From an uncultured Acidobacteriota bacterium (GTDB lineage Bacteria; Acidobacteriota; UBA6911), in the NCBI GenBank assembly GCA_963809485.1, contig CAWEJX010000004.1, forward strand, positions 384,001 through 448,000: DNA of 64,000 nucleotides. Direction: 5' to 3'. Of this stretch, positions 1-64,000 are shown piece after piece (position 1 is the stretch's first letter; every line of letters starts with the position of its first letter). Under the pieces are notes generated by a model, which saw only the letters and a list, made by a program, of their open reading frames with translations, was not told the DNA's origin and did not search any database. The position numbers and the translations under genes were made by a program.

Positions 1-1
1 A

Positions 2-838
2 GACGGTACCAAATCTCCCGCTTATATATCACCGGCTAAGTACCCGGCCATGCACCGGGCAGCCCTCGATGCCTGCGACGCCATAGACGGCCTGGTGGAT
101 GGGATCATTGAAAATCCCCCGGCCTGTCAATACGACCCCGCTGTCATGAAGTGCTATGGCAACGACCAGCCATCCTGTCTTACCGCCGCACAGGTTGAAA
201 CAGCCAGAAAGATTTATGCCGGAGCGAAGTTCAACGATGGCACTCAGATATACAGCGGTTTTGAGCCGGGAACAGAGCTGGATTGGGCCATGATGGCCGG
301 CGGTCCGAATCCGCTCAGCCTGAGCACAGGCTATTTCAAAGGTATGGTTTTTGAAAATCCCGACTGGGATTATCGGACCTTTGATCCGGACCGTGATACA
401 CGTCTTGCAGAAGAGCGGACGGGAGCGGCGGTAGACGGAATCGATACAAACCTCAAGCCATTCAAGCAGAGCGGCGGCAAGCTCATCATCTACCAGTCGT
501 GGAACGAAACTACCATTCCGCCGCGGTCCATCATTGATTATTACAAAGGAGTCGAAAAAACAATGGGCGGTCCCCGACAGACAAGTGATTTCGTTCGCTT
601 GTTCATGGTATCGGGGTTGGGGATGTGCCCCGGATTCGGCAATGCGAAAGACTTTGATGCTCTGGAGGCAATTCAGCAGTGGGTGGAAAAAGGGATCGCT
701 CCGGAGCAGATTCTGGCTCAGCACCGGGACAATAACCGGAAAGTCTTCCGGACCCGCCCTGTATGCGCCTATCCAAAATCTGCGAAATACAAAGGCAACG
801 GAGATCCCAACGACGCTGCTAATTTTGCATGTAAATAA
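2..838 (+). CDS. Tannase/feruloyl esterase family alpha/beta hydrolase (5'-partial, open to window edge)
   Basis: CDAIDGLVDGII, CLTAAQV, GGKLIIYQSWNE, RLFMVSGLGMC and TRPVCAYP motifs. The frame is open from base 2. The usual catalytic His of GMxHC is not evident (GLGMC). Confidence 0.85.
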   Translation, partial: DGTKSPAYISPAKYPAMHRAALDACDAIDGLVDGIIENPPACQYDPAVMKCYGNDQPSCLTAAQVETARKIYAGAKFNDGTQIYSGFEPGTELDWAMMAGGPNPLSLSTGYFKGMVFENPDWDYRTFDPDRDTRLAEERTGAAVDGIDTNLKPFKQSGGKLIIYQSWNETTIPPRSIIDYYKGVEKTMGGPRQTSDFVRLFMVSGLGMCPGFGNAKDFDALEAIQQWVEKGIAPEQILAQHRDNNRKVFRTRPVCAYPKSAKYKGNGDPNDAANFACK

Positions 839-931
839 TGGGGAGCCAGCATTAAAATCCTGGAGACTTCGAGTCTTTGAGTTGATCGGATTCCAGGAAT
901 CTAAGAATCAGAGGGTGCGCGGATTAAGGTT

Positions 932-1393
932 CTATTTGCTTCCGGCCCGGCGGGTGCACAATGCGCGTCCTACAGCGCTACATCCGCCCCCTCCGCCGGA
1001 GGCTATGCTTGTTCCACCATAGCCAAAATTGAAGATCCAGGAATCCCCGAGGTTGTTCTTGGATCCGCTCCAAACGTTTGCGGCCTGTAAGTTTATGGAT
1101 CCCTTAACCTTATACTCCTTCTTCAGATTTCTGTCATACAGACCCTCCAGCTCCTCTATTGTCCCCAACCGCCAGTCCGTGTGCCCTCCCAAGGTCAAGT
1201 TCTGGCAATAAACACTGGCCTGACTCCAACTTACGTCGTTGCCATTATCCTCAACAGCCCATATCAAACCGGTCGAACTGTCTTCCCAAATCCTGGCGGA
1301 ATCCTGGCCCATCGCTATATGTATGCCGGCATGGAGAAAAAGGATCATGAATAAGGACGTTACCCGGTGATCGAAAAACCATTTTAGGAACAT
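932..1393 (-). CDS. DUF1566 (Lcl-like) secreted protein
   Basis: DSSTGLIW, W..A..YCQNLTLGGHTDWRLGTIEEL motifs. ATG at 1393 is preceded by AAGGAG. Hydrophobic N-terminus. Confidence 0.8.
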   Translation of the reverse strand: MFLKWFFDHRVTSLFMILFLHAGIHIAMGQDSARIWEDSSTGLIWAVEDNGNDVSWSQASVYCQNLTLGGHTDWRLGTIEELEGLYDRNLKKEYKVKGSINLQAANVWSGSKNNLGDSWIFNFGYGGTSIASGGGGGCSAVGRALCTRRAGSK

Positions 1394-1820
1394 AAAACCA
1401 CTCCTTGAAAATAAAGAAAAACCATAATTCTGCCCATTCCGTACAACCAGCAGAATATTAAATACAGATCTGTGCTGCAATCGATACTTTGCCGGAGGAA
1501 CCGTGCAGGAGGCATGCAAACGTGTGCAAAAGGATTCCATTCCTTGCAGGTGGAACATCGGAAAGGCACTGTAAAGGCCATGCTCCGCGCAAGACGGCTG
1601 TGGCCGCAATGGAACGGTTGACTGTACCATCAGCATGGGTGTAGGAATAGGGCAAAGGCGCACAGTTACAGGAATATGTATGCGCTCGACGCCGTTCCTG
1701 ATCCTGCCCCTCGCCTCGCTTTCCGCGCCATTAGGGGAACCAGGCGCGGCTAATCCTCAAGTTGACGCACTGAGAGCTTTGGGCGTTTAGATCCAATGTC
1801 GCGCTGAAGGAGGACTAAAA

Positions 1821-2528
1821 ATGAAAACAGCCCATTCAGCAGTTATCTGTATCCTGGCGATTTTTTTTAGCGCCTGTGTAACCGGAGATGAAATTACGAG
1901 CTATGTAATCGATCCGGACGGATCGATTTCCTTTACCATTTATCGAATGAACCTAAACTCGAACGAGACGGGCGAAAAGGCGAAAGAGGAACTCGCAAAC
2001 TACATTCGCGATCTTGAGAAGCAGAGTGGCGATTTCTTCACAAAACTCGCGAAAGCAAACACCAAGGAAATTAAGGTTACAATTCTTCGCAGGGCCGCAC
2101 CCGCATCAGTCCTGATCACGGGCCGTATTCCTTCGCTCTATGACCTGGCGGCCTTCCTCAGCGGGAAGAGCGACGAGGAGAGTTTTATCTGTACCGCCGT
2201 CTCAAGGGAACGCATGCGCGGGATTCACTGCCAGTACACCAAAAATCCATCAAAAGAAAAGGCCAACACTGGAAAATCCCAAGCTGAAAAAGCCCAGCCT
2301 GAGCTTGCCCGAACGCGTGGTGATTCGTTCTCCGAAACGCGAATTGCCCTCTCCCATGGAAGCTTTACCAAGGCCCAGGGATTCTTAATCGCACGTGACA
2401 AACGCTCCGCGCTCTTCGCTTTGGACACACCATCGGGGGTAGAGGACCTGGAAATACAGTCGGCTGCGTTCTCGGTAGAGTGGGAAATCCCCGAGGCGAA
2501 GTTTGGGATCTTATCCGCAATACCATGA
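1821..2528 (+). CDS. Hypothetical lipoprotein
   Basis: GGAGG RBS; signal peptide ending in lipobox FSA-C. The last codons overlap the downstream gene fragment. Confidence 0.65.
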   Translation: MKTAHSAVICILAIFFSACVTGDEITSYVIDPDGSISFTIYRMNLNSNETGEKAKEELANYIRDLEKQSGDFFTKLAKANTKEIKVTILRRAAPASVLITGRIPSLYDLAAFLSGKSDEESFICTAVSRERMRGIHCQYTKNPSKEKANTGKSQAEKAQPELARTRGDSFSETRIALSHGSFTKAQGFLIARDKRSALFALDTPSGVEDLEIQSAAFSVEWEIPEAKFGILSAIP

Positions 2529-3259
2529 CCCGGCTGACTTTCGGTTCGGCATTTGATGTTCTTCCTCTTTGGACACCGGATGGAAAGCGGATTATGTTCT
2601 GCACCAATCGCCCGGACGGCGGGAGTTTGTATTGGAAGGCATCCGACGGTGTGGGGAAGGGGGAGCCCGTAGGTTCTCCTTTCGCCCAGATAATGGTGCC
2701 GATCTCCTGGTCGAAGGATGGAAAAACCCTGGTCGTGACGCATGCTGCTCAGATCGGGACGGCCAACTTTGACATCGGCGTGCTGTCAATGGAAAGCGGC
2801 CACGAATACAAAAAGCTGTTAAAGGAAAAGCATAGTGAGTCTCAGCCGCGGATTTCGCCTGATGGGCGCTGGATGGCCTATACCTCCGATGAATCCGGCC
2901 AGGCTCAGATTTATGTGCGCCCCTTTCCTGATGTGGATAAAGAGAGATGGCAGGTTTCCACGAACGGTGGAAACAGCCCCCTCTGGTCGCCGGACGGGCG
3001 GGAGCTGTTCTACTTTAGCGATGGTGCCGTAAGTGCCGTTACGGTGAACACAAAACCAACCTTCAGTGCCGGGACACCCAGGACCCTCTTCCGGGGCAAG
3101 TATATCGGCCCCTTAATGAATTCGGGGGCTTCATGGGACATCAGCCCCGACGGCAAGCGTTGCCTGATGCTGAAAGAGGACGCAGGCGGAGGCCCGCGGA
3201 AAATCAGCGTCGTATTGAACTGGACAGAAGAACTAAAACAACGTGTGCCAACGAAATGA
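2501..3259 (+). pseudogene. C-terminal fragment of an Acidobacteria-type Ser/Thr kinase-TolB/PD40 beta-propeller protein
   Basis: Repeats PLWTPDGK, SWSKDGK, ISPDGRWMAYTSDESG, WSPDGRELFY and the terminal VVLNWTEELK. It starts mid-propeller with no kinase domain upstream. Confidence 0.7.
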
Positions 3260-3396
3260 ACGGAAAAAAATGGGGACAGTCACCATTACCTTTGCGATTT
3301 CCCCCTTCACGGTGGTCCTGAACTGGACTTCCCTGCTGAAGAAATGACGTTTTCGGGGCTTCATGTGTGAAACATCCATAATCGAGGAGGGGCAAA

Positions 3397-3642
3397 ATGC
3401 CTTTTATCAAAGTGGAAGCTGGGAAAATGAACCAGGAGACAAAAGAAAAACTGATCAGCGGATTGACCAGGCCTGCAAGTGAAAGCCTGGGGATTGCGGA
3501 AGAAGCGTTCACGATATTGATAAAAATCAGGCAAGCAAGGCACTTGCCCTGCGGAGCAGCGCAAGTGCAGGCCTGGCACGGGATGCCACTCCCAAATGGA
3601 ATTTCGGAGCATTTCAGGCACAATAGCTATCAAGTATTGTGA
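3397..3642 (+). pseudogene. 4-oxalocrotonate tautomerase family protein with divergent/truncated C-terminus
   Basis: GAGGAGG RBS, Met-Pro start, MPFIKVEAGK...KEKLISGLT...LGIAEEAFTILIK. Similarity ends near 3525 and the expected E...N.G.GG tail is absent. Confidence 0.55.
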
Positions 3643-3682
3643 CCAAAGTGCGCTATGCCCGCAATTTGGACGCAGTTCATTC

Positions 3683-3716
3683 TTGACCATACTGCGGACA
3701 CATCGTAGTATGGTCA
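3683..3716 (+). promoter_or_regulatory. sigma70-type promoter overlapped by a 10-bp inverted repeat (probable leaderless promoter and operator)
   Basis: TTGACC(3683)-17 nt-TAGTAT(3706), ATG at 3718. TGACCATACT(3684-3693) and AGTATGGTCA(3707-3716) are a perfect inverted pair. Confidence 0.6.
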
Positions 3717-3717
3717 C

Positions 3718-4953
3718 ATGCTGCGCCGGTATATTGAACACGCCCTCCAAAACCTTTCCTTTGCCCATCGGAAGATGGCATTCGTTTCTGGACCGCGCCA
3801 GTGTGGCAAGACCACGCTTGGGAAAATGCTGCTGAAGGACCGGGGAACTGGGGCATATTTCAATTGGGACGAGACAGAATTCCGCCGCCTCTGGACAAAG
3901 TCGCCAAAATCTGTTTTCCCGTCGGACCGCACCGGCAAACCCGGTCAGATTGTTCCTCTCTTGGTGCTTGATGAAATTCACAAAGCAAAGAAATGGAAGC
4001 AAACGCTGAAGGGCGTTTACGACACCATGGACTTGCCTGCGGACATTCTTGTGACTGGCAGCGCCAGGTTGAGCATTTATCGGAAGGGGAGTGACAGCCT
4101 GATGGGCCGTTACTATCATTTCAGACTGCATCCCCTAACCTTGGCGGAGATTGGCGGTTATCCTCTATTGCCGCCGGAGCAGGTTCGCAGGGAGATATTG
4201 GAGGGTAGCGGCCACAATAGGAAGCGGGATCAGGCACTGTTGGAGGATTTAATTCGATTGGGAGGTTTCCCCGAGCCTTTTCTGGCCGGCGAAGAAAGGC
4301 GATTGACTCTGTGGCGTCGGGGCAGAATCGAGAAAGTCGTCCGAGAAGATCTGCGGGATTTATCGCGCATTCCCGAGTTGAGCCAAATTGAGGCCTTGGT
4401 CTCCCTTCTGCCCGAAAGAGTGGGATCCCTCTTCAGCCGCGCCTCGCTTCGTGAGGACCTCGAGGTCAGTTTCGATACCATTCGCCGCTGGATGCAATAT
4501 TTATTTGAGCTGTATTATGCGTTTGAGGTCAAACCCTTCACCTCCAAAATTTCGCGTTCCCTGAAAAGAGAAGGCAAGCTCTATCTCTGGGATTATTCCG
4601 AGGTCACCGATCCGGCTGCGAGATTCGAAAACCTGGTTGCAGCCCATCTTCTCAAGGCATGTCACTATTGGACGGACACGGGAGAAGGCCTGTTTGAATT
4701 GTTTTATTTGCGAACAAAGGAAAAGCAGGAAATCGACTTCCTGATTGTGAAAGACAAGAAGCCCTGGCTGCCGGTGGAGGTAAAGGAGAATGACATGGGG
4801 CCCTCGCCCAATTTCAAACGTTTTCTGCCGCACCTGAATTGCCCGCTCGCTCTGCAGGTAATCAAACAGCCCAAGTATCGATCCCAGCACCAGATCGGGG
4901 ATGCAACTTTACTCGTCACCAGCGCCTCACGCATACTTCCGTTTTTTGTTTGA
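3718..4953 (+). CDS. AAA_14 ATPase with DUF4143 domain and C-terminal PD-(D/E)xK-like motif
   Basis: Walker A GPRQCGKTT, Walker B LVLDEIH, VTGS, GGFPEP, FENLVA, EIDFLI...PVEVK. Confidence 0.9.
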   Translation: MLRRYIEHALQNLSFAHRKMAFVSGPRQCGKTTLGKMLLKDRGTGAYFNWDETEFRRLWTKSPKSVFPSDRTGKPGQIVPLLVLDEIHKAKKWKQTLKGVYDTMDLPADILVTGSARLSIYRKGSDSLMGRYYHFRLHPLTLAEIGGYPLLPPEQVRREILEGSGHNRKRDQALLEDLIRLGGFPEPFLAGEERRLTLWRRGRIEKVVREDLRDLSRIPELSQIEALVSLLPERVGSLFSRASLREDLEVSFDTIRRWMQYLFELYYAFEVKPFTSKISRSLKREGKLYLWDYSEVTDPAARFENLVAAHLLKACHYWTDTGEGLFELFYLRTKEKQEIDFLIVKDKKPWLPVEVKENDMGPSPNFKRFLPHLNCPLALQVIKQPKYRSQHQIGDATLLVTSASRILPFFV

Positions 4954-5040
4954 TATAGCTGCAAGGAAGCAGGTTCGCGAATGAATTATTGTTAACGCAT
5001 CCCCGCCAATTTCTGCGGTGAGAACTGAGAGTGGGAACAC

Positions 5041-5664
5041 ATGATAAAAGCACGGAAAAATATCGCATATCAGTTTAGGATTGTTTTAAGAGAAATTGAG
5101 CCAACGATCTGGAGGGTTATCCAAACGCCCTCCGAATATTCCTTTTGGGATCTGCACGTTGCGATACAGGATGCTATGGGATGGCTCGACTGTCACTTGC
5201 ATGCTTTTCGCGTCCGAATGCCGCATAAGAGCAAGGATACGCTGATCGGCATTCCGGATGATGATTCATTTGACCTGGAAATCCTGCCAGGCTGGGAGTT
5301 TCCGATTGCAGACTATTTTACGGAACCCGGTAAGTTGGCAATCTATGATTACGATTTCGGAGATTCCTGGTCGCATGAAGCCCTTCTTGAGGGCATTCTG
5401 CTAAAAGAAAAGTCTGTCAAGTATCCTCGGTGCATCGACGGCAGACGAGCCTGCCCTCCTGAAGACTGCGGGGGAGTCCCAGGCTACTATGAGCATCTCG
5501 AGATACTCGCCGATCCCAAGCTTCCAGAATACCGGGAGCATATTGCATGGCTTAAAGGGCATTTAAAAAACTATTTCCCATTCGAGCCAGACAATTTCAA
5601 TCCCGATAGCGTGAAGTTCTGGGATCCTAAAAAAAGGTGGAAAATGGCGTTTTCGAGTAAGTAA
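5041..5664 (+). CDS. Plasmid pRiA4b ORF-3 family protein
   Basis: PTIWR, LHVAIQDAMGW.DCHLHAF, YDYDFGDSWSH, RACPPEDCGGVPGY. Confidence 0.9.
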   Translation: MIKARKNIAYQFRIVLREIEPTIWRVIQTPSEYSFWDLHVAIQDAMGWLDCHLHAFRVRMPHKSKDTLIGIPDDDSFDLEILPGWEFPIADYFTEPGKLAIYDYDFGDSWSHEALLEGILLKEKSVKYPRCIDGRRACPPEDCGGVPGYYEHLEILADPKLPEYREHIAWLKGHLKNYFPFEPDNFNPDSVKFWDPKKRWKMAFSSK

Positions 5665-5840
5665 TCTCATCAAGAATATGGCAGCGAGGGTATTTCTGCC
5701 TTGTGAAAACGACAGGTTCTGCAGACAGTGCCTGCAGAAACGCCATGGAAACTCAGGTTTTCACAGTCAGGCACCTCCCGCAAAGCCGGAGGCTTGAAAG
5801 ATTGGAACCGCTCAAAGCGGTTGGAGGAGTTACGCTGGTC

Positions 5841-6105
5841 TTGAACGCTGACTTACGCGGGCAAAAGCCGATGAGGCGCTTCCGATCCCCGCAGGGGCCA
5901 GCGCTCCGCGCTGGACAGTTTTCTGCGGCGGCACTGTGGCAAACGCCCGGTTTCTCATAACCTCCATCTCCTTGCCGCACGGCGCTTGCCACAGTTCCGC
6001 CGCAGAAAACTCCATCGGAAGCGCCTCATCGGCTTTTGCTCGCCGACCCTCGCTGAAAAAATCGGCGTTTGTCAGCGCTTTTGTCAGCGTATCTCAGCGT
6101 TTCAA
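5841..6105. repeat. Nested inverted-repeat (REP/REPIN-like) element
   Basis: Perfect 26-bp IR 5861-5886/6014-6039. Inner 31-bp IR with 2 mismatches 5917-5947/5981-6011. Short outer IR near 5841/6094-6105. Confidence 0.7.
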
Positions 6106-6494
6106 AATACGGAGCTGTCAAACTCTATGATTCCCCCGGCAAAGCCGAGGGTTTACCAATAGAATTATTCGATAGTGAATGACGGGGTTGATGCGGGAAT
6201 GACGGGGTCGGACCACGATAAATGTTACAGATATGAATTTTAGGCAGGTTTTTCGCCTCCAAAGCCGGCCTTGCGTTGATTTTTTGGAACCTTTTTTTGC
6301 ATGTAACGATGTCATCAATCTGCGCCCGGCATACTATTCAAGCTTGGAACAAAAAAACAGGGCCAAAATATACGCGCAAGGCCGTTTTTATGTCCATTGA
6401 TGTCATCTATCCTTTTAAACAGCAATAATATATCGTGGTCCGACCCCCTTTCGGACCTATCCCGCATGGTAAGCGGGAGACCCCTTTCTTCTTT

Positions 6495-8155
6495 CTAGCG
6501 CCAGTCGTCGATGCGTGTACTCCCTCCCAGCAACATACCCGGTCCCAGCATGAAATCCGTCACAAACCAGGTTGTCTGGATTCCGCCTCCGGCAACAATT
6601 ATTTTGATTGCGGATGCCTGATTGAACGGTTTTATCTTTTCACCCGAAGGGTATTGAGTTTTTTCAACATTTTCTGAAAACCACTTGCTTAGCTGGTCTT
6701 TCGTCTTAAAACCCAGGCTGTCCTTGAGAAGTGCGGCAACGGACGGATCCATAATGACTGTGGCCGATCCCATTGTAAGAGCCTTCATTTAGTCGCCCAT
6801 CACACATATGGACGGGGTTGTCCCGCACGGCCATCACTACGCTGGAAATATAGGACCAACCGATTCCCACGGTTATAACGCTGTCATTAGGTTTGAATCC
6901 CATCTGCACATGAAAAGGCTCCCACCCTTCGGGCAGCGCCTGCTCGTTTTCCGCAATGCAGACATTGTTGTATTGCATGGTGCTTCCCAGGCTGCTCCAC
7001 GTCGTTTTTCCGCTGTGCAGACCGCCGATGGTTTTCGACATCAGTGTGTAAGCTGCGGCCGATAACCGAATTCGCTTCATTATGCGGTCCCATGACGTTG
7101 GTACCGTAATTCATGCCTATTTCGTCGCGTATGGGTCCGTTGACCACGATAATGTTGGCCATGGAGGACGTGGAGTTTCCAAAAGGTATGTGGTTGGCCA
7201 GGGCGAGGATCACCGGAAGATATTCCCGTTTGGCGCCGGCCATAACAGCGCAGGTTGCCACTCTTTCTACGGTAACTTCCCGCTTGCCTCCCGGCCAGTC
7301 CAATGTCTTGATGACTTCGTCCGGTTTATGAGAAGTGCCTTTCAGCATGTCTGCCACCCGTTCTTCGGTCGGAAGGATAATGGGAAGATAGTCTGTCCAG
7401 TCCCGGTCCTTGAAAAGGCGCTGCAGGTTCTCTTCAGTGTCCGGCCCGAGAAAGCGGGATTCCGCCGCGGGGGGCTCGGGTGCCGGTCCTTTGTATTTCT
7501 CTTTGTCGGTCAGGGGAACGGTCAGGGCGTCGATGAATGCCTGCATCATCGGTTTTCCGCTTACGACGTCTTTGCTCTCAAAAATATATTTATGGTGGAC
7601 CGATTGAGGTTGCCCGGCCACCGGGAAAGGAAAGGATATATATCGAATGGGCGATCCGTTGGTATACTCGAAATCGTGTCCCTGGGCGTATTTGATGATA
7701 TTGGATGCCGCGCCCCCGACGGTGGGAATTTTGAAGTTCTGTTCCAGCGTTTTGCAGTTACGGCTCACGGCCGATGTGCAGCTGTCTCAACCGGATATCC
7801 CGACCATGGCCGCATGGCCCTTTTCGGATATTTCCTTCCAGAGTTCCGGCTGGTCCTGCATGTAGGAGCCTTTGACACTTCGGATCTCCACTTTCACACT
7901 CGGCATATTCTGGGCAAACCAGGCTTTCATTTCCGCATAAATGCTGGGAGCCGCCTGCGGGCCTCCCCAACCGATATCCACCAGGAATATTGTCTTTCCT
8001 TCCAGCGTATCAAGCCGCGGTGTAAGCGGTACGCGATCGACCATTCTATTCGGGGGTGTCGGATTCAATACCCTCATTTTTTCCGCAGAATATGCTGTCG
8101 AACATACAGCGATGAGAAGGACTATCCATACAATGGACCAAAGTTTTTGCCTCAT
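6495..8155 (-). CDS. Exported fused UGSC-family selenoprotein (Sec123 in UDSC), about 552 aa; two +1 frameshifts and one TAA in the 3' part
   Basis: ORF 8155-7787 ends in TGA, in frame with ORF 7768-6887 via GAC AGC TGC ACA TCG GCC (G-U-D-S-C-T-S-A-V). WTDYLPIILPTEERVADML and VNGPIRDEIGMN motifs. It continues in ORFs 7080-6706 and 6788-6495 and is colinear with the paralogue at 39236-37431. N-terminal signal peptide. Confidence 0.8.
7745..7786 (-). promoter_or_regulatory. Bacterial SECIS-like hairpin
   Basis: Directly 3' of the TGA: CAGC-TGCA-cat-CGGC-[CGTGA]-GCCG-taac-TGCA-aaac-GCTG. The loop begins 17 nt after UGA with G at loop position 2. Folded by eye. Confidence 0.6.
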
Positions 8156-8398
8156 GTTGCACCTCCGCTAAGGATATTCGGAATAAGCTGCCTAATTGAC
8201 TCCGGGCCCTTCCTGCAAGAGGCCGCGATGGCTTCCGATATCGAGTGAGATGTACCCTTCAGACATCCGAACTTGCCGACTATTGAAACTGGCGTTATGT
8301 TACATCACAATTGGAAGCTTTAGATAGGGATTTTAGTACACCCTCGCCACCACGCCCTGCTGCGCAAGATGAATCCGGAGGCCTGACCTGGCGGCTTA

Positions 8399-8716
8399 TT
8401 ACTTTTCGCTGCGCTCGCGCGCGAGTTGATCCAGGTACGTTTTCTCCAGCTGCTACACTGAGGCAAGGAAACCCTGCGGATCCACAAAGCGATCCGGTGA
8501 GTAGGAATCGCCCGATTTGTACTTCTCGTGCATCCGAAACTGCGACGCATGGGATGCGAACCACACATGGATCTTCATTTCACTTTGCGCACGAAAGGTG
8601 CGCGCGAAATCCGCTTCGATGTCTGGATAGTTCGGCATTCCGCTGACCCGGACACCAGGATTGATGGTACCCATGTTGGCGATGATCACCCGGTAGATCT
8701 TGCCGCCTTCGCGCAC
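8399..8716 (-). pseudogene. C-terminal remnant of a subclass B3 metallo-beta-lactamase-like protein
   Basis: YPDIEADFARTF, VWFASHASQFRMHEKY, RFVDPQGF. In-frame TAG at 8455-8453 followed by QLEKTYLDQLARERSEK. No N-terminal HxHxDH region. Confidence 0.65.
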
Positions 8717-8880
8717 TCACAGCGCTTCAGGCCGATGAACTCCTCATTGTCGGTCCGGCGCCGGCCTGCATCCTCGCAGATCCGACAGACCGGCTCACTG
8801 TCGGAATCCCGCTCAAAGAGAGTGTGGCATGAGGTTTTTTATCACAGGCATCATTTGCGTTGGACCCTACTGAGGTTTGC

Positions 8881-9957
8881 CTACGCCGGATTTATTTCCG
8901 AAGCATCCCCCTTATCCAGACGAACCGAATAAAATCCGAAAGGTCTGTCGACCTTTTTTGTGACTATTGGAGCATGCGTGAACCCTGCTTTACAAATTAC
9001 GAATGAAGGGGCATTAATAAAATGCTTTTCCTGTTCCTCGCCGAGCGCTATCTCGATTTCGGCACCCAAATAGTTCGGTCTTTTATCGTCAAGACCCACA
9101 AAAGCCAAAACCTGATCGCTAACATGTTTGTGGGGTTTCGCTCCCCAGTCACCTGTTGCACTATAGAATCCGAAAGCAAAATTAACATTGAAACCCTCCA
9201 GATCCTTGCCCATGTGCCAGGCGAGCGCGTCTGCATTGCCGGGCCCGGTCTTGTCTTTTATGTCCTTCCGGAAAACCATTTTCTTAAACAAGGGATCGTA
9301 TTTGTTCCCCTCAGTTGTTTCCAGCACGCTTCGTTTAGGCAATTCTACCGTATCGTGAGCGCCCTCCAGGCTGCAGACGATGAATGCAAAAGCCTTTTCG
9401 TTCTTCAAGGTCCACTGTGGAAGATGAACAAAGTTTTTGGGGAAACAGCAGACAGTGGGAACACGAAAAATATGTCTTTCGTATTCTTTCCCCACATCAA
9501 ACTCGCATTCTGCGCCCAGGTATTCCGGACGATCACGATCAAGTCCCACAAAAATTAGGCATTCATCGCCCGACGGATGATAATGCCCTCCTGGCTCCCA
9601 GGGCTGCCAGAGCCCGACTTGGCTATAGTGGCCCCACGAGAGATTGACATTGACTCCCTCCAGCGCATCACCCCTTGGCCAAGCAATGGCATCATTATTT
9701 CCCGGCGTATTAGGATGGTTGTAATTCGGCTTCTCCGGCAATGCGAGCTTCTTTATTAAGTGTCCATGTTTTGAACCATCTGGAACATATGGCAAAACAC
9801 CGCTTCTGGGCGCAGTGCCGGCTAGTGCCTTGGTTTTAGGCTCCTGGCCTACGGCGGCAATCGAGCCCATTAAGCTCATTCCCGCCGCGCCAAGAGATAC
9901 ATTCCTGAAGAACTCTCTTCGCGTTGCGCCTGCTTTATCTTTGTTTACGGCATCCAT
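8881..9957 (-). CDS. Tat-exported tandem cupin-like protein (uncharacterised family, paralogue 1)
   Basis: TRREFF Tat motif and GGAGG RBS. Two repeats of H-x-H..(D)E/Q...F.G.D..RP.YLGAE.E...G.E.E.H...P......H.P. Confidence 0.75.
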   Translation of the reverse strand: MDAVNKDKAGATRREFFRNVSLGAAGMSLMGSIAAVGQEPKTKALAGTAPRSGVLPYVPDGSKHGHLIKKLALPEKPNYNHPNTPGNNDAIAWPRGDALEGVNVNLSWGHYSQVGLWQPWEPGGHYHPSGDECLIFVGLDRDRPEYLGAECEFDVGKEYERHIFRVPTVCCFPKNFVHLPQWTLKNEKAFAFIVCSLEGAHDTVELPKRSVLETTEGNKYDPLFKKMVFRKDIKDKTGPGNADALAWHMGKDLEGFNVNFAFGFYSATGDWGAKPHKHVSDQVLAFVGLDDKRPNYLGAEIEIALGEEQEKHFINAPSFVICKAGFTHAPIVTKKVDRPFGFYSVRLDKGDASEINPA

Positions 9958-10109
9958 AGATGGTTATCCTCCTTTGTTTTGATCGATCGAGTTTATCGTT
10001 TTCCGGTCTCCCCAATCAAAAACCCCCTGAAAAGCAAATTGCGCGAAGCACCTGTTCGGTGTTCCTTTAGAAACGGTGTTTTGCAGTTTGTAGACCCGCT
10101 CCCTCAACT

Positions 10110-10826
10110 TTATTCCTGATCTGTCTTGAGACCGGGCGCCGGCGTGATAATGGGCCTTCCGGTAACCGGGTGTTCACAATGGAAAGCCAGCACTTCATGA
10201 TCGGGCCACAGCAGCGGCTTGATGTCGGTCAATTCATCAGGTCCGTAAGGGTCATCCGGAAAAGTCGTGGTCAGGTTGGGAACGAAGTGCGGCGGAGTAT
10301 AGGCCCAGCCGCTTTCATGGGTGGCATGCCACACCGGACGGTAATTGAGCGTTTTGATTTTCCATACGCCGTCCATGCGCATATAGGAATTTTCATACAG
10401 AGCCCCCTCCCACCATTGCCGCGACACCCCGGAGGGTCTTGGATCGCGCTCATAATGAGTCCCGGCCATCATCATACAGCGGAACCGTGCCTTGGCGGTC
10501 TTTCTGTCGGGCGCGACGTCAACCACATCCTGCATCATCGGATGATCAAGAAGAAAACCGAACACAGGACCGTTCTTACCTCCGGTGAAACGTCGTCTGA
10601 ATCCATCGCAATAAGCGCGGCGGATGCCGGCCTTGCCTCTAAAAACTCCGCCGAAAAAATAGAACTCGCAATCTTCTGCATAGCAGTCCACCACTTCATC
10701 ATACATGCACTTGTCGAGAAAGTAGCCATACAGATGATGCAGCCGCCGGATCGCATGCACATCCTCAAGCATTCCTACCTGTTTTTCCAGCTTCTCAATC
10801 CTTGTTCTCAAATCTTCATCGCTCAT
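10110..10826 (-). CDS. SnoaL-like / NTF2-fold protein (SnoaL_4 type)
   Basis: LEDVHAIRRLHHLYGYFLD, DHPMMQDVVDVAPD, WWEGALYENSY...DGVWKI. GAGGAGG RBS. Confidence 0.85.
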   Translation of the reverse strand: MSDEDLRTRIEKLEKQVGMLEDVHAIRRLHHLYGYFLDKCMYDEVVDCYAEDCEFYFFGGVFRGKAGIRRAYCDGFRRRFTGGKNGPVFGFLLDHPMMQDVVDVAPDRKTAKARFRCMMMAGTHYERDPRPSGVSRQWWEGALYENSYMRMDGVWKIKTLNYRPVWHATHESGWAYTPPHFVPNLTTTFPDDPYGPDELTDIKPLLWPDHEVLAFHCEHPVTGRPIITPAPGLKTDQE

Positions 10827-10989
10827 GAGGGGTACCTCCTCTCACATTAGGGAATAGGTCGTAGATCCGAAACACTGCTTCTTTAAGTATCGCCGCTCCC
10901 CTTTAGTCCAGGCAATTTTCAAATGTTAGCGGTTCAGTTTGGCGGTTTATTTCAGGATTTTTTCGGGAAGGCCAACCTTGAAAGCCGGA

Positions 10990-11310
10990 CAACCAAATCG
11001 TTGCTGAAGCTCTCCCAGCTTACTATGCAAGGAATCCCTCGCTTTGCCAGTGTTAAAAAAGAAATTCCCAGAAAGCCCTGCGGCGGCCAAGGTGGATAAG
11101 GAGTTCTGGCCACAATTGCAGGACTTCGTCCGGGCTGGTATATGCCCAGACATCCGTATCCCGCGCTTCCCGCAGGATTTTTCCGAGCAGGCGGACGCGT
11201 TCCGGGTATGATGCGCCGCGAAGTCGCTCTTTGAGCTGTGCGACACTCATTGGCTCATCCCAGAGAAAATATGGGATTGCTGCCGGATCTTGAATCTCGG
11301 TTGAAAGATT
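10990..11310 (-). pseudogene. Decayed antitoxin-like gene (PYFLWD family) plus the first codons of a probable nucleotidyltransferase partner
   Basis: PYFLWDEPMS...LLGKILREARDTDVW...LGRRRAFWEFLF, an in-frame TAA, then HWQSEGFLA. An overlapping TTG-start MHSKLGELQQRF loses coherence after about 12 codons. The partner identity is from recall. Confidence 0.45.
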
Positions 11311-11535
11311 CACGTTTTTCACAATAATTTTCGTCAGCGCCTGCTGGCATTTTAGCATAAGACCATTGAATCGATATTACTGAAGAATAAGGGAGCTTTG
11401 GCGTTGAAGCCTTCCCGAAAATGAGCATGCTGCAACAGCCTATGCCTTTTATGGGCAGGGCGGGACATCAATCAGGAAGGAAATATGCCCGAATAGCTTT
11501 TTATTATCGCAGCCCCGTCCCTATTTACAGGATGC

Positions 11536-11571
11536 AAAAAAACCGGCGGCAACTTTGGGGGTTGCCGCCGG
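11536..11571 (-). terminator. Rho-independent terminator of the TonB receptor gene
   Basis: CCGGCGGCAAC / GTTGCCGCCGG stem followed on the minus strand by a T7 tract, about 30 nt after the stop. Confidence 0.8.
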
Positions 11572-11600
11572 AAAGGCGATAAAAGAAGTTGCGCGGAAAC

Positions 11601-14600
11601 CTAGAATATAAGCTTCAGAGCAAACTGAATCTGTCGTTGGCTCCCCGGCATGGTCGCCGCCAATCCGGTCGAGGTTGTGTAGCAGGGGCCTTGGCCCCCG
11701 TTGCAGATCGCCCCCCCGGGGTTCCTATAGGCAGCCGGATCGGAAAGATACTGGTAACGAGCATCCGTCGGAGTGACGGTGCCGGGTGTGCCCATCAGGT
11801 AGGCTTGCGAGCCGAAAAAGAAGTTGGGGTGGTTCAGGACATCGAAAAACTCCGCCCGAAACTGCATGTTGACCCTCTCGTTCAGCTTGGTGTCCTTCAC
11901 GAGCGAGAAGTCCCAGTTGAAGACATTGGGGTTGTTGAGCGAGTTGCGGCCGGAACTGCCGAGGGTACCATAAGGCGCGTACACGAAACATTCCGGATTA
12001 TACCACTGGTTTCTCTTCTTCGACATGGGGTCGCAGCCGGGGACGAGATTGGGACGCTCGCCTTCGGTGGCGCCTCCCGTTGCGGATTGATACTGGCCCC
12101 CGAACTGGTTCTGGAGGTTAAAGGGCAGGCCCTTATAGCGGGTGACGATAGTACCGATCTGCCAGCCGTCCACCGCCCGATTGCCCTTGAACGGCAGCCG
12201 ATAAAGGACGTTGGCGGTAAATACATGGTCGGAGCTAAAGCTGCAAGGACCATAATCAAAGTCCGGGTTGTAGGCATTATAGACAGCCCACTGGCCCTGT
12301 TCCGAGCTGTTGGTGGCCGAGGCGTTATCCAGGCACTTGGACCAGGTGTAGGCGACATTACCTACCAGGGATGCGCCGAACTGCCGGTTCAGGCTGATCT
12401 GCAAGGAGTTGTAACTGGAGTGGGCAGTGGGCGTAACCGCTTCCACTGCCTGGAAGTTGGGGTTGGTATATAAGCCCACAAACGGGTTGATTACCGTACC
12501 CCGCGGGCCCTGGCCGTTAGCTCCGGGCCAGTTGGCGGCGTTCGCCGCCTGCCAGTCAGCCGATTGGTCGGAAAAGGCCAGGGGAGGATTGGCATTAGAC
12601 CACAGGAACAGGTTTTTGCCCGAGGAACCGTTGTAGCCCACCGTCAATACTGTTCCGGCCCCCAGCTCGCGCTGCACGGTCAGGTTGTACTGCATAACGT
12701 ATGGCGCCGTGTCCACAGTGTTCGGGAGGGCATAGTACCATGCGATCGTTTTCTTTGCTGGGAGATTACCCATGATCGGGCTGGCTATGATCTGGTTTGG
12801 ATCGTTAGGCAGCAAGGGGAACAAATCAGTGGTAAAGAAAGAAAAGAACAGCGGTGTATTCGGGTGAAACGACGTGTTGTTGTTCGCATAGGTACGCGAG
12901 GTGACGGGCTCGTGGAACAGGCCGAAACCGGCGCGAACCGAGGTTTTGTGATCCCCGAAGACGTCCCAGGCGATGCCGACGCGCGGATCGAAGTTCATGA
13001 CGTTGGGATTATCGATAAACGGATGCTCCGCGGTGATGAAGTCGTCCTGGGTCGTTGTCGGCGAAGTCAAATCGTTGATCACGAACACCGGTTCACCGAC
13101 CGTCGTCGGGTTGGTGGCAAACTCGTAACGCAGGCCGATATTCATGGTAAGTCTCTTGGTGATTTTCCAGTCGTCCTGGATATAAGGAGACAGATACGTC
13201 TGACGCCAGTAGCGGGCGGGATTGAAGGGATAATTCGTCCCGTCCGGGTCGGTATAGCTGTATTCGGGGCCGGCCGCGTTTACGCCTAACAACGGCATGC
13301 CGTACAACGCGCCGCCAAACGGGGTGCCCGGTATCCCGCCGCTAAGATTTGAGAAGATCCACGCGCCGCCGGAATATTGGTTCCATATCATATTCAGCTG
13401 CATGCGGGTCACGGCGGCTCCGAAGCGGAGGCTATGCGCGCCCAGCGACATGAAGACACTGTCGCCGAAGCTGTACCGGTTCATGACCGGCCGGCTTGGA
13501 CTCGAAGGAGTGGGACCCAAAGATGCAAGCCCATAGCCGGGTGAAAAATCCATATCCTGCCTGCCGGGGACTTGCTGCAGGGCAGTGCCGGTTCCTGTCT
13601 TGCCGCCGTTCGCCGTCTCCGTAAACAGCCGCACATACCCAAAACGGGCCTCGTTGATTATCTTGGACGAGAACATATGCCGCTCTGAGAGGGTGAAGTA
13701 CTGGTTGCGCTCCCAGTCAAGTTCCGGATATCCCGGGACCTGAGTATACACATATGGGAGTTCCTGATAAGCGCTCTCCCGTGCGTAGCGGGCGAACAAG
13801 CTGTCCTTCGAGCCCAGGGTGTAGTCCACGCGGCCCAACACATAGTCCTGGTCCCCGATTTGGTTTTCGGTGGAGCAATAAAGACCGGTGCCCTGCAGGA
13901 ATTGGATGCCGGATACATTGGGACATTGGGACGCGCTTTGGGCAAGTGGATACAGAGAGAATATGCTTTCTGTCACCGGATTTATAGGGATCTCCGGACC
14001 CTCCGGCCCGAAAGGGCGGCCGACCCACTGTCCACTCTGGTTTTGCGTCATGCCGCCGGCACGGAAAAGTTCAGGCAACGAAGTAGGCACCACCGCGCGA
14101 TTCGTCAAACCCGTACTCGCGCGCAGGCCTTCGTAGTTGAAGAAGAAGAAGGCTTTATCCTTCTTGAGGGGACCTCCGATCGAGGCTCCGAAGTTATTCC
14201 TCTTGAAGCTCGGCTTCTGGCCGGGGACGTCGAAGTAGTTCATGGCATCCAGGGCACTGTTGCGGAAGTATTCGTAGGCGGAGCCGTGCAGCTCGTTGGA
14301 GCCCGACTTGGTGACTGCGTTGACGGCCGCGCCGGTACCGCCGAATTCCGCGCTGTAGGTGTTGGTCAGAATCGTGAATTCCTGGATGGCCTCCATGCCG
14401 AGCGAAGTCCCCATCACGCTGATGCCCGCGCCATGATCCATCTGGTTGCGGATGTCGGTATTATCCAGCATGTAGGCCATTCCCACGGGGCGCGAACCGG
14501 AAATGGAGTAATTGGTTGATTGACCGTAAGTAGTGGCCGACTGGCCGCCGCCCCCCCCGGTTGCAGGCACTGTCGCCACTCCGGGCGCCAGGCTGAGGAG

Positions 14601-15089
14601 ATCGGTGAAATTGCGGCCGTTGAGCGGCAAATTCTCCATCTGCCTGGGCGCGATCAGGGAGCCCACCGAGGCCGTTTCGGTGTTGATGGTTGTGGTTTGT
14701 CCCTGGACCTCGACTACATCCACAGGTTGGCCAACCGCCAGCTTAAAATCGAGTACCCGCCGTGCGCCGACGGTCATCACAATTCCGGTCTGCACCATCT
14801 TCTGGAAGCCGGCCATCTCCGCGGAAACGTCGTAGTTTCCCACCGCCATTTCCGGGAGAATGTAGCGCCCCTGTCCATCGGTAACGGCGGAGTAGACAAT
14901 GCCCGTGCTGAGATTCTTAGCCTGGATCACGGCGCCGACTACCACCCCGCCGCTGGGATCCAAGGCAGTTCCGGAAAGGGTTGCTTTTTCAGCCTGCGCC
15001 CGTAAGTCGCCAAGAGCAAGGACGCCCAATAAAAGCACCAGCAGCGCCCAAAATACAATTCTCCTACGCACTACAAGACATTTAGGCAT
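11601..15089 (-). CDS. TonB-dependent receptor, Oar/carboxypeptidase-regulatory-like type
   Basis: Signal peptide, LPLNGRNFTDLLSLAPGV, TKSGSNELHGS.YEYFRN, YIQDDWK, C-terminal RQIQFALKLIF. Confidence 0.95.
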   Translation of the reverse strand: MPKCLVVRRRIVFWALLVLLLGVLALGDLRAQAEKATLSGTALDPSGGVVVGAVIQAKNLSTGIVYSAVTDGQGRYILPEMAVGNYDVSAEMAGFQKMVQTGIVMTVGARRVLDFKLAVGQPVDVVEVQGQTTTINTETASVGSLIAPRQMENLPLNGRNFTDLLSLAPGVATVPATGGGGGQSATTYGQSTNYSISGSRPVGMAYMLDNTDIRNQMDHGAGISVMGTSLGMEAIQEFTILTNTYSAEFGGTGAAVNAVTKSGSNELHGSAYEYFRNSALDAMNYFDVPGQKPSFKRNNFGASIGGPLKKDKAFFFFNYEGLRASTGLTNRAVVPTSLPELFRAGGMTQNQSGQWVGRPFGPEGPEIPINPVTESIFSLYPLAQSASQCPNVSGIQFLQGTGLYCSTENQIGDQDYVLGRVDYTLGSKDSLFARYARESAYQELPYVYTQVPGYPELDWERNQYFTLSERHMFSSKIINEARFGYVRLFTETANGGKTGTGTALQQVPGRQDMDFSPGYGLASLGPTPSSPSRPVMNRYSFGDSVFMSLGAHSLRFGAAVTRMQLNMIWNQYSGGAWIFSNLSGGIPGTPFGGALYGMPLLGVNAAGPEYSYTDPDGTNYPFNPARYWRQTYLSPYIQDDWKITKRLTMNIGLRYEFATNPTTVGEPVFVINDLTSPTTTQDDFITAEHPFIDNPNVMNFDPRVGIAWDVFGDHKTSVRAGFGLFHEPVTSRTYANNNTSFHPNTPLFFSFFTTDLFPLLPNDPNQIIASPIMGNLPAKKTIAWYYALPNTVDTAPYVMQYNLTVQRELGAGTVLTVGYNGSSGKNLFLWSNANPPLAFSDQSADWQAANAANWPGANGQGPRGTVINPFVGLYTNPNFQAVEAVTPTAHSSYNSLQISLNRQFGASLVGNVAYTWSKCLDNASATNSSEQGQWAVYNAYNPDFDYGPCSFSSDHVFTANVLYRLPFKGNRAVDGWQIGTIVTRYKGLPFNLQNQFGGQYQSATGGATEGERPNLVPGCDPMSKKRNQWYNPECFVYAPYGTLGSSGRNSLNNPNVFNWDFSLVKDTKLNERVNMQFRAEFFDVLNHPNFFFGSQAYLMGTPGTVTPTDARYQYLSDPAAYRNPGGAICNGGQGPCYTTSTGLAATMPGSQRQIQFALKLIF

Positions 15090-15169
15090 TTTGTGTTTCT
15101 CCGGTCGTAGAGGTTAAGAGCCTTGACGGTTGGCGCGCTTTTACCACAATACTGGCGCAATGTCAACAA

Positions 15170-15446
15170 AGCGGTGGGACCTCCAGCGGGACCAAACGGC
15201 CAGAGGATGAATAGCGGGCGGGCCAGTTCTTTAGGTGTGCTTTCGACCGAAGCGCCCGCGCCATTTTTCTGCTGTCGCGGCGTAACTGAGCCCTGGTTTT
15301 TGAGGTTGGAGAAGCATGGCATTGAAAGGGGCAAAGTTGCGCAGGCTTGCAACGAAGTGCCACAGATCCATATAATCCTTGCTTCGCGCATAGAGTCGCG
15401 AATCACCAAGCAGCGGATCGAGCAAGGATCGTGAGGCTCCGGCCAT
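15170..15446 (-). pseudogene. Remnant of an ArdC-like N-terminal domain protein
   Basis: RSLLD.LL.DSRLY..SKDY...LRNFAPFNAMLLQ.QKPGLSYAA, a frameshift, then PKE.ARPL.ILWPFGP. Truncated against the TonB receptor start. Confidence 0.5.
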
Positions 15447-15475
15447 CCGGAGCCTCCGTTTCGTAATCTGACAGA

Positions 15476-15679
15476 CTACAGTTTCACTACGTTCTGAGCC
15501 TGTAATCCTTTGGGGCCTTGTGCCACGTCGAACTCGATACTGTCGCCTTCGTTAAGAGACTTGAAGCCCTCGCCTTGAATGGCGCTGTGATGGACAAAAA
15601 CGTCATCTCCGGAATTGCGGCTGATAAAACCATAACCTTTGTCGTTATTAAACCACTTTACAGTTCCTTGTTCTTTCAT
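15476..15679 (-). CDS. cspA: Cold-shock protein
   Basis: [19 protein letters not shown]...DVFVHHSAI...[10 protein letters not shown]. The paralogue letter is uncertain. Confidence 0.95.
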
Positions 15680-15764
15680 TTGTTTTCCTGACTTAATGTC
15701 CCTGTACTGAGGGAATTTTTGTGATATTTCTGGTTTCGGCAATCACCCGCAATTTTTCGGGCAT

Positions 15765-15799
15765 AAAAAAAGCTGCTTCCCCCGTCAGGAGTCTGCAGC
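15765..15799 (-). terminator. Terminator-like hairpin between groEL and csp
   Basis: Minus strand GCTGC-aga-CTCC-tgac-GGGG-gaa-GCAGC followed by a T tract. Confidence 0.45.
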
Positions 15800-16051
15800 A
15801 CATTCAATCAACAAAATCCTGCAAAAATCTTTCTGAGGCATAAAATAGATCGCCTCCCAGGCAAGAAAGAAAAGCCAATTCCTGAAATTTCAACGGATCC
15901 GGCTGTAATGCCGCCCCGACAAACTTGGCAATTATTCACGGTTTGCTGTGTCTGAATTGGATACCTTTTGCTTTAAACTTGGCAGAAATGGAGCCCTCTA
16001 AGGATCAGGACTACAGCCAGGCAAAATTGTCCGTTCGAAAAATCCGGCCTT

Positions 16052-18031
<1,980 letters not shown>

Positions 18032-18147
18032 ATCAAAATCTCCCTTGTTATCATCCGCAATTCATCCACGCATAGGATCCAACATAAACTGTTATTAACC
18101 GGGCCAGGTGCCGACTATTACAGTACGCCCGCGGAATCCGCATGTCG

Positions 18148-18185
18148 GTTCAATGTTGCTCACGTCTCTGGTCACTATTGCTCAT
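18148..18185. promoter_or_regulatory. Tandem 16-bp motif (22-bp period) upstream of groES
   Basis: GTTCAATGTTGCTCAC-GTCTCT-GGTCACTATTGCTCAT. A near-identical pair lies at 33269-33306. Confidence 0.5.
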
Positions 18186-18231
18186 GGGTGCGCCCAGTGT
18201 GCATGAGAGATTTTCGTGAAAGCCGTGCGCT

Positions 18232-21200
18232 CTACGGGGATACAACGTATATTATCACCTCAACGGAATGCTCCTGCCTATCATCAACAAGGGGAATGGT
18301 TTCCCCGTCTTGCTTGATACCATCTACGGTCACGGTCATCCCCCCATCCGAGGCGAGCGTTTGCAGGATATCGATGTGATACAGAGTTTCCCGATACCGA
18401 TAGTGAACCTTGAACGATTTCCAGTCCGCCGGCAGGCACGGTGCAAAACGCAGTCTGTCCACTTCCAGCTTCAGCCCTAGAAGTGATTCCACGATAAGCC
18501 GGTACATCCAGCCGGCTGAACCCGTGTACCACGTCCATCCGCCGCGGCCGATGTGCGGCGAGAGCGCATAGACATCGGCCGCCACGACATACGGTTCCAC
18601 TTTATAGGCAGCAATTCTCTCCGGAGATTTGGCATGGTTCACCGGGTTGATCATTGCAAATAATTCCCACGCGCGCTGTTTTTCGCCCAATGCGGCGAAC
18701 GCCATCACCGCCCAGATGGCTGCATGAGTGTACTGCCCGCCATTTTCTCTTACGCCCGGGACGTACCCTTTAATATAGCCAGGATTCAAGTCCGATCGAT
18801 CAAACGGCGGATCCAGTAGCTGGATCAGCGCATGATCTCGGCGAACCAGGCGCTGATCCACCGCTGCCATAGCCATGCGAGAGCGGTCAGCATTGCCCGC
18901 CCCGGATAGAACAGACCAGCTCTGCGCGATCGAATCAATCTGGCATTCGGGATTGCTCGCAGATCCGAGCGGCGAGCCATCGTCAAAGTAAGCCCGGCGA
19001 TACCATTCGCCATCCCAGCCATTCTGCTCGATTTTCTGACGCACTCGAGCCGCTTCCTGCCAGCAACGCTCGGCGAAGGAAACATCACCATATCTGCGGG
19101 CGACTTCCTCGAACTGCATGAGTACTTCATGAAGGAAAAATCCCAGCCAGATGCTTTCGCCCTGACCGTGTTCGCCCACCATGTTCATGCCATCGTTCCA
19201 GTCACCGGAGCCGATGAGCGGCAGCCCGTGCTCTCCAAATCTGAGGCCTCTCACAATGGCTCCCCTGCAGTGTTCGTACAGACTAGCCACTTTTTCAGAC
19301 TGACTGGGCAGATCGTAATAGGAATCCTCTTCCGCACTTACCGGTCGGCCTTCGATGAAATGGACGGCTTCATCCAATACTCCGGTATCTCCTGTGCTCA
19401 GAACGTAGCGGCTTGTTGCCAGAGGCAGCCAGAGGGAATCATCCGAACAATGCGTGCGCACGCCCCGGCCCGAAGGGGGATGCCACCAATGCTGGACATC
19501 TCCCTCCTGGAACTGGCGGGCTGCGCAGCGGAGCAAGTGCGCGCGCACGAGTTGTGGCTCAGCGTGGATAAGCGCCATCACGTCCTGCAACTGGTCGCGG
19601 AACCCGAAAGCACCTCCCGGCTGGTAGTATCCGTTCCGTGCCCAAAGGCGGCACGAGAGAGTCTGGTACAAGAGCCAGCCGTTTGCCAGAACGTTGAGGG
19701 ACTGGTCGGGGGTTTCCACATTGACCGCGCCGAGCGTTTGGTTCCAGTACTGCCACACCGCTTCGAGCGCGGCGCGAGCGGCGATAGACCCCCTGAAGCG
19801 ATGTGTCAGGTTGCCGGCATCATCGGCATCATGCCCTGCACCGAGCCTGAAGATGAACTCACGCTCTTCTCCATCGGCTAATTCGAATGGAACCTGGATC
19901 GCGGCGCAGGGATCCAATGCGGCACCCACCCTTCCGGAAAGCTTCGAGTGCGTCATGGCGGCCGGATTCCGGAGCGTGCCGTTACGCCCAAGGAATTCGG
20001 TCCGGTCGCCGCTGATGTTCCGAATCTCATTATCCACATCGTAGAAAGCAACCCTGTCCGCGAACTCCGTGTTGTATGGATTTCGAGCGAAAAGCGCTCC
20101 GCTTGTGGAATCGACTTCAGTAATTATGTGCATTGCAGATTTTGGCCGCAGGTCTCCCAACACCCATTCCACGTAACCTGTGGCTGAGAGGCTGCGGGAT
20201 CGGCCGGACTCGTTTCGCACTTTCAACATCATGAACTTGATAGGGGCGTCCATGGCCACATATGCCCAAAGTTCTGAGCGGATGCCCCGCTCCGTGTGCT
20301 CGAAGACGCTGTAACCGAATCCGTGCCGCGTGGCGTAAGGCTTCGCTCCGGGGCTCGGCAACGGCGTGGGCGACCAGAAATAGCCGCTTTCTTCATCGCG
20401 GATGTACAGGGCTTCTCCGCTTGAATCGCTCACCGGGTCGTTGACCCAGGGAGTGAGCCGGAATTCGTGGGCATTCTCGCTCCAGGTGCAGCCAATGCCG
20501 CTCTCCGAGATGATGGTTCCGAAGTGCGGATTCGCCAGGACATTCACCCACGGCGCCGGCGTCACTTGCCCGCGCGCGGTCGTGATGACATACTCGCGCC
20601 CATCAGGGGTGAATCCGCCCAGACCGTTGAAGAAAACCAGATCACGGCGAGGCAATGCGGCGGCCGCCGGAGGTTCGGCGCTGCCGGTTCGGGTGGGTCT
20701 AAGGCGCGGGACTGGCGCCTCCACAGGGCCGCGACGATTTATCTGGTCCGCTAGTGATCCCCGACTGTCGGTGATGATGGCGCGAGCAACCGTTTGGAGC
20801 AGAATGCGATCCTCGTTCGACATCTGCTCCGCAGGCCTTACAAAGATGCCCCCCGGCCGATCGGTCACGTTGGCTTCAGTACCTGCGGCAATCAAGCCCA
20901 TGATTTGTTCGTGCAGGTCTTGCCGATAGCCGGCGAGATCTTCGTTCCAGATCACCAGATCGACCGCCAGTCCTTTCAGGCGCCAGTAGGCATGGGCCTG
21001 CACGAGTTGGCGCACCAGATCGATATTAGCCGCATCCCTGATCCGCAACAGCACGATCGGCAAATCGCCTGAAATAGCGTAGCCCCATAGGCCGGATTGT
21101 CCCCGGCTGTTTTTAAGGAGAATGCCCGGGTCGGCGCGCAGCGAGGAATTGGCGTAAATCACAGAACTGGCAAGGCGCCCATAGAGTTGTGCATCAGCCT

Positions 21201-24200
21201 CTGTGGCGTTGATCTGCCGCAGCACGATCTGGTTGTGTGTCCACGCAAGGTCGAAGACTCGATCGGCCAGACGACGATCCTGGTATTTCTCAACAAGGCT
21301 CAGGCACGCATCACGCGTCGCGCCGATGCCGGTAACAATATTGATCGTTGCCGTTTTCTCCGGATCGAGCGTTATCTGATGACGGATTGCGGCGATCGGA
21401 TCCAGCACGGACCCCTCGCTGCCCGAGAGCGCCCCAGGATCGGTCATCGCTCGCGGATCGGCAGCACTATGCCCCCGGCCTATGAAACGCATCCGATCCG
21501 TTTCATAGGAAACTTCACCGATCTCCGCCCCATGAACAGCCATTAGGTGAAACATCCATGGCTCCTGCTCGCCGGCTGACCGGGGCCGACGAGTGCAGAG
21601 GATCGCCTGCCGCTGGCGGATGATTTCGGTCCGAACAAAGAGATTGCTGAGCGCCGGATGCAGCGCGTCCGCGGCAGGCGATGTGAGAACAACTTCAGCA
21701 TAACTCGTTACCTCGATGACCTTGCGTATCCGGGACTGGTTGGTTATGCGGATCCGGCGCAGCTCGATATCGTCCTCGGGCGAAACGCTGATCTCAGTGT
21801 GAGTGTCGAACTCGTGATTGCGGCAGCGGAACTCAGCTCGCGCCTCCGAGAAAATCGCTTCGTAGCCCTGCAATTGCTTAAGCGCCGGCTGATATGCGGT
21901 CGACCAGAATTCTCCGCTCGCCGTGTCGCGGATATAACAGAACGTGCCCCAGTTATCGCTAGTTCGGTCTTCATGCCAGCGCGTGACGGCAATGTTCTTC
22001 CAGCAACTGTACCCGCCGCCCGCGTTTGTGACCATTACATGGTACCTGCCGTTCGATAGCAACTGCACCTCCGGCATAGGAGTGTCGGGACTGCTGAAAA
22101 CACGGATCGACGTCTCCGGGCCGTTGGAGGTTGCAGATGTATCGGAGATCTCGGCGGTGTGCCAATGGAACGCCGAGGCCTTTGGAATACGCTCCTGGAG
22201 CAAAAGCATGGTTGCCTGGAACGACGGATCCGACTCGAACCGCTTCTGCATCGGATGGTTCAGAAGCAGATCGGCCAGAGAGAGAAAACTCATGCCCTCG
22301 TGATGCGCCATGAACGATCGGACCACGGCGCTCGATTGCCCACGCGGCAAATGCGACGGAGTGTAGTCGATTGCTTCATAGAGACCGTATTTCCCTTCCA
22401 GCCCTTCTGCGGCAAGTCGCTCAAGATTCAGGCAGGCCTGCTCGGGCTTCACCATCAGCGCGAGCGCCGAAGCATACGGCGCAATAACCAGATCTTCGGC
22501 TAGTCCACGTTTAAGTCCAAGGCTCGGCACGCCAAACGCGCGATACTGGTAGGTAAGATGGACGTCTAACGCGTTGTAGCAGGATTCAGAAATGCCCCAC
22601 GGTACTCGGCGTTTCCTGCCATATTCGATCTGCCTCTCCACGGCCTCCTTATAGGTCTGGTCGAGCAGCGTATTCTCATGCGTTGGCATCACCAGAAGCG
22701 GCATGAGGTACTCGAACATCGAGCCGCTCCATGAAAGGAGAACCGGCTGTCCGCCGGGACCCGTGAGCAAACGGCCCAGGGCAAACCAGCCTTCCTGTGG
22801 CAGTTGTCCCTGCGCAATCGCCACAAAACTGCAGAATCTGGCTTCCGAAGCCAGCAGGTCGTAATAGCTCGAGTCCCGCCGTCGCTCACTAACGTTATAC
22901 CCGATCGCCAATAGATGGTTGCCCTTGTCGAACAAAAAGCTATAGTCCATATCAGCGAGTTCACCGGATTGCATCGCAAGGCCTTCAATGGCGGCAATTC
23001 TCGCCTTGGCCCGCCGGGTCCCCTCCGTGATAAGCCTTTGAATTTCGCTAAACCATTCGCTCTCAGCCGGGCACGCCTCCAAGCCAAGCTGGTCCTTGAT
23101 TGCCGGCAGCAGCTTTAGATCAAGCCTTGCCAATTCGCGCAACGTTGGGATTTCATCGAGGCTCGGAAACTCGCTGAGTCTATTCGGGGATGTCTGAAGC
23201 GATATCCACGGAACAAGAAACTTCAGCTCATCGAGGGCATCCTGGCATTGCCGCGCAAGGGCGAGTGCCCACCGCTTTGCCTCGCTCTCGGGATCAGCAT
23301 CCAGGCTATCCGCTACCTTAGCGGCGAAGCCCGCCAACCGGCCGAGGCGTTGCCGTGCCTCCGCGAGCGTGGATGGCGGGGAATCGGATTCCAAATCCTT
23401 TTGAAGCTGATTGAGCCGGGTTGGAGCTGTTCCTCTGGTAGCGTCCACGAGGATTCTCAGCGTGTCCCTGGGCCCGTCAAACAATCGCGCTCCCAGGATT
23501 TTGCAGTCTGGAAGTGCGAACAGCCCCTGCCGAAGGGTCAGTAAATGACCCGCGAGGTTTCCGCTGTCTACTGTCGAAATGTACATGGGCAGCAGCGGCT
23601 TCAAGGACAGCGTGTCGTACCAGTTATAGAAGTGGCCTCTGTGGCGCTCCAATGCTTCCATCGTGCGCAGTGCGTTTGCTGTGCGTTCCAGGAGTTGGCC
23701 GGCCGAGATGTATCCAAAATCGTATGCGGACAGATTCGCCAGCAACGCAAGTCCCATGTTCGTCGGCGACGTGCGGTGTCCGACGATTGCAGCCGGCTGC
23801 TCCTGATAGTTGTCAGGCGGCAGCCAATGATCCTCCGAGCCGACGAATGTTTCGAAGTAGGCCCAGGTCTTCCGGGAAAGCTTTTGAAGAAAGATAGTCT
23901 GGTCGGCTGTCAGCCGTGCTGCGCGGCGAGAGAGCGGCCGGCTAATCCACCATGCGATAATGGGGGAGGCGAGCCAGATTGCCAGTATTGGCGCAGCCGC
24001 ACCGGCAGCGGCCGGCTTTGCGAGCGCCAGATGGACTGCAGTGGCAACCGCAATCGCGGGGGCAAGCCACATCATTCGCCAGAAAGCCGCGATATCCGTG
24101 CGGCGATTGCGATCCGGATCGACCGAGAGACTCCATTCGAGAATTCTCCTGTGCGTAACCAGCATCCGAACAGCAGTACGCACAATCGCATCCAGACTGA

Positions 24201-26919
24201 AGTATGCTTCGTAAGGGAGACATAGGATCATAAATGCCGCCTGCGCGAAGTGCCTGGTTGCGCCATGCACTCCGGCGGCGAGATGTTGACTCAAAACTGC
24301 ATCATCCGGTTTTCGAAGCAGATCCAACACGAAGGTTATCAAAGAAGGAATCAGGATAATTCCAGCGATAGACAGGGTCCAAAACCATGGCCGTGACATG
24401 AGCATCCAGCCCAATAGCAGAAGCGCTGTCAACGCTGCAGACACGAGACTGCGGCGAAGATTGTCGAGGATTTTCCATCGAGACAATCCGGAGAGCGGAT
24501 TCTTCTGCCGGCGCCCGCCGAGACCGGGAACGCGCGGCAGCAGCCATCGTGCAATTTGCCAATCTCCGCGAATCCAGCGGTGCCGACGATCTACATCCGC
24601 GCTGTAGTCGCATGGATACTCCTCATACAACGGTACATCACTCAACAATCCCGAGCGTGCGTAGCACCCTTCCAGAAGGTCGTGGCTGAGAATCCGGTTT
24701 TCTGGCAATCGCCCCTTGAGCGACTGCTCGAACGCATCAACATCATAGATCCCCTTGCCGATGAACGAGCCTTCATGAAAGAGGTCCTGATAAACATCGG
24801 AGACGGCGCGTGTGTATGGGTCGATGCCGGGCTCACTCCCGAACAGCTTCGCGTAGCGCGACCGGTTCGAACCCGGAAGACTTGATGCCACACGCGGCTG
24901 AAGGATGCCATATCCATCACCAATGCGCTGCTTATCTTCATCGTACCGCGGACGATTCAGCGGGTGCGCCATGGCTCCAACAAGCTGACAGGCCGAATCG
25001 CGCGGGAGTTGCGTGTCGGTATCAAGCGTAATCACATACTTCACGTTCGATAAGACTTCGGTTGCGCCGATCACCTCCGAAAAATGATCCTCAGCGCCTC
25101 CGCGCAGAAGCGAATTTAGCTCTGCAAGCTTCCCTCGTTTGCGCTCGTACCCCATCCAAATTTTTTCTCCGGGATTCCATCGGCGCGGGCGATGAAAGAG
25201 GAAAAAAGCGCTGCCTTTTGCATTCCAGTATTTTTGGTTCAACTCCTCAATTCGCTTCCGGGCGAGCCGCAGCAGCGGCTCGTCCTCCGGAAGCGTTTCT
25301 TTCTGCGCGTCAGGGAAATCCGTCAATAGGCCGAAATGCAGGTTGTCGTCTCGATTTGCCAGAAAACGAACCTCGAGCGCCTCGACCAGATCTTCGATGT
25401 TTTGGACACTTGAGAGCCTGGTCGGGATCACAACCAGCGTGCGTGATTCCGGCGGAATTCCTGTGGAGAAATCCATGCGCGGCAGCAAGTCCGGCGTTGA
25501 CAGCAATCCCGCCAGCCAGTTTGCAAGCGTAACCGCCAGATGACTTCCGCACAGCAGCAAAGGGACGCCAATCAGGACGAGTAGAAAAACAGGCAATCCG
25601 TCGCTATGCGCCTCCACCAGTAATCCTCCGGCAATAATCACCGTGATCAAGGTGACGGCGCCCAGATAGAGGAGCAACGGAAACCGGCGGCTCTTTCGCT
25701 GCAAAGCCGCCCGGATAGATTGGCGCTCCTCTGCCATTCGTTCGAACTCCGGCAAGCCTCTATCGATCAGGTAAAATCCAACATGGGCCTCCCGGTCATT
25801 GCGGCCTTTCTGAGCCGCTCCCTCGCAGGCTAATTGGATCGCTTTGCGCGCGACCTCGCCTTCGGATAGTTTGCTGCGCTTCGCTATCCTCTCAACCACG
25901 TGACGGTATCTATCACGGGTGGCAAAATCCATCTTGCCGTAGATTTCGCCGGGATCGGAACGTAAGGTCTGCTCGACGACGCTCATGGTCTCGACGAACT
26001 CTCGCCAATCCATCGCGCTTAGAAATCGGAGACTGCCGATACTGTTGCTTATGGAAACCTGATCGGCAGCCTGTTGCTGGTTCTCAGATCGAACTGATTT
26101 TTCGATCGTCCCGCCAGACTCGGAGAGACGCTGCTCAATCCAGGTAAGCGGCAACGCCAGAGCGGTACTCTGTCCCTGTAGCCGGCGCGCAAATTCCGCA
26201 ACAAACGAGCTCGACGCCGGAGGATTCGATCGCGCCATGTCCGCGACCACCAAAATCAGGTTCTTCGGATCCTTGTCGGAAATCTCAATCATCTCGTCGG
26301 CCCAATGGTCGGCGCGATTCTGGTCGGCCTTGTCGGCGGCTATCCGGGCTCCGACACGCCGGAGATTTTCAATCAACGCGAGACGCAGCATGATCGGGAT
26401 GGCCCACAATTCGCCCAACTTCAACGGGGTGACGGTCTGATAGCTTGCCACGAAGCTGCTGAGCGCTTCGGGATCCACGCGTCCATCACTGTGCGAAATC
26501 GTCTCCAGAGCAATGTCATACACCCGCGGAAGATGAGATGGATTGCTCAGCAAGCGGGGTAGTTCCCTGCTATAACCTTTTGGCAAGTGTCTCTTGGCCG
26601 TGTGAATCTGCTCCTCGATCAGATAAAAGTTATCGAGCAGCCACTCCCCGGCCGGTGTAATCCTGCGGTTCGCTTTAACAGCATCCGCGAGAAGGTTGCG
26701 GATGCCAATGAGTACTTCTTCATTCTCGGCCAGCCTTGTCAGAAGCCGGTCTGAAGCGCGTCCCATACTCAACTTGTGGGAGCCGGCCAGAGTCGCGCCA
26801 TGCTGCTTCATCTGGGCTCGGCTGAATAGCTCTGATCGCAGCGGCGGCTCGTTATCGCCATACGTCTTTTCCGGGCCATTACTGCGGAGGCTCGCACTGA
26901 AATGCCGCAGGTTTCCCAT
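18232..26919 (-). CDS. ndvB: Cyclic beta-1,2-glucan synthase (Cgs/NdvB/ChvB; GT84 plus GH94 phosphorylase-like domain)
   Basis: ~2900 aa intact [78 protein letters not shown]. Start codon uncertain (26919 chosen). Confidence 0.93.
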
Positions 26920-27224
26920 TACCGTCCGGCTTGCCTTCAAGTTGATCCCCCCTATTTGGCAGCAAACTCTCAAAAACGCGGACCGCAACCAGAGACGCTC
27001 ATTGGGATCGGTCCCGGAGCGGATCGATCCGTTCGATCCCAAAACCTGCGATGCTGTTTTCGCTTTAGCCGGACACAGCAATTGTTGTTTGCGCTGTTTT
27101 GTTTTCCAGTCCCGATGCCTGCCGCAAGAGTCCGACAGCGCTTTTTAAAATGAAGTCGAAGAAGCAAAAAAACGCCCGGGGCCTAATCCTTGTCGTTAGG
27201 ACGCATTCCAGTGACAGGCAATGA

Positions 27225-28613
27225 CTACTCCTTGATGCAATTGACGCGCTGACTTTTAAAATCTGCGTATGCCTTGCAGTCCACACGGATATTGCTCCGG
27301 TACGAGAGATTGGCCACAAGGCTGATTAGCGGCGCGCGGCGCTGCCACACGTTGCTGCATAGCCTCCGCAGAATGCGCGGCACGGAATAGAATTCCCGAT
27401 TGCAGGACATCATCTCCTGGATGACAGCGTCCAGAGACAGATTTGTATATTGAGCCACAGGATAGGTCAGCGTGTAGTACTTCCAGTCGCCCGGGTAAGT
27501 ATTGAGAGCGATGCGACCGTCCGCCTTCATCTGATCCCACAAGCGCGTACCGGGAAGGGGCGTTAGAAACAGAGCATTGAGATTGTCCAGGCCGTAATGG
27601 CTGGCCATGTCGGCGATACGTTCTCCGATGCCCGATTGGTCCACGTCCAAGCCGATGATAAAGGATCCCACGATCATTATGTTGTGTCGTTGTATGCGCC
27701 GGACGGAGGCGCGGATATCGCGGCCCTTCAAAAGGTTGAATTTCTTGCCGAGCTCCAGGAGCCCTTCCGGAGAGGGGGATTCAAAGCCGATGAAGACACC
27801 TCTGCACCCAGCCTTCGAGGCCAACGCCATGAGTTCTTCGTCATCGGCAAAGTTAATGGTGGCTTGGCCAACCCATTCCTTTTGCAGGTTTGCCTTCGCC
27901 ATGGCGCGGAACAGGTCTTTGGCGCGCGCGATGTGTCCCGTGCGAGTGCCAATGAGGTTGTCGTCAACCACCAAAACCCGTTTCTCGCGGATCGACTGGA
28001 ATTCCCGTATGACATCCGGAATAGGCCGCTGCCGGTAGCGGGCCCCGTTAAATGCCGTCACGCTGCAAAAGGTGCAGTTTAGGGGACAGCCGCGCGTGGT
28101 CTGAATGGCCCCAAAGGCATATTTTGCAGGCAACAGATCATGACGCGCAAGCGGGACATCCTTTATCTCGGCCAGCCCTCCGTTATATCGGGGCTTCAGG
28201 TTGCCCCGCCGGGCGTCCTCCAGGACCTGCGGCCAGACGGCCTCGGCTTCTCCCGTGACCACGGAATCCACGCGCGCCATGACCTCGTCCAGGCACATGG
28301 TGGCGTGGATGCCGCCCATGATGACGGGCACGCCCAGACGACGGAAGAAACCGGCTACTTCATAGGCGCGGTTCGCCTGCGAGGTGAAGGCGGTAATTCC
28401 CACCAGGTCCGGCCTCGGCATTGCCGGATAGTCAGGCTTACCAAGATTCTCGTCAACGATCGTAATCTCCCATTCTGGTGAAGTCAGGCCTGCGAGAACC
28501 ATAAGGCTGAGCGGCTTCCACACCCGGTAACGGTTCCATCGGCTTTCCTTGACTTTGACGATGCTTACCAGGGGATTGGATGGATTGATCAGATATAGTC
28601 GCATGGCGTCCAT
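27225..28613 (-). CDS. B12-binding domain radical SAM protein
   Basis: GGIHAT, GEAE, TTRGCPLNCTFC (CxxxCxxC), VDDN, FIGFES, TPLPGT. Confidence 0.9.
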   Translation of the reverse strand: MDAMRLYLINPSNPLVSIVKVKESRWNRYRVWKPLSLMVLAGLTSPEWEITIVDENLGKPDYPAMPRPDLVGITAFTSQANRAYEVAGFFRRLGVPVIMGGIHATMCLDEVMARVDSVVTGEAEAVWPQVLEDARRGNLKPRYNGGLAEIKDVPLARHDLLPAKYAFGAIQTTRGCPLNCTFCSVTAFNGARYRQRPIPDVIREFQSIREKRVLVVDDNLIGTRTGHIARAKDLFRAMAKANLQKEWVGQATINFADDEELMALASKAGCRGVFIGFESPSPEGLLELGKKFNLLKGRDIRASVRRIQRHNIMIVGSFIIGLDVDQSGIGERIADMASHYGLDNLNALFLTPLPGTRLWDQMKADGRIALNTYPGDWKYYTLTYPVAQYTNLSLDAVIQEMMSCNREFYSVPRILRRLCSNVWQRRAPLISLVANLSYRSNIRVDCKAYADFKSQRVNCIKE

Positions 28614-28992
28614 TCACTCAGAGATAGGAATTCAGCTTATACATACCCTGGCAGCAATCCGGTGTCAGCGCAGTTCTGCTCACGCTTATGTTCAAAATTG
28701 CTCATCCTGGATGTATTTGGCAAATTCGCTCAATGAACCATCCGGAAGGACCGGCCCGCGGGCCGACACCGCGGGATCATGGGACTGAAATGGTCATCCT
28801 GCTCGGTGAACGCCAATAATCGATGGCATAGGTTCGCGGACCATTGCTATCCGGTTCAAGCCTTCCTTTTGTGTATTCCCGAAAATCATACGTTTGTACT
28901 GCTCTGCGCTTCCGGAATGGGCAATCTATCTTTCCGCCCCTCCGGCTGAGCCGGGTTCATCATGGAGAATTGCAGAGGACTCGACATCGATT

Positions 28993-29650
28993 CTATTTGT
29001 GCAAGACTATGCCAAGGAGGCCACTATGGACCGTCAATCCGCTGCGGTCGTGGTCGATCAAGCCAAGGTTCCCGAACTTCCGCAAAAGGCGACTAATTTG
29101 CGATCGGGTCGTGCCGACCATTTGCGCCAGGCTATCCTGACTGACTTCTGGGAAGTATAGTTTCGGCTCTGCTTTCCTTGCCATAGTGAGCGAGCAGCAA
29201 TAGGATTTGAGCCAGACGGCTCTCGCTTGAGTTGAGAAGATGGTCAACGAGAGTTTCCTGGTATTGGCTTCTGCGTGAAAGCAGATGCTGGACAAACAGC
29301 TCCGAAATGTCGTGCTGTTCGTGGAGGATACGCGCCATCAGGGACTTCTCAATCTTGTCGAGAGTGCAATCTGTCATGGCCATAGCCGTCGCCATGCGCG
29401 ATGTCTGACCTGCAAGACATCCCTCACCGAAGAACTCGCCGGGGCTTAGAATGGCAACAATCGCCTCCTTGCCCTGTCGGGACATAACCGTGAGCTTCAC
29501 TTTGCCTCGCCTGAGATAGAACAAAGAATCCGCAGGCTGTCCTTGCCGGAAGATGCTGCGGTTCGTTCCGTATTCTATAATGGTCTTCCCGCGGAAGACG
29601 CCAGTGAGGACAGCTTCCCAATCGACAGTGTGGTCTTTCTTATCCGGCAT
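28993..29650 (-). CDS. Crp/Fnr family regulator, one +1 frameshift (~29145)
   Basis: IFRQG.PADSLFY...GEFFGEGCLAGQ..RMATA cNMP domain. The HTH SQDSLAQMVGTTRSQIS is in the adjacent frame. Confidence 0.85.
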
Positions 29651-29914
29651 AACAATCTCAGGCTGCTTGTTTTAGCTGAGCCGTAACATCAGGATCAACT
29701 TTTTTTGGGGCAATGCGTCCTGCCCGCTCACGAGTTAGCGTCACCGTAATGCGGTTTCACTTGGCTTTTGAAGGGCTCAGTAAAGACATCACAATTTTAC
29801 GTCAAACGGATATGATAATCAAACGGATGAGAGGCTCCGGCGACAATCCGCTGGCTTTCTACCGGCCTGGTGGGCAAGCTCTCATAGCCGCATTGGCCTT
29901 GTTTGAATAAGCTT

Positions 29915-29976
29915 AACCGCAGATTTCCACAGATCCAGGGCGCAGTATCGGTGAAAATCCGCAAAAGTCCGCGGTT
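29915..29976. repeat. Imperfect palindromic REP-like element
   Basis: AACCGCAGATTT...AAGTCCGCGGTT ends, just 3' of the radical SAM gene. Confidence 0.4.
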
Positions 29977-29991
29977 GAATATTTTGGGGAA

Positions 29992-31476
29992 CTAAGGCGA
30001 CCGTTCAAAAATCTTGCGGAAGTGAAAGCCGTAGATTGCAAAGGTGATTGCCATCGGGAAAAGCTCGGGACGGCGAAACAGCGACCAGAAAAAAAGCTTC
30101 CAATAGTGGATTCGCTCTTTACCGACGACTCCCAAAAAGACAATGGATTTGGAAAGCGCTATAAGGTGGGTTGTGCGGATTCGTGCCCTTCTGCTATGAA
30201 GCGGCTTGTAGGTCCTCAGGAATTCAAGAACGCGCGCGTAGTATTCCTTTGGAGAGTAGATTGTCCCAACGACTTTCTTGTACCCGTCCAGGAGAACCTC
30301 AGCGTTCATCTTAGGGATGAAATTCAGCGAGAAGTCCGTGTTGTCCCCGGTGCTGGAACTCAGCAGCCTTCCCTCTGCGACTAATCGCTGATGAAGCCGG
30401 GTCCCGCGAGGGGCGTTCAGGATCCCGACCATGGCGGTGACAATACCGCTGTCACGTATGAATGCGATGAGTGTATTAAAAATTGACGGCGGATCATTGT
30501 CAAAACCCAGGATGAATCCCGCCGTAGACCTGAAGCCCGGAACGCTGGATGGCATGGACAGAGCCGAGCAAATCACGGTTCTTGTTGGGTATCTTCCTGC
30601 ATTCGAGCAGGCTGCTTTCGTTGGGGCTCTCGATACCCACAAAAACGCTTTCAAATCCTGCCCGCACCATCAGGTGCATCAGCTCCTCGTCATCAGACAT
30701 GTTGAGGGATGCCTCGGTGGAGAGAGAAAACGGATGGTCGTAGCGGTCCATCCACTCGATGAGACCGGGAAGAATCTGCTCCTTTAGTTTGCCTTTGTTC
30801 CCGATGAAGTTGTCATCGACGAAGAACACATGTCCGCGCCATCCGAGCAGGCGCAGCTGGTCCATCTCCGCGATGATTTGCTCAATGGTTTTTGTGCGCG
30901 GTACGCGCCCGTAAAGAACGGTGATATCGCAGAACTCGCAGTCGTAGGGACAGCCCCGCGAGTATTGAAGGTTCATGCTCGCGTAGTGGCGGAAGTCTAT
31001 GAGTTCCCAAAGAGGGGCCGGTGTCGTTGTGATGTCGGCCCACTGCGTTGTGGTGTAGAGATGCTGTGCGCGGGAATGGGCGAGATCCTCAAGAAAGAGC
31101 GGGAGGGTGATTTCCGCCTCATTCAGCACAAAGTGATCCACACCCTCGAATTCATCATGCCGTGCGGTAAACAGAGGGCCGCCGGCAACGACCTTTGTCC
31201 CGAGTCTGTTGCATCGCTCTATGACAGCTCTGTGCAGACGCCTCCTGAACGGACATCGCACTCAGAAACACATAGTCTGCCCGGGCTATCTCGCTGTCTT
31301 TGAGCGCACGGACATTGAGATCAACCAGCGTTTTCTGCCATTCGGCCGGGGAGCATGGCAGCCACGGTCAAAAGGCCCAGGGGCGGTTCGCCGGCTTTCT
31401 TTGAAACAAACCTTAATGCGTGCCTGAAGCTCCAGAATGTATCGGGAACCCGGGGGGAGACAAGGAGGATTTTCAT
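29992..31476 (-). CDS. B12-binding radical SAM protein with DUF4070-type C-terminus, three +1 frameshifts
   Basis: [63 protein letters not shown]. Frameshifts at ~31345, ~31232 and ~30525; 1485 minus 3 nt gives 494 codons. Confidence 0.8.
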
Positions 31477-31597
31477 GGCACTCTTCCTTCGCAGTGAAGG
31501 CGGGACCGGAAAGGAAGGAATCTTGACAAAACGTTCTCTCGTCGGACTTCCCTTGTCACGCCATACAAAAGCACATGCGTTTGTGCGATACTTGATT

Positions 31598-31730
31598 TTA
31601 AGCCTTTCTCAAGGGCGAATCCATTCCCAGTTGAAACTCCCGGCATCGGGAAAGATCTTGCGCGTAGATCAAAGATATTGAAAGCGCAGCCCCTAAAACC
31701 AAAATCACGAAGTTTCGAGCACTGATCCTT
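31598..31730 (-). pseudogene. N-terminal remnant of a secreted hypothetical protein
   Basis: Signal-like ISARNFVILVLGAALSISLIYA-QDLSRCREFQLGM, then truncation. Confidence 0.3.
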
Positions 31731-31846
31731 GACGCCCTCCTTAGGATTTGATCCTTTGCAATTTGAAGGGTGCATTCAACCGGAGAGATCAGCCGCACGG
31801 ACGCGTCCGGCTGGCTCCTCCCGAACCACATCATGCCGTTCTCCCT

Positions 31847-31976
31847 TTATTGGGACTCGGCACTTGCGGCTCGTGCCCCTTTGCTTTCCAGCAATAGCTT
31901 CTTCCGCAACTCACGGGTGCGTTTTTGGCGGAGATTCCTTTTCATGCGTTCCCGATCAAACCTGGCTTTGTCGCCA
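31847..31976 (-). pseudogene. Small basic protein paralogue (GDKARF family), original start apparently lost
   Basis: GDKARFDRERMKRNLRQKRTRELRKKLL aligns with 36951-37079. A TGA lies two codons upstream of the Gly; an internal ATG is at 31945. Confidence 0.5.
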
Positions 31977-32016
31977 CTATATCAATATAATTTATGGATA
32001 ATCGGGTGTCCGTTCG

Positions 32017-32331
32017 CTATTCCGATGGTTTTTTAAACGATTTTCGCTTCAGGTTGGGATGGAGGGCGCGATATTGTGCAATATCTGATCCGGTTACCTG
32101 GACAAGATCGTACATCTGATTGGCGGTCTCGCTTCTGAGATCGGCCAAAACTTTTTGATAGCAGAGATCGGGTGCTTCCTGAACCATCAACTGTTTCGTG
32201 AGAAAGACGGAGTTCAATATAGTCAATATGAGCAGCCTGACGCTCCTGTCTTCATTTTCTATTTTAAACCCGTACTCTGAATACTCCGGCCTGGAAATCT
32301 TCCCAAGATACATCAACAGGGGAAAAATCAT
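32017..32331 (-). CDS. Hypothetical protein
   Basis: 104-aa ORF with AGGA upstream. EYGFKI...LTILNSVF....MVQEAPDLCYQKV resembles small acidobacterial hypotheticals (recall). Confidence 0.55.
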   Translation of the reverse strand: MIFPLLMYLGKISRPEYSEYGFKIENEDRSVRLLILTILNSVFLTKQLMVQEAPDLCYQKVLADLRSETANQMYDLVQVTGSDIAQYRALHPNLKRKSFKKPSE

Positions 32332-32683
32332 TGGCGTCTTTCCTGTCTTAATCCAACCAAAACCCGTTCATATTTCCCGTCTGTGACCACAATCGGCATC
32401 TCGGAATGGGGCAATTTGTGGAAGTCTTGTAATAAGCCTTACCCTATAGTCCTGGTCGATCAGATGCGCGTTGCTCTTTCGATACATGAGTCTATCGAGT
32501 GTCAAATAGGAAAGATGTTCCATTACCCCGGCATCGGTAAGCTTAACAAAAACCAACTCTCAACCTTTTCTCCTGTATCCATGCAACGCCGACCGCACGC
32601 TTGTGCACGCGGACAGCTCTCTTCCGAGAATTCTCCAAGCTTTCGCATGTCATAAATTCTCTCTGGAATTTGGTCCCCAAGTT

Positions 32684-32998
32684 TTACGCCGGGGCTTTGA
32701 TTTTCTCGGTGCACGCAATTCTTATTTCGACCTGATCCAATTTATGCTCAACATCCGTTAGATCGGTCTGCATCACGGCACGCTTTTCGGCCGCAATCTC
32801 GGAACGGGCTTCGAGCCGCTTGATTCGTCGTTCCAGGGCAGCCCGATCGATTATCCAACAGATAAAGACGAACAGCGAGGGAGTGAGCGCAGCAAAGAGC
32901 AGCAACGCATTAGCAGAGTTGTAAGCAATTCCATGCCATAGAGAGTAAAATGCGGCCGCTCCCCAAAAACATGCCAGGTAGTTTTTCCACGCAATCAT
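32684..32998 (-). CDS. Hypothetical two-TM membrane protein with coiled-coil tail
   Basis: GGGAGG RBS before ATG 32998; two hydrophobic segments, then ALERRIKRLEARSE. Confidence 0.5.
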   Translation of the reverse strand: MIAWKNYLACFWGAAAFYSLWHGIAYNSANALLLFAALTPSLFVFICWIIDRAALERRIKRLEARSEIAAEKRAVMQTDLTDVEHKLDQVEIRIACTEKIKAPA

Positions 32999-33074
32999 AC
33001 CGTCCTCCCGGATCCCTGCAACTCGCCGGATGCGATCTTTCTGCCGCAGAGGCCGCGCCATCCAACCACTTCCA

Positions 33075-33200
33075 TCTTTCTCATCCACGACCTTAGCCGC
33101 CTCTCCTTCGACATCTTCCGCAACGACTTACGGCAGCCGGCTGCTCCTCGCGATCTGGTCCAATGACGGGAGAGGCTCCTTCATCGAGTTGAACTTCTCC
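33075..33200 (-). pseudogene. Degenerate internal groEL fragment
   Basis: DNA aligns by eye with 16900-17020. It reads [33 protein letters not shown] versus [35 protein letters not shown]. Confidence 0.7.
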
Positions 33201-33268
33201 GCATGCGGCAAAATCAAATAGTCGCTCAGTTCCGCTTTTAATGCTATACCTGCGGAATCCGTATATTG

Positions 33269-33306
33269 GGTCAATATTGCTCACATCTCTGGTTAATATT
33301 GCTCAC
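33269..33306. promoter_or_regulatory. Tandem 16-bp motif (22-bp period), second copy
   Basis: GGTCAATATTGCTCAC-ATCTCT-GGTTAATATTGCTCAC. Confidence 0.5.
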
Positions 33307-33839
33307 TCTGGGAATGGAGGATGCGGAGCAAATGGAGGGAAAAGCCCTGGTTGGCAATCTCTCCACCTCCGCGGGAAAATGAAGTCCCATGATTTTTTTT
33401 ATAAACGGGATCCGTAGAATCCGGGTTTCGAATTGGCGTCCAGGATTATGCGCCGCTGTCCTATGCCGAGATCCTCGGTATATTTCAGGTCAGTCATTCA
33501 GACCATCAACAGGCTACGGACCGAACCTCCAAAGATCCGCCAATTTGATACTTTTGAGGCTTGCTTGCCTTGCGTTTCCAATAGCATTTTAGCCTTTGAA
33601 TTTGGGAGAACACATTTTGAGCAGCGGTTGTCAGCTGCTTCCGGTATCGCCGTTATCCTGGGAGTTCGAATCCAGGCCACTTGTCCCGCTATCGACTACA
33701 GGACCAAGCAGAGTATCTGAGACACCGCTCACTGCTTCCGCTGAGACTCCGCGGGATTTGCCGTGATCTCCAATCGATGTTGCTTATGGTAAGAAGATTT
33801 CCAGTAGGCTGCTCGCACCGCAGGCTCTACGCGTGTGAG

Positions 33840-35420
33840 TTAACCGGGTCGGTGTTCCTTACCCCTTGAGTGCGATGGATTTTCGAGGGAGAGGCTTCTT
33901 GGCTGCGACCTAAGCTTCATCTTTAGTGCTTGCGAGATCACCCTGAGGATGAGATATCGATTCTGGAAGAGAATCCTTACCCAATCCCCCCGGCTCATCT
34001 GGGGGAAGTAGATGCCCCGGAATGCCAGGCGAGAGAGTAGATGTATGATGCGGTCTGGAAGTGGCCGCGATTCCAACCACCGCATGGCGGAGGCGTTAGC
34101 CGCCGGCGTGTAGGATGACTCCCAGGCCTCGCGCACCTCTGCTTCCGCCTGTTCAGAGGAAATGCCCAAGGGTGAAAAATCCATGCTGAAAGGCTTGAAC
34201 TCCAGCCAATGCTTCGGTCGGGTGAGCCGACCGGCTAAAGCCAGCCGCTCATAGAGGGGAGTTGCCGGGTAAGGCGTCAGCAATCCGAACACGGGCAGCC
34301 CGGGGGGCCAGAAACGGATGACGTCCAGGGTGCGTCTGGCTATACCGGGGTGGTCGCCGTCCATGCCAAAAATAAAGGCCGTGATTGCATAAACGCCGTG
34401 CCGGGCGAGGCGCTCCAAAATCTCCTTGTATTCTTCCGGCTTGTTAAAGCCTTTCTGCATGCTCTTGAGGTTTGTCGAGTCAATAGACTCGAGACCAATA
34501 AAGATCCACTTGCAGCCGCTCTCGGCTATCAAGGAAACCAATTCCTCGTCCCGTAGCAGGTTCATGCTGATCTGCCCCACCCAGGGAACTTGCGCGTTGC
34601 GGGCGATAATCTCCCGCAGCAAGGACTTGGTGCGTTTTGGATTGATGGCCAAATTGTCGTCGATGAAGAAGACCGCGATCTTCCCTTTTTGCCGTTTCTC
34701 CAGGGACTTCAGCTTCAAGAGTTCATTGACGACACTGTCGTTCGAGCGGAAGCGAATCGAGTCACCGAAAAATCCAGTCACGGTGCAGAATTCGCACCCG
34801 TAAGGGCAGCCCCTGCCGGTTTCAATTGGAAACAGGTGAAAGGTCTGCCAGCTCATGCCGACATACGAAAGCATCCATCGCGCCCACCTGGGGAAGTGCC
34901 GGATCAGGTTGAATTGATCCAGATCCATCCGATCCCAAGGAATCACAGGATAGTCATCCAGGGCAGGCTTGACTGCCTCACCGGCAGCATCCAGAGCAAC
35001 ATAGGTTTCTTGCAGCATGCCCCGCGCCGCGTCCGCAACAATCGTCGGCCAAATTTGGTCAGCCTCCCCCAAGGCCACTGAGTCGGCATGGCGAGATCCG
35101 CCATCGCGCCCCAGCGCCTCTTCGGGTAACTCGGTAACATGCGGACCTCCCATTATCACGGGAACGCCGGCTGCGCGCACCGCATCGGCCATCTGGTAGG
35201 CTTTCCGTATCATGCGCGTCATGGCACCGATCCCGACCAGGCCGATGTTTTTCTCCCGAACGTACTGCACCAACTCCGTCTCGCTCAGGCGCTGAGAGTT
35301 GCCGTCCACGAGAAAAACTTCGTGACCTTCCGGTGTGAGCGATTTGAGCAGAAACATCCAAAGGTGCGGCATGAAGTTATTGGTGACTTCATTATCAGGA
35401 TTGTAGAGCAAAATATTCAT
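33840..35420 (-). CDS. B12-binding domain radical SAM protein
   Basis: MNILLYNPD...FMPHLWM, GGPHVT, GRGCPYGCEFC, FFIDDN, FIGLES, TPYPATPLY. Confidence 0.9.
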   Translation of the reverse strand: MNILLYNPDNEVTNNFMPHLWMFLLKSLTPEGHEVFLVDGNSQRLSETELVQYVREKNIGLVGIGAMTRMIRKAYQMADAVRAAGVPVIMGGPHVTELPEEALGRDGGSRHADSVALGEADQIWPTIVADAARGMLQETYVALDAAGEAVKPALDDYPVIPWDRMDLDQFNLIRHFPRWARWMLSYVGMSWQTFHLFPIETGRGCPYGCEFCTVTGFFGDSIRFRSNDSVVNELLKLKSLEKRQKGKIAVFFIDDNLAINPKRTKSLLREIIARNAQVPWVGQISMNLLRDEELVSLIAESGCKWIFIGLESIDSTNLKSMQKGFNKPEEYKEILERLARHGVYAITAFIFGMDGDHPGIARRTLDVIRFWPPGLPVFGLLTPYPATPLYERLALAGRLTRPKHWLEFKPFSMDFSPLGISSEQAEAEVREAWESSYTPAANASAMRWLESRPLPDRIIHLLSRLAFRGIYFPQMSRGDWVRILFQNRYLILRVISQALKMKLRSQPRSLSLENPSHSRGKEHRPG

Positions 35421-36042
35421 CCGGCTCCGGAACGCTTGAACCATCGCTGAGTTTTATGACTCCAGCCCCTCTTGCAGGTCTACCGGCCAAATACATCTGT
35501 GAGCAAGCTAATGATACGGGCAGCGGGATTAGTGCAGATATTGCGCTCTGCTCGGCCAGGAGCAGGTACGCAAAACAAGGGGCCCGATGCCAGCCAATAA
35601 AAGTTGTCGTGCTTCACAGTGGATGTGTAGACTCCACTGATTGCTCCGATGATCCCACGAAGTCCGCAAGTGCGAATTATACACCCAAGCGAGGGCACAA
35701 CCTTGGAATTCTTAATGCGCCCGCCTGTCCGGCCTACCATGAGGAACCGAGATCACCTCTCTGACTGGATTCGAGGACACGATGAATGCTTGACCCGGCC
35801 TCCGCTACAGTAAGGCTCAGCTTGTGTTCTTTATGAACAGAATCCATGCATAGCCCTGAATATCAGGAGTTATTGGGAGCCGATTTCTGATGCGATATCG
35901 GATGGCTTGGCGGACTTTGCCCTTGCTGTGCAGTATCTCATTGTTCCTGGGCTCTAAAGGGAGTACTGTTGTACCAGCCACTTAGCGCCCCTGCGTTTCC
36001 GCTCTTGGGCATCGACGCTATCCAGACAAAGGAGATGGCAAA

Positions 36043-36930
36043 ATGCCCCATCGTGCACGTTTTCCCGCACTCCATTCACAAGTGAAGAACCGAATCTTGT
36101 TAGCCCTGCCGGATGATGAGTTCCAGCACATTTTCCGGCATCTCGCGTTTGTTGAACTGAGACAGGGGCAGGTTCTTTACAATGCAGACAATTGGATCAA
36201 CTATGCCTACTTCTTGAACAGTGGGATGACGTCCTCGGTCAGCGTTACTGCGGAGGGACAAACCGTCGAGGATGGAACCGTTGGACACGAAGGTCTTATG
36301 GGGGGACCGGTTGCTCTCGGCGAATCCGAGATTTTCGGTACCGGAGTGGTGCAGATTCCCGGCAATGCCTTCAGGATTGGATCTCAAGCACTCAGGTTCG
36401 AGTACCAGCATAACGCCGGCCTTGGCAGGCTCTTGCATGACTATATGTTTGACCTTCGTGTCCGGCTGAGCGAATCCTGTGTCTGCAACGATCTGCATTC
36501 TCTGCAGCAGAGGCTCTGCTGTCTATTGCTTACAAGCCAGGATTGTGCGCAGTCGAACAGCTTCCCCTTCACCTATAAATTCCTCTCTCACATTGTGGGA
36601 GCTACCCGTGAGGCAGTCTCTCTCATCGTTTATGCTTTGCATGAAGCGGGATTGATAGCTTACAGGCACAGTCGCATCAGAATTATGGATCGCGAAGCAA
36701 TGGAACGAAGAGCGTGCAGGTGCTATCAGATCTCTGCGCATAAATATGACCGGCCGGCATCGCTGGGGAAAGCCGATGGAGCCACGTCCCGTGAGCGTAT
36801 TTCGGGTGCTGCCCGCAGCATTCCCCGTCTGCAATTGTCCGGCTCAACCCCGAAAAGGACTAACGCCGCGAACCTTAATTATGCGGAAGATGGGTGGAAG
36901 TGGATTGCTGACGCCGGGATCGAAACCTAA
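36043..36930 (+). CDS. Crp/Fnr family regulator
   Basis: NRILLALP, YFLNSG..S, VGHEG, CN..HSLQQRL, LSHIVGATREAVS HTH, RACRCY. AGGAG RBS; ~60-aa C-terminal extension. Confidence 0.88.
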   Translation: MPHRARFPALHSQVKNRILLALPDDEFQHIFRHLAFVELRQGQVLYNADNWINYAYFLNSGMTSSVSVTAEGQTVEDGTVGHEGLMGGPVALGESEIFGTGVVQIPGNAFRIGSQALRFEYQHNAGLGRLLHDYMFDLRVRLSESCVCNDLHSLQQRLCCLLLTSQDCAQSNSFPFTYKFLSHIVGATREAVSLIVYALHEAGLIAYRHSRIRIMDREAMERRACRCYQISAHKYDRPASLGKADGATSRERISGAARSIPRLQLSGSTPKRTNAANLNYAEDGWKWIADAGIET

Positions 36931-36950
36931 GTTTTGCGAAGGAGATAATT

Positions 36951-37079
36951 ATGTCGGAAAAGCATGGGGACAAGGCGAGGTATGGCCGCGAACGAAAGAA
37001 AAAGAATCTTCGTCGGAAGCGTGTTCGAGATGCGCAGGAAGCAGCAACAAAGCGGACAGCAATTGCCGAGCCGAACTAA
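36951..37079 (+). CDS. 42-aa Arg/Lys-rich small protein (below the ORF-track cutoff)
   Basis: AAGGAG RBS, MSEKHGDKARYGRERKKKNLRRKRVRDAQEAATKRTAIAEPN*. Directly after the Crp gene; a paralogue lies at 31847-31976. Confidence 0.65.
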   Translation: MSEKHGDKARYGRERKKKNLRRKRVRDAQEAATKRTAIAEPN

Positions 37080-37430
37080 AAAGACCTCTTTCACTCAACC
37101 GTATATCCACGGCTTTGCACCGTTCAGATTCCTGCAAGGCTGAGGCTATCTTATGCAAACAAGTGCTTTAGTTTGGTGCAACTTCCGCCGTCATTTTTGG
37201 CCTTGCGGTGATTATGGGTCTGAGCCGCACCGTAAATCCTGTGCCCCAAAATCAAAAAACTTGTAGAATTTCGTTTCCCATTCTTCGAACTCCGGTTTGC
37301 ATAAAACTCTTCCGATGTTGGCGGAATAGCTCCATTTCCCATTTTCATATACGGGCAGGTAGCAGGGCATTTGAGTGGGAACGCTATAGACATATCCGAA
37401 TGCAGCCCGTTATCGAAGGCTGTGCTTTGC

Positions 37431-39236
37431 TCATTTCCAATCAGATACCTTTATACCCCGACCGATTCTGAAGTTGGTGACATAAAAAGTGCTCTGAGTC
37501 TCACCGCCGACTACCACGATGCGTATGTCTCTTGGGTTCGTATAGGGTTTGATCCGCAGTGTCTTGTTTCCGTCCTGAAATGCTTTGACCCAGCTTGCAT
37601 AAGGCTCCAGGCCTTGATTACCCAGTCCCCAGACTGTTGAATAGTGAACGCCGTTCGACCAATACTGGTCAACGGTCATTTGAAAGTTATCGCAGAAATA
37701 CTTGGATAACTTTTCCTTTGTGTCGAACCCATAGGAGTCCTGAAGCATCCTGGCAACGGTCGGATCCATATAAATCGTTACGGCTCCACCTCCGGCAAGC
37801 CCGTGCGCATAATCGACCATCATTTGTGCCGGGTTGTAGGAAGTCATCTCTCCCGAACTGTGAATCATTGTGTCTCCGGAACCGACCGCCACAACACTCT
37901 CTCCCGGTTTGAACCCGAGTTGCTGAACCAGAGGGGTCCAGCCCGTCGGCAAGGCTTCTTCGTTCTCTACTGTCACGACGCTGTTGTATTGCAGGTTGTT
38001 GCCCTGAGACTCCGGGCTGGTGCCGGATTCGAGATATTCCGTCGGATAGACATGCACTCCTGTGGCGGTTTTTCCCAGCAGTAAAAAGGCTCGGCCGAGA
38101 ATAGCATTTGTCTCATTCCATGGACCCAATGCCCCTACCTTGTAGTTCATCTTAAGCTCGTTGCGTATTGGGCCGCCGACGAATATCGCATTAGTAAACG
38201 AAACGGAAGACAAGGCCAGCGTACCGGAAGCGGCAGCAGACAGAATGGTCGGGAGCATTGAACGCTTGGCTCCCGCCATCACTGCGGCGATCGCCACATT
38301 TTTCACACTGCATTGCCTGGCGCCCGGCAGCATGTCATTTCTGGAGACAAAGTCTGTGGGCTTCCGCTTCGTTCCTGCAAGCATGGCCTCGACTCTCTCC
38401 TCTGTCGGAAGAACTATCGGTGCATAGTCGGTCCAGTCATTCCGTTTAAACAGCTCTTGGAGATTCTCTTCTGTATCCGTCAATGTAGGGGGAACCGCTC
38501 TCGCTGCAGGCAAGCCGGTCATGGATTCTTCCGCGCTGGGAGCGACCGTAAGTCCATCCACGATTTCCTGAGCAAAAGGCTTTCCGGTGACAGGGTCGTT
38601 CCCATTGACATAGGCAGAAAGAACGCTCTGTGGCTGACCGGCAAACGGCTGCGGAACGACAGTCCAGCGGGCCGATTTGCCGCTAAGATATTTCTTATCG
38701 TAGGCGATGAAGCGGTAAGGCCCCGTCCCGACAATGTTGACGCAGGGCTTCCCCGGTTTAAGCTCATTCTCGATTGTGCGCGCATGCCGAGCCTCGGCCA
38801 TGACACATCCGTCTCAACCTGCCACGCCCAGAATCGCCGCATCGGCGTTCGCAGCCAATTCTTTCAACAACCCAGGATCGTCAACCATAAAGGCGCCGTT
38901 CTTGACCTTGTACACCAGCTTGGTTGTAGGATGATTTTTTGCGAACCATTTTTGCAGCTCTTCAAAGAATATGCCATTGGACTTTGCATCTCCCCAATTC
39001 TCCGACACATACCAGATCGTTTTTCCATCAACTGTATCCAGTCGTGGTATGAGCGGGGCGCGTTCTGCAATCTTGTTGGGAATCTCCGGATTCAACACCG
39101 TTACAAGCCCGAGGGATGTATCCTTCGAGCTGCGCGAAGCCTGAGGCGCCGCGATCGTTGGCATGAACACGTATGCAGATAGCGCAATAATGACGGCGCA
39201 TAATGCTGCACCGGCGAATTTTGTCCATTTTCTCAT
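37431..39236 (-). CDS. Exported fused UGSC-family selenoprotein (Sec141 in UDGC), 601 aa, intact
   Basis: ORF 39236-38814 ends in TGA, in frame with ORF 38801-37431 via GAC GGA TGT GTC (G-U-D-G-C-V-M). WTDYAPIVLPTEERVEAML motif, GGAGGAG RBS and N-terminal signal/anchor. Confidence 0.85.
38772..38813 (-). promoter_or_regulatory. Bacterial SECIS-like hairpin
   Basis: After the TGA: GA-TGTG-t-CAT-g-GCCGA-[GGC]-TCGGC-ATG-cgcg-CACA-a-TC. A G-starting loop 20 nt from UGA. Folded by eye. Confidence 0.6.
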
Positions 39237-39554
39237 ATATTACTCCTCCGGATTATGAGCGAACTTCTACCCTCTGAATTTATCTGCGAACCGGATCGGG
39301 GCGGATGAGTCAGAAGGTTTCCCCATCTGTATCTGCGTCTTGAGAATACTGACGATTGTAATATTTGTAAAATGGATCTTTTCTATCTTGAGAGTGGATC
39401 GGCTGAAGACCTAAACGAACTCCTCCGGCCTTCTAAAGGTGCCCAATTATCTCAAACAAATTTCGTGCCCTCGGATTGCCCTTTGGCCCAAACATGCGCA
39501 TCAAGCTCTTCACCGGTTTGTGGGTAATTGCATGTTGGATCGTAAAAGGATGGT

Positions 39555-39677
39555 AAGGTGCGACATCGCCCCGGTACGATGAGCTTCTTTTGCTGCGGGA
39601 TCGAGCGCTTCGAAGCGCACGAAATGGTGAGAGGCGAAATCCAGGAGGTGTTGGGCCGCTGGAAGGCAGTGCTATAG
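39555..39677 (+). pseudogene. C-terminal remnant resembling DUF2293 proteins
   Basis: RYDELL, frameshift, then CGIERFEAHEMVRGEIQEVLGRWKAVL*. Family match from recall only. Confidence 0.3.
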
Positions 39678-39874
39678 CCTAATCATTCCCTGGAGTAATC
39701 CTGCTTCAATGTAAAGATTCGAAAGAAGCTCCTAAACTGATAGTAAAGTCTACTTCTTGAAGATAGTCCGTAAAATATTATTTGGCTCAATCTGTCGAGA
39801 GATAATTAGATCTATTGACAGAGTGCAGTCATTGTTTGCCCGGAATCATTTTCCTGCTTCAACGGTGGGTATAT

Positions 39875-41227
39875 ATGCGGCTGGTTTTTGACCGCGGCAC
39901 CCTGGTGCTCTATGGAAATCCTGCCGATTCCGGCAGTCTTCCAGGAGTCCTTTGGGATCCGAGGATTCATGCATGGCGCGCTCCCGCATATCATTACGTG
40001 GCCCTCTCCGGAGAACTTTCCCGGAGATATCCTGGTTTCCGCGATGATGTTCGCCCTCAACTCATGGAAGCCCCATCGATTCCGCATCCGGAACTCCGTC
40101 CCTATCAAGCTGCGGCGATTGACTCTTGGGAATTTGCGGGCATGAGGGGAATCATCGCACTTCCCACGGGCTCCGGAAAAACCCGCGCAGCGATTGCTGC
40201 AATTGCCCGAACCCGCTTCAGGACGCTCTGTCTGGTTCCAACACGAGCGCTCATGGCACAATGGGTCCAAATCCTGAGAGATGTTTCTCGCGCACCGATT
40301 GGCGAATATGGCGACGGACAACGCTTCGAGCAACCTGTTACCGTCGCCACTTTTGCCAGCGCGCTTCGCAACGTGGAGACGTTAGGGAATCGGTTCGAAC
40401 TGCTTGTCATCGATGAAGTGCACCATTTCGGTACCGGCGCGGGAGATGAGATTCTTGAGATGTGCACCGCACCAGCGCGGTTGGGGCTCAGCGCAACCCT
40501 GCCGGAAGATAAAGCTCGCCGGTCCCGTTTGGATGCTCTCGTTGGACCCGAAATATACCGGGCGAGCGTCGAGGAGCTTGCCGGCCGGTATCTTGCTTCA
40601 TTCCAGTTGATCACAATTTCGATCAGGCTGACTCTCTCGGAGAGTCAGGCTTACAATTCCGAAATGTCGGTCTTCCGCCCGGTCTGCCGTGCGTTTTTCG
40701 ATGCAGCGCCCGGAGCCTCCTGGTCGGATTTCGTGGTATCAGCGGGCCGAAGCGATGCCGGACGGCGCGCGCTTGCAGCCTGGAGGCGCTCCCGTATCAT
40801 CGTCCGCTACAATGCGGAGAAACGCCGGATCGTCAATGATCTGCTTCTACGCCATCACGATTCCAGGACTCTGGTTTTCGCAGCCGACAATGACACGGCT
40901 TACTCGATTGCCCGTGAACATCTCGTGCAACCCATCACCTGCGACATCGGGAAGAAGGAGCGGGCGCGCGCTCTTGGGCAATTCCGTGGCGGCGAATTGC
41001 GAATTCTCGTGTCGGCGCGCGTGCTCAACGAGGGGATCGATGTGCCGGCAGCCGATGTGGCAATTATTATAGGCGGCAGCCAGGGCTCTCGCGAATACAT
41101 TCAGCGGGTGGGCCGGGTCCTCAGGCCATCGGAAGGGAAAAAAGCCCTTGTCTATGATCTGGTCACACGCGAAACGTTCGAGGTGCGTCGAGCGGACGAG
41201 CACAGGAGGGCGCTTGCTGCCCATTAG
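39875..41227 (+). CDS. SF2 DNA helicase, XPB/Ssl2-like
   Basis: LRPYQ, LPTGSGKT, DEVHH, LGLSAT, VLNEGIDVP, QRVGRVLR. Confidence 0.9.
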   Translation: MRLVFDRGTLVLYGNPADSGSLPGVLWDPRIHAWRAPAYHYVALSGELSRRYPGFRDDVRPQLMEAPSIPHPELRPYQAAAIDSWEFAGMRGIIALPTGSGKTRAAIAAIARTRFRTLCLVPTRALMAQWVQILRDVSRAPIGEYGDGQRFEQPVTVATFASALRNVETLGNRFELLVIDEVHHFGTGAGDEILEMCTAPARLGLSATLPEDKARRSRLDALVGPEIYRASVEELAGRYLASFQLITISIRLTLSESQAYNSEMSVFRPVCRAFFDAAPGASWSDFVVSAGRSDAGRRALAAWRRSRIIVRYNAEKRRIVNDLLLRHHDSRTLVFAADNDTAYSIAREHLVQPITCDIGKKERARALGQFRGGELRILVSARVLNEGIDVPAADVAIIIGGSQGSREYIQRVGRVLRPSEGKKALVYDLVTRETFEVRRADEHRRALAAH

Positions 41228-42404
41228 CCATATTCAAGTTCGCATAGACGGAAACAAGGCAACGCCCGTCTGGTTGGGAACGGAGGATCATCAGTGGCTG
41301 AGGACTTTAGTAGCTGACTTCGCACGACTTGACGGTAAAAAGTATCGAGACGTTTTGTCATTCCTCCAGGAACCGGCAAGAGTCTACTCTCCTCCCGGCA
41401 AACGATTGATGGCCATCTGGATGCTGCATCGAATGTGTGCGCGTCAGTCGCCACCCTTTGATTGTGGACGACTCCGGGAGGAGATCGTCGTTCAAGCACA
41501 GCGCACTCGCGATGCCGGTCGATTCAGGCGGCCCGATGTCATTGCATCGGTTGCACAACAGTTCGGCATTTCGGCCGCCGAACTAATTGAGTGCATGTTC
41601 TCCGATCTTCCCATGGAGCGGCGCCTTGTTTTGCCGGAACCGATCCCGGATCCTCACTCCCTCGCAATGCAAACAAATCTGGCTCTTGCACAGGGGCTGC
41701 TCAATCTTGCTTCTGAAGTCACGATCGAGCTTTGCGGCGGTGCCCGCGCCGTGGTTCGGCAGGTGCATCTTCGGCGTCTCCTCTGTACCATCGAGCGAGC
41801 AGAGTCGGAAAAGCTCTTTCTCCGCATCTCTGGAGCGTTTTCTCTGTTTCGTCACACCACAATGTACGGGCATGCCTTGGCCTCTATTCTTCCCTTGCTC
41901 TTATGGTGCGACCGCTTTGACCTTATCGCGCGCTGCATGATTCGCGGACGGGAAGTGAATGCGCACCTGAATTCGCGCGACCCCATTGCGCGCAGCCAGC
42001 CGCCGCGACAATTTGACAGCCGGATCGAGGCGTGGTTTGCTCGCGATTTCGCGAAAGAAAGCCTTGACTGGGACCTCATCCGTGAACCTGAACCTCTCGA
42101 AGCCGGTGATACCCTCATCTTCCCCGATTTCGCTCTCATTCACCGCCGGGATGCATCAAGGCGGTTCCTGCTTGAAATCGTGGGCTTCTGGACTCCCGAT
42201 TATCTTCGGGAAAAACTCGGTCGGCTTCGCCAGCTATCTGGCACTCCCCTCATTTTGTGCATCAACCGCGCACTGAATTGCGGCGCTGGCGATTTGCCGG
42301 CGCATGCACGCATGGTGTGGTTTAAAAAACGGATTGTGCCGCGTGATGTATTGGCGGCAATGGAGAAAGCGGATGTTGGCCGGCGAATCGTGCCTATGAA
42401 GTAG
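41214..42404 (+). CDS. DUF790 family (Bax1-like) nuclease
   Basis: TTG start after AGGAGG, overlapping the helicase stop. NLALAQGLL, SLFRHTTMYG, FDSRIE, REPEPL..G...FPDF, LEIVGFWTPDYL. Confidence 0.88.
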   Translation: MLPISHIQVRIDGNKATPVWLGTEDHQWLRTLVADFARLDGKKYRDVLSFLQEPARVYSPPGKRLMAIWMLHRMCARQSPPFDCGRLREEIVVQAQRTRDAGRFRRPDVIASVAQQFGISAAELIECMFSDLPMERRLVLPEPIPDPHSLAMQTNLALAQGLLNLASEVTIELCGGARAVVRQVHLRRLLCTIERAESEKLFLRISGAFSLFRHTTMYGHALASILPLLLWCDRFDLIARCMIRGREVNAHLNSRDPIARSQPPRQFDSRIEAWFARDFAKESLDWDLIREPEPLEAGDTLIFPDFALIHRRDASRRFLLEIVGFWTPDYLREKLGRLRQLSGTPLILCINRALNCGAGDLPAHARMVWFKKRIVPRDVLAAMEKADVGRRIVPMK

Positions 42405-42704
42405 CTCGTCACTTCGGCGGAATGCTCACGGGAAAATAACATTCCCTGTCATCGCAAGCTATGGATCGCCTCTGCGCATGCCGTGGCTGGCCGAAACCCG
42501 GCGGCTTCTGGCGATCCAGGACGAGCCCAGGCAATCGAAAAAGCGCTGCTGAAGAAAACTGGAACTTGGTTCTCAGGATTGCGTATCGGTCTTACTCCAG
42601 CAAATGCCCCAACGGGATGGCAAACAGGCGTTCGGCCAGCTTTACGGCTTCCCTCCCGTTGTAGGCCAGTACCGCAGCTGCGCACGCGGGCGTCCGCAAA
42701 GGAC

Positions 42705-42733
42705 TTGATGTAGTTACACTGTGTAGTTACAAT
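42705..42733 (+). promoter_or_regulatory. brnTA promoter with duplicated operator
   Basis: TTGATG(42705)-17 nt-TACAAT(42728). TGTAGTTACA occurs twice (42709-42718, 42722-42731). Confidence 0.65.
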
Positions 42734-42738
42734 ACGAT

Positions 42739-43014
42739 ACGCAATTTGAATGGGACGAGAAGAAACGGAGAGGGAATCTTGCCAAGCACGGCATTGACTT
42801 CGCTGATCTCGAGCCCCTTTTGGGCGGTTTAACAATTACAGTGCTGGATAGTCGATATGACTATTGCGAATTCCGCTTCATCACGCTGGGTATTCTCAAT
42901 GGTTTTGTTATGACGATTGCGCATACCGAGACGGATGAGGTCATACGAATTATCTCAGCACGCGAAGCAACGCGATATGAAGCAGAAATCTACTTTAAAA
43001 AAATCAGAAAGTAA
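42739..43014 (+). CDS. brnT: BrnT family toxin with ACG at the start position
   Basis: (ACG)QFEWDEKKRRGNLAKHGIDF...DSRYDYCEFRFITLG...HTE....IRIISAREAT. An in-frame TAG at 42724 leaves no ATG/GTG/TTG upstream of the conserved N-terminus. Confidence 0.8.
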   Translation, partial: TQFEWDEKKRRGNLAKHGIDFADLEPLLGGLTITVLDSRYDYCEFRFITLGILNGFVMTIAHTETDEVIRIISAREATRYEAEIYFKKIRK

Positions 43015-43264
43015 TTGGAAACGTCTCTCATCTATGGCTTCCAATGCCGTGGACACGTCCGATATAACGGAGATCTCGCCGGAACAATTCGCAAGAGCAG
43101 TGGTTAGACGCGGATTAAAGCCCTCTGCTGCAAAAGTGCAGCTTACGATACGGATCGACAGGGACGTGCTGGAATGGTATCGACAGAAAGGCCGTGGCTA
43201 TCAAACACGCATCAATAAACTGCTTCGGGCTTATATGGAGGCCCATCCAAAAGAAGTGGCATAG
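42977..43264 (+). CDS. brnA: BrnA family antitoxin
   Basis: DTSDI.E, KVQLTIRIDRDVLEWYR..G.GYQTRINKLLRAYM. Overlaps the brnT end. Confidence 0.9.
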   Translation: MKQKSTLKKSESNWKRLSSMASNAVDTSDITEISPEQFARAVVRRGLKPSAAKVQLTIRIDRDVLEWYRQKGRGYQTRINKLLRAYMEAHPKEVA

Positions 43265-43444
43265 AGAAAAACAGGCAAACAATTCTGCATCACTACGAAC
43301 AGTCCGGATTCATTTTCCGGTTTTTCCGACGATACGTCCATGTCAAGAGTTCGGTCAATTCCAGTGCACTTTGGATGCGCTGCCTTCTTGCACTTAGCCC
43401 TTGAAAGCTGCGCTAACGACCAGATCATGAGCAGAAAATATTGA

Positions 43445-43863
43445 GGAAAAGGGGTAACACTCCAAAGCTGTGGTTCTCAAAAGGAACCGAAAGGAGTGTT
43501 ACCAATGGAAAGCACCGGCGAAGGTAAAATAGAGAGGAAAAGAACCCGCCGCTCGGGGGGGTGGGGCGGCGGGCGAGGCGTTTGCCCGGCCACTCCCATC
43601 CATTCGAGGTTCGACGTAGAGCGGTTCAGTTATGTCTGGAAGAAGGCTTCCCCGTACCGCAGGTAGCCAGCGAGATGGGTGTGGGCCGCAGTACCCTGAC
43701 CAAGTGGATAAAGTTATACCGCGACCAGGGCACTTATCCAGGCTTCGGCTGCTCATACGCAACGCCAGGCCGATGCCGCTCGACGTTTAGCAGTGGAAAC
43801 CTGGTTGCAGAGGAACGGTGTGATTATTATTACTCAGAACAAAAAAGTGTTACCCATTTTTCC
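43445..43863 (+). mobile_element. Internally deleted IS-like element with HTH transposase N-terminal remnant
   Basis: Ends GGAAAAGGGGTAACACT and AGTGTTACCCATTTTTCC are inverted. HPFEVRRRAVQLCLEEG.PVPQVASEMGVGRSTLTKWIKLYRDQG HTH; ATG 43505 is out of frame with it. Similarity stops near 43730. Confidence 0.55.
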
Positions 43864-44015
43864 CGAAAAAATTGCTCATAATTAGGTTGCCTGCACCCCC
43901 ATTCTTACGAGATTATTTGAGAAATGGCTGTTCCGCTTAAGTTAAGAGTCGAAACGGCAACTCCCCTGAAACATACAAGGTTCTATACCTTAATGGATTT
44001 CAAAAGGAGATCCAC

Positions 44016-44720
44016 ATGGCAGACCAAAAGCCTAAACTGAGTGAAAAAGGATTACTGACTCCCGACAACTGCGTCGTCGCTTTGATCGATCACCAGCCCC
44101 AGATGCTTTTCGGCGTCACAAACTTTGATCGACAGACAATCATCAATAATACCGCCGCGCTCGCGAAGACCGCGAGGGTTTTCAACGTTCCAGTGGTCCT
44201 GACCTCCGTCGAGACCATGAGCTTCAGCGGAAATCTGTGGCCGCAACTCCAGGCGGTCTTTCCCGATCAGAAACCGATCGAACGTTCCACCATGAACTCA
44301 TGGGACGATAAAAACTTCGTGGCTGCCATCGAAAAGAGCGGCCGGAAGAAGATCGTAATGGCCGGGCTCTGGACGGAGACCTGCGTCGCTCTTCCGACTA
44401 TACAGGCCATTCACGATGGTTACGAAATCTATGTCGTGGAAGACTGCTGCGGAGATGTGAACCAGCTCTCGCACGAAAATGCAATGAAGAGGGTGATCCA
44501 GGCAGGAGCGAAGCCGGTAACGGTCCTCTCCGTAATGCTCGAACTGCAGCGCGATTGGGCGTTGCGCGGGACTTATGACGCTGTAATGGACATCGTAAAA
44601 ACTCATTTTGGAGCTTACGGCTCCGGTGTGGAATACGCGTACACAATGGTTCACAAGGCGCCTGCCACGGTGTTCCCACCCTACGTTCTGCCGGTGCCGG
44701 TACCGGTGGAGCATAAATAA
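44016..44720 (+). CDS. ycaC: YcaC-like isochorismatase family hydrolase
   Basis: LIDHQPQM, ERSTMNSWD, AGLWTETCV. Confidence 0.88.
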   Translation: MADQKPKLSEKGLLTPDNCVVALIDHQPQMLFGVTNFDRQTIINNTAALAKTARVFNVPVVLTSVETMSFSGNLWPQLQAVFPDQKPIERSTMNSWDDKNFVAAIEKSGRKKIVMAGLWTETCVALPTIQAIHDGYEIYVVEDCCGDVNQLSHENAMKRVIQAGAKPVTVLSVMLELQRDWALRGTYDAVMDIVKTHFGAYGSGVEYAYTMVHKAPATVFPPYVLPVPVPVEHK

Positions 44721-44787
44721 ATATGTTCCCGGTCAAGCGGCACAGTCCGCGAGCCAACCGGGAATCTTGATCAATTCAGGAGGAAAT

Positions 44788-46647
44788 ATGCCCGCCGATA
44801 CCATTCTGCACAGCGGCAAAATCGCCACAAACGGCCACCCAGCCTTTGTTGAAGCAATCGCCATCCAGGGCGGCAAGGTCAGCGCGACCGGCAAAAGCGA
44901 TGAAATTCTGGGCGATCATCGCGGCCCGACAACGAGAGTCATCGATCTTCACCGCCGGACGGTGATCCCGGGCCTCAACGATTCGCATATGCATGTGATC
45001 CGCGGCGGTCTCACATATAACCTTGAGCTGCGTTGGGACGGTGTTCCCTCCCTTGCCGATGGCTTGCGGATGCTGAAAGAGCAAGTGCAGCGCACACCTC
45101 CCGGCCAATGGGTGCGGGTCATTGGAGGCTGGAGCGAATTTCAGTTTGCTGAGCGCCGCATGCCGACGCTGGAGGAAATCAATACGGTCTCACCCGATAC
45201 ACCGGTTTTTATCCTGCATCTGTATTGCCGCGGAATATTGAACAAAGCCGCGCTGCGAGCCTGCGGTTATACGAAAGACACTCCGAACCCGCCCTCCGGT
45301 GAAATCCAGCGCGATGCAAGCGGCAACCCCACCGGACTTCTCATTGCACGCCCCAATGCCGGCATTCTTTACGCCACCGTTGGCAAACAACCGAAGCTGC
45401 CTCCCGAGCATCAAATGAATTCGTCGCGCCACTTCATGCGTGAGTTGAATCGTCTTGGCCTGACAAGCCTGGTCGATGCGGGCGGCGGATCGCAAATCTA
45501 CCCAGATGACTACACGATCATGAAAGAGCTGCACAAGCGGGGTGAAATGACCGTGCGGATGGCCTACAACATTTTCACGCAAAAGCCCAGGGAGGAGAAG
45601 GAGGATTTCCTTCGCTGCATGAAGCTGACCGCACCCGGCAAGGGTGACGATTTCTATCGCTGCAACGGCGCTGGAGAGATGCTGGTTTATTCGGCGGCCG
45701 ATTTTGAAGATTTTCTGGAACCCCGGCCTGACCTCCCGTCCAATCTCGAGCAGGATCTGACGGAGGTTGTTTCTTTGTTGGCCTCCAACCGATGGCCGTT
45801 CCGCATTCACGCAACTTATGACGAAAGCATCTCCCGAATGCTGAACGTGTTCGAGAAGGTGAACCGCGATATCCCCTTCAAAGGAACGAACTGGTTCTTT
45901 GACCATTGCGAGACTATCTCTGACCGCAGCATGGAACGCGTCAAGGCGCTAGGCGGCGGGATCGCCATCCAAGATCGAATGGCTTTTCAGGGTGAGTATT
46001 TTCTGGACCGCTATGGGAAGCAGGCGGCGGAGCGCACTCCGCCGGTTCGTAAAATGCTCGAACTCGGCATTCCCGTGGGGGCCGGCACCGATGCAACACG
46101 TGTAGCCAGCTACAATCCCTGGCTTTCCCTTTACTGGCTCGTGGCCGGGAAAACAGTCGGCGGCACTCCGTTGTACTCAGAAGCAAACTGCCTCAGCCGG
46201 GAAGAGGCACTGAAGCTCTATACCCAGGGCAGCAGTTGGTTTTCGGGTGAAGCCGGCAGGAAAGGGACAATTGCTGTCGGGCAACTGGCGGATGTCGCCG
46301 CTCTCACCGAAGATTACTTCTCCGTGCCGGAAGAGAAAATAAAAGGGATTGAGTCCGTCCTTACTATTGTTGATGGACAGATCGTTTACGGTGCTCAGGA
46401 ATTTCAGGGCTTTAATCCGCCTCCGCTGCCCGTTCTGCCGGACTGGTCACCCATTAAGGTCTATGGTGGATATGGGGCGCCGCTAGACATCGGCAAATCG
46501 GCCCGCGCAGGTATCCCGGTGCGCTCGAATATCGCCGAGTGCCATCCGAAAGGATGTCTTAATGCCGTCCACCCGCATCATAAGAAAGCCGCAGCTCACC
46601 GTTACAGCGACTTCTGGGGTTTCGGCTGCGATTGCTTCGCATTCTAA
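44788..46647 (+). CDS. Amidohydrolase 3 (YtcJ/NfdA-like)
   Basis: PGLNDSHMH, FRIHATYDE, FDHCET, GTDATRV, C-terminal FWGFGCDCFAF. GGAGG RBS. Confidence 0.9.
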   Translation: MPADTILHSGKIATNGHPAFVEAIAIQGGKVSATGKSDEILGDHRGPTTRVIDLHRRTVIPGLNDSHMHVIRGGLTYNLELRWDGVPSLADGLRMLKEQVQRTPPGQWVRVIGGWSEFQFAERRMPTLEEINTVSPDTPVFILHLYCRGILNKAALRACGYTKDTPNPPSGEIQRDASGNPTGLLIARPNAGILYATVGKQPKLPPEHQMNSSRHFMRELNRLGLTSLVDAGGGSQIYPDDYTIMKELHKRGEMTVRMAYNIFTQKPREEKEDFLRCMKLTAPGKGDDFYRCNGAGEMLVYSAADFEDFLEPRPDLPSNLEQDLTEVVSLLASNRWPFRIHATYDESISRMLNVFEKVNRDIPFKGTNWFFDHCETISDRSMERVKALGGGIAIQDRMAFQGEYFLDRYGKQAAERTPPVRKMLELGIPVGAGTDATRVASYNPWLSLYWLVAGKTVGGTPLYSEANCLSREEALKLYTQGSSWFSGEAGRKGTIAVGQLADVAALTEDYFSVPEEKIKGIESVLTIVDGQIVYGAQEFQGFNPPPLPVLPDWSPIKVYGGYGAPLDIGKSARAGIPVRSNIAECHPKGCLNAVHPHHKKAAAHRYSDFWGFGCDCFAF

Positions 46648-46661
46648 AAGGGGAGATCCTG

Positions 46662-47429
46662 ATGCCCGGCAGGCTCTCTTGTCGACAGTTGTCGATTGTA
46701 TTCTTGTTCCTGGTGTGGGCCGCATCGGCGTTGCCTGCTGCGCCGGCAACGCCGACGGCATCTCATACCGTGCACTATGAAACGACGCGGCAGGACGAAG
46801 ACTGGAGTTATTTGCGTGATCCGGCACGAAGAACCGATTATCTCGACAACATGAAGTATATCCCGCTCCGGAATGAAGATGGCTGGTATATGTCGCTGGG
46901 CGGTGATGTGCGCGAGCGTTACGAACTTCTCGACCACCCTCAGTGGGGCCAGGGGCCAACAGACACGAACGGCTATTGGATGCAGCGCTATTTACTGCAT
47001 GCCGATATTCACCTGGGATCACGAGTTCGGTTCTTCTCGCAGTTCCAGAGCGGACTTATCAATGGGCGAAAGGGAGCCTATTTTGGCGTAATTGCGCTTA
47101 TTGGCCCGGCAAACCACATAGATTTACAGCCGTCCTTTGATCTCAGGCTGATAAAGAGGTGGATATTGATCACCGAAGCCGGGTTTTTCTGGCGGCAGAG
47201 CATTCATGACGGAATTTACGGGCCCGCAATCAACCTCCTGCGCTCAGCCGGTTCGAGCACGTCGCGTTTTATTGGCAGCCAGATCGCAACGCAGGCTGAA
47301 TGGGAAATAAACCCGCATTTCAGCTGGACCGGAAACTACACACATTTTTTCACGGGCCAATTCCTCCGGGATACAGGGCCTTCGAAGGACGTGAACTTCT
47401 TCACCACGTGGCTTTATTATCGCTTCTGA
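46662..47429 (+). pseudogene. Alginate-export family outer-membrane protein with a large in-frame internal deletion
   Basis: RQDEDWSYL, KYIPL, SLGGDVRERYE, QRYLLHAD at the N-terminus join directly to KGAYFG...GPAN and the terminal YRF. 255 aa versus roughly 450 aa typical. Confidence 0.65.
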
Positions 47430-47438
47430 TATGGCCAT

Positions 47439-49056
47439 ATGAAAAACGACAGCATCGTAGTACCCCCTCACCCTGACGTACGCTCGCCATGGAGTCCTCT
47501 CCGGCAGCCGGTGTTCCGTGCCCTTTGGATCGCCACAATCGTTTCCAATCTGGGCACCTGGATGCAGAATGTGGGCGCATCCTGGCTGATGACTGCCCTG
47601 AGCCCGTCCCCTCTGATCATTGCCATGGTGCAGGCGGCGACGAGCCTTCCCATGTTCCTGCTCGCCTTGCCGGCCGGAGCCTTGGCAGATATAGCGGATA
47701 GACGCCGCCTTTTATTGATCACTCAGTTCTGGATGCTTGCAGCCGCGGCAGCCTTGAGTGCGGTAACCTATGCCGGTGCAATGACTCCGGTTTTGCTCCT
47801 CTCACTCACCTTTATGATGGGCGTTGGGACTGCCATGAACGGACCGGCATGGCAGGCGATTGTTGGCGATTTGATTGGTCCTCGTGAGCTTGGCGCCGCA
47901 GTCTCGTTGAACAGCGCGGCTTTTAATCTGGCTCGCGCTGTCGGTCCAGCCCTGGGGGGTATCCTTCTTGCACGGACGGGCGCAGGCACTGTTTTTCTGT
48001 TGAACGCACTGTCATTTATGGGAGTGCTCTTCGTTCTTTACGGCTGGAAATCAAAGGCACGGGAGAGCGTGCTACCGGCCGAGCGCTTCGTGGGCGCTAT
48101 CCGAGCCGGCGTGCGCTACGCTCGGCATGCTTCACCGGTGCACGCGGTCCTGATACGGACGGCGGCATTTATTTTGTTTGGAAGCGCGATTTGGGCGCTT
48201 GCTTCCGCTCGTCGTCAAAACCGGAATGGGACGGGGTCCCTCGGCATACGGTGTGTTAGTGGGTTGTCTCGGAGCGGGGGCGTTGATAGGCGCAGCACTG
48301 CTTCCAAGACTGAAAGGCAAGACATCTGTTGATATCCTGGTTGTCGGAGCCAGCGCTGTCTTTGCAGCAGTTCTGATTGGCGCCGGCCTGATTCGCAACT
48401 ATGCCGTAATGATCGCGCTGATGCTGCTTGGAGGCGCGGCATGGATTGTGGTGCATTCAATTCTGAATGTGGCAGCTCGAATGGTTGTCCCGGCATGGGT
48501 TCAAGCCCGCTCATTGGCATTTTATCTGCTCGTTTTCCAGGGCGGCACCGCCGTGGGAAGTCTCGTCTGGGGCGGCCTCGCCGGAGTATTGGGTGTTGAT
48601 TCGACTATGGTGGCTGCTGGCGTCGGAATGATCCTTAGCCTGGCTGCCGCCTTCTTCTTTCCTCTTCAAGGCGCCGAGTCCCTGGATCTCAGAACTGCCT
48701 CATATTGGCCGGAACCCGGCTTCGTGCCCGAATCGATCGCCGACAGTGCACCTGCATTTGTCACAGTCGAATACCGGGTCGATCCCCTTCACGCGGAGGA
48801 ATTCGTGCGCATTATGGGTGACATGGAGCGTATCCGTCGTCGTGACGGTGCGTTGCAGTGGGGCCTTTTTGTCGACGCGACCGATCCAGGGAAGTACCTG
48901 GAGGAGTTTCTGGTCGAGTCCTGGCTCGAACACCTGCGTCAGCATGAACGCGTCACTGCATCCGATCACGAATTGCAGGAACGGGTCCGATCCCTGCACG
49001 CCGGTCCGGATCCGCCTCGCGTGTCACACTATTTTTCGGCTGGCCGGAGAAAATAG
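47439..49056 (+). CDS. MFS transporter (MFS_3/DUF894 type), one +1 frameshift (~48200)
   Basis: SPLRQPVFRALWIA..VSNLGTWMQ, AGALADIADRRR, C-terminal RRRDGA..W...ESWLEHLRQHERVT. 1618 minus 1 nt gives 539 codons. Confidence 0.88.
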
Positions 49057-49195
49057 GCAGGTAGGCAAAAAAGGAGCAGGCTTACAATTCCGCCGCACGT
49101 TCGATAAAATTTGAGGAGAGGTAACAAGCACTTCCGCAGCCGGCAGGCAGTCTGTTGACTGGAATTTCCAAATTTGCCAAAGAAGGAGTGCATTT

Positions 49196-49759
49196 ATGAG
49201 CATTCAGTGGCTTGAAAATCTTGATTCTGCATTAAGCGATGCCAAACGCGAAAATAAGCACGTACTGTTGGATTTTTTCAATCCCCTTTGAATCGGGTGC
49301 CAGCAGATGGGTACAGTTACGTATCCAAATCCGAAGGTGATTGATTTCTTCTCGAAGCATCTGGTTCCTGTGCAGACTTTGATAGACTCGAAACCACTCC
49401 CACAAAGATTCAAAGTGCAATGGACCCCTACTCTTGTTCTTTTAGACGATAAGGGCGAGGAGCACCATCGAACCGTAGGTTTTCTCGCGCCCGAGGAACT
49501 GCTGCCGGCTCTCATGCTCGGTATCGGGAAGTCCTATTTCGACCGCGAGTTGTACAAGGAGTCCGAACAGGTCCTGGAGCAGCTTCTGAAAGAGTATCCA
49601 AAGAGCGATGCGGCTCCGGAGGCAGCCTACTATCTTGGGGTCGGCCGGTATAAAAATACGCACAATGCGGAAGAGCTGAAGAAAACGATTCAGTCGCTCC
49701 AGAAGAATTACCCGGGAAGCGAGTGGACGAAGCGAGCGTCGGTATACCAGCTGTTGTGA
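49196..49759 (+). CDS. Thioredoxin-fold selenoprotein (Sec32 in UIGC) with C-terminal TPR, 187 aa
   Basis: AAGGAG RBS and ATG 49196: MSIQWLENLDSALSDAKRENKHVLLDFFNPL-TGA(49289)-IGCQQMGTVTYP, in frame with ORF 49307. cis-Pro loop VQWTPT; TPR APEAAYYLGV. Confidence 0.9.
49292..49327 (+). promoter_or_regulatory. Bacterial SECIS-like hairpin
   Basis: TGGGTAC-[AGTTAC]-GTATCCA stem (49308-49327). The loop starts 23 nt after UGA with G at position 2. Confidence 0.6.
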
Positions 49760-49815
49760 GTTCAGCCTCCCTTGCGATCGGCCTATGATCCTAATAATTA
49801 GAGGGGCTGAACTCA
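49758..49815. repeat. Inverted repeat 3' of the thioredoxin gene
   Basis: TGAGTTCAGCC ... GGCTGAACTCA, 11-bp perfect arms. Confidence 0.4.
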
Positions 49816-50721
49816 ATAATTTGTTTTGCTTTAGATCTACCCAGCTTCTCACAGGTTGGAATTCAGGCTAAATCGGCCCATTTAGCATAGTAAGTCGACA
49901 TTTCTCGACTTACTCTGCTTGTTTTGCACAATTATTCTCTTCCTGCCAGCTAAGCAAATTATCGGGATCCACCTTTACCGTCTTTTCTCGTGCGTCGAGG
50001 AAGACCCCGATTTTAGTTAGTTCGACGCGGGTACTCGGACAACAACGGCTGGAATCTCCGCTACTCTCCAGCTGGTCAAAAAGGAGCGTCCCGAGGACAG
50101 CCGGTTGCATGTCGTGCCTCATTCAATCCCCCGTCAAACCTCTAACAAGACTGGAAAGAACCGATTTTGCAGACGGTGTCTGCAGAATTCCCGAATAAAA
50201 GCTCAGCAGTTTTTATCCTGAGCGGCTCAGAATTCAGGGTCAAATTACTGCAGCAGGCATCTAAAAGATTCAAAGTCAATCAATTACAGGAGCTAAAACT
50301 TTGGGCGAGCATTGATATCGTCCAGCTGTTTTGTCTTGAGGATTTGGGGAGGAGGCTCAAATCGATTTGCAGGTTTTTTATTTTCAATGCCGGGGATGGA
50401 AATCAAGCCCACACGCCCTTTGCGAAGCCCAGGATTTTAAGTCGCATAGCCGGATTCCCCTATCTGTTGTTAATATTTGATTAATCAATTAGTTACTTCT
50501 ACCCATGCTTTGGGTGGCGTTGGCTGGAATGGAGTGGTTTTGGATGCTCGCGGGCAAAGGGACGGGCACAGTGTAAAACTTGTCCTCGCACCATCGATAA
50601 TAAAAATCTCGCTTCGCAGAAGATTGCATAACATTTCGTTTGAAAATGCCTTCATATGGATGTTCACATTATGCGGGCGATTGATCGATAAACTCAAATA
50701 CACTAAAGGGAGGTAATCAGC

Positions 50722-51708
50722 ATGAAAACAAAACTTCTCGGGATTGTATTGGCGTCCATTGCTTTTTTGATTACTCCTGCTTTCCTGCAAGCAGCTCAAA
50801 CCTGCGACCGGCAGTGTCTGGTCGACCTGATGAAAGACTATCTGGCGGCCCTGGTCGCTCATAACCCCAAAGCGGTGCCATTCGACAAGGAGGTTAAGTT
50901 TACTGAAAACACGGCAAATATCCCAGTCGGAGACGGCTTATGGACGACGGCTTCCAGCGGACCAACGGAATTCCAGATCTATGCTGCAGACCCATTGATG
51001 CAGCAGGTTGCCTGTCTTGTGATGATGAAGGAAACGAAATACGGTAATAGCCTTCTAGGAGTCCGTTTGGCTTTAAGGCGCGGCAAAATCTCGGAGGCTG
51101 AGCATTATGTGGTTCGACAGGGTCTATCGAATGCGATGCCGAACCTTCAGAAACCGCGACCCGGGCTTGTCGAAGACTTGGCGCCGGAGGACCGGACTCC
51201 GAGGGAACAGATGCGTGATGCCGGACTTTCCTACTACGACGCGCTTGTGGGCGGAGACGGCACCCTGGCCCCGTTTGCCCAAGAATGCGAGCGTCACGAT
51301 GATGGAGAGACTTCGGTCGGGGGAAATCGGGAAGCCCCGGGGCGGTTTCCTGCGGCGGACGAAGCAACTCTGTCAGATCTGGGCAGGGCGGTTTTGGCTG
51401 CACCCAATACATGTGCAGGTCAGATCAGCGCCGGGGTTTGGGGTTACATGTCCGCCATAACGAACCGCCGCTTGGTCGTGGTTGATGAACAGAAGGGCCT
51501 GGCTGTAGGTTGTTCCGTTCTTAATCACGATGCCAAGCTCAAAACGATGAAGCTCAAAGGAGTCCCGGGGCTGGAGAGTGTGCCTTCTGTCCAGCTCCTC
51601 TTCAATATGCCCAGCATGCACTTTTTCAAAATTAAAAAGGGGAAGATCTACGAAATTGAAGATATTGGCGTCTCTGTGCCTTATGGGACCAAGAGCGGAT
51701 GGGAATAG
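50722..51708 (+). CDS. Secreted hypothetical protein (CDRxCL / DUF8021-like, tandem NTF2-like)
   Basis: Signal peptide AQT-CDRQCL...YLAALVAHNP...VKFTEN, FFKIKKGKIYEIE, terminal PYGTKSGWE. GGGAGG RBS. Confidence 0.7.
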   Translation: MKTKLLGIVLASIAFLITPAFLQAAQTCDRQCLVDLMKDYLAALVAHNPKAVPFDKEVKFTENTANIPVGDGLWTTASSGPTEFQIYAADPLMQQVACLVMMKETKYGNSLLGVRLALRRGKISEAEHYVVRQGLSNAMPNLQKPRPGLVEDLAPEDRTPREQMRDAGLSYYDALVGGDGTLAPFAQECERHDDGETSVGGNREAPGRFPAADEATLSDLGRAVLAAPNTCAGQISAGVWGYMSAITNRRLVVVDEQKGLAVGCSVLNHDAKLKTMKLKGVPGLESVPSVQLLFNMPSMHFFKIKKGKIYEIEDIGVSVPYGTKSGWE

Positions 51709-52011
51709 ATGAACGGCAGGATCATGCCCAACCGATAGGATCTCGGAATTCCCCTTGGCCTTGAAGGTAAGAATGAGAGACCATCGTGATGGCCATTAGC
51801 TCTTGAAATGGCCTGCGAAACATCCCGAAGCATTGATTGAGGCAACTTGGAAATCGGGGTTAGCTGCCGTTCGGTCACGGATCCTCCCCGTCGGGCGTCG
51901 CATACAGCTACCGATAAGGGAGCCCAACCCGGGATCAGGACCAAATCGGCAGCCCATCCTTCCTAACCTCTTTAAGAGCTAAACAGTATTTTCCCTGAGC
52001 GGAGGACCGAT

Positions 52012-52965
52012 ATGGAATTGATAAAACCATTTGCCCTGCAAGCCGGCGACAAGATTGGTATTGCCGCTCCATCCATGCACAGTATTAATGATGAAGCGGT
52101 GCGAAACGGCGTCGCCACTTTACAAGACATGGGATTCAGCGTGGAGATGGGGCCGGGCGTCCATTCAAGGTACCGGAATACCACCGCTTTGGCTGAAAAC
52201 CGCGCCAGGGAGATGATGAAATTCTTCACGGATCCTGACACGAGAGCGATTATCTGCCTGATAGGCGGCGATACAGCAGCACAACTGTTAAAGCTGCTCG
52301 ATTATGAAACGATACGAAATAATCCGAAGCTATTCAGCGGAATGAGTGATATCGGTCACCTAAGTCTGGCGCTACTTTCCCGGGCCGGCCTGGTAACTAT
52401 CTATGGGCCGGACCTGACCTTTGGTTTCGGCGCTGACCGGAATAGTCCGGCGGCCCGATATAATATCGATTTGTTCCTTAAGTGCACCCGGCCGGAACCT
52501 CCAGGAAAGATGCCGGCTTTTACTCAATGGGAATGCTGGCGACCCGGAAAAGCCAGAGGACGTTTGATAGGAGGTTATCTTGGAGCCGTGGCACATTTAT
52601 ACCGTACAAGTTTCTGGCCGGCACTCGAAGAAACAATCCTGTTCTGGGAAGCCCTGGAAACGCAGCCACACGAGATTGAAAGACAATTTACCATCGCTGA
52701 GGCTGAAGGATTCTTCAATAATGTGACCGGCATGGTCGTAGGAAAGCTGGTCGGCTGTGAAGAGAAAGATTATGAAGGAATGTTGCCCGACGTCAAAGAA
52801 ATACTCGTGGAAATCACGAAAGAGTACGGGTTCCCGATTATGGGCAACGCAGATTTCGGCCACAGTGGTACCTTCATGCCGATGCCGGAAGGACTATTGG
52901 CTGAAATAGACGCGGAACAACTATCGATTGAACTGATCGAGCCTGTAGTCCGGCAGCATCGTTAA
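52012..52965 (+). CDS. Peptidase S66 (LD-carboxypeptidase/MccF-like)
   Basis: GDKIGIAAPS, IICLIGG, PKLFSGMSDI, ILFWE, DFGH. Confidence 0.9.
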   Translation: MELIKPFALQAGDKIGIAAPSMHSINDEAVRNGVATLQDMGFSVEMGPGVHSRYRNTTALAENRAREMMKFFTDPDTRAIICLIGGDTAAQLLKLLDYETIRNNPKLFSGMSDIGHLSLALLSRAGLVTIYGPDLTFGFGADRNSPAARYNIDLFLKCTRPEPPGKMPAFTQWECWRPGKARGRLIGGYLGAVAHLYRTSFWPALEETILFWEALETQPHEIERQFTIAEAEGFFNNVTGMVVGKLVGCEEKDYEGMLPDVKEILVEITKEYGFPIMGNADFGHSGTFMPMPEGLLAEIDAEQLSIELIEPVVRQHR

Positions 52966-53066
52966 AGGATAGAGAGGATGCTTCCAGAATTATCCTCAAC
53001 CTAACATTTGTCCAGATTGTTACCCCCATGCATCAATCAGGGTTGGTGCCGAGCTTAAGGCTTGAA

Positions 53067-53313
53067 TCAGCTTTTCTCCTTCTCCTCTTCAGCATAGAAG
53101 CCTTTGAACCGCTCGGCCATGGCTTTGAGTTGTTGCTGGACGCGATGGTTAACGGGGCCCTCCGGATACGTGTCATCGGGCAAAATCTCGGTCAAAAAGC
53201 TCAATTCCGACCTCCCCATATGCCTTATCCACTGGCGTATCGATCATTCGGTATCAAAATCCAGCAGTATGGCGAAATAGGTCATGAACCGTGATCTTGC
53301 GTTTGGTTTCATC
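53067..53313 (-). pseudogene. Abutting remnants: serine-hydrolase (beta-lactamase family) piece and Lon-like protease C-terminal tail
   Basis: KRKITVHDLFRHTAGF*Y...TPVDKAY (53313-53203), followed by DDTYPEGPVNHRVQQQLKAMAERFKGF (53190-53067). Family calls from recall. Confidence 0.45.
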
Positions 53314-53409
53314 GGTATTTGCTTACAAAGAGAATAATCCAAACGGGAGCGCTTGATCCGACGTTCGTCGGCGCCTGGATGATATGTGCCGGGCGATTGA
53401 GCTATGAAG

Positions 53410-54004
53410 GGTCCTTCCGTCATCTACTGTTGTTACGCTGCCATTTTCTGTTCTCTGACTCTACTTAAAGCTGCCTTTACGTAAATAAAAATGATCACAA
53501 AAAGAATTCGCTGCTGCTCAGCCATGAATACCTCCCTGAAGCTCTGAGATGGCGACCCTATCTATCTTTTGATCGTTGAAACGGTGACAAGAGGAGGCTG
53601 CTTTTTCGAGCCAGCGATCGACGGTATTCCAAGCAATTCGCTTTACCCGAGCAATCGCGGATTTGTTCAGTCCCTCAACCCTGAGATTGACAACATCATC
53701 GAAAGTTGTGCGTCGGTGTTGGATTCGATGGTAGGGTGTTCCGGAATTGGAGCAGAAAGTTTTGCCGCAAGTGCCGCAACGATATCGACGACGACGACCC
53801 CACTTGGTTTTTTAGAATCCATGGCCGATGATGTTTCCGAAAGCGGCTTTTCCCGCCAGTGGACATTCCCTGTTTGGGCAGCTGAGACTCTTCATTGTTT
53901 TTGAACCGTGTCAATGATGGAACTGATTGCATGGAATTGAGTCTCAAACTATATCATGTGTGGGAGTTACGGTCGCGCTGCCAACAGTCGACGGCGGAAG
54001 CACC
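53410..54004 (-). mobile_element. IS1-like element, internally deleted (zinc-finger plus HTH part of the transposase)
   Basis: 23-bp imperfect TIRs GGTCCTTCCGTCATCTACTGTTG / GGTGCTTCCGCCGTCGACTGTTG. From 53895: MKSLSCPNRECP...GHGF*KT...RYRCGTCGKTF...VEGLNKSAIARVKRIAWNTVDRWLEKA. The catalytic domain is missing. Confidence 0.8.
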
Positions 54005-54540
54005 CGAATTTTGATAATGCTGAGCAATGGAGATCAACGATCTTAGGTAACGGCAATCCGCTTTATTTCAATGTCTTCGACTTGGGGATTCAATAACCTG
54101 GATTAGGCAAGGAAAAATACCTCTATCGTAAAGAACGAGATTTTTTGGGCTCTTGGACTAGGCATTTCTTGATTTCCTTATGCGCATTTTTGAGAAGCGG
54201 TTGGTTCCTCTGTTTTTTGAGCGCACAACAGTAAGAATTAGGTTGGGCAAGATAATGCATGCAATTTTTCATGTTTTTTCGTACTGATCCCAAGTAAAAT
54301 CGGATCCGGAAATTCGTGGGGAAAATAAACCCCTATCTGAAGCACAAGACTCGTATGATGCAGAAAGCATTTATAATGCAGGCTTTGTTTTTCCTTTAAA
54401 CACCTAAGTATTTGCATAAGTCCGGGAACTGTAGATTATTGGAGGAGCATCTGCTCAGGGTAATTTCCCCAAAATGTATGCAATACCGGCCATAGTACCG
54501 GATGAAGAGAGTGCCAGTTTTTTTTGAGGAGGGATCCAAC

Positions 54541-55635
54541 ATGCCGTCAAAATTTCGAGCCATCGGATTTACCGCATTTCTTGGGATTATGGTTTTGATC
54601 TTTACCGCCGTTTCTCCGAAGCTGGCAGGTGAAACTGCCCAGAAAGAGAAAGGCGAAGGAGGCAAGTACGGCAAGTATTTTATCTTTGACACCCCACCAA
54701 TTCAGCTTCCTCCGGAAGAGGCAGCTAAAATGAAGGAAGCGCAAAAAAAGGGGAAGTCGACAGAAGAGTTAAATTATTTTTTGGGACTCGACGGTACGAG
54801 GCTGCAGGGTGCTCCTTATATGAGTTTCGTCTGGATGTGGAAAGGAACTGCAGGGGGTTATACGGAGCGAGAACATGTCCATAATTTTGACGAATTCATC
54901 GGGTTTATAGGCACAAGAGGGCCGGAGGATCCTCACGGCTTGGGTGGGGAGGTTGAGTTCTGGCTGGGCGGCGAAAAATACTTGCTTACCAAGTCCTGCC
55001 TTGTTTATGTGCCAAAGGGAATGAAACACTGCCCTGTGCGATTTATCCGGATTGACTCGCCTTTTCTCTTCTTTACGGGATCATTTCAAACAAGCGAGGC
55101 AAAGTACGAGGCGACCGGGACTAAATTCAATGAAGCCAAGGCTGCGGAGCGAAATTTTGCCAAGTACATCTCCTATAATGTAAATCCGAAAAAAGCCCCG
55201 CCAACGGATCCCGAGGCCAGGAAAAAAATGGAAGAAATGCGCCAAAAAAGTGGTTCGACCGTCGAGTCGGCCCGGATACTGGATCTGGACTCGGTGCAGG
55301 GAGCTCCTTATATAGATTTCGTGTGGATGTATAAAGGATACGAGAAAAATACTACTCACCCTGAACACGCCCACGAATGGGGCGAAATTTTCGGTTACAT
55401 CGGATCCGTAGGACAGAACGATCCACATAGCCTGGGCGGAGAAGTTGAGTTTTGGGTTGACGGCGAAAAGCACGTTTTACACAAAAGCTGCCTGGTATGG
55501 ATACCACCAAATCTTCCCCATTGTCCTGTGCGATTCGCACAGATCGATAAACCGATACTGTGGTTTACCATAGGAATTGGGATGAAAGGCGGCGAATACA
55601 CCTTTTCAAAGCCGCCGGCCGATAAAAAACAGTAG
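54541..55635 (+). CDS. Exported tandem cupin-like protein (paralogue 2, Sec-type signal)
   Basis: GAGGAGG RBS and hydrophobic signal. EHVHNFDE.IGF.G.....P..LGGEVEFWLGGEK....KSCLVYVP....HCP occurs twice. Confidence 0.8.
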   Translation: MPSKFRAIGFTAFLGIMVLIFTAVSPKLAGETAQKEKGEGGKYGKYFIFDTPPIQLPPEEAAKMKEAQKKGKSTEELNYFLGLDGTRLQGAPYMSFVWMWKGTAGGYTEREHVHNFDEFIGFIGTRGPEDPHGLGGEVEFWLGGEKYLLTKSCLVYVPKGMKHCPVRFIRIDSPFLFFTGSFQTSEAKYEATGTKFNEAKAAERNFAKYISYNVNPKKAPPTDPEARKKMEEMRQKSGSTVESARILDLDSVQGAPYIDFVWMYKGYEKNTTHPEHAHEWGEIFGYIGSVGQNDPHSLGGEVEFWVDGEKHVLHKSCLVWIPPNLPHCPVRFAQIDKPILWFTIGIGMKGGEYTFSKPPADKKQ

Positions 55636-55695
55636 CGCTTATTGTCGTTGCTGTTTTGATGGAAAGAATCGTGACAATCCCGACTCGGTATGCTT

Positions 55696-55780
55696 GAACT
55701 GCTTGCATGGAATTGAGTCTCAAGCCATACCATGTGCGGGAGTTACGGCCGCGCTGCCAACAGTCGACGGCGGATGCACC
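55696..55780 (-). mobile_element. Solo end (~85 bp) of the same IS1-like element
   Basis: GAACTG.TTGCATGGAATTGAGTCTCAA...GCTGCCAACAGTCGACGGCGGATGCACC matches 53920-54004. Confidence 0.8.
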
Positions 55781-55861
55781 ATTTTCGCAAACCTGTGGTG
55801 CAGTGGCGGAATAATCCGTTTGCCCTGCCTGGAATCACAGAATCCAAACCCGGCATACTCT

Positions 55862-56290
55862 TTAGAGTCGGAAAATCTCACCTGTTGCTTTGCGCTTAAA
55901 ATGCACTCTCTGCTGTAGCGGAAAGTTGAATTTGATCGCCCCGGCGCTTAGAAGAGGACATTCGTTCACACAACAGCCGCAATACCAGCATTCGTCAGGA
56001 TGCAGGGTAATGGGGGGTTTTCCTTGCACGGGATTGGGTATGTACACGTCCACCTGGCACACTTCCACACACGTGTTGCAACCGTTACATACTTCAGGGT
56101 TTCGAATAACAGGTCTATTGGGCGTATTCACATTAGGCACAACATACACTTTTCCCTTATTATCTTGGGCGCTCTCAAGTATGCCACTGGCTCCCTCGAG
56201 AGAAACCACAGCGCTGCCGGCTCCAGCCACCGCGCTCGCCTTCAGGAAATCTCTGCGTTTCATTGCCCCGCTTTTCTTTTGTTTCTTCAT
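55862..56290 (-). CDS. AprB-like 2x[4Fe-4S] ferredoxin with a Tat signal peptide
   Basis: KRRDFLKASAVAGAG; CNGCNTCVEVC and PDECWYCGCCVNECP. Confidence 0.85.
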   Translation of the reverse strand: MKKQKKSGAMKRRDFLKASAVAGAGSAVVSLEGASGILESAQDNKGKVYVVPNVNTPNRPVIRNPEVCNGCNTCVEVCQVDVYIPNPVQGKPPITLHPDECWYCGCCVNECPLLSAGAIKFNFPLQQRVHFKRKATGEIFRL

Positions 56291-56398
56291 ATCCTTTCTC
56301 CCATTTATCCATTTGCTGTTATAGCTTCCGTTCAGCAATGCGCGAAAAATAATTCACTACGATGATCGCGCTCGCCGGTTTAGAGAACCTGAGGCATG

Positions 56399-58318
56399 CT
56401 ATACAGGACGCGAAGTTGGCTTCGGATTCCGCGTCCAAGATTTTTCCTTGTAGCTCCCGACATAGTCCTTGTTATGGGCTTCATAATTTTCTTTAAAGTC
56501 GCCCCAGTAAGCGAGGGGCAGTTCTCCCACCTTCACCTCATCGTTTTCCAATTTGAGAGTAATCCACTTATTCCACTCGGGTGGGTCCATTTGTGGATAA
56601 TCTATCCTTTGGAAGTTTAAAGCTCGGCTGCTTGCCTTGCGTGCCAGGGAAGCATGGATAATAAGCTGAGAAAATTTAAGGATGCTCAGATCCTCCAGGC
56701 TGCGCATGAGCTTATGCGGATCCAGGGCATATAGCTGGGGAACCCAGTTCTTCTCGATGTCCGCGAGTGCATCAAGGCCCATATTGAGAAGCTTTTCAGT
56801 CTTGTATTCGCTGCAGAAGTACTGCATGTTCCGGGCAATTCCGGCGTGCAGCTCCTTCCAATCTATGCCCTCCCTTCTTTTGATCGGGGCATAGACACGA
56901 CGTTTTTCAAGTGCGACTTGCTCATTTGATATCACCGGTTGACCCGCTCTCTGGGCATAATCGGCCGCCTTCCTTCCGGCATATCTGCCGGTGGTCTCTG
57001 CGTAGCTGTGGTCTCCCGGGCCGTAGGTCGATTCCCCGGCAGCGAACAGCCCATCCAATGTGGTCATCAAATCCCAGTCGACGACAACACCGCCCCGGTC
57101 GTACCCACTGTCGACCGATCTAAAATGAGCGGGGCTGGTTCCCTCGAGCAGCGTATAAATTGGGAACAGGTCCTTAGCCGGGTCAAATCCAGCCTCGTTG
57201 TACTTCCTTCGAATGGCCTTTGCCGTCGACTCCTCGGCATACATCATGTCCCAATTTACCTTTCTCCAACGCTCGGATTGAGAGGGAAAGTCACCCCATA
57301 AAGGCAGAGCAATCTCTCCTTTGAGGACCTCTTCGCGCACATTCCTTCTTGCTGTTGGCATGCTGCCGGCGAAGGGATACATGCCAAGCGATTTGCCGTT
57401 GTCATCAATATACGGAAGATGCTCGAAGCTCTGATCGATGCCTGCATACCATTTGTGTTTGAAGCCGGTACCCAAACCCAGAGTCCCGGACTTCTCCATC
57501 TGGGTAAGCGCAGCACCCGCTCTGAATGCCATCACCATGCCATCGCCGGATATGGCGCGGGACCTGAATGTACTAATGCCGGCCAATTCTGTATTAAAGA
57601 CCCAGATGGATCCTGTTCCCGCTGTGCAGAGCACAACCGCCTTGGCTTTAAATATCATAAATTCGCCGGTTCGAGTATTCACTCCGGTTGCACCTACTAC
57701 CTTAGCCCCCTGGATGCCCTTTTCGTTCAGCAGGCTGGTGGCCATAATCCTGTCATAGATCTTGACGCCTAAACGCTCGCACTCCTTCTTCAGTACAGGT
57801 TTAAGCGACGATCCCCAAAATCGAAGGGCTGCATTTACAGGTTGGTACCTTTCGCAAAGTATGAGTTTTGTCTTGTCATCCCTCCCCCAACAGCCTACAT
57901 ACTCATCCTCTGTATCTCTAATCTTGCCGCCCATCGGCTCCAACTCCAAAAACGCATCGTAGCCTTCGCGACATTGAATATAGCGTGCCATTCCGCAGTT
58001 ATATTTGCCGAAGCCGTCAATAACATCCTGGCACCTCTCTTCAGGACTCAGATTAGAGAAAGGACTGGTCATTGCATTTTCCCAGTGGTCACCTCCGGGT
58101 CCCCCGGCGCCACTTCTTATCGTTGCCGCTTTTTCAACTATCGCTACTCTGAGGCCTTTCCTCTGGGCTGCGCTTATAGCCGCCCGGCATCCGGCAACGC
58201 CACCGCCGATCACCAGGACATCAGTCTCAACCGTTTGCTCCTGTTCATACCGTATCGGGTACGGCCACTCGGGCGTGCGCCCGTCTTGTTCTATCAATTC
58301 ATGCCATGAAGAAGTCAT
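56399..58318 (-). CDS. AprA-like FAD-dependent oxidoreductase (succinate dehydrogenase/APS reductase flavoprotein superfamily)
   Basis: DVLVIGGGVAG, RSGAGG.G.DHW, AKAVVLCT, GLFAAGE, ARKASS....F.RIDYP. GGAGG RBS. It is divergent from a canonical dissimilatory AprA. Confidence 0.85.
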   Translation of the reverse strand: MTSSWHELIEQDGRTPEWPYPIRYEQEQTVETDVLVIGGGVAGCRAAISAAQRKGLRVAIVEKAATIRSGAGGPGGDHWENAMTSPFSNLSPEERCQDVIDGFGKYNCGMARYIQCREGYDAFLELEPMGGKIRDTEDEYVGCWGRDDKTKLILCERYQPVNAALRFWGSSLKPVLKKECERLGVKIYDRIMATSLLNEKGIQGAKVVGATGVNTRTGEFMIFKAKAVVLCTAGTGSIWVFNTELAGISTFRSRAISGDGMVMAFRAGAALTQMEKSGTLGLGTGFKHKWYAGIDQSFEHLPYIDDNGKSLGMYPFAGSMPTARRNVREEVLKGEIALPLWGDFPSQSERWRKVNWDMMYAEESTAKAIRRKYNEAGFDPAKDLFPIYTLLEGTSPAHFRSVDSGYDRGGVVVDWDLMTTLDGLFAAGESTYGPGDHSYAETTGRYAGRKAADYAQRAGQPVISNEQVALEKRRVYAPIKRREGIDWKELHAGIARNMQYFCSEYKTEKLLNMGLDALADIEKNWVPQLYALDPHKLMRSLEDLSILKFSQLIIHASLARKASSRALNFQRIDYPQMDPPEWNKWITLKLENDEVKVGELPLAYWGDFKENYEAHNKDYVGSYKEKSWTRNPKPTSRPV

Positions 58319-58636
58319 CTTCCTGCCTCCCTTAAGCGCTTACGCGCCGGTTTTTACAGTGTTATCATTTTGCGGACATCGAGATAAGATCTTTTCCCCC
58401 ACTCACTGCAATAAAAGGTCCTGTGAGTTAACCTCACAGAACAGCGATTGTTCCCGAAAGTCCCGCAATGATTTAACGGTTCTCTTCTTCACAACTCGAA
58501 GCCTCGCCGCCGCGGACCGTTCAACTGCTTCGCATGATGGAGTACCATTGCCGCAATCGTAAGCGCTGGATTGAACATTATATTTTCAGAACAGTTGTTT
58601 TGGAAATGCAAGCAAAAATCCAAATATCCCGATCCC

Positions 58637-58950
58637 GGTCCTTCCGTCCTCTACTGCTGTTACGCTGCCATTTTCTGTTCTCTGACTCTACTTAAAGCTG
58701 CCTTTACGTAAATAAAAATGATCACAAAAGGAATTCGCCGCTGCTCAGCTTGGTTTTGTAGAATCCGTGGCCGATGATGTTTCCGAAAGCGGCTTTTCCC
58801 GCCAGTGGACATTCCCCGTTTGGACAGCTGAGACTCTTCATTGTTTTTGAACCGTGTCAATGATGGAACTGATTGCATGGAATTGAGTCTCAAACTAAAT
58901 CATGTTTGGGAGTTACGGTCGCGCTGCCAAGAGTCGAAGGCGGAAGCACC
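58637..58950 (-). mobile_element. 314-bp MITE-like deletion derivative of the IS1-like element
   Basis: Both TIRs are present. It matches 53410-53522 joined to 53803-54004 and has TAC where the longer copy has TAA. Confidence 0.85.
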
Positions 58951-59459
58951 CAATTATTGAGACCTAACCTGCATAGGCTGGGATTCAACCAGCATAGACG
59001 CTGGATGTTGTATTCAAGTAATCAAGCGCATCTATTTTCCTGATTTTTCTGAAATAAAACCGGTCCCAGCGAAACATTAAGGCTGCATGGATCCGTTGCT
59101 TGCTCCCGGGCGCCTCTGGGCGGGGCCTGCCCTGATTTCTATTGACGAGCAGGCGGGGATTTAGGGCGCGTACCCCTCGAAACGTTTGATGACTCGTTTT
59201 CTTCCACGTCAATGACCCCGGATGTCACTCTGCCTCTATAGCATAAGGCCGATATGATATTGGTACCTGCAGTATTGGAAAGCGATACGGAACACTACAT
59301 CAATTGATAAATTCTGCTGGTTGGCCTGAGGCGAAGCCCTGCCTATTTCTGTTTCCTTTCCGACTCTTTCACGCATAAAATGATTTTTGCCTGATTTGCA
59401 AATTGAATTTAGGGCGCCGAGCGGGCGCTGCGGTCGCCGGGGAAGCTTGCTTTCTCGAC

Positions 59460-59777
59460 CTTAACGCGCTTTTCCCCCTGTACCAAAGCCTCGCGGATTT
59501 CCTTAACGCGGAACCAGGCGGCGTGGAAACGCGCAACTGTACGTACGATCCTATGACATTCCGCGACCATTCCACAATGACCCTCACGGATGATGACGGA
59601 ATTCGAAAGGAGCTGGAAGCCGACGAGCGTTCCTGCGCCCCCTCGGAAATTTCCTGGTATCTGGCCGCGCTTCGCTTTAAAAAAAGCTCCATCCACGGAT
59701 GCCGCCTGGGGAGCTTCAGCCGCGGCCACGCCTTGACGACGGACGACTTCGAGATGCCGGTAATAGCCGAGAAATAG
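59460..59777 (+). pseudogene. C-terminal remnant of a class I SAM-dependent methyltransferase
   Basis: LNALFPLYQSL.DFLN...D.MTFRD...TDDDG..KEL...ER...PSEISW.L..L.F...LGSFSR...LTTDDFEM.VIAEK. No SAM-binding N-terminus. Family call from recall. Confidence 0.5.
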
Positions 59778-59894
59778 GGATTTCACATAAAGCGTTCGAT
59801 GCATATGCTCTCTCCTTTCAGGCAGTCCAGACCAGATAGTCGCAGGTGTACAATCAGGTGTTTGATAAAACCGACACAATAAGGAGGGTGATTC

Positions 59895-60914
59895 ATGAAT
59901 AAAGATACGACGCGCAGGGAGTTTGCCAAACAAATAGCGATCGGTGCCACGAGCGTTTCCGCAGCAAGCTCGTTGGGCGCTTTAGAGGCGTCTTCCGCTC
60001 CGGCAGCTCAAGCAGGAAAGGGATCAAAATACGGGCACCTGGTAAAGAGCGTTCCTTACCAGTTTTGGCAGAGCGGTTACAGACAACTGGCCACGATGAA
60101 CGGTGATTTTCTGAATAATGAGATTCATGTGCAAATTGGGACACCTGCTGTTGCCGGAAGACTTGGCCCGGATGCTCCAGAAATGCATGACTTCGATCAG
60201 GTCATGATTTTTATGGGGTCGGATCCCACAAACCTTGGTGATCTGGGTGCAGAGATCGAGTTCTGCATGGGACCGGAAAAGGAAACGCGCATGATCACGT
60301 CTTCCCAAGCAGTGTTCATCCCCAAAGGGCTTGCACATATGCCGGCAACCATTGACCGAATGGACCGGCGATTTTTGGTGATGACGATATCGCATGCACG
60401 CGAACTGAAGGCAACGGCTGCGCCTGCAGCGGCAAAAGAATATACGGGTGAACCGCAAGGGGGCATGTCGAGATCACAATACAGGACAAACTTTCCAACC
60501 ATGCTTTGGGAACGGAAAAGCGCCTGGCACTATGGCAGCAAGAATCGAGATGACGCCGGTGGATATATAACAAGCATTAGAAACACCGATATGGGATTCA
60601 GCATGATGTGTGAAGGCATAGTGAGAGGACCCTATAGATTTGGCGATCCATATAAACCGCACGTCCATGGTTATGCCGAGTTCCTAATTTGCCTGGGAGC
60701 CGATTGTAACGATTTGACTCCAATGGGGGGCGAGATTGTGTTTGATATGGGCTCGGAAATGGAACCACACATATTTACCAATTCAACGGTTGTCATGCCG
60801 CCCGGAAAGCTTCCACATTGTCCGGAAATCATTACGAGAGTAGACAAGCCGTTTATTTTTATTGTCCTTCACGAGTTTGGTCAGGAGGCGCCCCCGAAAC
60901 CAAAAGGGTCATAA
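59895..60914 (+). CDS. Tat-exported tandem cupin-like protein (paralogue 3)
   Basis: AAGGAGG RBS and TRREFAK. MHDFDQ..IFMGSDP..LGDLGAEIEF..G.E.E...IPKG.AHMP, then PHVHGYAE...MGGEI.F.MG.E.E.H...PHCP. Confidence 0.8.
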   Translation: MNKDTTRREFAKQIAIGATSVSAASSLGALEASSAPAAQAGKGSKYGHLVKSVPYQFWQSGYRQLATMNGDFLNNEIHVQIGTPAVAGRLGPDAPEMHDFDQVMIFMGSDPTNLGDLGAEIEFCMGPEKETRMITSSQAVFIPKGLAHMPATIDRMDRRFLVMTISHARELKATAAPAAAKEYTGEPQGGMSRSQYRTNFPTMLWERKSAWHYGSKNRDDAGGYITSIRNTDMGFSMMCEGIVRGPYRFGDPYKPHVHGYAEFLICLGADCNDLTPMGGEIVFDMGSEMEPHIFTNSTVVMPPGKLPHCPEIITRVDKPFIFIVLHEFGQEAPPKPKGS

Positions 60915-61098
60915 GCAAAATCGTTGGCTTTGCGGATCTCGACTCTGTTAAACCGAATTAATCGATGCCATTGGAAACCTATAAAAAGCAGAAGGCCGAG
61001 TAAGAGTCTTTGGCTTGATGCTGCGAATGATGTCGCAGGTGATGGGGTAAAGCAAGAATTCACCGGAAATCCACAACGGAAAAGAAAGGATAAAGGGC

Positions 61099-61719
61099 AT
61101 GATTCTTGTCCATAAAGACGATAGAAGCAGGACGCGGCGGGTCTTCTTCAAGGAGGCAGGCGTTGGCGCAGCTGGCGTGGCTGTTGCGGGCGCGTTGAGC
61201 GCTTTGCAGGCTGCTTCCATCCCCATTCTGCAGGCAGATAAAGAGACTGCCTCTCCTGTACAAATGCCAGGGGTACTGCCATCCCAATCAAAATACAAAA
61301 AGTACTTTGTTGAAGGATCTAAACCGGGAAGAATGCCGGCTTTGGGACAGGACCAGGACTTCGTCTTCACTTTTTCTTTCGTCAAGGCGGGGACCAATTC
61401 CAGGGCGCATGATCCTCACACACATCCCCACACCGAAATACTGGGTTTCTTCAGCGCCGATCCGAACTCACCCGATGATCTGGGGGCGGAAGTGGAGATG
61501 ACCATGGGAGAGGAGTTGGAACGAGTCGTAATGACGAAATCTACGCTCCTCTTTTTGCCTCCTGGCACGATACATTGTCCTATGGTCTTCCGGAATGTGG
61601 TGAAGCCGTTTATATTCCTGGCAACTGCGCCGGTCGGGAAACTGGTCGAGACATCGTACGCACACCTGCTGCCCGAGGACCAGCGGCAGAAGCCAAAACC
61701 AAAACCGAAGGCTCCATAA
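61099..61719 (+). CDS. Tat-exported single-domain cupin-like protein (paralogue 4)
   Basis: TRRVFFK; PHTHPHTEILGFFSADP..PDDLGAEVE..MGEE.E....KST..F.PPG.IHCP. Confidence 0.78.
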   Translation: MILVHKDDRSRTRRVFFKEAGVGAAGVAVAGALSALQAASIPILQADKETASPVQMPGVLPSQSKYKKYFVEGSKPGRMPALGQDQDFVFTFSFVKAGTNSRAHDPHTHPHTEILGFFSADPNSPDDLGAEVEMTMGEELERVVMTKSTLLFLPPGTIHCPMVFRNVVKPFIFLATAPVGKLVETSYAHLLPEDQRQKPKPKPKAP

Positions 61720-61958
61720 TCAGGCGCCGTTGGGCCAATCTATAGGATGGCATCGTGAGACTGCTGAGGATCATTCGAAGCTCTTGTGCCATGCATCTCT
61801 GGACGGCGAGGGCTGGATGATCCGCGGGGCTTTGCCAAAGAAGATTTCCATCAAGAATGGTTACAGGCATAGGATTTTGGGCTATGGACTAATATGAGCC
61901 ATTACGGATTATGTTTGGGCCGCTTTCCAAAATAACCTCTGTCCTTTGGCGGTACAAA

Positions 61959-62303
61959 ATGCATTGGGAACTAAGGACTCGCGAGATTGATGACGTTGGC
62001 ATTATTGACGTGCTTGGGATTGATGGTTTCAGTCATGAGGCGGGCGAATTTAAGCGTGCTCTCGCTGCGCTTTTGGCAAAGGGAAAGAGGAAAATTCTAG
62101 TCAACATGGCTAACGAGCGGGATATTGGGGGTCAGCAGATCGGCGAGCTGATCATGTGCAGTGAAGTCGCCAGGGAGAATTCGGCAACACTCGCTCTGAC
62201 AGGGGTTTGCGGCAGGGCATATGAGTTGCTCGTGATAACAAAGCTGATCAAACTCTTTAAGGTGTTTCGCGATGAGACCGAGGCCATAAAGAGTTTCAGC
62301 TGA
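61959..62303 (+). CDS. STAS-domain anti-sigma factor antagonist
   Basis: REIDDVGIIDV.G, GKRKILVNM, ELLVITKL...F..F.DE.EAIKSF. The DSSG phosphoacceptor is replaced by GGQQ. Confidence 0.75.
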   Translation: MHWELRTREIDDVGIIDVLGIDGFSHEAGEFKRALAALLAKGKRKILVNMANERDIGGQQIGELIMCSEVARENSATLALTGVCGRAYELLVITKLIKLFKVFRDETEAIKSFS

Positions 62304-62346
62304 TTCACGGGGCCCGCCCGAATGACTGGGACGGAGGAAGGAAATC

Positions 62347-62568
62347 ATGCGCCAATACGCCTGGCTCGATTTCCACGGGGGCTGCTGGCATTTGGTTACC
62401 GGCAATTCCCATGATTGTGATCGGAAGTGGGCGGACCGGCAGTCGGCCCTATCGGATTTGACATGGGAAGGATGGGTAATCGACGGGCCGTATGGAAAAC
62501 AGCCTACGATGAGGCATGAAGCCAACCGGCACTTTTACGGGTATGGGCTGAGGCGGACTATCCATTAA
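62347..62568 (+). CDS. Hypothetical small protein
   Basis: AAGGA RBS; 73-aa Trp-rich ORF co-oriented with its neighbours. Confidence 0.5.
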   Translation: MRQYAWLDFHGGCWHLVTGNSHDCDRKWADRQSALSDLTWEGWVIDGPYGKQPTMRHEANRHFYGYGLRRTIH

Positions 62569-62703
62569 AATCGAAACATGTGCAGAGCGGCCCGTGGAGG
62601 ACACAAACTGAAATTATCAGATGTTGGCTGCGCCGATTTTAGACGGAATGTAGCTTGTTCCGCCTAGCCGCTCCATCACATCACCATTCATAGGAGGATC
62701 GCA

Positions 62704-63189
62704 ATGAAGGTGCCGAATATAAGGGCGATGATATGCATTACGGCAGCTTTCGCCATGTGCGCGACCGGCATGCTTTCACTGGAGAACGCCTCGTCCCAGG
62801 GCATACGCGCCGCAAACCCGCAACGGGAGGTTGCCGTAAAGCCGATGCCGACCTGGAGGTCATTTCCGTTCGCGGAGGGATTCATCAACCAGCGCGATGC
62901 CGGAAGCTATCCGAACGCACAGCCGGTTCAATATATGAAGCAAGAGGGGATCGTATATCTGCGCGGAAGTGTGCACAAACGGAACGATCTGAACCGCTTC
63001 GATGTTTTCGGCACGCTTCCGCAAGGCTACAGGCCGGAGAACGATCTGGAGTTCCTGCAGTCGTCGGGTTTCGGCATGGCCGTAGTCATGATCCGGCGCG
63101 GTGGCAATGTGGAGCTTTGGAACCGCGACCGTACTCCCGACACGCGGACGGTGAGTCTTGACGGCATCTTCTTCTTCGCAGCCGAATGA
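62704..63189 (+). CDS. Secreted hypothetical protein with a small beta-rich domain
   Basis: AGGAGG RBS and signal peptide. Y.K.EGIVYLRGSV...FGTLPQGYRP...VSLDGIFF. Confidence 0.7.
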   Translation: MKVPNIRAMICITAAFAMCATGMLSLENASSQGIRAANPQREVAVKPMPTWRSFPFAEGFINQRDAGSYPNAQPVQYMKQEGIVYLRGSVHKRNDLNRFDVFGTLPQGYRPENDLEFLQSSGFGMAVVMIRRGGNVELWNRDRTPDTRTVSLDGIFFFAAE

Positions 63190-63371
63190 GCTGGCGGATA
63201 TTGCCAAGATATCGCGCACCCGCAGATGGAGAGTAACGGACCGTGAAAACCAAATCATGGCAGCATCCTTATGTCTCCGGGAGGCCCCGAGCTGAACGCT
63301 CGGGCTATTTCCTGCCGGCCTTTCGGGCTGAAAAGATAGATCAGATTCGCATTCATTTCCGACGTTTGGTA

Positions 63372-64000
63372 TCAATCGTTTCCGGCCGGCATCTTCGCGG
63401 ATGATCCAGGCATCTGTGCCGGCTCAACTTCTTTGCCCTTTCTCAGAGTCGGATGTATGGGAGGTCTGGCCAGGATAAGAAACATGAGGCCCAATGCGAA
63501 AATAATGGCTGAGATCTGCCAAGCCAAGGTGTAGTGGCCGGTGACGTCTCGAATCCAGCCGGATAAGGGAGACCCAAGGCTGCTGATAATTGTAATGAAA
63601 GGCTTCGTGTAACCCATGATTTTGGGATAGTGAGTTTTGCCGAAGTATACCGGATATAGATTCGCTACGACTACAAGCGAAGCGCCCATGCCGATTCCCA
63701 ATATGGTGGAATATACAAAAACCATTGCCAGGGTCTTTGTAAGTGCAGTGAGCAGCATGCCGGCTATCAACAGAAGCATTGTACCGATAGCCAAAGGCCG
63801 GATGTTGTATCGCAACCCCAGAAAACCAATCCCTAATCGGCCGATAATGCTTATGCCTGCAAACATGCCCATGGCGTTGGCAGCGATGGTGGAAGAAAGC
63901 CCGATATCCATAAGAAAGGCCACCTGATGCTGCAGGATTCCCTGCAGACCAAGCATCTGTGCGGACACAAAAGCCGTTAGCAGCCATAGGGCCGGAGTCC
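63372..64000 (-). CDS. MFS transporter (5'-partial, runs off the window)
   Basis: Six hydrophobic helices; IIGRLGIGFLG.R and YFGKTHYPKIMG. Confidence 0.85.
   Translation of the reverse strand, partial: TPALWLLTAFVSAQMLGLQGILQHQVAFLMDIGLSSTIAANAMGMFAGISIIGRLGIGFLGLRYNIRPLAIGTMLLLIAGMLLTALTKTLAMVFVYSTILGIGMGASLVVVANLYPVYFGKTHYPKIMGYTKPFITIISSLGSPLSGWIRDVTGHYTLAWQISAIIFALGLMFLILARPPIHPTLRKGKEVEPAQMPGSSAKMPAGND

Follow-up and report, generated by a model that had tools for sequence, protein, structure and literature searches.

How is a gene to be read when the ORF listing divides it into four? The window, i.e. the whole stretch of 64,000 nucleotides from an uncultured Acidobacteriota bacterium that was analysed here, carries on its minus strand a gene (8155..6495) tiled by ORFs at 8155-7787 (122 amino acids), 7768-6887 (293 amino acids, in the same frame as the first), 7080-6706 (124 amino acids, +1 frame) and 6788-6495 (97 amino acids, +2 frame). 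An earlier description of this DNA, made without database searches (the sequence-only reading), had joined the four into one gene and proposed that the first stop is an in-frame TGA within the motif G-U-D-S-C. The translation and the family alignment confirmed this, placing the TGA at 7789..7787 (residue 123) within ...AAMVGISG-U-DSC-TSAVSR..., after which the frame stays open to 6887. We regard the locus as a genuine selenocysteine (Sec)-coding gene whose two-domain product is probably exported and whose 3' end is damaged in the assembly.

Gene layout and domain architecture

A Shine-Dalgarno (SD)-like GGAGG (8162..8166, minus strand) was read from the sequence 6 nt upstream of the ATG at 8155. 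The start codon opens a hydrophobic segment covering approximately residues 1-23 (MRQKLWSIVWIVLLIAVCSTAYS; 8087..8155), and the N-terminus MRQKLWSIVWIVLLIAVCSTAYSA is probably signal peptide-like and a putative export signal; most paralogues have a similar N-terminus in the alignment. The UGSC domain (Pfam PF24696, residues 29-184; 7604..8071) follows, with the Sec codon inside it. The partner domain behind it was delimited by aligning the translation with paralogues and homologues and is spread over three frames. Its first part (7055..7470) lies in the start-codon frame and carries WTDYLPIILPTEERV, TVERVATCAVMAGAKREYLPV and NGPIRDEIGMN, and the N of GPHNEANSVIG falls on an invariant column. 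The middle part (6803..7052) is legible only in the +1 frame, as a stretch of ORF 7080-6706, residues 10-93 of which match the main frame of the paralogues. The last part (6788..6495) lies in the +2 frame and ends in ...STRIDDWR before the stop codon TAG (6497-6495), an ending that fits the family consensus ..D.WR. The layout thus supports the domain fusion and, as far as the N-terminus can be read from its letters, the probable export signal that had been proposed.

Selenocysteine reading of the in-frame TGA

The Sec machinery that the sequence-only reading presupposed was found complete in this genome: selA (564.7 bits), selB (391.3 bits), selD (345.5 bits, itself with one TGA) and a tRNA-Sec (selC; 70.6 bits), which ARAGORN called as tRNA-SeC with anticodon tca. 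In an alignment of 53 paralogue models of at least 400 amino acids from the same genome, the TGA column holds TGA in 39, another residue in 12 and a gap in 2. The 12 non-Sec paralogues have S, A, T, L, M or G at the column and never Cys, and 36 of the 39 Sec paralogues are intact genes of at least 540 amino acids with exactly one internal TGA, the other three being shorter. At the same column of 76 loci from other phyla we found TGA in 67 and Cys (TGC or TGT) in nine. Homologues with Cys aligned to the TGA had been named as a check, and besides these nine loci they include P0003, a full-length homologue with Cys at the site (GISGCDSCTSS) that belongs to the same subfamily as the window gene. 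The motifs of the paralogues at the site vary (USTC, UDGC, UGSC, UGTC and others); the window gene has U-D-S-C in place of the canonical U-G-S-C, with the U-x-x-C spacing and the column kept. Conservation of the TGA in a diverged paralogue 31 kb away was likewise verified: the intact in-window paralogue (37431..39236, minus strand, 601 amino acids), which is 42% identical to the window gene and served as its stand-in for folds and searches, has its TGA at 38816-38814 within VAG-U-DGC and scored 35.2 bits against PF24696 and 21.6 bits against NF041046.

RNA folding of the region behind the TGA gave a bSECIS-like hairpin (7745..7784, minus strand) with stems 7784-7781/7748-7745, 7780-7777/7756-7753 and 7773-7770/7764-7761 and an apical loop CGUGA (7769-7765) that begins 18 nt past the UGA. 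Taken alone, the hairpin of the window copy is weak and non-significant: the 81-nt stretch folds at -17.3 kcal/mol with a z of -0.44, and 64 of 200 shuffles fold equally well. No consensus structure was obtained across 40 paralogue segments by ungapped RNAalifold because loop sizes and offsets vary, and we therefore ranked, for each gene, the 28-nt window from TGA+10 to +38 against the gene's own in-frame windows, scoring the top 5% as a hairpin. The window gene falls in the top 4.1% by stability. Such a hairpin was found in 24 of the 39 Sec paralogues versus none of the 12 non-Sec paralogues, with median energies of -10.1 and -3.6 kcal/mol, respectively (Mann-Whitney p 5e-5), counts and a p value that overstate independence, since the paralogues are kin. 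In other phyla the corresponding figures were 48 of 67 TGA loci versus one of nine Cys loci, and pairing is preserved between subfamilies despite differing stem sequences. The fixed window holds no top-5% hairpin in 15 of the 39 Sec paralogues, and in one subfamily the hairpin is longer and placed later instead. Thus, of the SECIS-like hairpin proposed to follow directly on the TGA, the presence and the link to TGA across the family stand, but in the window copy by itself it folds no better than shuffled sequence.

The reading of TGA 7789-7787 as a predicted Sec codon is well supported by these comparisons, and two other readings were weighed against it. Were the TGA a true stop, the locus would yield an exported piece of 122 residues and, from GTG 7768, a second, C-terminal protein, with no Sec. 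Gene callers do treat TGA as a stop, and nearly all database homologues are listed at about 444 amino acids, starting just past the TGA position. This reading is nevertheless very improbable: 39 paralogues and 67 loci from other phyla keep the frame open past the TGA, nine loci and P0003 have Cys in its place, the PF24696 match crosses it, the hairpin accompanies it across the family, the genome holds the full Sec machinery, and no SD-like sequence was read upstream of GTG 7768. A genetic code in which TGA stands for one of the standard amino acids (code 4 or 25) would fit an in-frame TGA in many genes, yet family genes contain a single internal TGA each, always in one column, other TGAs terminate family genes (e.g. 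at residues 596 and 602), selA and selB have no internal TGA, and homologues align Cys at the column; the probability that we assign to such recoding is close to nil.

Lesions in the 3' part of the gene

Alignment of the DNA with the closest paralogues, C9 (88% identical) and C4:325565 (77%), and with metagenome alleles located one extra base at 7053..7054 and another at 6802, both on the minus strand. The two 3' frame breaks noted earlier are therefore present, but an in-frame TAA (6791..6789) ahead of the fourth ORF, where the paralogues have Tyr (TAT or TAC), had been missed. Because the two extra bases and the TAA break the last third, the window copy has no full-length product in the assembly.

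About half of the 31-mers of the stretch occur in wetland and soil metagenome contigs, and contigs at least 92% identical show an allele without the three lesions. The base is absent at 7054 in 35.1 of 42.4 depth in X4 and 15.8 of 55.7 in X2, at 7053 in 4.92 of 39.9 in X2, and at 6802 in 17.9 of 26 in X2 and 7.35 of 11.6 in X4; TAC in place of TAA (plus strand 6789 T>G) accounts for 26.3 of 26.3 in X1, 17.9 of 26 in X2 and 7.35 of 11.6 in X4. The leftover depth may represent the window's allele or short contigs ending there. RNA-library contigs (X15) cover 7064-7313 and 7645-8118, TGA included; DNA carry-over could account for them and expression is not inferred. Other genes of the window are split as well, namely Cpn60 (16014-17679), where the break sits at a G-run and a second copy elsewhere is intact, MFS_3 (47439-49053) and radical SAM/DUF4070 (29995-31261).

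Since these other genes are frame-broken, the breaks in the window copy may be assembly errors. On that account all three lesions are errors of assembly or consensus and the locus encodes, in the organism, an undamaged selenoprotein with a length of about 560 amino acids, in keeping with the three or more broken genes elsewhere in the window, with the metagenome contigs that lack both extra bases and have TAC, and with three frames that remain family-like up to the normal ...IDDWR end. Against this, three lesions within about 265 nt contrast with a random rate of roughly one break per 13 kb, two of them lie outside homopolymers and one is a substitution, X2 and X4 keep depth unassigned to the gapped allele at 7054 and 6802 (short contig ends possible), and the closest paralogue, C9, has a frameshift of its own, so that decay does occur in the family. 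We hold assembly error to be a serious candidate, at a probability just short of even. The lesions may equally be real, in which case the copy would be a recently inactivated paralogue or would give only a truncated product of 422 amino acids. Three independent disabling changes speak for this, as do the other broken or fragmentary loci among the 62 of the family in this genome (C8:363864, C12:195416, C4:67278, C20:1344878 and C9:14154) and a family redundancy that makes loss cheap; however, the lesions are confined to the last third with the upstream 1,100 nt clean, family-like sequence persists between them, the assembly has further frame breaks, and the intact allele is the better supported in the metagenome contigs. 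Real inactivation likewise falls a little under an even chance, and we rate a decaying allele and a mis-assembled one about equal.

Family membership and the fused form

At the Pfam level the membership in the UGSC family that had been claimed is borne out, the PF24696 match (residues 29-184) scoring 38.5 bits, above the gathering cut-off of 25; against the NCBIfam equivalog NF041046 the gene scored 25.4 bits, below the threshold of 125. The partner domain of about 400 amino acids had no Pfam or NCBIfam match at E up to 10 when the intact in-window paralogue served as query. Three conserved blocks were recognised in the window gene and the alignment (W-T/G-D-x-x-P-x-x-x-P-T..E.V..M, T-V-E-x-x-A-x-x-A-V-M-A-G and N-G-P-I...N...G-R) and used as search patterns in genome contigs. 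The TDYLP motif singled out in the sequence-only reading is present (WTDYLPIILPTEERV), but it lies within the normal range of variation given by the consensus [WM][TG]D[YGF][LNA]P.

With the intact paralogue as query, a database search found 1,830 matches among 7,999 scored, nearly all of about 444 amino acids with 75% query coverage, and one of these carries the NCBI name 'UGSC family (seleno)protein'. The matches of about 444 amino acids begin just past the Sec position, and the gene calls were therefore cut at the TGA. In the Atlas, the table-11 ORF led to clusters of the same name, 420-446 amino acids long. A profile search of 1.84 billion representatives yielded 8,724 clusters at E<=1e-3 and 5,117 at 1e-10, with a bimodal length distribution of about 440 amino acids (from the Sec position) and about 560 (full length); at the site, the ten full-length representatives inspected have either CxxC or one Cys or none. 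Relatives are encoded by 544 of the 619 candidate stretches in the genome contigs. Of the 76 loci retained, most align with the query over about residues 45-601, and they come from Acidobacteriota, Chloroflexota/Dehalococcoidales, Thermodesulfobacteriota, Actinomycetota, Latescibacterota, Binatia and Bacillota as well as Alpha-, Beta- and Gammaproteobacteria. The fusion of UGSC and partner domain, which had been taken as special to this gene, is the common architecture, across many phyla; separate encoding of the two, also mentioned at the time, does exist, the split form being found at a locus of Pseudonocardia acaciae (L118). The window gene is a member of a known, little-studied family whose fused form is common.

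Predicted structure

AlphaFold2 (AF2) modelled the intact paralogue with a pLDDT of 85 and a pTM of 0.82 from a 34-row alignment. In the model, residue 141 (U) lies between a strand (133-139) and a helix (142-158), and the UGSC domain is predicted to form an alpha/beta three-layer sandwich with Sec-x-x-Cys just ahead of the helix. The top 50 VIA matches of residues ~70-238 are Rossmann, flavodoxin, LacI-half and CheY-like chains at Z 7.9-10.2, a generic fold, and thioredoxin is absent among them. The partner domain folded alone reached a pLDDT of 86.7 and a pTM of 0.88. Its model has no clear relative in the VIA search, where the best Z was 5.5 and just two of 48,161 chains attained Z 5, and a sequence profile search of the PDB gave chance-level serpin matches only (E about 0.2). 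With both the full model and the partner-domain model, Foldseek proposed class I fumarate hydratase (E values of 3e-4 to 6e-4), a candidate that was rejected at a TM of 0.14-0.21 and an rmsd of 17-19. Such poor VIA and Foldseek matches of a predicted model do not prove a new fold. The invariant residues, in paralogue numbering, are R190 in the UGSC part and D270, N377 and E424 in the partner domain, where the family alignment has no invariant Cys.

Paralogues, genus-wide expansion and gene neighbours

By tblastn with the window gene we found 62 loci of the family in its own genome (6.04 Mb, 21 contigs), and the window gene is one of about forty Sec-coding family genes there. The family profile at E<=1e-10 matched 46 times in this genome (G000). 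All 18 same-genus genomes searched have family matches, 11-45 each, with 36 in a 6.9-Mb genome on one contig; of 12 genomes from other families of the class, only two show any, with two matches each. Among the 150 matches listed, all but four have exactly one internal TGA. The family occurs widely among bacteria, with a huge expansion in this genus, and that expansion, which lies beyond the gene's own coordinates, is the most interesting point of the analysis.

In the neighbourhoods of the loci from other phyla (131 flanking ORFs scanned), a thioredoxin reductase (TrxR)-like flavoprotein gene of about 310 amino acids adjoins nine loci and an SDR gene ten; SelD-like AIRS and rhodanese genes adjoin two each, and most neighbours vary. 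Five of the nine homologues beside TrxR-like genes lack a hydrophobic leader and begin right at the conserved start; the N-termini of the other four are illegible. Several Acidobacteriota homologues have RRK Tat-like leaders. The paralogues of this genome neighbour molybdenum hydroxylase large subunits (nine), a DUF4352-like protein of about 185 amino acids (seven, several directly downstream), FAD/CO-dehydrogenase-type flavoproteins (six), carboxylesterases (five), FAD_binding_2 proteins (five) and aldehyde:ferredoxin oxidoreductases (AORs; four).

Proposed mechanism and implications

In the mechanism that we propose, the Sec machinery would read the gene through UGA 7789-7787, with the loop of the bSECIS-like hairpin 18 nt downstream. 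U123 and C126 could then act for the partner domain as a redox couple of the selenenylsulfide/selenol-thiol type, and in that domain the invariant Asp, Asn and Glu (D270, N377 and E424) may bind or act on a substrate. In cytoplasmic forms, the neighbouring TrxR-like flavoprotein might recycle the U-x-x-C couple. Both Sec and Cys are missing from the site in 12 paralogues of this genome and in many members from the databases, and hence the partner domain does not always need the redox couple. We think it quite likely that the window gene is a copy of such a two-domain selenoprotein, with Sec read-through and a redox couple serving the partner domain, and with its last third interrupted.

In automatic annotation these genes are cut where the Sec codon stands, and a selenoprotein family of great size and fixed two-domain design is therefore mostly overlooked. 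Biochemical work has direct leads in the existence of both fused and split forms, in the Pseudonocardia thioredoxin-like module and in the adjacent TrxR-like genes. A single family with apparently exported forms raises the question of selenium chemistry, and of re-reduction, outside the cytoplasm. More speculatively, and we consider it rather doubtful in its entirety, this seemingly wetland and soil genus might owe a large share of a selenoproteome of record size to one family, whose 36 or more intact and mostly signal-bearing members per genome would be diversified extracytoplasmic selenoenzymes acting on many related substrates, often set in islands of molybdenum hydroxylase, AOR and flavoprotein genes and built on a partner fold with no solved relative.

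Comparison with known systems

In the accessible portions of two publications (PMC13188914, PMC2398784), the UGSC family, the 'UGSC-containing protein' of Zhang and Gladyshev, appears with no function assigned. The canonical protein (NF041046/PF24696) shares with the window gene the Pfam domain and the Sec or Cys of U/C-x-x-C at the same column. It is a stand-alone protein of about 150 amino acids, whereas the window gene has UDSC, a signal-like leader and an extra domain of about 400 amino acids. A 'UGSC/Unknown_1 fusion' from ocean metagenomes was reported in 2008 in PLoS Genet (PMC2398784) and, as described in the accessible part of that article, likewise joins UGSC to a conserved uncharacterised domain; Unknown_1 is only possibly the partner domain described here. 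The same part of the article guesses a thioredoxin-like fold for UGSC, while our model predicts a Rossmann/flavodoxin-like sandwich.

The split form in Pseudonocardia acaciae DSM 45401 (L118) consists of a canonical UGSC gene (NF041046 148.3 bits, ALAD-U-GSC) and a partner gene that encodes a CPTC thioredoxin-like module and a partner domain with WSDGLPVVPPTPARV and TVEKVAINAVMAGC. The two modules are those of the window gene, but they are encoded by two genes in reversed order, with the partner first and its stop codon adjoining or overlapping the UGSC start. The CPTC module is additional with respect to the window gene, and no signal peptide was seen in the L118 partner.

With regard to numbers, the consulted sections of the respective reports give 46 Sec genes in Desulfosediminicola flagellatus (PMC12013277); for the Olavius delta-1 symbiont the number is at least 57 and for a Methylomirabilota MAG it is 63 (both PMC13188914). 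The consulted sections of PMC2398784, PMC13188914, PMC1976440, PMC12013277 and PMC13326102 make no mention of an expanded UGSC family. With about forty Sec genes of the family in the present genome and 11-45 family matches per same-genus genome searched, the genus would come near or above the upper bound published for bacterial selenoproteomes. The largest selenoproteomes hold dozens of Sec genes distributed over many families, whereas here one family alone gives 36 intact genes and three shorter ones.

Family members in the source genome

A second member of the family of UGSC-partner two-domain proteins is intact in the window (601 aa, 37431-39236, minus strand) and holds one internal TGA (38816-38814), at which the ORF track divides it into two pieces of 140 aa and 456 aa. 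Elsewhere in the source genome, 12 full-length paralogues carry Ser, Ala, Leu, Met, Thr or Gly at the Sec column of the U-x-x-C motif in place of Sec or Cys (e.g. C12:100356-102218, C20:468168-469844 and C9:8439-10199), and the bSECIS-like hairpin is missing from the same genes as well. Many family members in the databases likewise have neither Sec nor Cys at this site, and the redox couple seems to be dispensable for the partner domain. Since selD (C8:80982-81905) contains one in-frame TGA, the selenophosphate synthetase of this genome is probably a selenoprotein too.

Family members are clustered in long islands (C12:46000-208000 and C4:67000-348000), which also hold large outer-membrane barrels alongside molybdenum enzymes of the xanthine dehydrogenase type, aldehyde:ferredoxin oxidoreductases, CoA-transferases and glycyl-radical enzymes. 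Genes for a protein of ~185 aa with a weak DUF4352 match repeatedly adjoin family members (7 in all, among them C12:204284-204850, C20:921246-921812 and C21:97061-97606), several of them directly 3' of one, and this protein may be a partner.

Surroundings of the gene in the window

Just downstream of the gene under study lie nested inverted repeats (5857-6043; outer arms of 30 nt, 97% complementary, inner arms of 31 nt, 94% complementary) and a 20-nt inverted-repeat pair (6204-6223 and 6428-6447, 95% complementary), which may represent a structured or mobile element. A neighbouring 358-aa protein (8884-9957, minus strand) has a Tat-like N-terminus, RREFFRNVSLGAAGMSL, appears by eye to be duplicated internally and gave no match in Pfam. 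The 2,949-aa ORF at 18235-27081 (minus strand), with GH94 supersandwich and catalytic domains and a glucoamylase-like domain, looks like a cyclic beta-1,2-glucan synthase. Frame breaks split three further genes into two overlapping ORFs each: Cpn60/GroEL (16014-17679, minus strand), radical SAM/DUF4070 (29995-31261, minus strand) and an MFS_3 transporter (47439-49053, plus strand). The groEL break is sited at a G-run, and contig C1 carries a second, unbroken groEL; the assembly may contain indel errors.

Homologues in other genomes

At the Pseudonocardia acaciae DSM 45401 locus, L118, a gene for a thioredoxin-like (CPTC) and partner domain precedes a canonical Sec-containing UGSC gene, and its stop adjoins or overlaps the UGSC start, an arrangement that suggests coupled translation. 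Eight Acidobacteriota homologues (L030, L031, L053, L066, L090, L093, L094 and L098) share the N-terminus M..RRK.L..LG.SPA.LAG, which looks like a twin-arginine export signal, whereas the leaders in the window's genus, as read from sequence, are of the Sec type.
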